Shown here one piece after another: positions 1 through 64,000 of a stretch of 64,000 bases of DNA. The DNA is taken from assembly GCA_030540395.1 (NCBI GenBank), contig JAUNWI010000003.1, forward strand, positions 95,295 through 159,294, given 5' to 3'. The stretch comes from Phascolarctobacterium sp. (lineage in GTDB: Bacteria > Bacillota > Negativicutes > Acidaminococcales > Acidaminococcaceae). The notes beneath the pieces are model-generated. The model was given only the letters and a program-made list of their open reading frames with translations. It did no database searches and was not told the DNA's origin. The translations under genes and the position numbers were made by a program. Positions within the stretch are counted from its first letter, which is position 1. Every line of letters starts with the position of its first letter.

Positions 1-34
1 ACGCCATCCTTACTGCTTTTGCTAATATCTCCAT
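1..34 (-). CDS. 5' end of a CDS running off the window, probably the ABC ATPase of the Fe/B12 uptake operon
   Basis: ATG at 34, 2 nt after the permease stop, reads MEILAKAVRMA to the window edge; identity inferred from operon position only. Confidence 0.4.
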   Translation of the reverse strand, partial: MEILAKAVRMA

Positions 35-36
35 GC

Positions 37-1074
37 TCAGTTACCCCCAAATCCGTAGGTTCGCTTGACCATTAAATATACGAAGCAGGGCGCGCCGATC
101 AGCGAAATCAGTATGCCTATGGGCAGTTCCGTCCGCGGCAGAATAACTCGGCACAGTACGTCGGCCCAAACTAAGAAGATACTGCCGCTTAGAGCGCTAA
201 CCGCTACCAAATGCTTGTGGTCCGTACCCGTCAGCATCCGCACAACATGGGGCACAATCAGCCCCACGAAGCCAATCATACCTGCTGCATATACGGCAAA
301 GCCCACTACTACAGAGCTGACTAGAAGATAACCCTGTCTGTACCAATGCAGGTCCCGACCTAGCGTAACCGCCGTTTCGTCGCCCAAGAGCATTAAATTC
401 AAAATGCGGTGCTGCGTGCAGAAGAATAGTACGGCTATCACAGTCAGCGGCACCATAATCTGCAATAAATCCCAGCTGGCCCCAGCCATACTGCCCATCA
501 GCCAATAGGTTATGCTCTGCATGCCCTCCATATTGTTGGCAAAGTACACGATAAAGCTGGCAAACGCGCTGCACACTGCGCTCAGCGCCATTCCTGCCAA
601 CAGCAGCTTAACCGAATTGGCTCTTCCGCCAATGTTGGCGATAAACATAACCGCCAACGATACGCCAAAAGCTCCCGAAAAGGCGGCAATACCTACAAAG
701 TTTTCGCCCATAGCTGCGCCCACGCCTAACAAAATCGCCGCCGTAGCGCCCAGCGAAGCGCCGGAGGAAACGCCTAAAATATACGGGTCGGCCAAGGGAT
801 TTTTGACAATGGCCTGCATAATCACACCGCAAACGGAAAGACCTGCGCCGATGCAGGCGGCCAGCAGGATACGCGGCATACGCAGCAGCCACACGATGTC
901 GTGGATGGGCAGCATTGCCTCCGGTAAATTTGCTCCATCGCTAAAGAGACCCTCTTGGAGTACTAAAACAATATCCTGTATAGAAATTTCAGCGCTGCCA
1001 AAGGATACTGATATAACTATAGAGATTATCAAAATCAATGCTAAAATTATGGTTAACCCAATTCTATTATTCAT
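37..1074 (-). CDS. FecCD/BtuC-family ABC transporter permease
   Basis: Hydrophobic; IVWLLRMPRILLA, NPLADPYILGVSSGA, EAA-like LLGDETAVTLG, GMIGFVGLIVPH motifs. Confidence 0.93.
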   Translation of the reverse strand: MNNRIGLTIILALILIISIVISVSFGSAEISIQDIVLVLQEGLFSDGANLPEAMLPIHDIVWLLRMPRILLAACIGAGLSVCGVIMQAIVKNPLADPYILGVSSGASLGATAAILLGVGAAMGENFVGIAAFSGAFGVSLAVMFIANIGGRANSVKLLLAGMALSAVCSAFASFIVYFANNMEGMQSITYWLMGSMAGASWDLLQIMVPLTVIAVLFFCTQHRILNLMLLGDETAVTLGRDLHWYRQGYLLVSSVVVGFAVYAAGMIGFVGLIVPHVVRMLTGTDHKHLVAVSALSGSIFLVWADVLCRVILPRTELPIGILISLIGAPCFVYLMVKRTYGFGGN

Positions 1075-2075
1075 TCCTTTTCACCATTAACGTCAGGATA
1101 TAATCCTTGTTTAAATACCCTTATTCCATCTAATGTTCTTGTAGCGCTGGCATACATATACATCAAAGGAATAGCATATACACGCCTATTCTTTATCGCT
1201 TTTATACTTCTATACGCTTTATTATTAATTATCCTATCTACGCAAGCCTGCGCATCTTCCTGCCAACCTATACAGACCACAAAAATCACATTTGGATTTA
1301 ACTGAATAAGATTTTCCGCGCCAATTCTGCTGCCACACTCCATAATACTCCCACCAAGTTTAGTTACCATATCGCCGCCTAACTTATTTTTTCCATAGAC
1401 TACAATATTATTCCCCTGCGTTTCTATGATTAAAACATTTTGTTTGTCTCGATTTTTGCTTTTTTCAACAGCATCGGCAATCTCTGCTTTCATCTCTTGA
1501 ATCATTTCTTGAGCAAGCGCTTCTTTATGAAAAATCTTACCCATATTATTTATAAAAATATATTCATCTTCGACTCTGCCTACAGGTAAAATAGAATTAG
1601 AGTTTTCTACAATATATGTATTAACTCCCCTGTTTCGCCAAAATTCTGTACTTCTTAACGCTCTATTAGAAAAGGTTGATTGCCAGCCTACAATAAAGTC
1701 TGGATACAGCATCAGCGCCGTTTCTAAATCAAAATCATGTCTGCTTAAAGCGGGCAGTTTTTCAGCTCTTGCTTTGTATTTACTTAAAAATTCTGTCGTA
1801 TGATTAGAAGTACACGCAGCTGCTATAATAGCTTTGTCTTCTTGCAACGCCAATAAAGTTTCAATAGTATTTTGTTGATTTGCTATAACTCTTTTAGGCT
1901 TATTATAAAATTTCAATAAAGTTCTGCTTCTGTCAGAATTATAATTATTTACTGTTACAGGATACCCAATATCATCGCTAATATTGCTAATATCTTTCGG
2001 CCTCACAGAACTATTACTACATGCAGATAAAACCAAACATATTAAAAGCAGCATAGTAAATTTTATCAATTTCAC
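1071..2075 (-). CDS. BtuF/FecB-like substrate-binding lipoprotein
   Basis: Lipobox LSAC; PKRVIA, ETALMLYPDFIV, AIKNRRVY segments; GTG start with GGAGG RBS; 4-nt overlap with the permease. Confidence 0.88.
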   Translation of the reverse strand: MKLIKFTMLLLICLVLSACSNSSVRPKDISNISDDIGYPVTVNNYNSDRSRTLLKFYNKPKRVIANQQNTIETLLALQEDKAIIAAACTSNHTTEFLSKYKARAEKLPALSRHDFDLETALMLYPDFIVGWQSTFSNRALRSTEFWRNRGVNTYIVENSNSILPVGRVEDEYIFINNMGKIFHKEALAQEMIQEMKAEIADAVEKSKNRDKQNVLIIETQGNNIVVYGKNKLGGDMVTKLGGSIMECGSRIGAENLIQLNPNVIFVVCIGWQEDAQACVDRIINNKAYRSIKAIKNRRVYAIPLMYMYASATRTLDGIRVFKQGLYPDVNGEKE

Positions 2076-2127
2076 TATCTTACATCCTCCAAATGGAGAG
2101 GGCAGCTAAAAGCTGCCCCAAGATTAC

Positions 2128-4293
2128 TTAAAACTTATAATTAACACCTATCAAGAAGTTTCTACCTTCCATTGGGAATGTGCCTATACCGTAAGTAGCA
2201 TTGGCCCTAGTTTCATAAGCTTCATTAGTAATATTATTCATTACGAAATAAGCAGTCATTTCTTTAGTGATCTTATAGTTTACATGCATGTTTAATACCG
2301 TAAATTTATTGTCACTGAAATATCTTTCATCTAAGCCAGTATAATGCTCCACATCTAAGCCACCATTCCATTTGCCCTTATTATAATTCAAGCTAGCTAA
2401 GTATTTATTAGTATATTTGTAATTATTATACAAATTATCATACGAGGTATAGGAAGATGACAAATTAGTTAAGTCTTTATCAGTAATAGCATAGCTGAAT
2501 GATCCTCGTAAAGACCAGCTATCATCAAAGTTATGTTCTCCACTAACGTTAAACGCTCTCTTTTTCATCTTAATATTAGTAGAAGTACTCTTATAATCAT
2601 TTTCACTATCAACCCAGATACTATAACGACCAATAGCGTTCTTCATATCAACTAAAGAATAGTTAATATTAATCCTATTCTTTTTATCAAATTGTTTATT
2701 CAAGCCGATGGTATAAGCATCGCCTTTTTCTGACTGTAAAGGTTTATCTGGAGTAAATCTTTGCTGGTTTTCAATATCAGCAGCATATGGTGTATTATAT
2801 ACTTGACTCCAGGAAAAATACACGTCGCCAGTATCGTCAAATTTATATTCAGCAAAAGCGCCCATAGTAACCTTGCCATCGCTTTCGGCATTTACTTTAC
2901 CGTCTTTTTTAGAATCGCCAACATAACTATAGCGTAATCCAGGAGTTACAGTCCATTTATTGCCTAATTTAATTTTATCCTGAATAAAAGCGCTAAAGCT
3001 ATCTCTAGTAATATGCTGAGTGCTAGAACTAGTTTCTGTTTCCAGTTTATCATATTTACTATGCTGATAAGTCATACCGGCATAGAGATAATCCTTACTG
3101 TTTATTTTACGTCCTACACGCAGTTCTGTACCCTTAACGTCTTCCTCATGGCTGGCAATGTCTAATCTATCAAATCCGCTTAGATCATTTTTGATGCGAT
3201 AACGATGCATATAATGCTCATTTTTATTATTATAAAAACGAATATAGTTATCTACTTGATCAATTTTAGAAAAAGTATATTTTAAGTCTATATCATTAGC
3301 CTTAACCTTAGAATAGCTGCCCATTACAGAATCACCATAATAATACCACCATCTATGCCAACGATTATTAGGATTAGTAACACCTGGTTGCCGATTGCCA
3401 GTTGCTAAATAATCCTTAACTGCGCCTTCCCATTCGTAGTCCGGTGCAAAAATAGGATATCCAGCATAATTATCTATACGGGAATAAGAGAAAGTTAACG
3501 CTCTGTTATTATCAAAATCATAATCCAATTTGATAAAAGCAGTATCTTCCTTGTAATCAGTATTCTTAAAAGTTTTTGTCGTATTCAAATAATGATCTTT
3601 GTATTTAGTATCATCACCTTGATCACGCGACCAAGAAGCTAAATAACCAAATTTATCTTTGCGGCCCATATGTGCAATGCTGCCCTTTCTCTTTCCCCAA
3701 GAACCGGCTGCAAGATCAATATTTGTACTGGAATGATCAGCCTTTTTAGTAATGATATTAATAACGCCGCCAGTAGCATCACTGCCATAAGCTAAAGACG
3801 CAGCGCCTCTTATTACTTCAATTCGTTCAATATTAGCAATGCCCATCAACAAAGCTACTTCGCCCTTGCTGCGTTCATTCATATTGGTAGTAATGGCATC
3901 GCTGCCCATACGTTTCCCATCCACACAAAAGATAACCCTATTATCGCCATTAATAGCAACTGTAGCGCCAGTATAAGCATTGCCAAACTCTATACCCCTG
4001 TAACCAGGAGTTTTGACCTCTACACCAGGTACCTTACTAATAGCATCAGTTACGTTATCATAATGCTGCTTCTCAATTTCTCTGCTTGTAATAACAGTAA
4101 CATCGCCGCCAGTACGAATGATTTTTCCATCATAGGTATTATGGGGATTAGCATCATCCATTCTGCCTTCAACCACAATTTCATCCAAATTATAGTTTTC
4201 AGGTTTTTCTGCACTGGCAGAAAGGACAAAACCTACACTGGCAATGGCGCACAGCACCGACATGACTAAAGCTTGCTTCTTTTTAAACATCAT
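2128..4293 (-). CDS. TonB-dependent outer-membrane receptor, BtuB-like (cobalamin)
   Basis: Signal peptide, TonB-box-like DEIVVEG, plug motif IERIEVIRGAASLAYGSDATGGVINIITK, C-terminal Phe (VNYKF); lies behind a cobalamin riboswitch. Confidence 0.88.
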   Translation of the reverse strand: MMFKKKQALVMSVLCAIASVGFVLSASAEKPENYNLDEIVVEGRMDDANPHNTYDGKIIRTGGDVTVITSREIEKQHYDNVTDAISKVPGVEVKTPGYRGIEFGNAYTGATVAINGDNRVIFCVDGKRMGSDAITTNMNERSKGEVALLMGIANIERIEVIRGAASLAYGSDATGGVINIITKKADHSSTNIDLAAGSWGKRKGSIAHMGRKDKFGYLASWSRDQGDDTKYKDHYLNTTKTFKNTDYKEDTAFIKLDYDFDNNRALTFSYSRIDNYAGYPIFAPDYEWEGAVKDYLATGNRQPGVTNPNNRWHRWWYYYGDSVMGSYSKVKANDIDLKYTFSKIDQVDNYIRFYNNKNEHYMHRYRIKNDLSGFDRLDIASHEEDVKGTELRVGRKINSKDYLYAGMTYQHSKYDKLETETSSSTQHITRDSFSAFIQDKIKLGNKWTVTPGLRYSYVGDSKKDGKVNAESDGKVTMGAFAEYKFDDTGDVYFSWSQVYNTPYAADIENQQRFTPDKPLQSEKGDAYTIGLNKQFDKKNRININYSLVDMKNAIGRYSIWVDSENDYKSTSTNIKMKKRAFNVSGEHNFDDSWSLRGSFSYAITDKDLTNLSSSYTSYDNLYNNYKYTNKYLASLNYNKGKWNGGLDVEHYTGLDERYFSDNKFTVLNMHVNYKITKEMTAYFVMNNITNEAYETRANATYGIGTFPMEGRNFLIGVNYKF

Positions 4294-4363
4294 TCAACAC
4301 CTCATAAATTTATTTTTTAAATCAAACCACCGCGCTGTCCGTGTTTCGCTTGCAACCTGATTT

Positions 4364-4400
4364 AAAAGCAAAAATACCCTTCTGCTTCCAGCAAAAGGGT
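4364..4400 (-). terminator. Intrinsic terminator, likely the riboswitch expression platform
   Basis: Minus strand ACCCTTTTGC-tggaa-GCAGAAGGGT followed by ATTTTTGCTTTT, between the riboswitch and the receptor start. Confidence 0.75.
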
Positions 4401-4452
4401 ACACTTATCCAAAGGTGACCATTCTGTCTTTCGCAGAAATTTTAAGTCTTAT

Positions 4453-4600
4453 TCTAGGTAGTTCTTCTGGCTCTGCTTCATCATCAATCTCGCCTTCCCA
4501 GTTTCCCAGTGACATATTGAAATTGACTCCACATTACAGCTGCGGGACAGCACAGGCTTCACACCTGTTTCTCTTTTATGCAATTTGCACCTAAAATATA
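4453..4600 (-). promoter_or_regulatory. Cobalamin (AdoCbl) riboswitch
   Basis: Minus strand AGGTGC..GCAT-AAAAGAGAAACAGGTG-TGAAGCCTG-TGCTGTCCCGCAGCTGTAA...GTCACTGGGAAACTGGGAAGGC...GAGCCAGAAGAACTACC matches the conserved order of B12-element motifs. Confidence 0.93.
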
Positions 4601-4651
4601 AGCATATTTTATTTTATTCATAAGCATTATTAATACTAGTTATCTAGAGTA

Positions 4652-4680
4652 AGTATATATCATTTGTATTTACTTGTCAA
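4652..4680 (-). promoter_or_regulatory. Sigma70/SigA promoter for the riboswitch-btu operon
   Basis: TTGACA-17 nt-TATACT on the minus strand. Confidence 0.8.
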
Positions 4681-4689
4681 TACTTTTGT

Positions 4690-5109
4690 CTAACAAAAAA
4701 GCCTGGCCATCACAGCCAAGCTCCTGTTTCGTTTATAGTGTTCAAGTTTATAATGTGTTCCCTGTACAATTTTGATGCCGCAAGCTGCTAATTCATCAGC
4801 AATTTCCTTGATGGTAGGGCACAAATGCTTTTCGCCCTGCTCATCCTTTTTGCTAGTACAATGGCTCAAGTGCAAAGCATCTATCTCCAAGGCCTTCATG
4901 CGCTCGATTTTCTTGCGAATGCCTTCTTGGTTTTCCAGCATGGAATCGCCACAGCCATTGCAGGTCCACATAGCCATCAAACGCAGCTCTTCCTCGCCAT
5001 ATTGAGCAAAAGCTTTGTCCTTGTCGTAAAACGCTCTTAAACAGCCTGCTCCTGCACAGGATGCAGAAGTCTTTAAACAACGGATAATTGCTATCTTTTT
5101 CAAATGCAT
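4690..5109 (-). CDS. CGGC-domain protein (Cys-rich, putative metal/redox)
   Basis: IAIIRC..CAGAGC..AF..F..Y..WTCNGC..HLSHC..CP..GIKIVQGTH pattern; AGGGGG RBS. Confidence 0.85.
   Translation of the reverse strand: MHLKKIAIIRCLKTSASCAGAGCLRAFYDKDKAFAQYGEEELRLMAMWTCNGCGDSMLENQEGIRKKIERMKALEIDALHLSHCTSKKDEQGEKHLCPTIKEIADELAACGIKIVQGTHYKLEHYKRNRSLAVMARLFC
4695..4722 (-). terminator. Intrinsic terminator of the second TonB-receptor operon
   Basis: AGCTTGGC-tgtgatg-GCCAGGCT then T-run on the minus strand; lies inside the last codons of the CGGC ORF. Confidence 0.6.
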
Positions 5110-5127
5110 AACCCCCTAAAGCCTTTT

Positions 5128-5616
5128 CTATTGTATTTCAGAATTAATCACCTTAATTATAACCCGAGCATATTCCTCCTGACCAGAATAAAATTTAAGC
5201 ACACCCTGCGCTACATCATGATTCTTTAAAGCTTCCCGTGGCACGCACAGCTCCACATTCAGAGGAATCCATCCGCTCCTAGACTTTAAAGCATCAGATG
5301 GCAGAAGCTCTGTCCAAATACCCTTTTTGGTCCCTTGTGACAAAAACATTTCCATATCGCTGCCACTACAGAGCAACGGCTCTTTACTATCTGTCTGCAA
5401 ACGCAAATAAAGTGTGTACATATTGGGATTAAGCAGCTTTTTTACAACTCCCTGTTGCCCCAAATCCACAGTACAGGTAGCAATTTTTCCTTTAGTCAAA
5501 TTAATTTTTGCATTCAATCTATCTCGAGCATTCTCCAAGCGTATTCCCGTCATGACAAACATCACAGCGAGCATAGCAATGAATAGAGCCATTCTTCGCA
5601 ACCATTTCTTACTCAT
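5128..5616 (-). CDS. Hypothetical protein with N-terminal membrane anchor and probable periplasmic beta-rich domain
   Basis: Basic N-terminus followed by hydrophobic MALFIAMLAVMFVM; start overlaps the upstream stop (ATGAGTAA). Confidence 0.75.
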   Translation of the reverse strand: MSKKWLRRMALFIAMLAVMFVMTGIRLENARDRLNAKINLTKGKIATCTVDLGQQGVVKKLLNPNMYTLYLRLQTDSKEPLLCSGSDMEMFLSQGTKKGIWTELLPSDALKSRSGWIPLNVELCVPREALKNHDVAQGVLKFYSGQEEYARVIIKVINSEIQ

Positions 5617-5803
5617 GCTGCACCACCCGTCCCTTCATACGTTGATAGCAATATTTGACGGCCAAAAACAGCAGAGCAAAAATGCCCGGCGTGCAATTAA
5701 AGCCACAGCTGCCACACAGTCCTGTGCAGCCAGCACCCTGCAGACTTAATGTACTCACCGGAATACCCATGGCAATAAGAAAAGAAATAACCTTACTTTT
5801 CAT
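5609..5803 (-). CDS. Small (64 aa) Cys-rich membrane protein
   Basis: GGAGG RBS places the start at 5803; two hydrophobic segments flank GCTGLCGSCGFNCTPG; overlaps both neighbouring genes. Confidence 0.72.
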   Translation of the reverse strand: MKSKVISFLIAMGIPVSTLSLQGAGCTGLCGSCGFNCTPGIFALLFLAVKYCYQRMKGRVVQHE

Positions 5804-6617
5804 GGCAATTCCTCCCATAGTGAATAGCTTTAACAGGGCAGGCATGAGCGCATTGACCGCAGATAATACAATTATGCAAGCTAATTTTTGCTCGCTTCTC
5901 CTGCACCGTAATCGCTCTCATGGGACAGGTTGTAGCGCATTTTTCACAGCCAATGCATTGCTGCTTATTAACCTGCATTATCAGAGTTAAGCCGAGCCCA
6001 CTGCCAAAATAATGCGTTAAATTCTGTAGCGCTCCTACCGGGCATAAAAAATTGCAATAGCCCCGCCCACCCTTAGTGAATATTCCAAAGACAACTATCC
6101 ACATAATGCTTGTCAAAAGCAAGCTAGAGCTTAGGGATATGAAATACCCTCGCGAGTAATAATTAGCCAATAGGTCGAAGAGAAAAAAATTGCAATAGGC
6201 ACAGGCCAAAATTCCACCAATAAAGGGCACTAGACAGAAGCCAGCCAGCATGCCATAGCGAATTGGTGCTATTTCTGTATATTTAATCCAGTCTATTTGC
6301 AGTCGTTCAGGTAGCAGCTTGCTCAAATACTCCGTAAAAGCGCCCGCCGGGCACAGCCTGCCACAAAAAACGGGCCCTAAGAAGAAGGCGGCTATAAGCA
6401 GAATACCCAAGCTAACCACACTTATAGAGGCATATTGAAAAATTTTGCCATCCAGCAAATGCTCTGTGGGAATGCGCAAGCACAGGCTATGGATGGTTTG
6501 CTCCTGCCATTTGCCGTTTAATAAATAGCCAATTATTTTTTGAAACACCGCAAAGGGTGCATAAAAGAGCACGAAGCCCAAAAGGTAGCCAGCCACACGG
6601 CGTAATTGATAAGACAT
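5793..6617 (-). CDS. NapH/MauN-like polytopic 4Fe-4S binding membrane protein
   Basis: CGRLCPAG and CNFLCPVG motifs plus two CxxCxxCxxxCP motifs; several TM segments; GGAGG RBS. Confidence 0.9.
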   Translation of the reverse strand: MSYQLRRVAGYLLGFVLFYAPFAVFQKIIGYLLNGKWQEQTIHSLCLRIPTEHLLDGKIFQYASISVVSLGILLIAAFFLGPVFCGRLCPAGAFTEYLSKLLPERLQIDWIKYTEIAPIRYGMLAGFCLVPFIGGILACAYCNFFLFDLLANYYSRGYFISLSSSLLLTSIMWIVVFGIFTKGGRGYCNFLCPVGALQNLTHYFGSGLGLTLIMQVNKQQCIGCEKCATTCPMRAITVQEKRAKISLHNCIICGQCAHACPVKAIHYGRNCHEK

Positions 6618-6786
6618 GTACTCGACCTCCTTGTATTTATCTTTGTAACTATTGTAAGCTATAAGTGTGGCTAATTTATGGCAAAGATAAATTTTTTATT
6701 GCTTTTCGTAAGTATGCTGGCAAAGGCAAATAGGGATAGGACACAAGACCCTACCCCCATTTGGAGATGTATGTAAACAAGTTGTA

Positions 6787-8982
6787 TTAGAAGCTGTAAC
6801 GTAAGCCAACATTATAGGTTCTGCCAGAGGTAGCTTCACTGCAATAGAATTCTCTGTTGAACAAATTATTAACGCCGAATTGCAGGACCATGCCCTTGGA
6901 TAATGTATAATTGATGGCTGTGTTGACAATAAAGAAAGCATCCTCTGCGCCATATTCGCCAGACGGGCTGTCAGGGTTCTGACGTTCGCTCACATATTGG
7001 CAATCTAACAGAGCATTCCATCTATCATAATTATATTCAACGCCCGCGTGCAGCAAGTGCTTAGGAATGCTATATTGATTGCTTTCCTTACCCTGATATT
7101 CCTTAGTTCCTCGTTGCCATGCGTAATTAATATATCCATTAAATTTTTCGCTAAATTTATGAGTCAAATCAAATTCAACGCCCTTACGTTTCTCCGAGCT
7201 CAGATTGATGTATTTTTTTACACCCTTACCCATGAAGCTCTCTCCTGGAAGCAAACCAGTGGCCTCAATTTTATCGTCGGTCTTCACATGATACAAGGTA
7301 ACTCCTAAATCAGTATTGTCAGATAATCTTTTTTTCATACCCAGCTCAAAGGTATCAGATGTTTCAGGGTCAAGGTCAGGGTTGGGCACATACCAATAAC
7401 TGCTAAATTCAGAATAACGATACATCTTATACATCGTAGGAGGTCTAAAGGAATGTCCATAAGATACATAATAGTTTGTATTCTCATCAGCTTTAAAATC
7501 AAAAGCTACCTTGGGGCTTAACTCATTATAGGTTTTGGACTCGGAAGTTTCATGGATATCATTAGGGCCATCGGTATTCATAAACGTACCAGAGCCCTTT
7601 TTATAATGGTCCAATCTCAAGCCCAAATACATAGTCCAAGGATCATTGAACTTATACTCATCCTGAATAAACACAGCTAGATTATTAACCTTGCCATGGT
7701 CCTGTCCAGTATGAGCTGTGATAGAGTTCTCATCTTTCCAATTGCTAACTTTAAACCTATCCTGAGTCATCTCTTCCTGTTTAAAATTGGCGCCAGCGAC
7801 GATGGTATGCTTGCCAATATTCTCCCAAGCCTTCTCTAGGTCATAATTTACGACCTTGCCAGGGTGGGAACTATAGCTACCAGCTCCCATCCAATCTATA
7901 TCATTATATGTATCAGGCACTGAAGGACTGGTGAAGCCGTCCTTTTTACTGTCAACATAGCTTATGCTTGCTGTTAATTTATTCTCTTCATCCTTATATG
8001 TTAAGGCATGAGTATCCTTTTCGTACCAATTCTCATATCCATAAAATTTACTTGCCTTTAGTGTAATCTTATCTCCATTCTGGGTTGTTACAGTACCTGT
8101 ATAAACCGGATTTCCTGCTGAGTCCCGTACATAGCTTTTAGCATTAGCATATGAAAAAGTAGTTTTCGTTTTACCATAAGTATATTTTAAGAATTTATTT
8201 TCATCAAAATTATACTTAATGTGGGCATTATAATTTTCATGCTCCCAATCTCGTTCGCCCTGGCTACCGAAAACGTAGTAACCATTACCTAATTGAGGTA
8301 GATTTGCCGTATACGTGCCAGTCCCAGACGACCCTTTAGCTGTTCTATAAGCTCCATAATATCCATCTGACTTTCTATTCTCGTAGCCCAAGCCAAATGA
8401 CCACTTATCATTCACTTTAGAGTTAACCTGCAAAGATTTCTTCCAAGTAGAGTTGCTACCATACGAAACCACTGCATTAACATTGGTACCAATCTTTTGG
8501 GCCTCTTTAGTAGTAATGTTGATTACACCACCGACAGCGTAACCGCCATAAATAGAGGATGCAGCTCCGCGTAAAACTTCAATGCGTTCAATATTTTCCA
8601 CAGGAATAGTATTCAAATTAGCAGAACCATCATAGGTTGTATTCATTTGCATACCATCCACTAAAATCAATATATCTTCGGAGCTAAAACCTCTAAGCTG
8701 GATACCACTTTGTGCAGATTGATTCATATACACACCGGGCAAATGCTGCAAAGCCTCCTGCATTGAGGTAATATTCTTTTTCTCAATATCTGCAGCAGTC
8801 ACAACACTAACACTTGCAGGTACTTCCTGTAGTTGTTTCATTGTTCTCGTTGCCGTGACCACCATCGTATCCAATGCAAATTCGCCAACACTCTCTTCAG
8901 CAAACGCCGTTGTCCCCCCCGTAAGCACAGAAGTGCAAATCAAAGCAGCAAGTAAAGCTTTATTGTTCATTGCTTTTTTCAT
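6787..8982 (-). CDS. TonB-dependent outer-membrane receptor, substrate unknown
   Basis: Start at MKKAM after GGAGGT RBS; DTMVVTATRT, EVPASVSVVT, IERIEVLRGAASSIYGG..GGVINITTK, C-terminal LRYSF. Confidence 0.92.
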   Translation of the reverse strand: MKKAMNNKALLAALICTSVLTGGTTAFAEESVGEFALDTMVVTATRTMKQLQEVPASVSVVTAADIEKKNITSMQEALQHLPGVYMNQSAQSGIQLRGFSSEDILILVDGMQMNTTYDGSANLNTIPVENIERIEVLRGAASSIYGGYAVGGVINITTKEAQKIGTNVNAVVSYGSNSTWKKSLQVNSKVNDKWSFGLGYENRKSDGYYGAYRTAKGSSGTGTYTANLPQLGNGYYVFGSQGERDWEHENYNAHIKYNFDENKFLKYTYGKTKTTFSYANAKSYVRDSAGNPVYTGTVTTQNGDKITLKASKFYGYENWYEKDTHALTYKDEENKLTASISYVDSKKDGFTSPSVPDTYNDIDWMGAGSYSSHPGKVVNYDLEKAWENIGKHTIVAGANFKQEEMTQDRFKVSNWKDENSITAHTGQDHGKVNNLAVFIQDEYKFNDPWTMYLGLRLDHYKKGSGTFMNTDGPNDIHETSESKTYNELSPKVAFDFKADENTNYYVSYGHSFRPPTMYKMYRYSEFSSYWYVPNPDLDPETSDTFELGMKKRLSDNTDLGVTLYHVKTDDKIEATGLLPGESFMGKGVKKYINLSSEKRKGVEFDLTHKFSEKFNGYINYAWQRGTKEYQGKESNQYSIPKHLLHAGVEYNYDRWNALLDCQYVSERQNPDSPSGEYGAEDAFFIVNTAINYTLSKGMVLQFGVNNLFNREFYCSEATSGRTYNVGLRYSF

Positions 8983-9075
8983 CGATACTACCTCCCACAT
9001 CTCAAATCATATAGTAGATTATAATATTACTAAGTACAAATTTACCGAGAAACTCAATCAATATTGATTCTCAAT

Positions 9076-9103
9076 TTGCACTTTATCGCTTATATGATAT
9101 AAT
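9076..9103 (+). promoter_or_regulatory. Promoter of the MerR-family gene
   Basis: TTGCAC-16 nt-TATAAT with TG extended -10; its -10 overlaps that of the divergent promoter. Confidence 0.6.
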
Positions 9104-9129
9104 AAGATGTATAGTAGCTAGACAGTCAA
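9099..9129 (-). promoter_or_regulatory. MerR-type promoter/operator (19-bp spacer) facing the TonB-receptor operon
   Basis: TTGACT-GTCTAGCTACTATACATCT(19 nt)-TATTAT with imperfect dyad TGTCTAG-cta-CTATACA. Confidence 0.75.
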
Positions 9130-9147
9130 GGGGGCAAAGGCAAAATT

Positions 9148-9975
9148 ATGAAAAAATCTTTAGAAAATTATTTTACCACAGGCGAATTGGCCAAAGCCTG
9201 TCATATTTTGCGTAAAACTCTACTTTATTATGATAAACTAGGCCTCATTCAACCCGAAGTAATCCTAGATAATGGTTATCGTTATTACAAGCGAGCACAA
9301 CTGTTTTTATTAGAACTGGTAATAACCTTGCGTAATCTAGATGTTCCGTTAATCTCCATTCAAAAATACTTAGCGAATCGTTCTCCAGTAAATTACAAAC
9401 ATTTACTTTTGGAGCAACAAGTACACATTCAACAGGAAATACAACGATTGCAACAATTAAATGATAAATTAGGTTCTTACTTGGCAGAGTTGGACAAGTT
9501 AAGTACCAGCAATTATGGACATATTAAGCTTGTAGAACAACCTGAGCAATATTATTTTGTAGTAAAAGGCTGCAGGGATAGTGAATCCTTTAAGGAACGC
9601 TCCCTACATGCAGCAAAGTTATTTTTAGCATTAAGAGGAGCTCTACCCTTTAAGCAACATTTTTTTGGTTATATTGTAAATACACAGGCACTTTATAATC
9701 AAGAGCATTTTTACGGCCAAGAATTCTTTTATCCTTTGCCAGAACCCCTACATGATCTCAAATATCGCGTTCGCCCAGCAGGTAAATACCTTACTCTTTA
9801 CTTTCAAGGTACTTATATGCATAACAGTACGGAAAATCTAAAAAAACTAGGACAATACTGTCTCGAGCACAACTTAAAGCCTGTTTCAGATATTTATGTC
9901 ACTAGTCTACTAAACTATTGGACCACTGCCGAAACCCAAGAATATGCTTACAAATTAGAGATAAGAATACAATAG
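9148..9975 (+). CDS. MerR-family transcriptional regulator, BltR/BmrR-like with GyrI-like ligand domain
   Basis: YFTTGELAK.C.I.RKTLLYYDKLGLIQP....NGYRYY HTH, coiled coil, C-terminal RPAGKY..LYFQG segment. Confidence 0.92.
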   Translation: MKKSLENYFTTGELAKACHILRKTLLYYDKLGLIQPEVILDNGYRYYKRAQLFLLELVITLRNLDVPLISIQKYLANRSPVNYKHLLLEQQVHIQQEIQRLQQLNDKLGSYLAELDKLSTSNYGHIKLVEQPEQYYFVVKGCRDSESFKERSLHAAKLFLALRGALPFKQHFFGYIVNTQALYNQEHFYGQEFFYPLPEPLHDLKYRVRPAGKYLTLYFQGTYMHNSTENLKKLGQYCLEHNLKPVSDIYVTSLLNYWTTAETQEYAYKLEIRIQ

Positions 9976-9980
9976 ACACA

Positions 9981-10017
9981 AAAAAGACCATTCATACCGC
10001 CAAGTATGAATGGTCTT
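9981..10017. terminator. Terminator hairpin between convergent genes
   Basis: Perfect 14-bp stem AAGACCATTCATAC-cgccaa-GTATGAATGGTCTT with adjacent A-run. Confidence 0.8.
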
Positions 10018-10127
10018 ATGCATATTTTTTTACTTCACCTACCGGCTTGCCATTTTTAGACTGCATATTGCTTGAGGCATAGCTAGTGCATTCCAGCACT
10101 CCCTGATGCTTTTTAGCAGGCTCTGGC

Positions 10128-10835
10128 TTACGCCAGCTTTACAGCATCGTTATTCAGCATGGGCACCTTGTTGCCCTTTTTGCTCAGGCGGTACAGGTTT
10201 AAGCGCTCAATGTCTGCCATTTCCACGGGCAAGTCCAGCTGATAATGCTCATTGAGAGCGTTCAGCAAATCCACAGCCTTCATGCTACCGGTAGGAGTGA
10301 TTTTGCAGTCAAAGGCAAAAACCGTTGCTGCGCCATCGCAGGTCACATCGATATGAGGGATGTAAAACTTGACATCAATTTCCTTAAAGCCGGCTTTGGT
10401 CTTGGGTGCCGCTTTTTTAAAGAGCAGCTGGGGAGCCTCATTAAAGGCAGTCACAGCCTGGCTGATGTCCCGGCTATAGGGCAGAGTCACACGATAATTG
10501 GCGCCTGCGGCCTGGCTCATCAACGCTGCATGGTGAGTATCCACCGCATCAGCAGCCAGCACGCGAATGCCCCGTGGCAGAGCCTTATCCAAGGCTTTGG
10601 CTGCCAGCTCCACCTCCATGGGCTCTGCCAGTTCGATTTCCACGAACTCCGTATAGCTGACAACGCCCACGCCCAGAGCGGAAGCAAGACTAAACTTCAA
10701 ATGGGGATTAAAGCCCTCGCTATAGGCCGCAGGCAGCTTTGCCCTCCGAATAGCGCGGCTGATGGTTCTCGAATATTCCAAATGGGAGATAAAGCGAATT
10801 TCGGGGTCCTTCGTAATTTGCATGCGCAGCTTCAT
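10128..10835 (-). CDS. TIGR03936-family radical SAM-associated protein (DUF2344)
   Basis: RFISHLE..R...RAIRRA.LP..YSEGFNPH.K.S.A.ALGVG motif; coupled to the upstream radical SAM gene. Confidence 0.92.
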   Translation of the reverse strand: MKLRMQITKDPEIRFISHLEYSRTISRAIRRAKLPAAYSEGFNPHLKFSLASALGVGVVSYTEFVEIELAEPMEVELAAKALDKALPRGIRVLAADAVDTHHAALMSQAAGANYRVTLPYSRDISQAVTAFNEAPQLLFKKAAPKTKAGFKEIDVKFYIPHIDVTCDGAATVFAFDCKITPTGSMKAVDLLNALNEHYQLDLPVEMADIERLNLYRLSKKGNKVPMLNNDAVKLA

Positions 10836-12700
10836 TAGGCCTCCACCTCCCCTTTATAGTCGATAATCTGCACGCCCAGCTTTTGGCACACACCGCAGCC
10901 GGTGCAAGACAAGCGACGGCAGTCGTGAGTGAGCTGCTGTGCGTAGGCCTTTTGCCATTCGTTCCACAGGAATTTGCGGGACACGCCCGGGGAAATATGC
11001 TCCCAGGGGAAAACCTCATTTTCTCCCCTTTGGCGAGCTGCATAAAAGTCCTTGTCGATTCCTGCCTCGGCAAAGGCCGCAAGCCAACGCTCGTAATCAA
11101 AGCAATCGCTCCAGCCATCAAAACGCGCGCCCTTTTGCCATGCGGCCAACAGCGCCTTGCCCACACGACGGTCACCGCGGGCAAAAACAGCTTCGATGAT
11201 GCCGGTCTTACTGTCGTGGTAGTTAAGGGTTACATTCTTAATGGTCTTAATCTCGTCCTTCAGCAGGAACTGCTTGCGACGGATGTTCTCCAAATCGTCC
11301 TGAGCAAACCATTGGAAGGCGGTGTAGGGCTTGGGTACGAAGAAGGAGGCACTGCAGGTCACCTTGCAGCCACGCTTGCCCGTTACCTGATAATATTTAT
11401 ATTGCACCTTACGTGCCAAATCCGCAATGGCCAGCACGTCATCATCATTTTCAAAGGGCAGGCCAATCATAAAGTACAGCTTCACGCTGTTCCAGCCGGA
11501 CTCAAAGGCCGCACCCACAGCGTTCATCAAATCCTCTTCCGTGACTCCCTTGTTGATCACATCACGCATCTTTTGGCTACCAGCCTCAGGGGCGAAGGTC
11601 AGACCACTCTTGCGCACAGCCTGCACCTCCTTGGCAATGGCCACGCAGAAGCTGTCAATACGCAGAGAGGGCAAGGATACGCTCACTCTGTCGTCCTTGA
11701 ACTCTTCGATCATGCTGTGCACCATAGGAGCCAAGCAGGAATAATCAGCGCTGGACAGGGATACCAAGCTAATTTCGTTGTAGCCGGTGTTATCCACCAG
11801 CTTGCGCGCCAGGTCCTTCAGCACCTCCGGCTTGCGCTCCCGCACGGGGCGATAAACCATGCCCGCATGGCAGAAGCGACAACCACGACTGCAGCCGCGG
11901 AAAACCTCTAGCATGATGCGGTCGTGCACGATTTCACCAAAGGGCACGATGGGAGAGGTGGGAAAATCCACGCTGTTCATGTCGCGTACCACACGCTTAT
12001 AAACTACAGCAGGCGCATTTTCCGCCACGGGCTGCACTGCTTTAATAGTATTATTCTCGTTATATTCCACCTTGTAGAAGGAGGGCACATAAATGCCGCT
12101 GATCTTGACAACCTCCTGCAAGAAGCCTTGGCGTCCCCCCGGCTTACCGGCGCACTTCCACGCCTTGTAGGCCTCCATAACCTCCGCCATTACCTCTTCG
12201 CCCTCACCAATAATGGCGAAGTCAAAGAAATCAGCTAAGGGCTCCGGATTATACACACAGGGACCGCCAACGATCACCAGCGGGTCCTCCTCCGTGCGCT
12301 CCGCGGCCAAAACAGGCACACCACCCAAATCCAGCATGTTCAAAATATTGGTATAGCTCAGCTCATATTGCAGGGTGAAGCCCACAATATCGCATTCCTT
12401 GAGAGTCTTTTTGGTTTCCAGGGTGCGCAGGGGAATCTGGCGCTCACGCATTTTGGCCTCCAAATCAATCCAGGGAGCATAGGCACGCTCCGCCTGCACC
12501 CCCTGCTGCTTATTGAGCAGGTGATACAAAATTTTGAAGCCCAAATAGCTCATGCCCACCTCATACACATCGGGGAAGGCCAAACAAATAGTGGCCTCCA
12601 CCTCGTCGGCAGGCTTGATAATGCTGGCAAATTCGCCACCGGTGTAGCGCGCAGGCTTTTGCACGCTGCTTAATATATCAATGGTCAATTCCTTTTCCAT
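10835..12700 (-). CDS. TIGR03960-family B12-binding radical SAM protein
   Basis: VQKPARYTGGE, FPDVYEVGMS, CxxxCxxC (RGCSRGCRFC), SLPSLR, TFAPEAGS motifs. Confidence 0.93.
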   Translation of the reverse strand: MEKELTIDILSSVQKPARYTGGEFASIIKPADEVEATICLAFPDVYEVGMSYLGFKILYHLLNKQQGVQAERAYAPWIDLEAKMRERQIPLRTLETKKTLKECDIVGFTLQYELSYTNILNMLDLGGVPVLAAERTEEDPLVIVGGPCVYNPEPLADFFDFAIIGEGEEVMAEVMEAYKAWKCAGKPGGRQGFLQEVVKISGIYVPSFYKVEYNENNTIKAVQPVAENAPAVVYKRVVRDMNSVDFPTSPIVPFGEIVHDRIMLEVFRGCSRGCRFCHAGMVYRPVRERKPEVLKDLARKLVDNTGYNEISLVSLSSADYSCLAPMVHSMIEEFKDDRVSVSLPSLRIDSFCVAIAKEVQAVRKSGLTFAPEAGSQKMRDVINKGVTEEDLMNAVGAAFESGWNSVKLYFMIGLPFENDDDVLAIADLARKVQYKYYQVTGKRGCKVTCSASFFVPKPYTAFQWFAQDDLENIRRKQFLLKDEIKTIKNVTLNYHDSKTGIIEAVFARGDRRVGKALLAAWQKGARFDGWSDCFDYERWLAAFAEAGIDKDFYAARQRGENEVFPWEHISPGVSRKFLWNEWQKAYAQQLTHDCRRLSCTGCGVCQKLGVQIIDYKGEVEA

Positions 12701-12709
12701 ATTTCCTCC

Positions 12710-13816
12710 TTAGAATTGCAAATTCTGCTTGCGCACCTTAACGTTGAGCAAAATAGCCACCAGCATCAGATTCGTAGTCAGCGAGCTGACGCCATAGCTT
12801 AAAAAGGGCAGGGGTACGCCCGTAACCGGCATAATGCCGGCGGTCATGCCTATATTTACCATCACATGGAACATAAACATGCTGGTCACGCCCACGGCCA
12901 GCAAGGTACCAAAATTATCATCAGCATCCAGCGCAATGGCAATACCGCGCCAGATAATAATCAAATATAAAAGAATAATAAAGGCTGCGCCCACAAAGCC
13001 GAATTCCTCTCCGGCCACGGCGAAGATAAAGTCCGTGTGGTTTTCCGGCAAAAAATTCAGCTGACTTTGGGTACCGGCCAGCCAGCCCTTGCCTAAAAGG
13101 CCACCGCTACCGATGGCAATCTTGGACTGAATAACATGGTAACCGCTGCCAAAGGGATCCAGCTCAGGATTCAAAAAGACACGAATGCGGTTCTTTTGGT
13201 AATCCTTCAGCACCAGCCAAAAGGCCGGCAGCAGAGCCACAAAGGCCACTCCCAAACGGAAAAACCATTTATATTTAAAGCCACTGACAAAAATCATGCC
13301 AATTAAAATGGCAATAAAGGTCAGCGAGGTTCCCAAGTCAGGCTGACGCATAACCAGCAGCCAAGGGAAAAAGATATACAAAAATACGGGCAGATAATCC
13401 TTGAATTCCTCCAGCCATTCAATGCGTTTATCCATAAAGGTGGCAAGACAAATAATCAAAAAGACCTTGGAAAACTCGCTGGGCTGGAAGGACAGGGAGC
13501 CAATCTGAATCCAACGTTGAGCTCCCAGCTGGCTGTGTCCTACGAACATAACAGCCAACAACAAGACGATATTAAAAATATATAATTTGGAGGCATAATT
13601 TTTCAGCATGCGATAGTCAAAGGCCATGGACACTATGACCATAATGATACCAAAGACCATGAACATGCTTTGGCGCTGCACATGCCAAGCCTTGCCCGTG
13701 CTCACAGCGAAGGAATGGGTCGCACTATCGATAAGCACCAGACCACAGCCCATGAGGGTGAGCACAGCTAAAATCAGCCACCAATCCAGATTTTTCAGGA
13801 TGCGTTTTATATCCAC
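12710..13816 (-). CDS. rodA: Rod shape-determining protein RodA (SEDS)
   Basis: GAQRWI, FQPSEFSK, QPDLGT, PENHTDFIF, GVPLPFLSYG motifs. Confidence 0.95.
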   Translation of the reverse strand: MDIKRILKNLDWWLILAVLTLMGCGLVLIDSATHSFAVSTGKAWHVQRQSMFMVFGIIMVIVSMAFDYRMLKNYASKLYIFNIVLLLAVMFVGHSQLGAQRWIQIGSLSFQPSEFSKVFLIICLATFMDKRIEWLEEFKDYLPVFLYIFFPWLLVMRQPDLGTSLTFIAILIGMIFVSGFKYKWFFRLGVAFVALLPAFWLVLKDYQKNRIRVFLNPELDPFGSGYHVIQSKIAIGSGGLLGKGWLAGTQSQLNFLPENHTDFIFAVAGEEFGFVGAAFIILLYLIIIWRGIAIALDADDNFGTLLAVGVTSMFMFHVMVNIGMTAGIMPVTGVPLPFLSYGVSSLTTNLMLVAILLNVKVRKQNLQF

Positions 13817-13831
13817 AATGCTGCTCCCTTC

Positions 13832-15712
13832 CTACTGTGCCGCTTGCGCAGGTGTGGTTGCAGGACTTGCCTGTGCCGGTTTTGGCTCTTCAAACCACAC
13901 CTCCGCCTTGGGCTCATCTTCAGGCATCCAGCCCCGCTCCTTGAAGAACTCTTCAAAGGCCTTATACACGATGGGACCAGCCGCGGTGGAGCCAAAGCCG
14001 CCCTGCTCCACTATGCAAACAACGACTAACTCCGGGTCCTCCACCGGACCATAGGCCACGAAAAGACCGTGGTCGCGGCCGTGGGAGTTTTCCGCCGTAC
14101 CTGTTTTGCCTGCGATAGGCTTGGGCAGTGTACTGAAATAGGACGCGGTGCCACCCTCCCTGGTGGTAGCGCTCATGCCCTGACGCATGTAGTCAATGGT
14201 CTGTTGGGAAACCTCAATATGCTTGCCCTCGGTACGTTTGGGCTTTTCAAAAAGTGTGCCATCGGCGTTCAAAATGCTATCCACCAAATAGGGCTGGTAT
14301 TTGGTGCCACCGTTGGCCACAATACTCAGCATCACGGAAAGCTGCATGGGCGTGGTCAAATTGAAGCCCTGACCGATGGCGGCGTTGAAGGTGTCGCCCA
14401 AACGCCAATCCTCGTCCCAAATTTCCCGCTTCACCTGCTTGGAAGCCACCAGGCCCCGGCTTTCGCCCTCTAAATCAATGCCTGTCTTTTGACCAAAGCC
14501 GTAGATGCGAGCGTACTTTGCAATATTGTCGATGCCCACGCGATTGCCCAGCTCATAAAAATACACGTTATCACTCATAGCTAAAGCAGTAATAAAGGTC
14601 AACCAGCCCAGCACCTCGCCACCAGCGTTACCCATGGTGGGAACCAGAGGATGGAAGCCGCCATCATAGATGGGCTCGTTGAGCCCCACCTTGTTCAGCT
14701 CAAAGGCCGCACTACCGGTGACAATTTTAAAGGTAGAGCCAGGGGGATATTCACCGCTGATAACCTTGTTATTCAGCGGATAGGCATCATCGTTGTTGAT
14801 GCGATTCCAATCCTTGGAGGAGATGCCATGTACAAAAAGATTGGGGTCGTAGCCGGGACGGCTTACCATGGCCCGCACCGCGCCATTGCGCGGGTCCAGG
14901 GCCACTACCGCCGCAGCCCGAGCGCGAGGCGCGAGGCCGCTGCGACGCAAAAAGGCCAAATGCTTGTCCGTAAAATCCTCCAAGGATTTTTGCAAGCGAT
15001 AATCAAGCGTCAGCTGCAGATTTTTGCCAGGCACGGGCTGCACGCTGTCATAATGCTTCACCACATTGCCAGCCACATCCACCTCTTCCATAAAGGAACC
15101 ATCCTCGCCCCGCAGGATTTTGTCGTAGCTTTTTTCCAGGCCCGACTTACCCACGATGCTGCCCTGGGTTACATTTTTAAAAAGCCCCTTTTCGATTTCG
15201 TAGGAGCTCACCTCGCCCACATACCCCAAAGCATGCACTGCCAGCTCCTTGTAGGGATAATTACGGATTGGCTGCACGGAGAGCATCACCTCTGGCATAT
15301 AGCGACACTGCTCTTCAATCTTCGTTACCATTTCCAAGGTCAGGTCGCTTTTCAGCATAATGGGCTCGTAATAATTTTGGCTTTCCTTGATCTTTTTCTT
15401 GATATCGGCCACAGGAATATGGAGTAGCCCGCTAAGGTGCTCCAAGGTCTCCGGCTTATAGTCCGCCTGCTTTTGCAAAACCACTGCATAGCCTGGCAAA
15501 TTATTCACCAGCTCCTTGCCGTCCTTGTCAAAAATCAAGCCACGGGGCGCAATAATGCGGGACTGGCGCAAGCGGTTACCATCGGATTGCTTGGTATAAT
15601 AATCACCGCGCCACAGCTGCAAATACATCATGCGACCCAAAAGAATAGCAAAAAGCAAAAGGCAGAGGCCCAGCATGGTCTGCAAGCGCAGTGTTTGTTT
15701 TTTATTCAGCAT
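13832..15712 (-). CDS. mrdA: Penicillin-binding protein 2
   Basis: APRGLIFD, SxxK (GSTFK), SDN and KTG motifs; position in the mre cluster. Confidence 0.95.
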   Translation of the reverse strand: MLNKKQTLRLQTMLGLCLLLFAILLGRMMYLQLWRGDYYTKQSDGNRLRQSRIIAPRGLIFDKDGKELVNNLPGYAVVLQKQADYKPETLEHLSGLLHIPVADIKKKIKESQNYYEPIMLKSDLTLEMVTKIEEQCRYMPEVMLSVQPIRNYPYKELAVHALGYVGEVSSYEIEKGLFKNVTQGSIVGKSGLEKSYDKILRGEDGSFMEEVDVAGNVVKHYDSVQPVPGKNLQLTLDYRLQKSLEDFTDKHLAFLRRSGLAPRARAAAVVALDPRNGAVRAMVSRPGYDPNLFVHGISSKDWNRINNDDAYPLNNKVISGEYPPGSTFKIVTGSAAFELNKVGLNEPIYDGGFHPLVPTMGNAGGEVLGWLTFITALAMSDNVYFYELGNRVGIDNIAKYARIYGFGQKTGIDLEGESRGLVASKQVKREIWDEDWRLGDTFNAAIGQGFNLTTPMQLSVMLSIVANGGTKYQPYLVDSILNADGTLFEKPKRTEGKHIEVSQQTIDYMRQGMSATTREGGTASYFSTLPKPIAGKTGTAENSHGRDHGLFVAYGPVEDPELVVVCIVEQGGFGSTAAGPIVYKAFEEFFKERGWMPEDEPKAEVWFEEPKPAQASPATTPAQAAQ

Positions 15713-15741
15713 CAGCCCTCCAGCTCCCTTCGCTACTCATT

Positions 15742-16242
15742 TTAATAGGAGATATCCTCCTCTTTAATCCATTGATAAACTCTTTTTACTAGTAGCACCA
15801 CAGGCACTACCAGCAGCATGTTGCCCACAATAAAGCCCACGCTGTCCCAAAGATAACTAAAAAAAATACTCCAGCGACCACCACTACGAATAAGCTCCAG
15901 CCACCAAAAGGCAAAGCGCAAGGCAGCGCTGCACAGGGCAATAACGAGCACATGAAAGGTAGCATTATCCTTGACCACCTTTTCCTTCATTAGCCCCACT
16001 AAAAAGCCCAAGGCCGAGCGGCTCAGCATGTGAAAGCCAAAAACCCCCACCGTCATTGCATCCTGCAGAAAGCCCACGCTCAGGCCCACTAAGGCGCCCT
16101 GATGCTCACCCCGCAGCATGGCAAAGGCATATAATGCCAAAAGTGGTAAATCAAAGGATAGCCAGCCCGTATAAAAGGCAGAAGCCGCCCCCTGCACCAG
16201 CATTAAAAGCAGAAACAGGACGGGCCAAATCAGTCTCCTCAT
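15742..16242 (-). CDS. mreD: Rod shape-determining protein MreD
   Basis: Hydrophobic 166 aa, GFLQD motif, between mreC and mrdA. Confidence 0.88.
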   Translation of the reverse strand: MRRLIWPVLFLLLMLVQGAASAFYTGWLSFDLPLLALYAFAMLRGEHQGALVGLSVGFLQDAMTVGVFGFHMLSRSALGFLVGLMKEKVVKDNATFHVLVIALCSAALRFAFWWLELIRSGGRWSIFFSYLWDSVGFIVGNMLLVVPVVLLVKRVYQWIKEEDISY

Positions 16243-17096
16243 TTTGCCTGTCCTCCCTGCCTGTTAAATTCAATTTTCGGTGCCGGTGTAAAGCTGGTAA
16301 TTACCAAAACATGCTCCACATCCGCCACATCCGCTGCCGCATGCACCTCGGCCTCCTGCAAAAGGCCCACACTGTCCATACGGGTCTTGGTCACTGTGCC
16401 AATAAGAATGTCGGCCGGGTGGCTGCCACTGTAGCCACTGGTCACGATAACATCACCCTCCCGCAGGCTGGCCTCACGAAAAACGTGCTCCATGACCAGC
16501 TTGTCATCGGCACTGGTTTTGCCGCCTACAACGCCCACGGCCCGGGAATCATGGCGCAAAACACGTGCGCCCATTTTAAAGCGGGGCGAATTCAAAAGCA
16601 GCACCCGGGCATAGGAGCCATAAACCTCGTCCACCACGCCCACCAAGCCTTCGTTAACAACGGCCATTTCACGCTTCAGGCCCTTGTCTTCGCCGGCATC
16701 GATATACATGGAGTCCCGCAAATCGCCGTGATTGCGGGCAATAACCTTGGCCGCCACCACCTTTTGGCTTTTGTGCTGCTCCTTGTAATCCAAAAGAGCC
16801 CGCAGCTGCCTATTTTCCGCATACACAGATGCCATTTGGATATTGGCATTGCGCAGCTCAATATTATCCCTTTTTAATTGCTCATTTTCACTTTGCATCA
16901 CTGTGAGCGCCTTCCAATAGCCCCGCAGACTATTGCCCGCATTGCCCACACTGTTAAAGGCGCTTTCCACAGGCAGCATCACGCTGGCCACAATGGCATT
17001 AACCACAGGAAACCGACTGCCCCCGGCCACAGCCATGGCCAGCATGCCGCAAAGCACAAAGGCGAACAGAACGCCCAGCATAAATTTCTTACTCAT
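16239..17096 (-). CDS. mreC: Rod shape-determining protein MreC
   Basis: TM anchor, coiled coil ENEQLK/ENRQLRALL, AKVIAR, IDAGEDKG, GDVIVTSG. Confidence 0.92.
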   Translation of the reverse strand: MSKKFMLGVLFAFVLCGMLAMAVAGGSRFPVVNAIVASVMLPVESAFNSVGNAGNSLRGYWKALTVMQSENEQLKRDNIELRNANIQMASVYAENRQLRALLDYKEQHKSQKVVAAKVIARNHGDLRDSMYIDAGEDKGLKREMAVVNEGLVGVVDEVYGSYARVLLLNSPRFKMGARVLRHDSRAVGVVGGKTSADDKLVMEHVFREASLREGDVIVTSGYSGSHPADILIGTVTKTRMDSVGLLQEAEVHAAADVADVEHVLVITSFTPAPKIEFNRQGGQAK

Positions 17097-17120
17097 GCTG
17101 CTTACCTATTACCCTCAAAT

Positions 17121-18170
17121 TTATTTAGAGGTCATAAAGCCCTTGCGATAAATATCAATATTTTCTACTGCGATACCGGTTCCCAAAGCAACACAATCCA
17201 AGGCTTCATCGGATACATAAACCGACATACCGGTTTCCTTGGAAATCAGGCGGTCCAGATTGCGCAGCATGGAGCTGCCACCAGTCATCACAATGCCCCT
17301 ATCCATAATATCGGCACTTAATTCCGGCGGAGTGCGCTCCAAGGTGTTACGAACTGCGTCCACAATCATGCTTACAGGTTCATCCACCGCCTCGCACACA
17401 TGGTTGGCGTTAACCTGGATGCTCTTGGGCAGACCGCTCAACAAATCGCGGCCACGCACCTCCATAACCTCGGGATTGTCCACCTTCATGGCAGTACCAA
17501 TTTCCATTTTAATGTTTTCTGCAGTACGCTCGCCAATAAACATGTTAAAGGTTTTGCGCACATAACGCACGATGGCTGCGTCAATAGCGTCGCCGCCGCA
17601 GCGTACACTCTTGGACACAACAATGCCGCCCAAGGAAATAACAGCAACCTCGCAGGTGCCACCGCCAATATCAACAACCATGCTGCCGGTCGCCTCCTGC
17701 ACGGGCATGCCTACACCGATGGCTGCCGCCATGGGCTCTTCAATCAAATAAGCCTCTCGGGCACCGGCTTCAATGGTTGCGTCGATAACAGCGCGCTTTT
17801 CTACCTCGGTAACGCCGCTGGGCACGCCTACCAAAATGCGGGGACGCACAAAGGTGCGATTGCCCATGGCCTGCTTGATAAAATATTTCAGCATGGATTG
17901 GGTAATTTCGTAATCGGCAATAACGCCGTCCTTCATGGGGCGAATAGCCACAATATTGCCGGGAGTACGGCCAATCATGCGCTTAGCCTCCGCACCGATG
18001 GCCAAAACCTCATTGGTGTCCTTTTCCACTGCCACTACAGAGGGCTCACGAATAATAATCCCCTTATCCTTGCAATGCACTAAGGTATTGGCAGTACCCA
18101 AATCTATACCCATATCATCGGACATATTGTTAAAAATACTAATATTCGGGAATGTAAATTTCATTTCCAC
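17121..18170 (-). CDS. mreB: Rod shape-determining protein MreB
   Basis: [32 protein letters not shown] actin-like motifs. Confidence 0.96.
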
Positions 18171-18178
18171 CCGTCCTC

Positions 18179-18940
18179 CTAAATCTTTAAAGCTCCAGCC
18201 TCTTGAAAGCTATAATAGGCACCATCACCAATAATCACATGGTCCAGCACCGGCATCAACAGGGTTTTCCCCGCCGCCACCAGCTGCTCGGTTATTTCAA
18301 TATCCTCCTCGCTGGGGTGCGGGTCCCCTGAAGGGTGGTTGTGCACCAGCACCAGCGCCGAAGCATGCTGCAAAATCGCCACGCGAAAAACATCCCGCGG
18401 CTGGACGATGGTATTGTTCAAGCCGCCCTCGGCAATGATTTCTGTGCCTATTATCCTATTTTTTACATCTAATAAAAGTACTAAGAATTGTTCCTTGGTG
18501 GCGTAGCGCAGGCGCGGCATCAGATAGGCCGCCACCTCCTCAGGCTCACCAAAATGTAATTTATCTAAAGGGCGCGCAGACGCCAGCCGTCGGCCCAGCT
18601 CCAGCGCCGCCAGCACTGTGGCCGCCTTGGCCTGTCCCAAGCCCTTTATTTGCGTAAGTTCTTCCACCCGACTAATGCGGGCCAGCTTTTTATACAGGCC
18701 CCCATTCTGGGTCAGCTCCCTGCCTATGGCCAGTGCCGACTGGGAGGCTGTACCTGTGCGCAGCAAAATCGCCAGCAGCTCCCCATCGGTCAAAGCCCCG
18801 GCACCACGTGTAATGAGTTTTTCCCGTGGTCTTTCCTCCGGGGGCAGGTTCTTAATAATTTCTTTGTTAGTGTCGCTTGCTTTAGTATTACCAAAATCAC
18901 TATGGCCCAGGCCATAGGTACCGCCTTTCAAGGCTGTCAT
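18179..18940 (-). CDS. radC: RadC/JAB-domain protein
   Basis: [17 protein letters not shown], HhH GLGQAKA, JAB motif [14 protein letters not shown]. Confidence 0.94.
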
Positions 18941-19509
18941 CTAGTCATGCTTGCTCCTATTTCCTTCAACATGGAATACAACATGGTTAAGGGAAGGCCT
19001 ACCACGTTATTGTAGCAGCCCTCGATTTTTTCTACTAACAGAGCACCCTTGCCCTGTATGCCATAGGCCCCCGCTTTATCCAGGGGCTCCCCGCTGCCCA
19101 CATAGGCAGCGATTTCGCCCTGTGTCAGCTCACGAAAGAACACCTTCGTAGCGCACACCTGAGCCAACTCCTTGCCGGCGAACTTTACCGCCACGCCCGT
19201 CAAAACCTGATGGGTACGCCCGGATAAACGCGCCAGCATGGCTGCCGCCTCCTGGGCGTCAGCAGGCTTACCCAAAATCACCTCGTCAACTACCACCACA
19301 GTGTCGGCTGCAATGACGGGGACGCTGTCCCCCACCTCAGCCGCCACAGCTCTGCACTTGCCCAAGGCGTTGTGCAGCACCACCTCATGGGCAGCATCCG
19401 CACTGCCAGCCTCCTCCGCAAAGCTTGCGGGGTGCACGCTGGCGGTGATACCCACCTGCTTGAGCAGCGCCAAACGGCGCGGCGAAGCTGAAGCCAAAAC
19501 TACATCCAT
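18937..19509 (-). CDS. maf: Maf family nucleotide pyrophosphatase
   Basis: LASASPRR, ADTVV, KPAD, DKAGAYGIQG, NVVGLP. Confidence 0.95.
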   Translation of the reverse strand: MDVVLASASPRRLALLKQVGITASVHPASFAEEAGSADAAHEVVLHNALGKCRAVAAEVGDSVPVIAADTVVVVDEVILGKPADAQEAAAMLARLSGRTHQVLTGVAVKFAGKELAQVCATKVFFRELTQGEIAAYVGSGEPLDKAGAYGIQGKGALLVEKIEGCYNNVVGLPLTMLYSMLKEIGASMTR

Positions 19510-19523
19510 AGTCCAGCGCTCCT

Positions 19524-19949
19524 TTAGCCCTTATTGTTCATATCAATAACCATTTCCTGGGCCTGAATTTCAAAAATAACGGGCTGCTTGCCCTCCCGCA
19601 CAGCGTCGCGCTTAAAGATGCGGGCATAGCTAATGGTTACAATCAGCCACAGGATAATGCCGCCGATAACAAAGGGCATTTTATCCATATGGAAGAAGGT
19701 GGCCAGGCTATTGCCGAAGGCAATGCCGGCCAGCACGCCGGTCACAGGCAGGCCATAAATAATCATTTTCGCCTTGGTATTATCAAAATCGCGATATTCA
19801 GCGCCTACCACATCTCCTGCCTTAGCGCCTACAGGGTTCCAGCAGTCAAGATATTTGGGCAGGCCGGTCAGCTCGCTTTCGGTTTTATCAACTTTAATTT
19901 CAGCACGCTCGCCCTGTTTTTTTACAACAATGCCTCTAATTTCAGCCAT
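19524..19949 (-). CDS. RseC/MucC-family membrane protein
   Basis: N-terminal OB-like segment (NPVGAKAGDVV) then YGLP and two TM helices. Confidence 0.7.
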   Translation of the reverse strand: MAEIRGIVVKKQGERAEIKVDKTESELTGLPKYLDCWNPVGAKAGDVVGAEYRDFDNTKAKMIIYGLPVTGVLAGIAFGNSLATFFHMDKMPFVIGGIILWLIVTISYARIFKRDAVREGKQPVIFEIQAQEMVIDMNNKG

Positions 19950-19997
19950 GAACTAAACTTCTCTCCTTTATCAATGAGCATTTGCTAAGCTTTGCTC

Positions 19998-20288
19998 TCA
20001 ATATGCATGTACAAAAATATACCAATAGCCAAAGCCAAAAATTACGCCATAAATGGCCAAAAACACCAGAATACCCTGCCAGGTAACCGGATAGCCAAAA
20101 TTGATGTCCTCGCCAAAGATACCACGGCGGTTAAAGAAGGTATATTTTTTACGCTTTCTGAACCACAATTTTTTATTTTCCGGTCCAACCTGCTTGGCAA
20201 CTAAAAAGATATAAATAAAAGAACCAAAGAACACCTGAAAGACTCTTGTACAAACTGCCATAGAATCTACATTTTCAATACCAGTCAT
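19998..20288 (-). CDS. Hypothetical small membrane protein
   Basis: GGAGG RBS; two hydrophobic segments around a basic WFRKRK..GYPVTWQG loop. Confidence 0.7.
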   Translation of the reverse strand: MTGIENVDSMAVCTRVFQVFFGSFIYIFLVAKQVGPENKKLWFRKRKKYTFFNRRGIFGEDINFGYPVTWQGILVFLAIYGVIFGFGYWYIFVHAY

Positions 20289-20305
20289 TTTTTCTCCTCC
20301 ACAGC

Positions 20306-20827
20306 TTACAGTTGAATGTATTTATCCGGCATGGTCTTTTGCAGCTTTTTCAGGAAGCTGTCGCTGCATTTGAAGATCAGGCCTGCCAGCTTATTCTTTT
20401 TACCCTCGGTAAACACCAAAAGGCGTTGGGGGTTTTCATCCAAAGAGCTGTAGCGATGAATGTAATGGGTCAGCTTAGTCTTGCGGAAGAAGCTGCGCAC
20501 ATATTTATTAGCAAAGCTTTCGGTACGGGTCAAATCCACACTGTAGCTGCGTTTGATGAAGAACATGCCCTCGGTAATGACCTCCAAACGCTTATCCTTG
20601 TACAAAATCACCGTATACTTAAAGGACACACGCCAGCACCACAGCCCCAAAAGCACCAGGTTCAGGCCCCAGCCCACCAGGCTCAGCTGACGAGTTTCCT
20701 GCACATTATTCCATTCGTTTACAAACAGGCAGGCAATCAAAAGCAGGGCAATACCTGCAATCACCTTGCGTGTAAAATTAGTACCAGACACCTCACGACA
20801 TATTTCTTCCACCAAAATTACCTCCAT
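20306..20827 (-). CDS. Hypothetical membrane protein (two N-terminal TMs and a basic soluble domain)
   Basis: Open frame in an operon-like arrangement; true start may be GTG at 20812, after GGAGG. Confidence 0.72.
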   Translation of the reverse strand: MEVILVEEICREVSGTNFTRKVIAGIALLLIACLFVNEWNNVQETRQLSLVGWGLNLVLLGLWCWRVSFKYTVILYKDKRLEVITEGMFFIKRSYSVDLTRTESFANKYVRSFFRKTKLTHYIHRYSSLDENPQRLLVFTEGKKNKLAGLIFKCSDSFLKKLQKTMPDKYIQL

Positions 20828-21046
20828 CTCTTTATGTGTGGCAACACTATTCCATTTTTATCTTCACTATTATATCAAATTTCCTCAACAAAGCATATAC
20901 CCTAGACCTGCAATTCGTGACAAAAAATGTGAAATTTACGCAACGAGCTTTTGGGTGCCGGGCTGACAGCGCAAAGTGTGGTACGCAAGGCCCACAGTGC
21001 TCGCCACGTTCAGTAAAAAACAGAGTACTCTGCCAATGTGCCTGCC

Positions 21047-21094
21047 AAAAAAGCTACAACCTCCAGCGTAGAAATAAAGCTACACTGGAGGTTG
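21047..21094 (-). terminator. Terminator after proA
   Basis: 15-bp near-perfect stem CAACCTCCAGTGTAG/CTACGCTGGAGGTTG with a downstream T-run. Confidence 0.75.
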
Positions 21095-21116
21095 CTTGAT
21101 TATGCTAATGCTTATT

Positions 21117-22379
21117 TTAGCCTCTCACCTGGCCATTGCCACAAATTAAATACTTGGTGCTGGTCAGCTCCGGCAGGGCCATGGGGCCACGAGCATGGAG
21201 CTTTTGGGTGCTGATGCCGATTTCCGCGCCAAAGCCAAATTCGTTGCCATCGGTAAAGCGGGTGGAAGCGTTCACATACACTGCTGCTGCGTCCACAGTT
21301 CTTTGGAAGAGCTGGGCTTGGCTATAGTCATTGGTCACGATGCACTCGCTGTGGCCCGTGCCAAAGCGGGCAATGTGCTCCATGGCCTCTTCGATGGAGT
21401 CCACAATCTTTACGGACAGACGCAAGTCGCCGTATTCCGTCGCCCAATCCTCTTCCGTAACAGGCACCACAGCATTATCAAAGGATTGCACGCCCTCGTC
21501 GCCGCGAATTTCTACCCCGGCCTCGGCATACTTGGCCAGCATGGCAGGCATAAACTTGGCCGCTGCATCCTTGTGCACCAATAATGTTTCCATAGCGTTG
21601 CAAACGGAAGGACGCTGCACCTTGGCATTATAGGCAATCTTCACTGCCATGTCCACATCGGCGCTGGCATCCACATAGGTATGGCACACGCCCGCACCAG
21701 TCTCGATTACGGGCACTGTGGCGTTCATCACCACCATCTTGATGAGGCCCGCGCCACCGCGGGGAATAACCACGTCCACCAAGCCATTGAGGTGAATCAA
21801 ATCCTGCACTGCCTGACGGTCGCTGGTATCGATAAACTGGATGGCTCCCTCAGGCATACCCGCAGCTGTCGCTGCCTCACTCAAAATCCCGGCCACCGCC
21901 TTGTTGGACTCCATGGCCTCGCTGCCGCCCTTGAGCACCACGGCGTTGCCGGATTTCAGACACAGGCCTGCTGCATCCGCCGTAACATTGGGACGCGCTT
22001 CGTAGATGATGCCAATTACTCCCAGGGGCACGCGCACCTTGGTAATTTGTAGGCCATTGGCCAGCGTTTTGCCGTCCAAAACATTGCCCACCGGGTCGGG
22101 CAAATTAGCCACCTGGCGCAATCCGTCCGCCATGCCCTCGATGCGGGCGCTAGTCAGCTTCAAGCGGTCCAGCATGGAGCTTTTCATGCCCTTAGCTGCC
22201 GCATTTTCCATATCCACATTATTGGCAGCCAAGATTTCCTCCTGCTTGTCCAAAAGCGCTTGGGCCATAGCTAATAATGCTTTATTCTTCACGGCTGTGC
22301 TGGTCACCGCCAGCTTGGCAGCTGCCTTTTTCGCAGCCGCAGCCTTCGTTTTTACCAGTTCATAGGTATCCATTTCCAT
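21117..22379 (-). CDS. proA: Gamma-glutamyl phosphate reductase
   Basis: RVPLGVIGIIYEARPNVT, PRGGAGLI, CNAMETLLVH, GAEIGISTQKLHARGPM. Confidence 0.97.
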   Translation of the reverse strand: MEMDTYELVKTKAAAAKKAAAKLAVTSTAVKNKALLAMAQALLDKQEEILAANNVDMENAAAKGMKSSMLDRLKLTSARIEGMADGLRQVANLPDPVGNVLDGKTLANGLQITKVRVPLGVIGIIYEARPNVTADAAGLCLKSGNAVVLKGGSEAMESNKAVAGILSEAATAAGMPEGAIQFIDTSDRQAVQDLIHLNGLVDVVIPRGGAGLIKMVVMNATVPVIETGAGVCHTYVDASADVDMAVKIAYNAKVQRPSVCNAMETLLVHKDAAAKFMPAMLAKYAEAGVEIRGDEGVQSFDNAVVPVTEEDWATEYGDLRLSVKIVDSIEEAMEHIARFGTGHSECIVTNDYSQAQLFQRTVDAAAVYVNASTRFTDGNEFGFGAEIGISTQKLHARGPMALPELTSTKYLICGNGQVRG

Positions 22380-22422
22380 CCCTCACTTGCATAAGCGCTT
22401 ACATAAGCAGCGCAAACACCAT

Positions 22423-23565
22423 TTATTGCAAAATAACCAAATCATCACGATGAATAACCTCATCGTAATTTTTATGTCCTAAGATGCCTTCAATATCGGC
22501 GGACTTGCAGCCCTTGATTTTTTCCAGCTCTGCGGCTGTATAATGCACAAGGCCCCGAGCCAGCTCGTGACCCTCTTTATCAATAACACTAACGGTGCTA
22601 CCGGTCTGGAAATCGCCCACCACCTGGTAAATACCTGCGGGCAAAATGCTGCAGCCTCCAGCCTTGCGAATAGCCTTAGCGCAGCCTTCATCCACCACGA
22701 TGCTGCCCTGAATCTTGGCACCGAAGGCCAGCCAACGCTTGCGGAACTGCAGTCTATTTTCGCGGCTTACAAAGAGGGTGCCAATTTCTTCGCCCTGCAA
22801 AATACGGGGAATGGCATTCTTTTCGGTGCCGCTGGCAATAACCAGCTGGATGCCGCTGTTGGTAGCCGCTTTGGCAGCCTGGATTTTGGTCGCCATGCCG
22901 CCGGTGCCACGGGAAGAACCCACGCCACCTGCGCTGGCTTCCACCTCAGGCGTAATCTCCAAAACAGTGTGCACCAAGGTTGCGTCGGGATGAGTAGCGG
23001 GATTAGCAGTGTACAGGCCATCAATATCGGACAGAATGATGACCAAATCCGCATCCACAATGCCTGCCACCAACGCGGACATATTATCATTGTCGCCAAT
23101 TTTCAATTCGTCCAGAGCCACCACGTCGTTTTCGTTAACGATGGGGATAACGCCCTGCTGCAAAAGGGTCATAAAGGTGTTGCGGCAATTGGTATAACGG
23201 TGGCGGTCGATGGCCTCGGTGCGGGTAATCAGCACCTGGGCCACAATTTGGCCGTAGTCAGCAAAAAGCTTTTCATAGGTGTGCATCAAAACGCCCTGAC
23301 CCACGGCGGCGCAGGCCTGCTTGCCGGGGATGGTGTTGGGCTTTGCCGGCAGACCCAAACGGTCCACGCCCACAGCCACAGCACCACTGGAAACAAGAAT
23401 CATCTCCTTGCCTTGGTTTTGCAAATCGCTCAACTCCCTGGCCAAGCGGTCAATCTGGCTAAAATTACGCTTGCCATTGGCATAGGTAATGGTGCTGGTG
23501 CCAACCTTTACCACAATGCGTTTGGCTTTTTGCAAGGCTTCACGATAAGCTTTGCCTTCTCCCAT
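22423..23565 (-). CDS. proB: Glutamate 5-kinase with PUA domain
   Basis: IVVKVGTS, VSSGAV, NENDVV, GDNDNMSA, GTGGMATK; C-terminal PUA domain. Confidence 0.97.
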   Translation of the reverse strand: MGEGKAYREALQKAKRIVVKVGTSTITYANGKRNFSQIDRLARELSDLQNQGKEMILVSSGAVAVGVDRLGLPAKPNTIPGKQACAAVGQGVLMHTYEKLFADYGQIVAQVLITRTEAIDRHRYTNCRNTFMTLLQQGVIPIVNENDVVALDELKIGDNDNMSALVAGIVDADLVIILSDIDGLYTANPATHPDATLVHTVLEITPEVEASAGGVGSSRGTGGMATKIQAAKAATNSGIQLVIASGTEKNAIPRILQGEEIGTLFVSRENRLQFRKRWLAFGAKIQGSIVVDEGCAKAIRKAGGCSILPAGIYQVVGDFQTGSTVSVIDKEGHELARGLVHYTAAELEKIKGCKSADIEGILGHKNYDEVIHRDDLVILQ

Positions 23566-23580
23566 AATCTCACCTGTTTC

Positions 23581-24867
<1,287 letters not shown>

Positions 24868-25236
24868 CTATAACTACAAAAATAATATTAAACTAAATAA
24901 AGCACAACGCAGGCTGGTGCCATTTATTCTGGGGCTAAAAATGGTCACAAACCCACTTATACATATTATAGCGTGAAATGCTAGCTTTGCGCAATGGTGT
25001 GGGAAACAAAAGATGGAGTAGGTTGCGTTTTTCCTATGAAAAACGTGCTCACAACTGCAAAGTTCATAGGAAAAACGTACTAGCAACGTATTGTTGGGAC
25101 TCGCAGAGAGTACACCTTTGATTAAAAAGGCAAAAAGCAGAACCAAATTTACTAGATACACTCAGTAAATGGTCCTGCTTTTCCTTTTCATATTATACAG
25201 TATAGTATAAGTAATGCTTGTTATCACGACAAGTAC

Positions 25237-25497
25237 TCACAAATGATTAATCATCCCCCGCAGCTCAGTAAAAACCACGCCCGCCTTATCCGCAGGAATG
25301 ACCTGACAGGGCAGAGCTCGCAAATCATCCACGCGCCAGCCAGCGTTCTGCTCCGCCAGCTTGGCTAACGCTTCCTCCAAATCGTGCGCCACCACGATGG
25401 TCAGAGCATCCAGATAAAACTCATTGTTCAAGCAGGGCTCGTCAATCATGCTGTGGCTGTGATAGGTTTTGTTATGACGCCAAAGGTAAATATTCAT
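25237..25497 (-). CDS. Hypothetical protein (86 aa)
   Basis: GGAGG RBS before MNIYLW; start overlaps the tadA stop. Confidence 0.72.
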   Translation of the reverse strand: MNIYLWRHNKTYHSHSMIDEPCLNNEFYLDALTIVVAHDLEEALAKLAEQNAGWRVDDLRALPCQVIPADKAGVVFTELRGMINHL

Positions 25498-25997
25498 ACG
25501 CTCGCCTCCTTGCACTCTTTTTGCTGCTGTTTTTTCGCTTTATTTTCCGACCTGCGCCGCTTAAAAAAGTCCTTCATCACCTGGGCGCACGCTTCCTCGC
25601 ACACACCGCTGATAACAGTGGCCGTGTGATTCAGATTGGGGTTGGTAATGATGTTAAAAATGGACTCCGCCCCACCGGCCTTCACATCGGGGCAGCCATA
25701 CACCACGGTATCGATGCGACTGTTCACGATGGCACCACTGCACATGGGACAGGGCTCTACGGTCACGTACAGCGCGCACCCGCTGAGCCGCCAGCGGCCC
25801 AGCTTCTTGCAGCCCTTCTGGATGACGATGATTTCCGCATGGGCAGTGCCATCCTGCCAAGTTTCGCGCATGTTGTGGGCTCGGGCGACTACCTCTCCCT
25901 CATGCACCAGCACCGCGCCAATGGGAATCTCCCCCAGCGCAGCCGCCTTGCGAGCCTCCTCCAACGCCAGCTGCATATATTCTTCATGAGTCTTCAT
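25494..25997 (-). CDS. tadA: tRNA adenosine(34) deaminase
   Basis: EIPIGAV, TAHAE, YVTVEPCPMC..AI, GCPDVKAG. Confidence 0.94.
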   Translation of the reverse strand: MKTHEEYMQLALEEARKAAALGEIPIGAVLVHEGEVVARAHNMRETWQDGTAHAEIIVIQKGCKKLGRWRLSGCALYVTVEPCPMCSGAIVNSRIDTVVYGCPDVKAGGAESIFNIITNPNLNHTATVISGVCEEACAQVMKDFFKRRRSENKAKKQQQKECKEASV

Positions 25998-25998
25998 G

Positions 25999-27951
25999 CT
26001 ACTCCTCCAGAGCTTCCATCAATATTTCCCATTTCTCCATGAGCTCGGCGATTTTCGCCTCGTACTCATCGTGCTCCGCTGCCATGGCCGCGCTATTGGC
26101 GGGGTCCGCATGATTGGCCGGATCCGCCATGCGCTTTTCCAAAAGGCCCATCATGGCCTCCTGCTCGCGGATGTGCAGCTCCACCTTGGGCAAGAGCTTG
26201 GCAGCCTCCTCCGGACTATAGCGCTTATTTTTGTCATTCTTTTCCGCCTTTTTCGCTACGGGCGCAGCTGCACTCTGCGCCGCAGCTTGCTGCTTCGCCT
26301 TCGCCTCCGCGAAGGCTTTTTGCTTTTCTGCCTCCGCGGCAGCTGCAGCCGCCGCTTGGGCCAGCTTCTCCTTCTCTTCAAGGTAAAAATCATAATTACC
26401 CTTGTAATCCTTCACCTGGCAATCTTCTATTTCCCAAATGCGGTCCGCCACCTCGTTCACAAAATAACGGTCATGGCTGACTACCAAAACAGTGCCGTCG
26501 AAGGCCTCCAAGGCCGCCTCCACCGTCTCTCGTGCCATAATATCCAAATGGTTGGTGGGCTCGTCCAGCACCAGACAATTGGCGCCGTCTAAAACCAGCT
26601 TCAAAAGCACCAGGCGAGCCTTTTGTCCACCGCTGAGCTCCCCGATTTTTTTGAACACATCATCCCCATGAAAGAGCATACCTCCCAGCATGGAGCGGGT
26701 GTGTTCTTCGGTAAAGCCATATTCAATGACAAAGTTTTCCAAAAGAGTTTGCTTGGGGTCAAGTCTTTCATAGCTCTGGGAAAAATAACCAATCTGCACC
26801 CTGTTGCCAATTTTGGCGCGCCCCTTCAAGGGCTGAATCTCTCCCAAAATAGTGCGCAGCAGGGTGGTTTTACCCGTGCCGTTAGCTCCCAAAAGCGCGG
26901 CCTTTTCACCCCGCCGCAAGGTCAAATTGATGCCCTTGGCCAGCACCTTGTCGCCGTAGCCAATGGTCAAATCCTCCATAATCAGCACCCTGTCGGCGCA
27001 TTCTGCCGCCGGGGGCAGGCGCAGCTGGAACTCCTCATTGTGCACGGGCGCATCCATGCGCTCCATGCGGTCCAGCTGGGATTGGCGACCACGGGCCATT
27101 TTGCTCTTGATGCCCGCCTTGAAGCGACGGATATAAGCCTCCGTGCGAGCAATGTAATCCTGCTGAGCGTTATAGGCCGCCTCCAAGGTCGCAGTTTGAA
27201 TGGCCTTTTGCTCCAGATAACGACTATAATTACCCTTGAAGGACTGCAGCTTGCCGCCCTCCATTTCCAAAATGCGCACAGCCACATTGTCCAAAAAGGC
27301 GCGGTCATGGCTGACCACCAAAAGTCCGCCCTTGAATTCCTGCAAATATTTTTCCAGCCATTGGGTCATGACGATATCCAAATGGTTGGTGGGCTCGTCC
27401 AGAATCATGAAGTCAGGATTGCGCACCAGCGCCGCCGCCAGCATGAGGCGCGTCTTTTGCCCACCGCTCAAATTATTGGCCTCGTGGCTCCACCATTCCT
27501 CGGTATAACCCAAGCCGATGAGCACCCTTTTGATGCGATTTTCAAAGTTATAACCATCGAGGAATTCGTAGCGCTTGGTCACCCGGGCGTATTCATCAAG
27601 ACACTCGTCCAGCGCTTCGCCACTAAGGCCATTGGCTCTTTGCTCCAGCTCCGCCAATTTCTTGCGCAGTTCGGTGATTTCCGGGCAGGCCTCGCTCATA
27701 AACTCCCAAATTGTGCCGTGGATTTCCGTGAAGCCCTGCTGCACATAGCCCACACTGATGCCGGGCTCGAATTTGATGGCGCCTTCATCAATCCAATCCG
27801 GGTTGAGCAGGCAGCGCAGCAGCGTGGTTTTACCACTGCCGTTAACGCCAACTAACCCCACGTGCTCACCCTGCTCAATCATAAAGCTCACATTTTTAAA
27901 TATCTCATGAATGCCAAAAGCCTTGGCAATTTTATCTACAACTAATTGCAT
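25999..27951 (-). CDS. ABC-F family ribosome-associated ATPase
   Basis: Two ABC domains (GVNGSGKT, GANGTGKT; LSGGQK twice; LDEPTNHLD twice), no TM segments, C-terminal coiled coil; start 27951 after CAGGAG RBS. Confidence 0.93.
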   Translation of the reverse strand: MQLVVDKIAKAFGIHEIFKNVSFMIEQGEHVGLVGVNGSGKTTLLRCLLNPDWIDEGAIKFEPGISVGYVQQGFTEIHGTIWEFMSEACPEITELRKKLAELEQRANGLSGEALDECLDEYARVTKRYEFLDGYNFENRIKRVLIGLGYTEEWWSHEANNLSGGQKTRLMLAAALVRNPDFMILDEPTNHLDIVMTQWLEKYLQEFKGGLLVVSHDRAFLDNVAVRILEMEGGKLQSFKGNYSRYLEQKAIQTATLEAAYNAQQDYIARTEAYIRRFKAGIKSKMARGRQSQLDRMERMDAPVHNEEFQLRLPPAAECADRVLIMEDLTIGYGDKVLAKGINLTLRRGEKAALLGANGTGKTTLLRTILGEIQPLKGRAKIGNRVQIGYFSQSYERLDPKQTLLENFVIEYGFTEEHTRSMLGGMLFHGDDVFKKIGELSGGQKARLVLLKLVLDGANCLVLDEPTNHLDIMARETVEAALEAFDGTVLVVSHDRYFVNEVADRIWEIEDCQVKDYKGNYDFYLEEKEKLAQAAAAAAAEAEKQKAFAEAKAKQQAAAQSAAAPVAKKAEKNDKNKRYSPEEAAKLLPKVELHIREQEAMMGLLEKRMADPANHADPANSAAMAAEHDEYEAKIAELMEKWEILMEALEE

Positions 27952-28281
27952 CTCGTTCTCCTGTTTTTTATCATCATGACTGCTCTTTACTTGACGCAGT
28001 CTCTTTTTCTTTTTATTATAGCATTTTTTGCGCAAAAGAGCCAAAAAGATATGCTGCAAAAAGCAGTCCCCTTGCAGGATTTTGGCAAGCAAGAAACGAA
28101 TTTTTCAACGATAAAATTTTGCAAAATTGCTCCACGCAGCGTTTTTTGTGATACTTTTATGAATACTACTATGCTAGAATGGATTTAATATTCTATAGCG
28201 AACGTGCTTTTCGAGTAACGTTTCGTTACCCAAATCATGGTTAATAATTATTTGGTATACATTTTTACGGGAGGTTTTGCT

Positions 28282-31200
28282 ATGTTCAAGAAAAAACGCG
28301 CTTTGACAGCAGCCGTGCTCTTAAGCTGCTCCTTCTTTATGGCCCCCTATTATGCTCATGCTGAGGAAGAGGAACCAAGCTGCGACCATCCATCATATTA
28401 CATGCAAGTCACTGCCGACAGTCTCACCTATCAGTTTGATCTTTACGATGCTACTAACCATTCTGGTCCACACTGGCGTGGCGAATATACAACTGACGAT
28501 AATGGTCAAAAAATTAAAGAATATGCCACCTACAGAGACCTATTTACTGGTGAAAAGCAAGCTTTTGGCGATAGCATTGCTTATATTCATAACTTAATTA
28601 ATCCATCCGGGACTACAAACCCTACCATCAAGCTAGAGCTGCTTCCTGACAAGGACGCCAATGCGGCTGCCCAAAGTGACACTTACATCAAAAGGGACGC
28701 TACTGGCAAGCCCTCAACACAAATCAGTGATACTGAGCTTGCGGCAGTACTGCAAGGAAAATATCACCCCGAAGACAATGACATCGTTGCTGAAATAGAA
28801 GTAGACCTTGCACCTCCCGATGCCAATTGGTATATTGAAAAATTTCCGTCCCTCCCCAGCAATGGCACCGACAGCGACTATTACGGAACCATCACCCACG
28901 AAATGTTCCATGCTTTAGGTCTGGGAACATATATTAACAAAGACTACACTACTCACGATGTCACCTTTGGCACCACTGCTAATTATAAAGATGGAATATT
29001 AATGTCAAAATTAGTATTCAACAAGTACGAAATGGGCATTAGGGATGTTTTTGACAGAGTAGTGTATTATGAGGTAAAAAGCGATGGCACCAACGCGTAT
29101 TATGATACTCACCCCATCAATCCCAATGCTGATGATATCACCATCACTGGAGAACTCAAGAGCAGAAAAATAGTTCCTATCTCGTTACAGCGATTTCAAA
29201 ATCCTTCCTTTATAAAAAAAGATGACGAATTCTATGTTCTCAAAGGTGATGATGTTGGCACCAACAGTGGCACGTATTTTACAGGCGTAAACGTAGAGAA
29301 TGTACTTACAACTTACAATGCTAAGACAGGGAAAAATGAATTAGCTGAAATCGCTTGGCCTGACGGCTCCGAAGTTCAGCCGGTCCCTGGACTGCCCCTT
29401 AACGGTTACGAGGGTGCCGAAACCACTCCTGAACTCTCCCATATCGAGCTGCAAAATGTCAATATGAGTCACCAAAACTATCGCAACTGGTGCAACTTCA
29501 CGGAAGCAGAGCTGGCTATTTTGCAGGATTTAGGCTTTAATGTGGACCGCAGAGCATACTACGGCAAGTCCATTTATAACAGTGGCACAGTCGATGAGAA
29601 CGAAAATATCCATTATTTCACCTACGATAATAATAATGCCTTCAACAGCACCCAAATGCACGGCATCGGTCTGCATATTTATGGTAGCTATGTGGATGTT
29701 ACCCAAAAGGCCGCTTTAAATGCTGGTGGCGAATATGGTATTGGTATTCGCGTGGACGGCATGCGCAATAATGTTACTATTGATGAGGATATCACAGCCA
29801 ATAACATTGGTGGCAATGGCCTTTTAGTTGCTTACGGCAAGGAGCATGAAATCACCTTAAGTGCTGGCAATACTATTGAGGCTACCGGTGCTGATGGCGT
29901 AGCAGCTCGTTTTGACTTTGGCAGCAACGAATTAGGTGACCAAGCTGGCTACAGGGGCTCCTACATCAATGTAAAATACAACGACCCTAATGCCGATGGT
30001 GACGACGAAGATGAAGATGAAGAAAGCGTTGAAGGAGAACTGCTCTTGGCCAAAAGCAAATCTCAGGAAGAAATACAGGGCAGTTGGGTACAGGATGACC
30101 TGCCCGATGCCATAGACGGCGCACTTGTAGAAAACTTCAATGTAGCGGGCAAATTAATTGGCAATGAGGCTGCTATCTATATCTCTCCTAACGCCTATGT
30201 AAAGAATATCAACATTTTAGAGGGCGCTGAAATCACGGGCGACATTATTTCTGAATGGAATCCCAATGCCATTATTTATCAAAACGAGGATGCAGAAGAA
30301 TCTTTGGCCCCACTGCTGCCTGATGATGATGATGGTTTGACCCATTTGAATTTTGGGTATGCTAGTGATGCTAGTGGCAATTTACTTTTGAATGAACAAG
30401 AACAACTAGTAGCAGACGCAAATTATACAAAAGAGCTCAGCAATAATATCCTTGGCAAAGATAGTCTGGTTATAGACCTGTGGGCTGGTGAGCTCAAAAC
30501 CAGTGGCACCAACAATGTCAATATTGTGCATGTAGCAGATGGCGCCAGCACTCAATATACTAACACAGGCGATTTGACCATCAATAGCAGCCTTGTTGTT
30601 AAGGGCACGTTTGTTAACGAAGGCACCTTGCAGACAAGCTTTGATGAGGATGGCAGAAGCATGGAGATTTCTGGTAGTGGTAACGCATATCTAACAGAAA
30701 CTGCTAATGGTAAGTTTGTTCTCAATGCTGAAGAAGGCCTGTATAAGGATACGACTACAATTTATCTCATCAATCATATTGCGGGAGATCCAACAGTGGA
30801 AATCAATGCTGATAATCTGCTAGTAAACTCTAACTCTGCGACCTTAAAAATGACCGCAGAAGTTGACGAATATACTAAGAATATCACCATCAGTACTGTC
30901 CGTGATTATACACCATTTGCAGGCACAGACGCAGAAGGTCAGTTAGCAATTCAGCTAGCTGAAAAGGCTTCTGCTTTGGCAGGAATTGAGGAACAAAATC
31001 TCAGCGAATTGGACCAAAAATGGGCGAACCTGCTTGCTGGCATGGGCTACAACGACAGCACCGGTGCCACCGCTAAACAGGCCATGAAGGCACTGACACC
31101 CCATGTATATAATAGCAGTGCACAGGCAACCTTGAACACTCACACCATGCTGAACAATTTGAACATGCTGGGTAATTTTAGCAACAACATTCCCGCAGCC

Positions 31201-40504: not shown

Positions 40505-41128
40505 CTAAAGCTTTAGTCCCTGCATGCGCGCAGTGGCCTCCGCCAAAACAGTCTCCACCGCTGTGGAAGGGAGCTCCCGCCAGCCTTTCATATTAACAGG
40601 CTTCTCCGGGCAAGGCTGCAGCTGCTTTTCCAGCCACACCGTGTCCAGCCACTGCCCATTCTTGTAGCCAGATTTGGTAAAGGTGCCAATCAGGCGATAG
40701 CCCAGGGCCTCGTGCATCTTGATGCTGTGCTCGTTGCCCAAGGTAATACAGGAATAAAGCATAGTGATGCCCTGCAAGCGGAGTATTTCCTCCATGGCCT
40801 CATAAAGCACCCGTCCTAAGCCCTTGCCCTGTCCAGCAGGTGCCAAATAAATGGTCACCTCCACCGACCATTGGTAGGCCAAACGCTCCCTGTAAGGATG
40901 GCAATACACATAACCTAAAACTTGTCCATTTACTTCGCCCACCAAATAGGGATGCTTCTTGGAAATATCCACGATGCGTTGCCGAAACTCTTCTACAGAA
41001 GGCACCTCGAGTTCAAAGGACACATTGCTCAGGCTGCAATCGGCACTAATCACAAAGGGAGTATAAATCCTTAGCAGCCGCTCCGCATCCCGGGGCGTTG
41101 CTGCTCGCACACAAACTTTTTGACTCAT
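40505..41128 (-). CDS. GNAT N-acetyltransferase (phosphinothricin acetyltransferase/YncA-like)
   Basis: SFELEVPS.EEF..RI, YRERLAY.WSVE.TIY, GKGLG, N..S...HE.LGY, G.WLD. Confidence 0.88.
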   Translation of the reverse strand: MSQKVCVRAATPRDAERLLRIYTPFVISADCSLSNVSFELEVPSVEEFRQRIVDISKKHPYLVGEVNGQVLGYVYCHPYRERLAYQWSVEVTIYLAPAGQGKGLGRVLYEAMEEILRLQGITMLYSCITLGNEHSIKMHEALGYRLIGTFTKSGYKNGQWLDTVWLEKQLQPCPEKPVNMKGWRELPSTAVETVLAEATARMQGLKL

Positions 41129-41149
41129 TACCCTCAACTAACCTCACAT

Positions 41150-42703
41150 TTATTTCTTACTAATTTGCACTTCAAACATGCGCTTCCACGGCAAGCTGTA
41201 GCGATACGCATGCACTGACTGACCAAGATAAGGCTCCGCCACCTTAACCATTTCCCGGGCAATAAACGCTTCCGCCCCAGTGAGCTGCTCACCCTCAAGC
41301 CCGCTATTAGGCCAATAGTTTGGCCAAATTAGCTGGGTATAGGTCTGCATGCGCACGTTGGCCTGATAAGCCCAATCGTCCAGATAGCGCTGCTCCAAAA
41401 GCACCTTTTGGGCTCCGGGAGCATATTCGTCACTTAGAAGTCCCTGAGCCAAAGCAAAGCCCAAGCTATTGCCCGCAGTGTTCCAGCCACCATAGGCCGC
41501 CAGCTTGTAGGCAAGGCCCTTGTCAAAGAGTGCTTTCACCAAAGCGTTGTCCGCACCATTGCCAAATTTTACATCGGCAAGAGCCACAGGATAATGCTCA
41601 CTTAAGCGTGCCACCTTGCTAACGAAGTTTTTCGTTTCGGCAGGCACCTTGTAATTATTAACAGCATTGCTTGCTTCCAATGTTTTGCCATTCTTAGGCG
41701 TGTTCACCGCCAGCACCAAATCCGCATGCTTGCGCAGGCGCACTGGGAATGCTCCTGCGGCAAAAATATGCTGCTTGGCACTTTCAGCCACCGTATCATC
41801 CTCATAGGAGGGCACAGTTTGCCCACCCACTCCGGCAGCATAGGTCGTATTCACCAAGGGCAGCTCATATTGCAAGCGTTTAGCCGCTCTAGTGAGCAAA
41901 ACCAAGCCCAATTGGTCGGCCCCGGCAAAGAAGCGAATGCGCTCCTTGGGCAGTTCGCTGACGAGAATCTCCATGCTGCGTGCTTCCCTGTGGGCTTGGG
42001 AAAAGGGCGCCGTATCATCACGACCGATGAGAAAATAATCAAAGTCGCCGCTTTCCACGCCGTGCAACAAAAGCTCCGTGGTCATAATATTATGTTTACG
42101 GCGGGTGTACAAATCAGTGCTAATCTCGCTGGGAATTTCCTCCCGCAGGGCAGCCAGCTCCTTGGCCTCCTTGCTCTTTAAAAGCTTCAGCTCCCGCTTG
42201 TCCTCCAAAGCGCCAAGGCGGAACAGCTTCGGCCCCCATTCCTTATAATAGGCTGGCTCCACCGGCGCACTGCTGGCCTTTGGCGAACGCATAATCGTGG
42301 CAAATAGATAGACATGCTTTTGTCCGCCATAATTGCTGCGAAAATCCAGCAATCTTTGGGCTCGCTCTTGCAGTACCTCCAAGGGTATTTCGTGAGTACG
42401 GCTGGCCACCAAGCCCCCATAAATCAGCGCATCGCTGGAGGCCACAATGCCAATCGCATCCGTAGCATTTTGCTCCAGCCAGTCCAGCATTTTTTCGGGC
42501 TCGCCTTGGCTTTTTTCGCTGGCGATAAATTCCCGCGGCGGAGTTTTTACCTCCCAGCCTGCCGCCTCCATGGTCTGCACTGTATAATCAAAGCACACGG
42601 GTCTATTGTCCAAGGGAACAAACAAAAGCGTACCCTTAGCCGCCCAAGCAGACTGGCACAGCAGCAGGAGTACTAAAAATAACAAATTGCGTAAGGTGCG
42701 CAT
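41150..42703 (-). CDS. DUF4127-family secreted protein
   Basis: Signal peptide; LFVPLDNRP, DALIYGGLV.SR, GRDD, GADQLG, YGGWNTAGNSLG, YLDDWAYQ. Confidence 0.8.
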   Translation of the reverse strand: MRTLRNLLFLVLLLLCQSAWAAKGTLLFVPLDNRPVCFDYTVQTMEAAGWEVKTPPREFIASEKSQGEPEKMLDWLEQNATDAIGIVASSDALIYGGLVASRTHEIPLEVLQERAQRLLDFRSNYGGQKHVYLFATIMRSPKASSAPVEPAYYKEWGPKLFRLGALEDKRELKLLKSKEAKELAALREEIPSEISTDLYTRRKHNIMTTELLLHGVESGDFDYFLIGRDDTAPFSQAHREARSMEILVSELPKERIRFFAGADQLGLVLLTRAAKRLQYELPLVNTTYAAGVGGQTVPSYEDDTVAESAKQHIFAAGAFPVRLRKHADLVLAVNTPKNGKTLEASNAVNNYKVPAETKNFVSKVARLSEHYPVALADVKFGNGADNALVKALFDKGLAYKLAAYGGWNTAGNSLGFALAQGLLSDEYAPGAQKVLLEQRYLDDWAYQANVRMQTYTQLIWPNYWPNSGLEGEQLTGAEAFIAREMVKVAEPYLGQSVHAYRYSLPWKRMFEVQISKK

Positions 42704-42791
42704 AGTTCCATCTCCAGTCATAACAAAACTCATCCTAGTTATATAATTCGCCGAGGATGGGCTTTTTCCTTTTCTTAGGCCAGAAAAAGGC

Positions 42792-42830
42792 GAAAAAAAC
42801 ACCCTTTTCCACCGCGGCAGAAAAGGGTGT
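42792..42830 (-). terminator. Terminator after the amino-acid ABC ATPase
   Basis: ACACCCTTTTC/GAAAAGGGTGT 11-bp stem with T7 on the minus strand. Confidence 0.75.
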
Positions 42831-42843
42831 CAAAAATACTTGC

Positions 42844-43587
42844 TTAGTTATTTTGGAAGCGTGACAAAAAGTCACGGGTTCTTTGATTCTTAGGATTGCC
42901 AAAGAGCTGCGCCGGGGCGCCTTCCTCCGCAATCACGCCTTGGTCGATAAAGATAACGCGGTTGGAAACATCCCTAGCGAAGGCCATTTCATGGGTTACA
43001 ATCACCATCGTGAAGCCTTCCTTGGCCAAATCGCGAATAACGCGCAAAACCTCGCCCACCATTTCCGGGTCCAGCGCACTAGTGGGCTCGTCCATAAGCA
43101 GTACCTCCGGCTCCAGTGCCAACGCACGCGCAATCGCCACACGTTGCTTTTGGCCACCGCTCAGCTGATGGGGCTTGGCGTTCACATAGCTATCCATGCC
43201 GACATGCTTGAGGTATTTCAAGGCCGTGGTCTTGGCCTCCTCCTTGTTTTTGCCCAAAACCTTAACCTGGCCCACCATGCAGTTTTCTAAAACCGTCATA
43301 TTGTTGAACAGGTTGAAGGATTGGAACACCATGCCTACCTTAGTGCGATAGAGAGGTAGCTTTTTGAAGGCCTGCATAACATCCGTGCCGCGGTACTCAA
43401 TGTGTCCGCCTGTGGGATGCTCCAAAAAGTTTACGCAACGAATCAGAGTGGATTTGCCGCTACCGGAAGGACCGATGATGCAGGTTACATCACCACGATG
43501 AATATCAAAGCTAATGCCCTTTAAAATTTCGCGTTCACCAAAGGACTTTTGCAAATCGCAGACAGAAACAATTAATTCCTTTTCCAT
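42844..43587 (-). CDS. Polar amino-acid ABC transporter ATPase (GlnQ-like)
   Basis: [35 protein letters not shown]. Confidence 0.95.
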
Positions 43588-43590
43588 AAA

Positions 43591-44385
43591 TTAATACCGT
43601 CCTTTCTGCTTTTTCGTGGGCAGGGGCACTGCACCACAGGGGTCCATCATGGGGTCATAGGTCACCAGCTGATAATCCTTGGGACCATCCATCTTGCTTT
43701 CTGCCCAACGCAGCAGGCGGGAAGCAGTGAAGGTCATGATAAAATAAATCACGCAGGTGAGGAAGAAAATCTCGAAATACTTGTAGTACACACCAGCTGC
43801 AGATTTAGAAGCAAAATACAGCTCGGTTACGGAAATAACGTTCAATACGGAGGTATCCTTGATATTGATAATCAGGTTATTACCCAGCTGCGGCATTACA
43901 TTGCGCAAGGCTTGGGGCAAAATAACACAGCGCATGGTCTGGAAATGATCCATACCGATGGCAATGGCTGCTTCCTTCTGGCCCGGGTCCACGGATTCGA
44001 TACCACCGCGGACTGTTTCGGCCATGTACGCACCCGTGTTGATGGAAACAACAAAGAAGCCAGCGAACATAGGGCTCATATCAATATTAAACACGCTCAT
44101 GGCACCATAATAAACCACCATGGCCTGTACAATCATAGGCGTGCCGCGGAAAACCTCTACATAAGCATCCAGCAAGCGCTGCAGGCAACGGATAGCAAGC
44201 TTCTTGGCCGCACTGTCATTATCCTCCATGGGAATGGTTTGGATAACGCCCACCACAAGGCCAATCAGGCAGCCAATAAAGGTGCCCACCACGGCCAGCA
44301 TCAGGGTTACACCTGCACCCTTAACGAGCACGGAGCCATATTTATCCATGAGGAAGAGTACCCAGCCAAAAAATGTTGTTGGCAT
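43591..44385 (-). CDS. Polar amino-acid ABC transporter permease
   Basis: YVEVFRGTPMIVQ, AYMAETVRGGI, GQKEAA.AIG, ILPQA. Confidence 0.95.
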   Translation of the reverse strand: MPTTFFGWVLFLMDKYGSVLVKGAGVTLMLAVVGTFIGCLIGLVVGVIQTIPMEDNDSAAKKLAIRCLQRLLDAYVEVFRGTPMIVQAMVVYYGAMSVFNIDMSPMFAGFFVVSINTGAYMAETVRGGIESVDPGQKEAAIAIGMDHFQTMRCVILPQALRNVMPQLGNNLIINIKDTSVLNVISVTELYFASKSAAGVYYKYFEIFFLTCVIYFIMTFTASRLLRWAESKMDGPKDYQLVTYDPMMDPCGAVPLPTKKQKGRY

Positions 44386-44421
44386 TAATTACACCACCTT
44401 AATAATTCTTAAATACTAGAC

Positions 44422-44448
44422 AAAAAGGGGCGACAAACTTGCCGCCCC
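44422..44448 (-). terminator. Internal hairpin/terminator between the binding-protein and permease genes
   Basis: GGGGCGGC-aagttt-GTCGCCCC-TTTTT. Confidence 0.6.
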
Positions 44449-44461
44449 CACTATTAGCTTA

Positions 44462-45307
44462 TTATTTTGCCAAAGGTTGTTTTTTAATAGCTTCGTCCAT
44501 AATCTTGCTGAAGTCAGCATCGGTCATGTTGCCCAGAACCTTGTTCATAGCGTCAACCAATTCCTTGTTGCCCTTCTTAACAGCAACGCCGATTTCTACG
44601 TCCTCACGAGAGGTCTTGAAGCCCTTGCCCTCGGGGAATTCAACCATTACCAGCTCGGGGTTAGCAAAAGCAGCTGCTTTAGCAGTTGGGATATCGGTAA
44701 CGATCAGGTTGCATTTGCCGGATTTCAAAGCTACGATCATGCCAGGAACGGTGTCAATAGCGGGCAGCTTTTTAACATCGGGAACTTGGTCAATTTGGTC
44801 ATACCAAATGGTGTTCAGCTGGGAGGTTGCAACAGAGCCCTTCAGATCGGCAACGCTCTTAGCCTTAGCTTGTGCGCTGTCCTTCTTAACCAGTGCAACT
44901 ACGTTTGCATAGTAGTAGGGTTTAGTGAAATCAACGGTTTCTTTACGTTTGGCGGTAATGGACATACCAGCAATAGCAGCGTCGATTTTGCCGGATACTA
45001 CTGCAGGAGGCAGGCCATCCCATTCAATTTTGTGTACTTCCAGAGTTGCGCCCATTGAGTCAGCCAATTTCTTAGCAATGATAACGTCGTAGCCATAAGC
45101 ATATTCATTGGAGCCGGCGATTTTAACAGCGCCACCCTCAGCAGTGGTTTGGGACCAGTTGTAGGGAGCATAAGCGCATTCCATACCAACCTTCAAAACC
45201 TTCTTCGGAGCTGCAGCCTTTTTTTCGCTGCTGCCGCCGCAGCCAGCCATAATCGCCATTGCTGCAACCATCATGCAGCACAGAGCTAATTTCAAATACT
45301 TTTTCAT
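44462..45307 (-). CDS. Amino-acid ABC substrate-binding lipoprotein
   Basis: Lipobox MAGC; VGMECAYAPYNW, GYDV.IAK, KIDAAIAGMSIT.KR..VDFT.PYY. Confidence 0.93.
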   Translation of the reverse strand: MKKYLKLALCCMMVAAMAIMAGCGGSSEKKAAAPKKVLKVGMECAYAPYNWSQTTAEGGAVKIAGSNEYAYGYDVIIAKKLADSMGATLEVHKIEWDGLPPAVVSGKIDAAIAGMSITAKRKETVDFTKPYYYANVVALVKKDSAQAKAKSVADLKGSVATSQLNTIWYDQIDQVPDVKKLPAIDTVPGMIVALKSGKCNLIVTDIPTAKAAAFANPELVMVEFPEGKGFKTSREDVEIGVAVKKGNKELVDAMNKVLGNMTDADFSKIMDEAIKKQPLAK

Positions 45308-45468
45308 ATTACACACACCTTTCCCTCATTGGAAAAATCCTTTTTAATTGGTATTACTTTACTATATTTTTGTCAAAAAAGCAAGCTATTGTTACCAGAT
45401 ATAATGTATACATGGAATTTAGCCCACATAAGTCTAGTTTATCCTAGCATTATTAAGGCCTGCAACAG

Positions 45469-45507
45469 AAAAGCAGAACCTGCCCTCATAAAGCGGGTTC
45501 TGCTTTT
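45469..45507. terminator. Terminator hairpin downstream of the amidohydrolase-linked genes
   Basis: AAAAGCAGAACC..GGTTCTGCTTTT inverted repeat. Confidence 0.7.
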
Positions 45508-45544
45508 ACTTACTTTACCTATGCCACACAAGCTTAAAGCCACT

Positions 45545-45832
45545 TTAGCCAAGTCCGTTACAGCGAGCCAAATCGTGATAGATGAGCTCCGCCATTTTTT
45601 GGGTCAGCTCCGCCCGCCCCTGGCACAGCTTGGTGCCGCTGAGCAACGCTGCCAGCTTCTCCTTGTTGCAAAGCATGCAGCAACAGGGTTGAATAATTTC
45701 GCTGGCCATGTAGGCTGCAGCCCGTAGGAACATTTCATCCTTGAGCAGGCTGCCGTCAGCCGCCTTGGCGCCGAAGACGCTGAGGCGCCTGTCCAAGGCC
45801 AAAGCCAGCTGCTTTTCCAAAACGCTAACCAT
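45545..45832 (-). CDS. Hypothetical protein with CCCxxC motif
   Basis: 95-aa ORF, GAGG upstream, co-oriented and followed by a terminator. Confidence 0.65.
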   Translation of the reverse strand: MVSVLEKQLALALDRRLSVFGAKAADGSLLKDEMFLRAAAYMASEIIQPCCCMLCNKEKLAALLSGTKLCQGRAELTQKMAELIYHDLARCNGLG

Positions 45833-45849
45833 AAGCCTCAGACTAAAGC

Positions 45850-46299
45850 TTAGCGCATGTTTTCAATGAAATCTTCGAAGGTATTGATGAGCACCGGATG
45901 GCCGGTTACCACCAAATCACGCAGGTAGCTGCCGTAGGATTCGTAGGTTTCGTCCTTCAGCACCAGCTTCAGGCCTTCCTTTTCATATTCCTCAATCATC
46001 TTCAGGATGAAGCGGTTCACAGTACCATCGGGAGTAACGTTCAAAGGAATGTAACGCTCTTCTGCGTCATATTTTTCTACAACAACCTTCCAGCCACCGG
46101 GAACGGGCGGCAGACGGGTTGCTTTGATAAAATAATTGTCAGGAGAAAAGCCCACATAACCATCCATTTTGTTGTACAGCTTAGCTTTTTTCAGAGGAAA
46201 ACCGTTTTTGTTGCCCCATTTTACGATCTCTTCGCTGACTTCATTATTATGTATCACACTGGGAAATGTAGCTTCTGCTAAAATTTCGGACATATACAT
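45850..46299 (-). CDS. Hypothetical soluble protein (149 aa)
   Basis: GGAGG RBS; codon usage like that of the neighbouring operon. Confidence 0.75.
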   Translation of the reverse strand: MYMSEILAEATFPSVIHNNEVSEEIVKWGNKNGFPLKKAKLYNKMDGYVGFSPDNYFIKATRLPPVPGGWKVVVEKYDAEERYIPLNVTPDGTVNRFILKMIEEYEKEGLKLVLKDETYESYGSYLRDLVVTGHPVLINTFEDFIENMR

Positions 46300-46353
46300 A
46301 CCTCCTTGGGTTTTATAGTAATATTGTACTCTAATTAGACAATTATTTCAATA

Positions 46354-46800
46354 TTAGATTTGACCCAAGGACTTCAAAATTGCTTGTGCGATGATGGCAG
46401 AAGCGATGTAGGTGCCTACGAAAACAACAATGGCCAACAGGCAGATACGCCAGCCGGATTTGGCAAAAGCATCCAAATCCTTGCCGATAGCTACGCCTGC
46501 ATAAGCCAAAATTGGGGTGCACAGAGACAGAAAACCAACCTTCTTAACATACATGTTGATAATCTCGGAGCCGGGAAAGCCGGGGATGGTCATGATGCAG
46601 CCAATGGTTACAACATAAGCAGCAGCCGGAATGCCACCGGGCAGATATTTGGAGGCCAGCATGCCGATGAGAGCAATAACACCCAAAATCAAAAGACCGG
46701 GAATAGAATCCACGATGCCAGCCTTGGTTCCCAGCACGTTGGAGAACAAGCTCATAATAGAAACAATGCCAATTACAGTAATAGTATCCTTAACGTTCAT
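46354..46800 (-). CDS. Small membrane protein, partner of the DUF3100 protein
   Basis: Hydrophobic 148 aa; TPILAYAG..IGKDL motif; start overlaps the DUF3100 stop. Confidence 0.8.
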   Translation of the reverse strand: MNVKDTITVIGIVSIMSLFSNVLGTKAGIVDSIPGLLILGVIALIGMLASKYLPGGIPAAAYVVTIGCIMTIPGFPGSEIINMYVKKVGFLSLCTPILAYAGVAIGKDLDAFAKSGWRICLLAIVVFVGTYIASAIIAQAILKSLGQI

Positions 46801-47606
46801 TATGCTTCCTCTCCTTTCTTGGGTTCTTCAGGCAGAACACCATATTTAATCTTGTAGAATTTCTTGTACAGCCATTCAGTCATGGGCAGGCCAATCCATA
46901 CGGACATGTACAGACCGTCCAGACCGGACAGCATGTTGGATGCAGCACCAAAGGCAGCCAATTGGTCCGCCATGTTGGGATACATAGCTACCAAGGAGCC
47001 CAAAGCAGCACTCATCATGCTGGCAGAGCCAACGCCTGCGGCCATAGCCAAAGCGTAGGGATGAATGGGCAGGGTGGAGGCAGCCACGCTGGCCATGATA
47101 CCGAAGAAAATGGTACCAAAAACGGTGCCGGCAATGTAAACGCCCATAACACCGCGGCCTTCGCTAGAGTCCAGACCAAATTTTTCGCCAATCAGGGCTA
47201 CGTTGGGTTCACGGGCGATGGAGTGAGCAGCGCCGATGGTTTCGCGCTTGAGGCCCAAATACACGGCAACGGGAACGCCCAAGAGCACGGTACCCAGGTT
47301 ACCAAACTCTTGCAAAATCAAAGCCGGGGATGCGGCCAAAATCTTCGGCAGAGTGGGACCAACAAGGGTGCCATAACGAGCCATAAGCAGCATCAGGGTA
47401 ACGCCGATAAGGCTGGAAGCATCAGCCATTTCCTTTTGACTGGACAGGTTGAGGAATTTGGGTGTGGTCAAAATACCCAAAAGCAGAGCAAAAAGCATTG
47501 GCAAAAGCACAATGCGACCAATACCGATGGTAATGGTGTGGGTGCCGATCAGCTCTGCAACGACGATCAGCGCCAGAATAATGGCATGTAACTTAATATT
47601 TTTCAT
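46800..47606 (-). CDS. DUF3100-family membrane protein (putative transporter)
   Basis: QEFGNLGT, RETIGAAHSIAREP, GVYIAGTVFG, AMAAGVGSASMM. Confidence 0.85.
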   Translation of the reverse strand: MKNIKLHAIILALIVVAELIGTHTITIGIGRIVLLPMLFALLLGILTTPKFLNLSSQKEMADASSLIGVTLMLLMARYGTLVGPTLPKILAASPALILQEFGNLGTVLLGVPVAVYLGLKRETIGAAHSIAREPNVALIGEKFGLDSSEGRGVMGVYIAGTVFGTIFFGIMASVAASTLPIHPYALAMAAGVGSASMMSAALGSLVAMYPNMADQLAAFGAASNMLSGLDGLYMSVWIGLPMTEWLYKKFYKIKYGVLPEEPKKGEEA

Positions 47607-47708
47607 TACAAACCCCTCCTAAAAATTTTTCTATTTTAAAATAAAAATAGCGGGAAATAGTGCAAGGAATTAGCTGCAGCAAAGCAGTTAATGCCTTATC
47701 GACGATTT

Positions 47709-49016
47709 TTAACCGAAATAGCTTTCCATTTTGGCAATATATTCTTCTTTAGTAAGAATGGGCTTAAAGTCTGCCAAAATACCCTTGGCCTCCTTGGCAT
47801 CGTCCACCAAGAGATCCACCAGCATCATGGCGAAGGCCTTGGCCGGCAGCAGCACTGCCGCTTCAAAGTCCACCACATGGAAGCCACCGGTGTGCAAAAG
47901 GCCGTCGGTGCCGCCAATAAAGGGATGGATAACAGGCATCAGATGGGAAACATCGCCCATATCTGTGGAAGCGCTAAAGTGACCTGCATCCTTGATGTCC
48001 ACATCAGGAAATGCCTTGCGGGAGTTTTCCACCATGAGCTCGTTCATGCGACGGTTGCAGTTCAGGGGCATCATGCCGGGCAAGGTAACAATTTCAGTTT
48101 GGGCGCCGATGGCGTCGCCACCGGCCTTCAAGGCTGCGTCCACGCGGCTGTGGGTGCTGTCGATAGCCTGCATGGTTTTGGCCCGCACATACAGCTCCAT
48201 GCGCACGTCCGCCGGCACGGAATTAACAAAGTCGCCACCCTTGGTTATGATGGGATGCACACGCACCACATCCTGCTCCCGGAAGGTTTCCCGCAGAGCG
48301 TTGATGCCCATCAGGCCCAGCATGGCTGCATTCAAAGCGTTGATGCCCTCGTGGGGAGCATCCGCAGCATGAGCAGTTTTGCCAATATAGCGCACAGTTT
48401 TGCCCACAAAGCCATTGGAGCTATCGCCAATGGAAACGGTGGGGCGGGGCATATTTTTATCGGCATGCATTTGCATGGCCATATCAATATCATCAAAGGC
48501 GCCTTCGTAAATCAGCTGACCCTTGCCGCTCAAAAAATGCAGTTTACCGGCTTCCAGCAGCTTTTTGCGATATTCGATTTCGATATATTCTTCCGCAGGT
48601 ACGCCAAAGAACACTACATCACCGGCTAGCTCCTTGAGCACACCGGACTTCATAATGCCGCAGGCAGCGCCCAGCATAGTGGCGATTTGCAGATTGTGAC
48701 CGCAGGCATGGGCAGCGCCTGTTAAGGGATCCGCCTTGGCGCTTTCGGGACAGCCAACTGCGTCCAGCTCGCCTAACACGGCGGCAGTGGGGCCCTTTTT
48801 GCCGCCATGAGCACGGCCCTTCACGCCGTTGATGGCAAGGCCTGTTTGCACCTCCAAGCCCAGCTCCCGCATAAACTCCGCTACCTTGGCAGAGGTTTTT
48901 ACTTCTTTAAAGCCCAGCTCCGGCTCATCAGCAATACCGTCCGCAATCGCTTTAATTTTAGCAGCAGAAGCGTCAATGGCAGCGCACACCTGCTGCTTTA
49001 ACAATTCTTTATTCAT
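47709..49016 (-). CDS. M20-family amidohydrolase
   Basis: PELGFKE, GELDA, HACGH, PAEE, AHAA..P..G.NAL, STDMGDVS. Confidence 0.92.
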   Translation of the reverse strand: MNKELLKQQVCAAIDASAAKIKAIADGIADEPELGFKEVKTSAKVAEFMRELGLEVQTGLAINGVKGRAHGGKKGPTAAVLGELDAVGCPESAKADPLTGAAHACGHNLQIATMLGAACGIMKSGVLKELAGDVVFFGVPAEEYIEIEYRKKLLEAGKLHFLSGKGQLIYEGAFDDIDMAMQMHADKNMPRPTVSIGDSSNGFVGKTVRYIGKTAHAADAPHEGINALNAAMLGLMGINALRETFREQDVVRVHPIITKGGDFVNSVPADVRMELYVRAKTMQAIDSTHSRVDAALKAGGDAIGAQTEIVTLPGMMPLNCNRRMNELMVENSRKAFPDVDIKDAGHFSASTDMGDVSHLMPVIHPFIGGTDGLLHTGGFHVVDFEAAVLLPAKAFAMMLVDLLVDDAKEAKGILADFKPILTKEEYIAKMESYFG

Positions 49017-49089
49017 TTAAAGTTTGCCTCCTCATGTCTTGTATAGATTGTCTTTTCAAATGTGAAGATTTTCTAGTATATTTGTCTTT

Positions 49090-49117
49090 ATTATAGCACA
49101 GGGCACAGATTTGTCAA
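49090..49117 (-). promoter_or_regulatory. SigA promoter of the amidohydrolase operon
   Basis: TTGACA-16 nt-TATAAT with TG extended -10. Confidence 0.75.
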
Positions 49118-49243
49118 ATTCAACTCTACTATTTTACTAGATTTTCATTCTAAGCTCACAATTTTTTATTTACCTACGGCACCGACTATGGTATCATATA
49201 AAGATAGTATGTTATTTTTATTCTTGAAGAAAGGGGTCTTGAC

Positions 49244-49954
49244 ATGTTTGCTCAGATAAAAAAAGATATTGATTCTATCATGCTGCGCGATCCCGCTGCA
49301 AAAACAAGACTGGAGGCAGCACTCTGTTATCCGGGCCTGCATGCAATTTGGCTCCATCGCATAGCTCACCATTTTTATTTGAAGGGCTGGGTTGTTTTCC
49401 CCCGCCTCATCAACACCTTTTCCCGCTTTTTGACCGGCATTGATATCCATCCCGGCGCCAAGCTGGGTCCTGGTCTTTTTATTGACCATGGCATGGGCCT
49501 TGTTATTGGCGAAACTGCTGAATTAGGCAGCAATGTTACCCTTTATCAGGGAGTAACCTTAGGCGGTACGGGCAAGGAAAAGGGTAAGCGCCATCCCACC
49601 ATCGGCAACAATGTGGTTGTCTCCAGTGGTGCCAAGGTTTTGGGCTCCTTCAAGGTGGGAGACAATTCCAAAATCGGCAGCGGCAGTGTGGTGCTAAAGG
49701 AAGTTCCGCCCAACTCCGTTGTAGTTGGTGTCCCTGGACGTATTGTTACCAGGGACGGCGTAAGAGTAAACGCTGCTGACGAGGAAAGCATGATTGACTT
49801 GAACCATGATAAGCTGCCCGACCCGGTTGCTGATTATGAAGAGCTTTTGGCCAAGCATATGGAAGAAATCAATGGCCGCTTAAAGGAGCTGGAGCAGCTG
49901 ATTCATGCTACCCAAAGGCAACAACAGCTGGAGCAGCAGCAACAGCAGAAATAA
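49244..49954 (+). CDS. cysE: Serine O-acetyltransferase
   Basis: [45 protein letters not shown]. Confidence 0.96.
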
Positions 49955-49981
49955 TTTGTGTTTTATTAAAGAGGTAAGATT

Positions 49982-51355
49982 ATGAGCAGAATAATGACCA
50001 CCGTTGAAGCCATTCAGGAAGCCCGTCGTTGTTTAAATTGTGCTCGGCCCATGTGCCGCACAGGCTGCCCCATTGAAAATAATATTCCTGCCTTTATTCG
50101 CGCTTTGAGCGAGGGCAATATTGGTATGGCCTACGAAATCATTTCCGAGCGTAGCAATCTGCCCGCTATTTGTGGCCGCGTGTGCCCCCATGAGCGCCAA
50201 TGCGAGGCCCATTGCGTTTTGACGAAAAAGAAATGTGGCATTGAAATCGGCAGCTTGGAAATGTTTATTGCTGATTTTGCCCACAAAAACGATTTAAAGC
50301 CCGCCCACCCCTCCAGCAAGCTGCGGGGCAAGGTGGCGGTTATTGGCAGTGGCCCTGCAGGCTTAACCGTGGCTGGCGACTTGGCCAAAATGGATTTTGA
50401 TGTTACGATTTTTGAAGCCCAAAGCGAGCCCGGTGGCGTCCTGCTCTTTGGTATCCCCGAGTTCCGCCTGCAAAAGGACGTGGTGCGCCGGGAAATTACG
50501 GAGCTGCAGCACATTGGCGTGGAAATCAAGACCAACCAGCTGGCTGGGGTAGATTTCACTGTGGATGATTTATTTGCCCAAGGCTACGATGCTATTTTCA
50601 TGGGCACTGGTACCTCCCTGCCCCGCACCTTGGACATTCCCGGCAAGGAGCTGAGCGGCATTTTGACTGCCACCTATTTCTTGCGTATGGTGGTTTTGGC
50701 CAACGAGGGCAAGCTGGATGCCAGCGAAACCCTGCTCCACACCGGCGACAATGTGGTTGTTGTTGGCGCCGGCAATGTGGCCATGGACGCGGCCCGCACG
50801 GCAGTGCGCCGCGGTGCCAAGAATGTGACCATCGTTTACCACAAAACCGAAGCCGAGGTTAGCGCCTTCCCCTCCGAATACGAAGCCGCTGTTTCCGAGG
50901 GCGTGCAGTTTAAGTTTTTGAGTCAGCCCATTGCTTACTTCAACAAGAAGCAGATGCGTGCGGTGAACAAGGTGCGCCGCCAAACCACGGCGGCGGACGA
51001 AACCACCCTGGCAGGACTTTTGGTGCAAAATATTGTGAAAACCGATGAGGGCAAGTTTGTGGCCGAGGGTGGCCAAGAGGTGCTGCCCTGTGACTGCGTG
51101 ATTTTGGCCGTAGGCCAAAAGCCGGCAGCGCGGATTGTGTCCACCACCAAGGGCATTCAGGTGGACGAGCGGGGCTTTGTTATTACCCGCGAGCGTCCCT
51201 ACGGCATGACTACCCGCGCTGGCGTTTTCTCCAGCGGTGATGTGGTCCATGGACCTGCTACTGTTGTGCTCGCCATGAAGGAGTCTAAAAAGGTTGCGGC
51301 TGGCATTGCCCAATACATCGATGCCAAAAAGCTCCTTGAAGATTGTAATATTTAA
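49982..51355 (+). CDS. GltD/SudA/NfnB-like Fe-S flavoprotein (NAD(P)-dependent oxidoreductase)
   Basis: CxxCxxxxCxxxCP, CGRVCP, GSGPAG, GAGNVAMDAA, GDVVHGPATVV.AM. Confidence 0.9.
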   Translation: MSRIMTTVEAIQEARRCLNCARPMCRTGCPIENNIPAFIRALSEGNIGMAYEIISERSNLPAICGRVCPHERQCEAHCVLTKKKCGIEIGSLEMFIADFAHKNDLKPAHPSSKLRGKVAVIGSGPAGLTVAGDLAKMDFDVTIFEAQSEPGGVLLFGIPEFRLQKDVVRREITELQHIGVEIKTNQLAGVDFTVDDLFAQGYDAIFMGTGTSLPRTLDIPGKELSGILTATYFLRMVVLANEGKLDASETLLHTGDNVVVVGAGNVAMDAARTAVRRGAKNVTIVYHKTEAEVSAFPSEYEAAVSEGVQFKFLSQPIAYFNKKQMRAVNKVRRQTTAADETTLAGLLVQNIVKTDEGKFVAEGGQEVLPCDCVILAVGQKPAARIVSTTKGIQVDERGFVITRERPYGMTTRAGVFSSGDVVHGPATVVLAMKESKKVAAGIAQYIDAKKLLEDCNI

Positions 51356-51361
51356 GGGTAT

Positions 51362-51407
51362 AAAAAACAGCTAACACATGGACGAGAATCTGTGTGTTAG
51401 CTTTTTT
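51362..51407. terminator. Terminator, possibly bidirectional, after the GltD-like gene
   Basis: AGCTAACACA..TGTGTTAGCT flanked by A6 and a T-run. Confidence 0.75.
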
Positions 51408-51834
51408 GTTTGTTGTGTTATGTTTTGTTTTGAAATTCGTAATAAGTAAGCATCATGCTCGCGGTGATTTTTCGAATGCGTTACTTTTGGAACTGTCTCG
51501 CACGAAGAAGAGGGCAAAAATGAAGGTGTCCTTTTGGTGGCTAGACGCAAATTTCGTGGGGTCCAATTGGCCTCTGCGGGGTACTATTTGTCTCGCAGAA
51601 GAATATAGGTTTTCGAACCCTTGAGGCCATTGTACCAAGCCACTCATTTGCTAAAAATCACAGCTCACCTGCTGCTTACTTATTACTCAATTTCATACCT
51701 TCTTCTATCCTTTAGCAAGCAGCAGTCACTACATCAAAGCAAAACGGAAGGAAAGTTCTTATTTACATCGACAGTAACTTTTTTTGCGAAGTAAGTCAGG
51801 CACGACTGTCGTAAAGCCAGGCACTACCAAACCC

Positions 51835-51979
51835 GGATATAGACAGCCCTTTTTGATAAATCTTTTTGGGCGAACAAAAAGATTTTGTTTCCCGCGCTTT
51901 TCAAAAGCGCGCGACCTTTTTGCTACTTTTTCGGTCGCGCGAAAAAGTAGACGAACGAGAGCTATTGACAAAAAATATA
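51835..51979. repeat. Dispersed palindromic repeat, copy B
   Basis: Homologous to 32107-32270, in the same orientation. Confidence 0.9.
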
Positions 51980-52004
51980 GTAACTTAATATTCACATATC
52001 TATG

Positions 52005-53348
52005 TTACTCTAACCCTTCTACCCATTCGTTCAGCAAACGATTAAACTCTTGCCATTGAGCGATCAGCTGCTCCAGCGCCCCGTCGGCCTTCGCCTGCTC
52101 ATATCCTCTGAGCAGCGCCACCTCATAGCGCAGCTCCGGCAGCTCATCATGAGCTGCCACCAGCTGCTGCAGATAATTATCATTCACATAATCATCATGC
52201 ACCACGCCCAGCAAATCCTGCAAGGACTTTAGGCTGCGCAGCAGCTGGGGCATAGCCCCCACCTCCGGTACGCACTGCAGTGCGTACCGAAAGCGCTTCA
52301 GCTTAATGCGCACTCGATGTAGCTGCTCCATGTCTCCCAGCTCAGGCTGAACCCCTTGCTGCTGCAGCTTTTTAGCCCACTTGCCCAAGCGCTGCGCAAA
52401 AAACTCCTGCAACCCCCTGTCGCAGGGAGCATTAGCCGCAGTTAGCAAGTATAAATAGATTTGCGCCAACTCATTAGTGACCGCATTCAGCTCCAGCTGC
52501 TGCAAAACGCGAGCCTGGGCCTGCTGCCGCAGCCCTGCCAGCAAATGCTGCAGGCTGGGCACAGCCTCCCTAGCGGGCAGCAGCGTGCTCTGGGCAACCG
52601 GCTCCGACCCTTGCTGTCGCAAGGGCAGAGCCGCTCTTTCCGCCCGCACCTGGCTGCCCCGCAAGCGCTCGCAGGTTTGCAGCAGCACATCGTACTCCCG
52701 CACAGCGGATAAAGCCGCAGCCTTCTCCTTTAACATGCTCTGGCAAAGGCTCATCTTCCCAAACAAGGGCTTTACTAAAGACAGCACCGAGCGCAGGCGC
52801 CGCAGCTTCACCCGCAGCTGGCGCCACAGCTGGCGCTGCCCTCCCCCGGATAGCAGCAGCTGCTCCCACAGCTTATTAATCACATATAAATGCCAGGGCA
52901 CATGGCAGCGCAAGGCAGTCATCGCCGTGCTCTCGTCATAATAAGGTAGTTTATCGAGGAAATAGCTACCCCTTAAGAGGGCAATGCGCCGAGCCAAATC
53001 CGGTTCATCCAACACAAAATGCAGCTTGCCCTGCAAAAAGCTTGTAACCAGGTCACTAACTCTTGCTTGGGACAAGGTACCAGGCTCATATTCGATGATG
53101 ATATCCGCCACATTAATAGGCTTATCACTGACCAACAGCACGCCCCACATGCACAAAATATGCAGTGCAACCTGCTCACCCTTGGGCTTAAAATGCGCTA
53201 CACGGCATTTATACATATCATTATTCTCGAAATAGTGCTCCTTAACCTTATAGGAAACGCTATGGCCAGCTAGTTCTTTTTTCACCAGCCCCAAAAGCTG
53301 AGCCTGATGCTTAACATCCACACCATGGAGACAAAGCCTTGCTTTCAT
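52005..53348 (-). CDS. CHAD-domain protein with a possible degenerate CYTH N-terminus
   Basis: RQLRVKLRRLRS, LHRVRIKLKRFRY, LQDLLGVVHD CHAD motifs. Confidence 0.87.
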   Translation of the reverse strand: MKARLCLHGVDVKHQAQLLGLVKKELAGHSVSYKVKEHYFENNDMYKCRVAHFKPKGEQVALHILCMWGVLLVSDKPINVADIIIEYEPGTLSQARVSDLVTSFLQGKLHFVLDEPDLARRIALLRGSYFLDKLPYYDESTAMTALRCHVPWHLYVINKLWEQLLLSGGGQRQLWRQLRVKLRRLRSVLSLVKPLFGKMSLCQSMLKEKAAALSAVREYDVLLQTCERLRGSQVRAERAALPLRQQGSEPVAQSTLLPAREAVPSLQHLLAGLRQQAQARVLQQLELNAVTNELAQIYLYLLTAANAPCDRGLQEFFAQRLGKWAKKLQQQGVQPELGDMEQLHRVRIKLKRFRYALQCVPEVGAMPQLLRSLKSLQDLLGVVHDDYVNDNYLQQLVAAHDELPELRYEVALLRGYEQAKADGALEQLIAQWQEFNRLLNEWVEGLE

Positions 53349-53424
53349 GGTTTATCAATCCCCTTATAGGTAATAAGTCACCCTCCCTTGCAGTAGCTGT
53401 GCTGCTCCAAAAGAGGGTGCATTT

Positions 53425-54393
53425 TTATTTTACTTTCACCTCAGCCGGCAAAGGCGCACCCGCCAAGCCTGCCAAAATATTCTCCACTGTCAGCATGGCC
53501 ATGGCATCGCGAGTTTCCGTGGTGGCGCTGGCCATGTGAGGAGTAACCGTCACATTGGGCAAGCTCAGGAGCTTGTGCTCCCCGGGCAACGGCTCCGGGT
53601 CCGTCACATCCATAGCTGCATAGGCCACCTGACCGCTAACTAAAGCCTCATAGAGGGCCTCCGTATCCACAACAGCGCCACGACTGATGTTTATCAACCG
53701 CACGCCCCGCTTCATCTTAGCAATGGTCTCAGCGTTGATTAAATGCTTGGTGGAGGGATTCAGCGTTACCGCCAGCAAAATAAAGTCCGCCGTAGTCAAA
53801 AGCTCCTCCTGGCTTACATATTTTACGCCTAGCTTGGCATCATCATTGCGCTGATGACGATTGTGGTAAACCACCTGCATGGAGCTGGCTTGAGCACGCT
53901 TGGCAATAGCACTGCCAATATCTCCCATGCCAATAATGCCCAGCGTCTTGCCTGCCAAATCCGTGGTCAGGCCAAAGGGCTTACGCTCGCCCCAGGCACC
54001 GCTTTTTACATGCCCATGAGCCCTCACAATTTGGCGGGCACTGTCGATAATCAGGCCATAGGCCAAATCGGCCACAGCATCCACCAAAACACCCGGCGTG
54101 TTGCCCACAGGAATGCCCCTGGCAGCGCAGGCCGCAACATCAATATTGTCATAACCCACGCTGGCTTGAGCAATAACCTTCAGCTTGGGTGCCTTGGCCA
54201 AAAGCTTTTCGTCAATGCGAATATTGCCCGTGGAAAACAGCGCTTCCGCCTCAGCAAGCCACTCATCAAATTGCTCCTTGGGCATACGACCACCCTGCTG
54301 CCAGCCCAATAAATGTACCTCGCTATTTAATTTGTCATAGGCACATTGGCGCATCTTGCCGCTGGCCATGACAACGCAATTTTGCAAATCCAT
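53425..54393 (-). CDS. D-2-hydroxyacid dehydrogenase (glyoxylate/hydroxypyruvate reductase-like)
   Basis: SVGYDNID, NTPGVL, GIIGMGDIG, INISRGAVVD, DVTDPEP, TPHMAS. Confidence 0.93.
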   Translation of the reverse strand: MDLQNCVVMASGKMRQCAYDKLNSEVHLLGWQQGGRMPKEQFDEWLAEAEALFSTGNIRIDEKLLAKAPKLKVIAQASVGYDNIDVAACAARGIPVGNTPGVLVDAVADLAYGLIIDSARQIVRAHGHVKSGAWGERKPFGLTTDLAGKTLGIIGMGDIGSAIAKRAQASSMQVVYHNRHQRNDDAKLGVKYVSQEELLTTADFILLAVTLNPSTKHLINAETIAKMKRGVRLINISRGAVVDTEALYEALVSGQVAYAAMDVTDPEPLPGEHKLLSLPNVTVTPHMASATTETRDAMAMLTVENILAGLAGAPLPAEVKVK

Positions 54394-54455
54394 AATGACT
54401 CTCCTTTGCTACTCTTAAGAGCCCTGTCGAAGTAGATGACGCCTGATAATACGTC

Positions 54456-54824
54456 TTATTTTTTCGGTAAAATCTCCAGCCAGTAGTTATCCGGGTCAAT
54501 AATAAAATAAATGCCCATGGCCGGGTTTTCGTAGCAGATGCATCCCATTTCCTTGTGCTTAGCATGGGCTGCCTCATAATCCTCCACTACAAAAGCCAAA
54601 TGGAATTCATTTTCACCCAAATTATACGGCTCCTTGCGGTCACGCAGCCAGGTCAGCTCCAGCTGGTGGGGAGTCTTACCATCAGTCAAATACACCAAAA
54701 TAAAGCTGCCATCGCTGGCCACCTTACGGCGTGCCTCCTTTAGTCCCAAAGCTTCCTTATAAAACTTTAGGCTCTTGTCCAAATCCAAAACGTTGAAATT
54801 GTTGTGTGCAAAAGTAAATTCCAT
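54456..54824 (-). CDS. gloA: Glyoxalase I / lactoylglutathione lyase (VOC fold)
   Basis: HNNFNV.DL.KSL.FY..ALGL, LELTW, HLAF, DPDNYWLEI. Confidence 0.88.
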   Translation of the reverse strand: MEFTFAHNNFNVLDLDKSLKFYKEALGLKEARRKVASDGSFILVYLTDGKTPHQLELTWLRDRKEPYNLGENEFHLAFVVEDYEAAHAKHKEMGCICYENPAMGIYFIIDPDNYWLEILPKK

Positions 54825-54850
54825 TTTTTCACCTCATAAATATATTAAAA

Positions 54851-55357
54851 TTAAAAATAAACCTGTTTAATCAGCAGTGCCGCTAGAGCAATGCCAGAAC
54901 AAATCTTGCCCAAAATGGCAAAAAACCGCATTTTCGCGGCCTCCCAGGCCAGATGAGCTGCATTTTTTTGCATTCCCGTGCGAGCCAGCTCGTATAAAAA
55001 GGCCGTAGCGCTGGCACCCACAACACCGCCCAGGATGGAGCCCAAAATAGGTAAAATCGTGGTGCCCACCAGAGTCCCCGCAAAGCCACCCATGCCAATC
55101 AAAAGCACTGCCAGCCAGGAAACCTTTTCCTTTTTAATGCCGAACAGGGAAACGCAAAACTCCCAGGCCTCGCCCAAGAGATACACCAAAACCATGGCCG
55201 AAAGCAACCGTCCGCTAAAAAAGGCACTCTCATTATAAAAGGCAAAGCCTAAGCCGGTTAGCAAAAGAATGCTATTGCCCGGCAAATCAAATATGGTTAG
55301 TAAAGGACACAGCACAGCCACAAATAAAGCCAGCGTTCTCTCTACAAAAAAGTCCAT
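54851..55357 (-). CDS. DUF456-family membrane protein
   Basis: Start at MDFFVE after GGAGG; LPGN.ILL, E.WEF, ILP.LGS.LGG.VGA...LYE pattern. Confidence 0.8.
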   Translation of the reverse strand: MDFFVERTLALFVAVLCPLLTIFDLPGNSILLLTGLGFAFYNESAFFSGRLLSAMVLVYLLGEAWEFCVSLFGIKKEKVSWLAVLLIGMGGFAGTLVGTTILPILGSILGGVVGASATAFLYELARTGMQKNAAHLAWEAAKMRFFAILGKICSGIALAALLIKQVYF

Positions 55358-55520
55358 AGTGCTCCCTCCAAATATTATTAAGGCTATTATACCACATTCA
55401 GATAAACACTTGTCTAACTTTATGTCACGAGAATTCGAAAAAAATGTAAAATCATTGTCTATTGCAAAGGAAAATGCTACAATAAATAAGGAAATACACC
55501 CTAGAAAGGAGGCATCACCC

Positions 55521-56612
55521 ATGAATGACTTAATTGTACAGCTAGCGCCCTGGTATCCTGCCCTTGGTGCCTTCTGCTTTTTCACCTTTTTGCGTTATGT
55601 GTATAAGCATTTTTTGCTGCGCTTACTGCGCCGTCTCACCAATGTTATCTCCTTTAAAAATGGTGAGGATTTGCTGGCTGCCTTCGAGCATCCTATCAAC
55701 GCCTTTTTATATGTGGCGGCTTTTTATGCAGCCTTGAATGCGGCACCCCTGGACACCAACTATTGGACAACCTTTTTGGACAGAGTCATGCGCAGCACCA
55801 TCGTCCTATGCTTCTTTTGGGGCTGCTATAACGTCAGCGACACCACCCACGGTATCATGCTGGATGTTCTGGAAAAAGCAGGCATACGTCCTGAGGATTC
55901 CTTATCCAATATTTGCTCCACAGTTTTGCGCTTAGTGGTTGTTGTGCTCTGCTTTGTGACGGTAGCACGGGAATGGAACTATGACATCAGCGGCTTTATC
56001 GCGTCCTTGAGTATTGGCTCCGTGGCAGTGGCCTTTGCCGCCAAGGATGCTTTGGCCAATGTGTTTGGCAGCCTCATCATCGTCTTGGACAAGCCCTTTA
56101 AAATTGGTGATTGGATTTTGGCCAACGGTGTGGAGGGCGTGGTGGAAAAAATCTCCTTCCGCAGCACCTGTATCCGCACCTTCCCCCAAGAGCTGGTTTA
56201 TGTGCCCAACTCCCTTTTGAGTAACACGCCCATCACCAACTTTACCCTGCGTGAGAAACGGCGCATCGACTTCACCCTAGGACTCACCTATAGCAGCACA
56301 GCGGCACAAATCGAAACGCTTATCGCCAAACTGAAGGAGTATTTGGGCAACCATGAGCGCTTGTATCATGACGATATCCGCGTGCATTTTGTCAATTACA
56401 ACGACAGCAGCCTTGATGTGCGCATTACCTGCTATGCCCGCACAGGCAATCAAAAGGAATATCTTGATATTTTGCAGGAGATTAATTTGCGCATTATGGC
56501 CTTGCTAGAAGAGGTTGGCGTTAGCTGCGCATTTCCTTCTACGAGTGTTTATTTTGAAAATACTCTTTCTACAGACACTCAACACAAGCAAGTAGAGTCA
56601 ACAAAGGAGTAA
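55521..56612 (+). CDS. MscS-family mechanosensitive ion channel
   Basis: Start after AAGGAGG; AFAAKDALANVFG, DKPFKIGDW, GVVEKISFRST, VPNSLL, CAFPS. Confidence 0.93.
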   Translation: MNDLIVQLAPWYPALGAFCFFTFLRYVYKHFLLRLLRRLTNVISFKNGEDLLAAFEHPINAFLYVAAFYAALNAAPLDTNYWTTFLDRVMRSTIVLCFFWGCYNVSDTTHGIMLDVLEKAGIRPEDSLSNICSTVLRLVVVVLCFVTVAREWNYDISGFIASLSIGSVAVAFAAKDALANVFGSLIIVLDKPFKIGDWILANGVEGVVEKISFRSTCIRTFPQELVYVPNSLLSNTPITNFTLREKRRIDFTLGLTYSSTAAQIETLIAKLKEYLGNHERLYHDDIRVHFVNYNDSSLDVRITCYARTGNQKEYLDILQEINLRIMALLEEVGVSCAFPSTSVYFENTLSTDTQHKQVESTKE

Positions 56613-56654
56613 GCGGCACCAGCTTGCCCATGAACCGCAAAGGAGGTTCAGCTT

Positions 56655-57518
56655 ATGGAAAACTATAATGTTGTTATCATCGGCGGCGGCCCCGCCGGAG
56701 TCTCCGCCGCCTTGTACCTGGCCCGCGCCAACCTGCGCGTAGCCATCGTCGAAAACGGCCCCGGTGCCCTGGCCCGCGCCCACAAAATTGATAATTTTTA
56801 TGGGGCGGCGGTCAGCGGTCCCCGTCTTTACGCCGAGGGCTTGGAACAAGCCCGCAATTTAGGTGTGGACATCATCCAGGACGAGGTGCTGGCCGTGGAA
56901 TATTTTGACAGCTTCGTGCTTACCCTCAAGGAGCAGGCGAAGCCCTTGCCCGCTCCCGTACTGATTTTAGCCACGGGTACGAAGAATGTCACCCTCAACC
57001 TGCCGGGACTGGTGGAGTACGAGGGCAAGGGCATCAGCTACTGCGCAGTCTGCGACGGCTTTTTCTTTCGCAAGAAAAAGCTGGCAGTGCTGGGGCATGG
57101 CTCCTTCGCCCTGCACGAAGCGGAATATTTGCGGCACATCGCCGCACAGGTCACTGTCCTGACCAACGGTCAGGACGACAGCGCAGCTAGAGCCGCAGGC
57201 TTCGCCACCATCGCCACTCCGGTCACGGCCGTGACCGGCGCAGGAAAGCTGGAGGCAGTGCATTTTGCCGACGGCAGTGAGCTGGAGGTGAACGGCCTGT
57301 TCATCGCTTTGGGCACCGCCGACAGCACCGACATAGCCCGCAAGCTGGGAGCCCAGCTAGAGGGCCGCTTCATCAAGGTGGACGCTGATGGCGCCACCAA
57401 TATCCCCGGTCTTTTCGCCGCTGGCGATTGCATCGGCGGCCTTAAGCAGGTGGCCAAGGCCGTGCACGACGGTGCACGGGCAGGCCTGGCGGCCATCAAG
57501 TTTTTGCGACAGCAATAA
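56655..57518 (+). CDS. trxB: Thioredoxin reductase
   Basis: GGGPAG, GISYCAVCDG, TNIPGLFAAGDC; followed by a thioredoxin gene. Confidence 0.88.
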   Translation: MENYNVVIIGGGPAGVSAALYLARANLRVAIVENGPGALARAHKIDNFYGAAVSGPRLYAEGLEQARNLGVDIIQDEVLAVEYFDSFVLTLKEQAKPLPAPVLILATGTKNVTLNLPGLVEYEGKGISYCAVCDGFFFRKKKLAVLGHGSFALHEAEYLRHIAAQVTVLTNGQDDSAARAAGFATIATPVTAVTGAGKLEAVHFADGSELEVNGLFIALGTADSTDIARKLGAQLEGRFIKVDADGATNIPGLFAAGDCIGGLKQVAKAVHDGARAGLAAIKFLRQQ

Positions 57519-57606
57519 AAGCCGCGGGGATTTGCCGGCGCCCATGGCGCCGGCCGCCCGCGGCCGCTAAACAATATTAATTTTACAGTATAAAGGAGTG
57601 TTTTAT

Positions 57607-57912
57607 ATGGCAATGGAATTTACTACTGGCAATTTTGCACAAGAAGTTTTGGCAGCTAAGCAGCCTGTTTTGGTTGACTTTTGGGCAACCCGGTGTGGTC
57701 CCTGCCGCATGCAGGCTCCCATTTTGGAAGCCTTTGCGGCGGAGCATCCGGAAATCAAGGTGGGCAAGGTAAATGTGGACGAAAACCCTGACCTTGCAGA
57801 AAAATTCAGCATTATGTCCATCCCCACCCTGCTGGTTTTCAAGGATGGCAAGCTGGTGAAGACTGCTGTGGGCCTGCACGACAAGGGCGGCCTCGCTGAA
57901 TTGGTAAAATAA
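57607..57912 (+). CDS. trxA: Thioredoxin (active site reads RCGPC)
   Basis: PVLVDFWAT.CGPC.M.AP, KVNVDENP, SIPTL; AAGGAG RBS. Confidence 0.9.
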   Translation: MAMEFTTGNFAQEVLAAKQPVLVDFWATRCGPCRMQAPILEAFAAEHPEIKVGKVNVDENPDLAEKFSIMSIPTLLVFKDGKLVKTAVGLHDKGGLAELVK

Positions 57913-57927
57913 ATACTGTTAATCACA

Positions 57928-57970
57928 AAAGCCGTACTACTCATATCAGTGTGGGTAGTACGGCTTTATT
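57928..57970. repeat. 43-bp hairpin repeat, copy 1 (terminator-like, after trxA)
   Basis: AAAGCCGTACTAC-14 nt-GTAGTACGGCTTT; exact reverse complement at 61318-61360. Confidence 0.92.
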
Positions 57971-58149
57971 TGTAATGTGTATAAAACATTTAGAAAGTTC
58001 CCTTTTGCTCACGTGCTCACGTAGGGAACATGCTTTAAGGCACATCTTCATGCACAAAGACATAAAAAACGGCACTATCCTTGCGCTGAGCCAAGAGTCC
58101 ATAATCAACCACGGGAATGCGCCGTCCGTCCCGGTGCACAATGTGGTAC

Positions 58150-58893
58150 TTATTTATGCACTGTTTTCGACAGGGACAGGGGCAGCTCCAAGCCATTGTC
58201 CTCTAGCAGCTTTTTATTTGTGAGGATTACCTCTGTGGGAGCGTCAGCAACAATGCGGCCATCTGCCAAAATGATAGTGCGTTGGCAGGTGTCCAGCACT
58301 AAATCCAAGTCATGGGTAGCAATAATTTTGAGATGCTCAAAGCTGTTTAGCAGGTTGATAAGCTGGCGCCGATTGCGGGGGTCCAGCGCAATGGAAGGCT
58401 CGTCCAAGAGAATAATATCCGGCGTCATGGATAAAATCGTGGCTAAGGACACCAGCTTTTTTTCGCCTCCGGACATCTTAAAAATCTGCTTGTTGCGCAA
58501 ATGGGGGATCCCCACCTGCTTTAAAGCAAAGCTAACCCGTCGCTCTACCTCCGCCTCCGGCAAGCCGTAATTGCGGGGAGCAAAGGCAATATCCTCATAG
58601 GCCGTGGACATAAAAAGCTGGCTGTCGCTATCCTGAAACACATAACCGATTTTTTCTCGCAGGAGGGGCAAGGTTTTGGCCTCCACGGGGATTTCTTCCA
58701 CACGAATATACCCGGTGAAGCCCAGCTCCAGCCCTACCAGCAGCTTTAAAAGGGTGGATTTACCCACGCCGTTGGCGCCAATAATGCCGATGGACTCATG
58801 CTCCCCGGCATGCAGGCTGATGTGCTGCAAAATGGGCTGGTTTGCTTCGTAGCCAAAGGATAAATTTTGAATATCTATATGAATATGACTCAT
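58150..58893 (-). CDS. cbiO: ECF Co/Ni transporter ATPase
   Basis: GANGVGKST, FQDSDSQLF, MSGGEKK, DEPSIALDP, ATHDL; ATGA overlap with cbiQ. Confidence 0.9.
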   Translation of the reverse strand: MSHIHIDIQNLSFGYEANQPILQHISLHAGEHESIGIIGANGVGKSTLLKLLVGLELGFTGYIRVEEIPVEAKTLPLLREKIGYVFQDSDSQLFMSTAYEDIAFAPRNYGLPEAEVERRVSFALKQVGIPHLRNKQIFKMSGGEKKLVSLATILSMTPDIILLDEPSIALDPRNRRQLINLLNSFEHLKIIATHDLDLVLDTCQRTIILADGRIVADAPTEVILTNKKLLEDNGLELPLSLSKTVHK

Positions 58894-59702
58894 AGGAATT
58901 TTCCTCCCATCAGCTTGGTGAAGACTAGGCTCCAAGGCAAAAGGCGTATTACTATCAGCACAGCAAAGAGGGCCAGCAGATAATGCCAGTCCCTTTTATG
59001 CCAGGAAGCAATGGGCCCGCCGTAATAATATTCACCTTGATAACCACGCAGGAGCATGCTGGCATAAAGATTATTGGCTCGGTCAATGCTGCGCAGCAAA
59101 AGCTGGCCCGCCAAGGAGCCCCATACCTTGAAATGCACGCCCTTCTGCTTGGGCGCACGCAGAGCGTAAGCCTGAGCCATGGTGTCTGCCTGCTCCAAGA
59201 GCAGTGTCAAATAACGATAGGTTAACAAAAATTGCGTCACTAAAAGCTTGGGCACATGCAAAAGGCGCAGGGCATAGCAAAGCTGCTCAATGCTGGTGGT
59301 AGCAATGAGCAGATAGGAGGCCAAAAGAGCCCACAAGCCCTTGAGCATCAGGGTAAGCAAGGAAACATAGCCCGCCTTGAGCTGCCATTCGCCAAAAACG
59401 AAGACATGCTTGTCAAAAAAGGGATTTGCTAGGCCCACGAGGCAAATCAAGGGCACAAGCAGGCGCAGGCGCCAAAGGCATTTTTGCCAGGAAAGCTGGC
59501 TTTTATGGAAGCCCCACAGGGGATATATTCCCATACAGAGCAGAGCCAAAAGCTCGTACTTGCCAAAGGACATGAGCAGGGCAATATAACCCATGGTGAC
59601 CAAAAGCTTTGCCAGAGGATGCATAGCATGAAGGGGGCTTTGCTGCTGGGATAGGGCGTTTAAGGCGTTGATTTCTGAAAGTGCGCGGGTGATTTTTTTC
59701 AT
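58890..59702 (-). CDS. cbiQ: ECF Co/Ni transporter T component
   Basis: HPLAKLL, LTYRYL, A..LRAP, LLLRS.DRA..LY.SM.LRGY. Confidence 0.9.
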   Translation of the reverse strand: MKKITRALSEINALNALSQQQSPLHAMHPLAKLLVTMGYIALLMSFGKYELLALLCMGIYPLWGFHKSQLSWQKCLWRLRLLVPLICLVGLANPFFDKHVFVFGEWQLKAGYVSLLTLMLKGLWALLASYLLIATTSIEQLCYALRLLHVPKLLVTQFLLTYRYLTLLLEQADTMAQAYALRAPKQKGVHFKVWGSLAGQLLLRSIDRANNLYASMLLRGYQGEYYYGGPIASWHKRDWHYLLALFAVLIVIRLLPWSLVFTKLMGGKFL

Positions 59703-60688
59703 GCTTCGTTATGCTTAAAAAGCTTGAACAGATAGCAGCAGGCCAGGCATAAGCAAACGACCAAGGCGCTGCCAAAGAGTCCGGAAAAGATGGTACCCCA
59801 GGCGGATTCGGAGCCCGGGAAAGCATAATCCGGCAAGAGGGCTGTCAGCTCCTGCAGCTGAGCCGCCGCTGCGTGCCACAGGCCGTTGCCCTCTAGCTCT
59901 GCCGTGCCGGCAATTTTTTCCAAGGACCACTCCAAGCCGTCGGGATTTTCGGAAGCGACAAGGGAAAGACCGCCACCGGCAATGGCTGTGGCACCTGCCA
60001 AAACGGCGAGGGTTTGGGCGAAGCTGTAGTGGCCGCTAGCAGCGCCGCTGTGGCCCGCCAAAAGCTCCGGACGGGCCTGATAAATAAAGAGCAGTACGGA
60101 GGCGATAATAGCACCCTCTACCGCACCAATAGCCAAATGAATGCCCTGCATGGTAAGGGCAAAGGCACTAAAGGGCAGCTCTGTAATGCCGGAAGCAGTG
60201 GTTTCCAAAACCACGCTGAAGGCACCCAGCTGCAGGGTGAAGATGGAACCAAGCATAGAAGCCACAATAATGTGCATTTTGCTCACGCCATGGCGCAAAA
60301 GGGGCTGCCAAATTAAAAGTCCGCCCACAAAGCAGCCATAAAAGGCCATATTCCAAATATTGCAGCCTAAGGCCAAAAGCCCGCCATCCGCAAAGAGCAG
60401 GCATTGGATGGCTAAAATGCCAATCATGGTTAAAAAGGCGGCTTGGGGTCCCAGCAGCGCCGCCAGCAGCATGCTACCGCACAAATGGCCGCTGGAGCCG
60501 GTGCCGGGAATAGTAAAATTAAGCATTTGAGAAGCAAAAACAAAGGCCCCCATAATACCCATCAAGGGAATTTTGCGGGGATTGTTTTCCTCCCGCACTT
60601 TTTTAATAGAATAAGCAGCCACCACGGCGCTGGCAGTGTACATGGTCAGAGCCACGCCGGGGCTTACTAAAGCATCAGCCATATGCAT
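59699..60688 (-). CDS. cbiM: CbiM/NikM-type S component fused to a PDGLE domain
   Basis: N-terminal MHMAD after GGAGG; SSGH, QCLLFADGG, C-terminal NPDGLEW. Confidence 0.85.
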   Translation of the reverse strand: MHMADALVSPGVALTMYTASAVVAAYSIKKVREENNPRKIPLMGIMGAFVFASQMLNFTIPGTGSSGHLCGSMLLAALLGPQAAFLTMIGILAIQCLLFADGGLLALGCNIWNMAFYGCFVGGLLIWQPLLRHGVSKMHIIVASMLGSIFTLQLGAFSVVLETTASGITELPFSAFALTMQGIHLAIGAVEGAIIASVLLFIYQARPELLAGHSGAASGHYSFAQTLAVLAGATAIAGGGLSLVASENPDGLEWSLEKIAGTAELEGNGLWHAAAAQLQELTALLPDYAFPGSESAWGTIFSGLFGSALVVCLCLACCYLFKLFKHNEA

Positions 60689-60882
60689 TGTAAAGTACCT
60701 CCAAAAGAAAAGCATCGTTTTGTATATTATACCATGTAAAGTCCACTTCAAGTCAACGGTGATGGGAAATGCTTGTGAAAAGTGGCTTGCTTGCTTGTGG
60801 AGAAAGGCTTATAATATAAAAAGGTACGGAATTAGCTAATGACAAAGTATGTTTTCTGTGCCATTAAAGGAGGATTTTGCCG

Positions 60883-61299
60883 ATGAAAAAGATAGTAATG
60901 CTGCTGGTTATGCTGCTGACATTGGGCTTGAGTGCTGTGTGCAGTGCTGCCAGCGGCAAGATTTTGGATGCCGAGGAAGCTATTGTTGCTAAATTTATGG
61001 AGGGCAATTACAAGGCCATCAGCCCTTCCATCAGTGCTGAAATGCAAAAGAATTTTACGGAATCCGCCTATGCCAATTTCCATGCCCAACTGGCTACGGA
61101 TTTTGGTAAGGTGACCACCAACAAGCTGCGCGTGGTGGAAAAATTTGATGATGCGGATGTGCTGACCTACCAAATTATTGCGGAAAAGGTGCCCGCTGCC
61201 CGTTTTGTATATGTTTTCGTGCTGAACGGCGAAAAGCCCCTGCTCAACGATTTGAAGGTGCTGCTGCCGAAGCCCCAACAAGAAGCTGCCGGAAAATAA
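60883..61299 (+). CDS. Secreted DUF3887-like protein
   Basis: AAGGAGG RBS; signal peptide; F..GNY...S..M......Y......L...FG pattern. Confidence 0.65.
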   Translation: MKKIVMLLVMLLTLGLSAVCSAASGKILDAEEAIVAKFMEGNYKAISPSISAEMQKNFTESAYANFHAQLATDFGKVTTNKLRVVEKFDDADVLTYQIIAEKVPAARFVYVFVLNGEKPLLNDLKVLLPKPQQEAAGK

Positions 61300-61317
61300 T
61301 AACATAGCGTAAGAATT

Positions 61318-61360
61318 AATAAAGCCGTACTACCCACACTGATATGAGTAGTACGGCTTT
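61318..61360. repeat. 43-bp hairpin repeat, copy 2 (inverted)
   Basis: Exact reverse complement of 57928-57970. Confidence 0.92.
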
Positions 61361-61445
61361 AAATTTGTGATTATTATTTAGTCAGCAAGCAAGAGGCAGT
61401 CCCTAGCTTCCACTCTTATTTTAAGGCGTTAACTAGCCTTCGCTC

Positions 61446-62645
61446 TTACTTCAGGCCATTAACAATGCGTTCCATAGCCTCGATGGTATTTTCCCGGCTG
61501 CCAAAAGCGGTCAGGCGGAAATAACCCTCGCCCTTAGCACCAAAGCCAGCACCCGGAGTGCCAACGATTTGCAGCTTTTCGAGCAGGAAATCGAAGAATT
61601 CCCAGCTGGTCATGCCATTGGGGCATTGCAGCCAAATGTACGGAGAATGCACGCCGCCATAATATTTGATGCCGGTCTTGTCAAAGCCCTCCATCATAAT
61701 GCGGGCATTTTCCTGGTAATAAGCGATGTTTTCGCGGCATTCCTTTACTCCTTGGGGGCTGTAAGCAGCCTCAGCGCCACGTTGCACGATGTAGGGCACA
61801 CCGTTGAACTTGGTGGTTTGGCGACGCAGCCACATCTTGTTCAGCTCCAGCTCGCGGCCATCGGTGGTTTTGCGCACCAGTGCCTTGGGCACAACGGTGT
61901 AGCCGCAGCGGGTGCCGGTAAAGCCACAGGTTTTGGACATGGAGCACAGCTCGATGGCGCATTTTTTAGCATCCTCGATAACGAAAATGCTGCGGGGAAT
62001 AGCAGGATCAGCTACGAATGCTTCATAAGCAGCATCGTAGAGGATAACTGCGTCATTTTTCAGAGCATAAGCAACCCATTTTTCCAGCTGCTCCTTGGTA
62101 TAAGCTGCGCCGGTGGGGTTGTTAGGAGAGCACAGATAGATAACATCTGCCTTTACATTGTCATCGGGCATGGGCAGAAAATCGTTCTCCGGGCCACCAG
62201 CCATGAAGACAATCTTGCGGCCGCACATAATATTAGTGTCCAGATATACGGGATATACCGGGTCCGGAACCAAAATAGTGTTGGCGTTGCTAAAGATATC
62301 GGTGATATTGCCACAGTCGCTCTTAGCACCATCGCTGATGAAAATTTCATCGCTGTCCAAGGTTACGCCAAAGGTAGCATAATATTTTACCAGCGCATCA
62401 TGCAGGAAATCATAGCCCTGCTCCGGGCCATAGCCACGGAAGGTTTCTTGTACGCCCATTTCGGCAACTGCCTTGGTCATCGCCTCTACTACGCAGGGTG
62501 CCAGGGGACGGGTTACATCACCAATGCCCAAGCGAATAATCTTTTTTTCGGGATGAGCTGCTGCATAAGCACTTACCTTGTGGGCAATATCCGCGAAGAG
62601 ATAGGATTCCTTCAGATTGCAATAATTTTCGTTTACAAAAGCCAT
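61446..62645 (-). CDS. dapL: LL-diaminopimelate aminotransferase
   Basis: IIRLGIGDVT.PL, GYGPEQGY, SDGAKSD, CSPNNPTG, S.SKT.GFTG.RCG, GEGYFRLTAFG. Confidence 0.96.
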   Translation of the reverse strand: MAFVNENYCNLKESYLFADIAHKVSAYAAAHPEKKIIRLGIGDVTRPLAPCVVEAMTKAVAEMGVQETFRGYGPEQGYDFLHDALVKYYATFGVTLDSDEIFISDGAKSDCGNITDIFSNANTILVPDPVYPVYLDTNIMCGRKIVFMAGGPENDFLPMPDDNVKADVIYLCSPNNPTGAAYTKEQLEKWVAYALKNDAVILYDAAYEAFVADPAIPRSIFVIEDAKKCAIELCSMSKTCGFTGTRCGYTVVPKALVRKTTDGRELELNKMWLRRQTTKFNGVPYIVQRGAEAAYSPQGVKECRENIAYYQENARIMMEGFDKTGIKYYGGVHSPYIWLQCPNGMTSWEFFDFLLEKLQIVGTPGAGFGAKGEGYFRLTAFGSRENTIEAMERIVNGLK

Positions 62646-62695
62646 TTTAATAAACCCCCATTTGAAATAAAAGTATAATATATTTATATTTTCTT

Positions 62696-62796
62696 AAACG
62701 TGTTAGAAGGTACCAGATGCGCGAAAGAACGACGACGGCGTACTAGTAGTACGTCTAGGAGCTCTGACAAAGCAGATGGTGCCTTATAGCACGTTT
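62696..62796. repeat. 101-bp palindromic (MITE/REP-like) element between dapF and dapL
   Basis: 25-bp imperfect terminal inverted repeats with an internal GTACTA-G-TAGTAC hairpin. Confidence 0.7.
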
Positions 62797-63683
62797 TATT
62801 TAACTTCGTCCGGTACTTCCACAGTGCCTACAAAAGCTTCCACTGCCGGACCTTCTAAATACACATGGTCGTCCTTGGCATGGGTAACCTGCAAAGTACC
62901 ACCCTTGGCAATAACAGTCAGAGGCTCGCCCTTCTTGCCGGCGCGACCCAACATGATGCAGGCCACAGCCACTGCGCTAGCACCGGTGCCACAGGCCCAG
63001 GTCTCGCCGCTGCCGCGCTCCCACACGCGGAACTTAACAGTGTTCTTATCGATAACCTGCACAAACTCGGTGTTCACGCCCTCGGGGAACAGCTTGTGAT
63101 GCTCAAATTGCGGTCCCAATTCTTCCAAATTCAAAGCATCCACATCGTCCACAAAGGTTACAAAGTGCGGATTGCCCATGGAAATAGCGGTGCCATTGAA
63201 CACTACCTTTTCCTTGGTCACATCATCATGCATATCATCCAAAACCAAGCCTTGGTCCACAAAAATATAGTGGTCACAATTCATCGGAATTTCCGTAGCC
63301 TTAAAAACGGGTTTACCCATATCCACCTTAGCAGACACAACCTTTCCCTCCTCCACTTGCATTTCCACAGTTTTGATGCCGGACAAGGTTTCGATGGTTA
63401 CAGGGTTCTTGTCCGTCAAACCCTTGTCATAGACAAATTTTGCCACGCAGCGAATGCCGTTGCCGCACATTTTACCTTCGGAGCGGTCAGCATTGAACAT
63501 GCGCATTTTAAAATCAGCAACATCGGATTTGCACACGCAAATCAGTCCGTCACTGCCAATGCTAAAACGACGATGGCTGACGTATTCGGAAATAATTTCC
63601 GGATGTGGCAGCTCTTCCTTAGTGCAGTCCACATATACGTAATCGTTGCCAGCGCCGTGCATTTTCGTAAACTCTATTTTCAT
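62796..63683 (-). CDS. dapF: Diaminopimelate epimerase
   Basis: FTKMHGAGNDY, GSDGLI, MCGNGIRC, SMGNPH, NTEFV, RVWERGSGETWACGTG. Confidence 0.96.
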   Translation of the reverse strand: MKIEFTKMHGAGNDYVYVDCTKEELPHPEIISEYVSHRRFSIGSDGLICVCKSDVADFKMRMFNADRSEGKMCGNGIRCVAKFVYDKGLTDKNPVTIETLSGIKTVEMQVEEGKVVSAKVDMGKPVFKATEIPMNCDHYIFVDQGLVLDDMHDDVTKEKVVFNGTAISMGNPHFVTFVDDVDALNLEELGPQFEHHKLFPEGVNTEFVQVIDKNTVKFRVWERGSGETWACGTGASAVAVACIMLGRAGKKGEPLTVIAKGGTLQVTHAKDDHVYLEGPAVEAFVGTVEVPDEVK

Positions 63684-63819
63684 GGCACTGCCTCCTTTAG
63701 ATTTTATTCATATTATTATAACATATGTCCTGCATTTTTTCATTAGCTTAACACCATTTTTAGCAAAATCCGCTCTCAGAAAAACAGTATGTAACAATCT
63801 TATCTAGGCTCATCCTGCC

Positions 63820-64000
63820 CTATCTCCAATAAGCACCGGTGCGCAGCTTGACATTTTCCTGCAAATTGCGGTAGAAAAACTGGTAATCATAAATATGAAA
63901 AACGCCGGGCGCGAAAATATCTAAAACCGGTGGATAAGCCTGAGCTGTAATCTTACTGTTAATCTTCAGCGTTCCCCGCTCTGCATCCAGCCACGCTCCA
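63820..64000 (-). CDS. 3' end of a CDS entering from the window edge, DUF3089-like C-terminus
   Basis: Minus frame from 63999 reads GAWLDAERGTLK...PGVFHIYDYQFFYRNLQENVKLRTGAYWR*; HIYDYxxFYxNxxxNxxxR recalled as the DUF3089 C-terminal motif. Confidence 0.6.
   Translation of the reverse strand, partial: GAWLDAERGTLKINSKITAQAYPPVLDIFAPGVFHIYDYQFFYRNLQENVKLRTGAYWR

Follow-up and report, generated by a model that had tools for sequence, protein, structure and literature searches.

A polyferredoxin, a four-Cys microprotein and a β-sandwich protein form a conserved, undescribed trio that may deliver electrons for the uptake of B12-type cofactors or cobalt chelates

The window analyzed here is a stretch of 64,000 nucleotides from Phascolarctobacterium sp. 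(GCA_030540395.1, contig JAUNWI010000003.1), in which six neighboring genes were present as open reading frames, five on the minus strand and one on the plus strand. The minus-strand genes encode a TonB-dependent receptor, denoted as TBDR1 (6787-9000, 737 aa), a NapH-like membrane polyferredoxin (5793-6617, 274 aa), a four-Cys membrane microprotein (5609-5803, 64 aa), a 162-aa protein with a predicted N-terminal TM anchor and periplasmic β-sandwich, denoted as P162 (5128-5616), and a CGGC-domain protein (4690-5109, 139 aa). The plus-strand gene encodes a BmrR/BltR-like MerR regulator (9148-9975, 275 aa). The longest open reading frame of the microprotein extends to 5845, and its ATG at 5803 lies behind a GGGAGG site, giving an 11-nt overlap with the stop of the polyferredoxin gene. 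The 8-nt overlap between the microprotein and P162 genes arises from ATGAGTAA, and 18 nt separate the P162 gene from the CGGC gene. The 169-nt spacer between the receptor and polyferredoxin genes (6618-6786, minus strand) contains a strong hairpin (fold of −39.2 kcal/mol, z = −2.5) without a match in the Rfam search, which is possibly a partial terminator or a processing site. At the end of the cluster, an intrinsic terminator composed of a hairpin and a U-run (approximately 4692-4733, minus strand; −18.9 kcal/mol, z = −3.98) overlaps the 3′ end of the CGGC reading frame. The six genes, both overlaps, the gap, the terminator and the divergent promoter with its 19-nt spacer, as described in an earlier note on this DNA, are all present.

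The MerR regulator matches MerR_1 and MerR HTH in Pfam and, weakly, the GyrI-like domain (E = 0.009), and its residues 6-274 align with residues 3-276 of BmrR in the BmrR structures. The target promoter of the receptor operon (9099-9129, minus strand) consists of a −35 element TTGACT (9129-9124), a 19-nt spacer and a −10 element TATTAT (9104-9099), and the dyad TGTATAG-N3-CTAGACA (9108-9124) sits within it. Based on the MerR HTH, the GyrI-like domain and this promoter architecture, the regulator is of the BmrR/BltR type. The promoter of merR itself was placed by a promoter scan at 9075-9103 on the plus strand (TTTGCA, 17 nt, TG-n-TATAAT), and its extended −10 overlaps the receptor promoter. 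A divergent MerR orthologue faces the receptor in 8 of the 21 Negativicutes loci; the receptor-promoter element is near-identical in letters in eight loci, and the merR promoter is likewise kept in eight. The 19-nt-spacer promoter proposed earlier is real and conserved, and the BltR-like assignment of its regulator was confirmed as to type; however, the regulator is not a fixed member of the gene set, being found in those eight loci, mainly of Phascolarctobacterium.

Eighty nucleotides past the six-gene cluster lies a cobalamin riboswitch (RF00174, 4440-4609, minus strand; 98 bits, E = 6.6e-24), which opens a btuB-F-C uptake operon that was overlooked in the earlier note. This operon (37-4293, minus strand) encodes a second TonB-dependent receptor, TBDR2 (2128-4293), a Peripla_BP_2 binding protein (1071-2075) and a FecCD permease (37-1074), with the ATPase located just beyond the window edge. 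Its promoter lies at 4652-4680 (minus strand; TTGACA, 17 nt, TATACT, 11 of 12 consensus matches), and the terminator of the riboswitch lies at 4374-4402 (minus strand).

The polyferredoxin contains two Fer4_5 domains and a 2x[4Fe-4S] domain in Pfam, with four TM helices, two CX3CP motifs and two CX2CX2CX3CP motifs. C85/C89, C188/C192 and the eight ferredoxin Cys residues are invariant in 14 homologues and align with those of E. coli NapH. Across the same homologues, H43 and C46 of the predicted outer loop 1 and the pair C139-x2-C142 near the predicted outer end of TM3 are also invariant, and none of these outer-face residues has a counterpart in E. coli NapH. NapH/MauN is the best NCBIfam family for the protein, above every CcoG model among the matches listed, but its scores fall under the cut-offs (75.0 against 213.05 bits for TIGR02163 and 67 against 234 for NF007013). 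The NapH/FtrD-type designation made earlier is appropriate for the architecture, but not for family membership or for the partners expected of FtrD.

In the microprotein, which has no Pfam or NCBIfam match, the motif C-x-G-x-C-G-x-C-x3-C-x-PG, readable as two tandem CX3C, lies between two hydrophobic segments. The four Cys residues followed by PG are kept in the microproteins of 18 loci, and distant copies retain the four Cys with variations. P162 likewise has no Pfam match; its predicted structure (AF2 pLDDT 89.9) gave only generic Ig/cupredoxin-like sandwiches in Foldseek, and its family is small, with no more than 72 representative clusters in a set of 1.84 billion proteins. D51, K59, P64, W101, E122, N158 and S159 are conserved in the wider family, whereas no Cys, His or Met is conserved there. 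The CGGC protein matches PF08821 (92.2 bits against a gathering score of 27) with the conserved Cys pattern kept, and is 139 aa long compared with 117 aa in its homologues. Its model (AF2 pLDDT 87) found no significant match among solved structures, and the protein is predicted to be cytoplasmic and Cys-rich with a flavodoxin-like fold.

The conserved core of the locus is the trio of the NapH-like polyferredoxin, the 64-aa four-Cys microprotein and P162. Gene linkage within the trio was observed in all 21 Negativicutes loci, 20 of which carry it intact; the exception, L049 (G200), has a frameshifted polyferredoxin gene and gave no peptide match by tblastn. The start and stop coordinates overlap or abut in many of the 21 loci, and in distant lineages, including the monoderm Heliophilum, the three genes are adjacent wherever the contig permits. 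Such recurrent adjacency, in combination with the small size of the P162 family, is not a matter of chance. A TonB-dependent receptor stands upstream in approximately 13 of the 21 loci as a frequent partner that is swapped between lineages, whereas MerR (8 of 21) and CGGC (a few) are accessories. The CGGC gene is a recurrent but occasional add-on, adjoining either the trio or the B12 uptake operon in L036, L039, L046, L053 and L067. The six families had been proposed as one conserved set, and the neighborhood comparison bears this out for the trio only. Our literature search found no paper describing the trio module, in agreement with the earlier note, which knew of no description of the gene set.

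Regarding the cobalamin regulon, we counted a gene as a member when it lies in an operon directly behind RF00174. In at least five of the twelve trio-carrying genera (g6, g9, g11, g30 and g69, with a weak 41.9 bits in g11), the trio-containing operon is under the control of a cobalamin riboswitch, so that this linkage was observed in several independent lineages. RF00174 lies directly upstream of TBDR1-trio operons in G132 (L045), G168 and G054 (L050), directly before the trio alone, without a receptor, in G160 (L051), and before long btuB-F-C-D-CGGC-TBDR1-trio operons in G147 and probably G256; in G200 (L049) it was found upstream at only 41.9 bits. In L045, the MerR-type promoter is followed by the cobalamin riboswitch and then by the receptor. 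The TBDR1 orthologues in riboswitch-controlled operons (before the receptor in G132, G168 and G054, the whole operon in G147) are 50-54% identical to TBDR1. Corrinoid genes also occur nearby: CbiK is encoded directly upstream in L048, cbiD lies downstream in L051, and the distant locus L058 has the order TBDR, CobN-like chelatase, trio, CbiZ, CobN-like chelatase. Peripla_BP_2/FecCD systems neighbor the trio in many loci, so an organic chelate fits better than a free ion. The trio-bearing genomes carry 1-19 cobalamin riboswitches each, and 40 of 42 encode CbiD and, judged from this gene content, are probably able to make corrin. Because of this, a role in cobalt supply is inseparable from one in salvage.

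The invariance of the two CX3CP and two ferredoxin motifs and the conservation of the outer-face residues and of the four-Cys loop of the microprotein favor a redox conduit. Considering that the trio stands behind B12 riboswitches in related bacteria, it seems to be a hitherto undescribed unit that delivers electrons for the uptake of B12-type cofactors or cobalt chelates. More specifically, it may be a transmembrane electron conduit that reduces a TonB-imported corrinoid or other cobalt chelate at the periplasmic face, a tentative reading to which we give slightly less than an even chance. We infer the direction of electron flow, the topology and the substrate as follows. The functional unit would be the inner-membrane trio, in diderms usually fed by a TonB-dependent receptor. 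Electrons, from a donor that could be a ferredoxin and possibly the Cys-rich CGGC protein, would first reach the polyferredoxin at its two cytoplasmic [4Fe-4S] clusters and then cross the membrane via a center built by the CX3CP motifs. They would reach an outer-face Cys/His site made of H43, C46, C139 and C142 together with the four Cys residues of the microprotein, where receptor-imported cargo held by the P162 β-sandwich would be reduced. The cargo would most likely be a corrinoid, with Co(III) reduced to Co(II)/Co(I) and its axial ligands loosened, or else another cobalt or metal chelate; we favor corrinoid or cobalt because several genera have the trio module in their cobalamin regulon. 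In the window genome, control of the unit would have passed to the BmrR-like MerR activator at its 19-nt-spacer promoter. An import-and-reduce machine had been suggested before and is still the best reading, but the riboswitch linkage narrows the cargo, which had been left among siderophores, haem, corrinoids, quinones and metals, towards corrinoid or cobalt.

Several observations speak against a corrinoid conduit. No riboswitch precedes the cluster in the window, where Rfam gave no cobalamin riboswitch before TBDR1, or in most Phascolarctobacterium loci, and neither Heliophilum nor several metagenome loci show a B12 signal. P162 lacks conserved redox or metal ligands, and the CbiD count given above, by which cobalt supply and salvage are inseparable, is a further point against it. 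As for the conduit itself, the clusters of E. coli NapH are reported to face the cytoplasm. In addition, it is difficult to see how Fe-S clusters would be assembled on the outer face of a microprotein that is not a Tat substrate, and the outer Cys residues may therefore act as a thiol/disulfide relay or bind a metal instead. Immediately upstream of the trio, one distant locus encodes a CcdA/DsbD-type thiol reductant transporter and a heavy-metal (HMA) P-type ATPase; the former was counted towards the redox-conduit reading, and the latter points to metal ions rather than a corrinoid.

A bolder form of the conduit proposal, which we find doubtful, would make the trio the first redox machine dedicated to processing cobamides outside the cytoplasm. 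As a ferredoxin-driven transmembrane reductase, it would reduce incoming Co(III) corrinoids at its outer Cys/His site and thereby strip upper ligands, or detach the corrinoid from the receptor or from rival binders, ahead of BtuFCD-type import. It would be gated by the BmrR-like sensor, the B12 riboswitch or both, with exchangeable TonB receptors setting analogue specificity. If true, anaerobes would acquire B12 with the help of a reductive step that is widespread but has gone unrecognised.

The receptor itself raises the question of iron. TBDR1, with Plug and TonB barrel domains in Pfam, has the haem/haemoglobin receptor family TIGR01785 as its best NCBIfam match, at 277.3 bits and thus under the cut-off of 316.85. 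The BtuB models score further below theirs (184 bits against 599.7 for TIGR01779 and 118 against 836 for NF007926). Among solved structures, PhuR is the sole full-length match (E = 2.6e-30), whereas likeness to BtuB is limited to the plug and first strands, which counts against a corrinoid cargo. The receptor might accordingly import haem or a ferric chelate, the trio reducing periplasmic Fe(III) and passing on Fe(II) or haem, much as FoxB or FpvGHJK do, but in an anaerobe. The FecCD/Peripla_BP_2 neighbors suit siderophore or haem systems equally well, a gene of the Fur family is found close to the Schwartzia locus, and the NapH-like protein FtrD is linked to iron uptake. However, the FtrABCD partners P19 (FtrA), cupredoxin FtrB and FTR1 permease were not found in the locus by Pfam, and the P162 β-sandwich has no Cu ligands; lacking a P19/FTR1 partner, the comparison with FtrD is an analogy only. 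Since the trio operons are fronted by cobalamin riboswitches and not by iron regulators in at least five genera, their neighbors CbiZ, CobN and CbiK are corrinoid genes, and TBDR1 scores under the haem-receptor cut-off, we consider iron or haem acquisition unlikely.

A similarly low probability is given to a CcoG-like metal-ion reductase, in which the polyferredoxin would reduce Cu(II) or Co/Ni species for a partner transporter or for detoxification, with P162 and the microprotein in FixH-like and FixS-like assembly roles. Cupric reductase activity is known for CcoG (PMC7558416), and ccoGHIS offers a parallel for the polyferredoxin, the TM and Ig-like protein and the small membrane protein. 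The HMA P-type ATPase and CcdA beside one distant trio fit this scheme, and a decayed trio copy adjoins a NiCo riboswitch-czcD unit, but that riboswitch controls czcD and not the trio remnant. Furthermore, FixG_C, FixH, FixI and FixS gave no Pfam matches in the polyferredoxin, P162 or the microprotein even at E ≤ 10, and neither P162 and FixH nor the microprotein and FixS share sequence similarity at that threshold. The NapH/MauN models outscore the CcoG models among the matches listed, and most contexts are of chelate-type binding proteins and TonB receptors.

It also seems quite improbable that the trio serves the receptor cargo without redox chemistry, as an uptake or chaperone step at the inner membrane, with a regulatory or structural Fe-S domain. 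In such a step the conserved Cys/His site could coordinate cobalt as a Cys does in BtuM, where B12 transport is reportedly Cys-ligated, and the riboswitch-TBDR1-trio-only operons of L045 and L050 have no ABC importer of their own. Yet the eight invariant ferredoxin Cys residues and both CX3CP motifs indicate electron transfer, four plus three TM helices make a small scaffold for a 1.3-kDa corrinoid, and a BtuFCD-type system lies alongside in many loci. General envelope redox maintenance, keeping periplasmic thiols or a cofactor reduced irrespective of the receptor cargo, has as slim a chance: the number of riboswitches per genome makes chance adjacency to B12 operons not negligible, and the Heliophilum and C_GCAxxG_C_C contexts lack uptake genes, but the riboswitch directly before the receptor-less trio in G160, the recurrence of riboswitch control in five genera with differing gene orders and the CobN/CbiZ context from an unrelated lineage argue against an incidental linkage.

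Compared with known systems, the polyferredoxin resembles NapH/MauN, as in the quinol dehydrogenase NapGH of periplasmic nitrate reductase, in its four TM helices, two CX3CP motifs and C-terminal 2x[4Fe-4S] domain. It is nevertheless only 23% identical to E. coli NapH, carries the additional invariant outer-face residues, and has the four-Cys microprotein and the β-sandwich protein as partners in place of NapG, NapC or NapA; no NapG/MauM partner and no nap or mau enzyme was found in the window locus or 21 related loci. NapH-like proteins have been treated as modular transmembrane electron conduits (PMC8238504), and in the flavinylated proteins NosR and PceC/RdhC a NapH-like TM core is thought to feed electrons to an extracytoplasmic acceptor, a periplasmic N2O reductase for NosR and a corrinoid-containing reductive dehalogenase for PceC (PMC5928378, PMC8238504). 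Unlike these, the trio has no FMN-binding domain or ApbE, its outer element is a Cys loop and not a flavin, and it is linked to uptake genes instead of respiration. FtrABCD and the periplasmic ferrisiderophore reductases FoxB and FpvGHJK couple inner-membrane reduction to uptake of an outer-membrane-imported metal species, as is proposed here for the trio, but the trio is without P19, FTR1, PepSY or haem proteins and its regulatory signal is cobalamin, not iron. CcoGHIS/FixGHIS also combine a membrane polyferredoxin with a single-TM Ig-like and a small membrane protein, and a P-type ATPase is seen beside one distant trio, whereas the polyferredoxin here has no fused FixG_C and the context is TonB and B12 rather than a cbb3 oxidase. 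Finally, the MerR regulator is like the multidrug-sensing activators BmrR and BltR in its full-length alignment with BmrR and its dyad-containing promoter with a 19-nt spacer, but it drives an outer-membrane importer operon instead of an efflux pump, and in G132 its control and that of a cobalamin riboswitch are arranged in series.

All six genes that an earlier note had placed in the cluster were present in the window, and their open reading frames matched its description. On the minus strand, the TonB-dependent receptor TBDR1 (6787-9000; Plug and barrel in Pfam/NCBIfam) is followed by a 274-residue polyferredoxin (5793-6617; Fer4_5 and two 4Fe-4S motifs in Pfam/NCBIfam), a Cys-rich microprotein ORF (5609-5845, conserved start at 5803) and the 162-residue protein P162 (5128-5616), neither of the latter two having a Pfam/NCBIfam assignment, and finally a CGGC-domain protein (4690-5109; Pfam/NCBIfam). 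The divergent plus-strand gene (9148-9975) encodes a protein that has a MerR HTH and weakly matches GyrI-like; it can be aligned with BmrR crystal structures over its whole length, which bears out the BltR-like regulator described earlier. The predicted 19-nt-spacer promoter was also recovered in the intergenic region on the receptor strand (TTGACT, 19 nt, TATTAT, with the spacer dyad TGTATAG-N3-CTAGACA), where it overlaps the extended -10 promoter of merR itself. The microprotein ATG at 5803 is preceded by a GGGAGG site and lies in an 11-nt overlap with the polyferredoxin stop, the microprotein/P162 junction ATGAGTAA runs 8 nt into P162, and P162 is separated from the CGGC gene by 18 nt, so that the overlaps and the gap were confirmed at the junctions, as was the terminator after the CGGC gene, a hairpin with a U-run (-18.9 kcal/mol, z = -3.98). 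The CGGC ORF of the window is 139 residues long compared with 117 in homologues; its 20-residue tail (4690-4755) extends across the terminator hairpin, as would be expected after loss of the stop codon used elsewhere. Between the receptor and polyferredoxin genes, the 169-nt spacer (6618-6786, minus strand) contains a strong hairpin (AAAUGGGGGUAGGG...CCUAUCCCUAUUU), perhaps a leaky terminator, perhaps a processing site setting the receptor-to-trio ratio.

The six families had been proposed to form one import-and-reduce system. When 21 long-flank loci were searched with the window's proteins, the polyferredoxin, microprotein and P162 lay side by side in all 21, with the exception that in locus L049 the polyferredoxin is frameshifted and the microprotein gave no tblastn match. 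A TBDR1-type receptor lay directly 5' in about 13 of the loci, a divergent MerR regulator in 8 and an adjoining CGGC gene in few; the proposed co-occurrence thus held for the trio and not for its three neighbours. In most of the 21, no gap separates the microprotein from P162, their coordinates overlapping or adjoining. Taken together, the trio is very probably a functional unit. The P162 family comprises 72 representative clusters among 1.84 billion proteins, and was found in 42 of 401 Negativicutes genomes and 12 of 110 genera. Even distant representatives (19-30% identity) still have beside them a polyferredoxin of the Fer4_5 type and a short ORF with four Cys. These distant loci include a trio with no receptor in the monoderm Heliophilum fasciatum, a contig with receptor, trio and TPR, a trio followed by CGGC, and the arrangements TBDR, CobN-like, trio, CbiZ, CobN-like (L058), HMA P-type ATPase, CcdA/DsbD_2, trio (L059) and C_GCAxxG_C_C, trio (L062). 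The C_GCAxxG_C_C protein (L062, 2406-2798) and the CcdA/DsbD_2 membrane protein (L059, 6338-7228), each 5' of its trio, take the place held by CGGC in the window. Natural fusions of trio members were found neither among the 120 polyferredoxin homologues listed of 419 nor among the 72 P162 representatives; the long N-terminus of one protein, P0118, was rejected as a fusion, as its start looks miscalled.

The receptor and the trio appear to differ in their history. TBDR1 is 74% identical to its Schwartzia orthologue and about 40% identical to same-genus orthologues in the same position (L002, L034-L036), whereas the polyferredoxin is 70-74% identical to Schwartzia and same-genus orthologues alike, with the trio at about 70%. 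Judging from these identities, the receptor appears to have been swapped as a cassette, independently of the trio. Decayed copies at L001, L039 and as a remnant in the window's own genome indicate that the trio locus is dispensable in some strains.

The polyferredoxin carries two CX3CP and two ferredoxin motifs, as in NapH, and scores far below the NapH/MauN cut-offs. Four further residues do not vary across 14 homologues from Negativicutes, Heliophilum and metagenome lineages and have no equivalents in E. coli NapH: His43 and Cys46, which lie in the first outer loop, and the pair C139-x2-C142, close to where TM3 ends on the outer side. The microprotein has the invariant motif C-x-G-x-C-G-x-C-x3-C-x-PG, two tandem CX3C units that echo the CX3CP pair of NapH. 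Considering that Lys and Arg residues occur at both of its ends and are missing from the loop, the positive-inside rule suggests that the loop may face outward or be re-entrant. P162 was modeled by AlphaFold2 (pLDDT 89.9) as an N-terminal TM helix and a beta-sandwich, for which a fold search returned generic Ig/cupredoxin sandwiches alone (TM ~0.4) and no functional lead. Its wide family keeps Asp51, Lys59, Pro64, Trp101, Glu122, Asn158, Ser159 and the motif SQGSKKG-W; no Cys, His or Met is conserved in it. P162 is more likely a holder of the cargo or a partner than a redox centre. Neither P162 nor the microprotein matched Pfam at E <= 10, which excluded FixH, YtkA, DUF4198, FixS and FeoB-associated Cys-rich families at the sequence level. 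The CGGC protein is Cys-rich and cytoplasmic with a flavodoxin-like fold; a search of solved structures gave nothing at E <= 0.001, flavodoxin-like folds alone and no functional lead.

Directly past the cluster terminator, a B12 uptake operon absent from the earlier note extends over 37-4680 on the minus strand. It consists of a near-consensus promoter (4680-4652), a cobalamin riboswitch (4609-4440, 98 bits), a riboswitch terminator (4402-4374), a second TonB receptor (TBDR2), a Peripla_BP_2 protein and a FecCD permease, with its ATPase just outside the window start. Beyond the ATPase, some 1.2-2.5 kb outside the window start (9786-11047 of L053, the window's own locus on G000:C17), there is a group II intron reverse transcriptase/maturase in truncated form, then a remnant of P162 covering residues 88-150 (73% identity) and a further CGGC gene, this one intact (89% identity). 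Judging from these genes, the riboswitch operon seems to carry at its 3' end a second copy of the module, in disrupted form. G+C content is 33-43% across about 1000-10000 of the window compared with 52-55% in the flanks. In another same-genus genome (L038), a trio lacking receptor and MerR adjoins the same DUF2344/radical-SAM flank, which suggests a variable, horizontally exchanged island. Elsewhere in the window, a CbiM-family gene (about 60062-60685, minus strand) lies in an open frame of 369 residues, possibly fused to CbiM-N.

In other genomes, the RF00174 cobalamin riboswitch lies directly 5' of operons of TBDR1 and trio (G132 at L045, G168 and G054 at L050), of a trio alone with no receptor (G160), and of a nine-gene btuB-F-C-D-CGGC-TBDR1-trio operon (G147), which probably also stands behind RF00174 in G256. 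With the weaker match of G200 included (41.9 bits, 5' of a long operon), riboswitch-controlled trio operons occur in at least five genera from three families. In G132, the conserved MerR-type promoter is followed in series by the riboswitch and then by the receptor. Corrinoid genes also adjoin the trio: CbiK immediately 5' of the polyferredoxin in L048, cbiD after the trio of G160 (L051), behind an AdoCbl riboswitch, and CobN and CbiZ flanking the trio of L058. Both chelatases are without signal peptides, hence cytoplasmic, and the frequency of Peripla_BP_2/FecCD neighbours points to an organic chelate as cargo, not to a free ion. Since trio genomes hold 1-19 cobalamin riboswitches each, among the matches listed, part of the riboswitch-trio adjacency could be chance. 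Three Negativicutes of about 2.2-2.4 Mb (G132, G168 and G200) contain 15-19 of them and tandem riboswitch-receptor operons, an unusually large B12 regulon. CbiD was found in 40 of the 42 trio genomes, which are thus probably corrinoid producers; CbiM occurs in 13 of 42 compared with 151 of 359 others, no meaningful anticorrelation, and neither count separates cobalt supply from corrinoid salvage. On balance, we consider it likely that the trio serves corrinoid or cobalt acquisition.

NapH-like proteins have been described as modular transmembrane electron conduits (PMC8238504), and one of them, PceC, lies beside a corrinoid enzyme (PMC5928378). Based on these conduits, electrons would leave the cytoplasmic clusters of the polyferredoxin, pass the CX3CP centre and arrive at the outer-face Cys/His site, where the receptor's cargo would be reduced. 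That the trio serves corrinoid or cobalt acquisition in this specific manner, by reducing cargo at the periplasmic face, is our tentative proposal, held at somewhat less than even chances. Haem or iron as cargo, suggested by the resemblance of TBDR1 to haem receptors, seems unlikely beside the cobalamin riboswitches. We are similarly doubtful of metal-ion reduction in a CcoG-like role, for which the ATPase/CcdA context of L059 and the likeness of the trio architecture to ccoGHIS speak, and the Peripla_BP_2/FecCD neighbours speak for a chelate. In L001 (6419-8890, a Phascolarctobacterium MAG), a NiCo riboswitch-czcD unit precedes a chimeric ORF joining a TonB receptor C-terminus to a microprotein C-terminus, the deletion having taken out the polyferredoxin. 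A link between this riboswitch and the trio was rejected: the riboswitch controls czcD and the trio is a deletion remnant, so L001 gives no evidence for Ni/Co. Non-redox binding or transport after the BtuM model is less probable still, given the invariant Cys residues, and general envelope redox maintenance is also less likely than cargo reduction.

Databases label the polyferredoxin '4Fe-4S binding protein' and P162 'hypothetical protein', and our literature searches, in agreement with the earlier note, found no published description of the gene set. We regard the trio as a putative NapH-type transmembrane electron conduit whose partners and physiological setting are both new. If correct, this would give a role to three families now labelled '4Fe-4S binding protein' or 'hypothetical' alone, and draw attention to a 64-residue gene liable to be missed by annotation pipelines. 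It would also make an importer the target of a BmrR-type regulator, which in one genus is arranged in series with a riboswitch. Competition for B12-type cofactors shapes gut communities, and Phascolarctobacterium, which converts succinate to propionate, depends on B12 enzymes; a redox step in uptake would matter most for such converters. To our knowledge, the known B12 uptake schemes (BtuB, BtuG/H, BtuFCD, BtuM and ECF-CbrT) include no membrane redox step; such a step would be introduced into B12 uptake by a conserved Fe-S conduit linked with TonB receptors and with cobalamin riboswitches.
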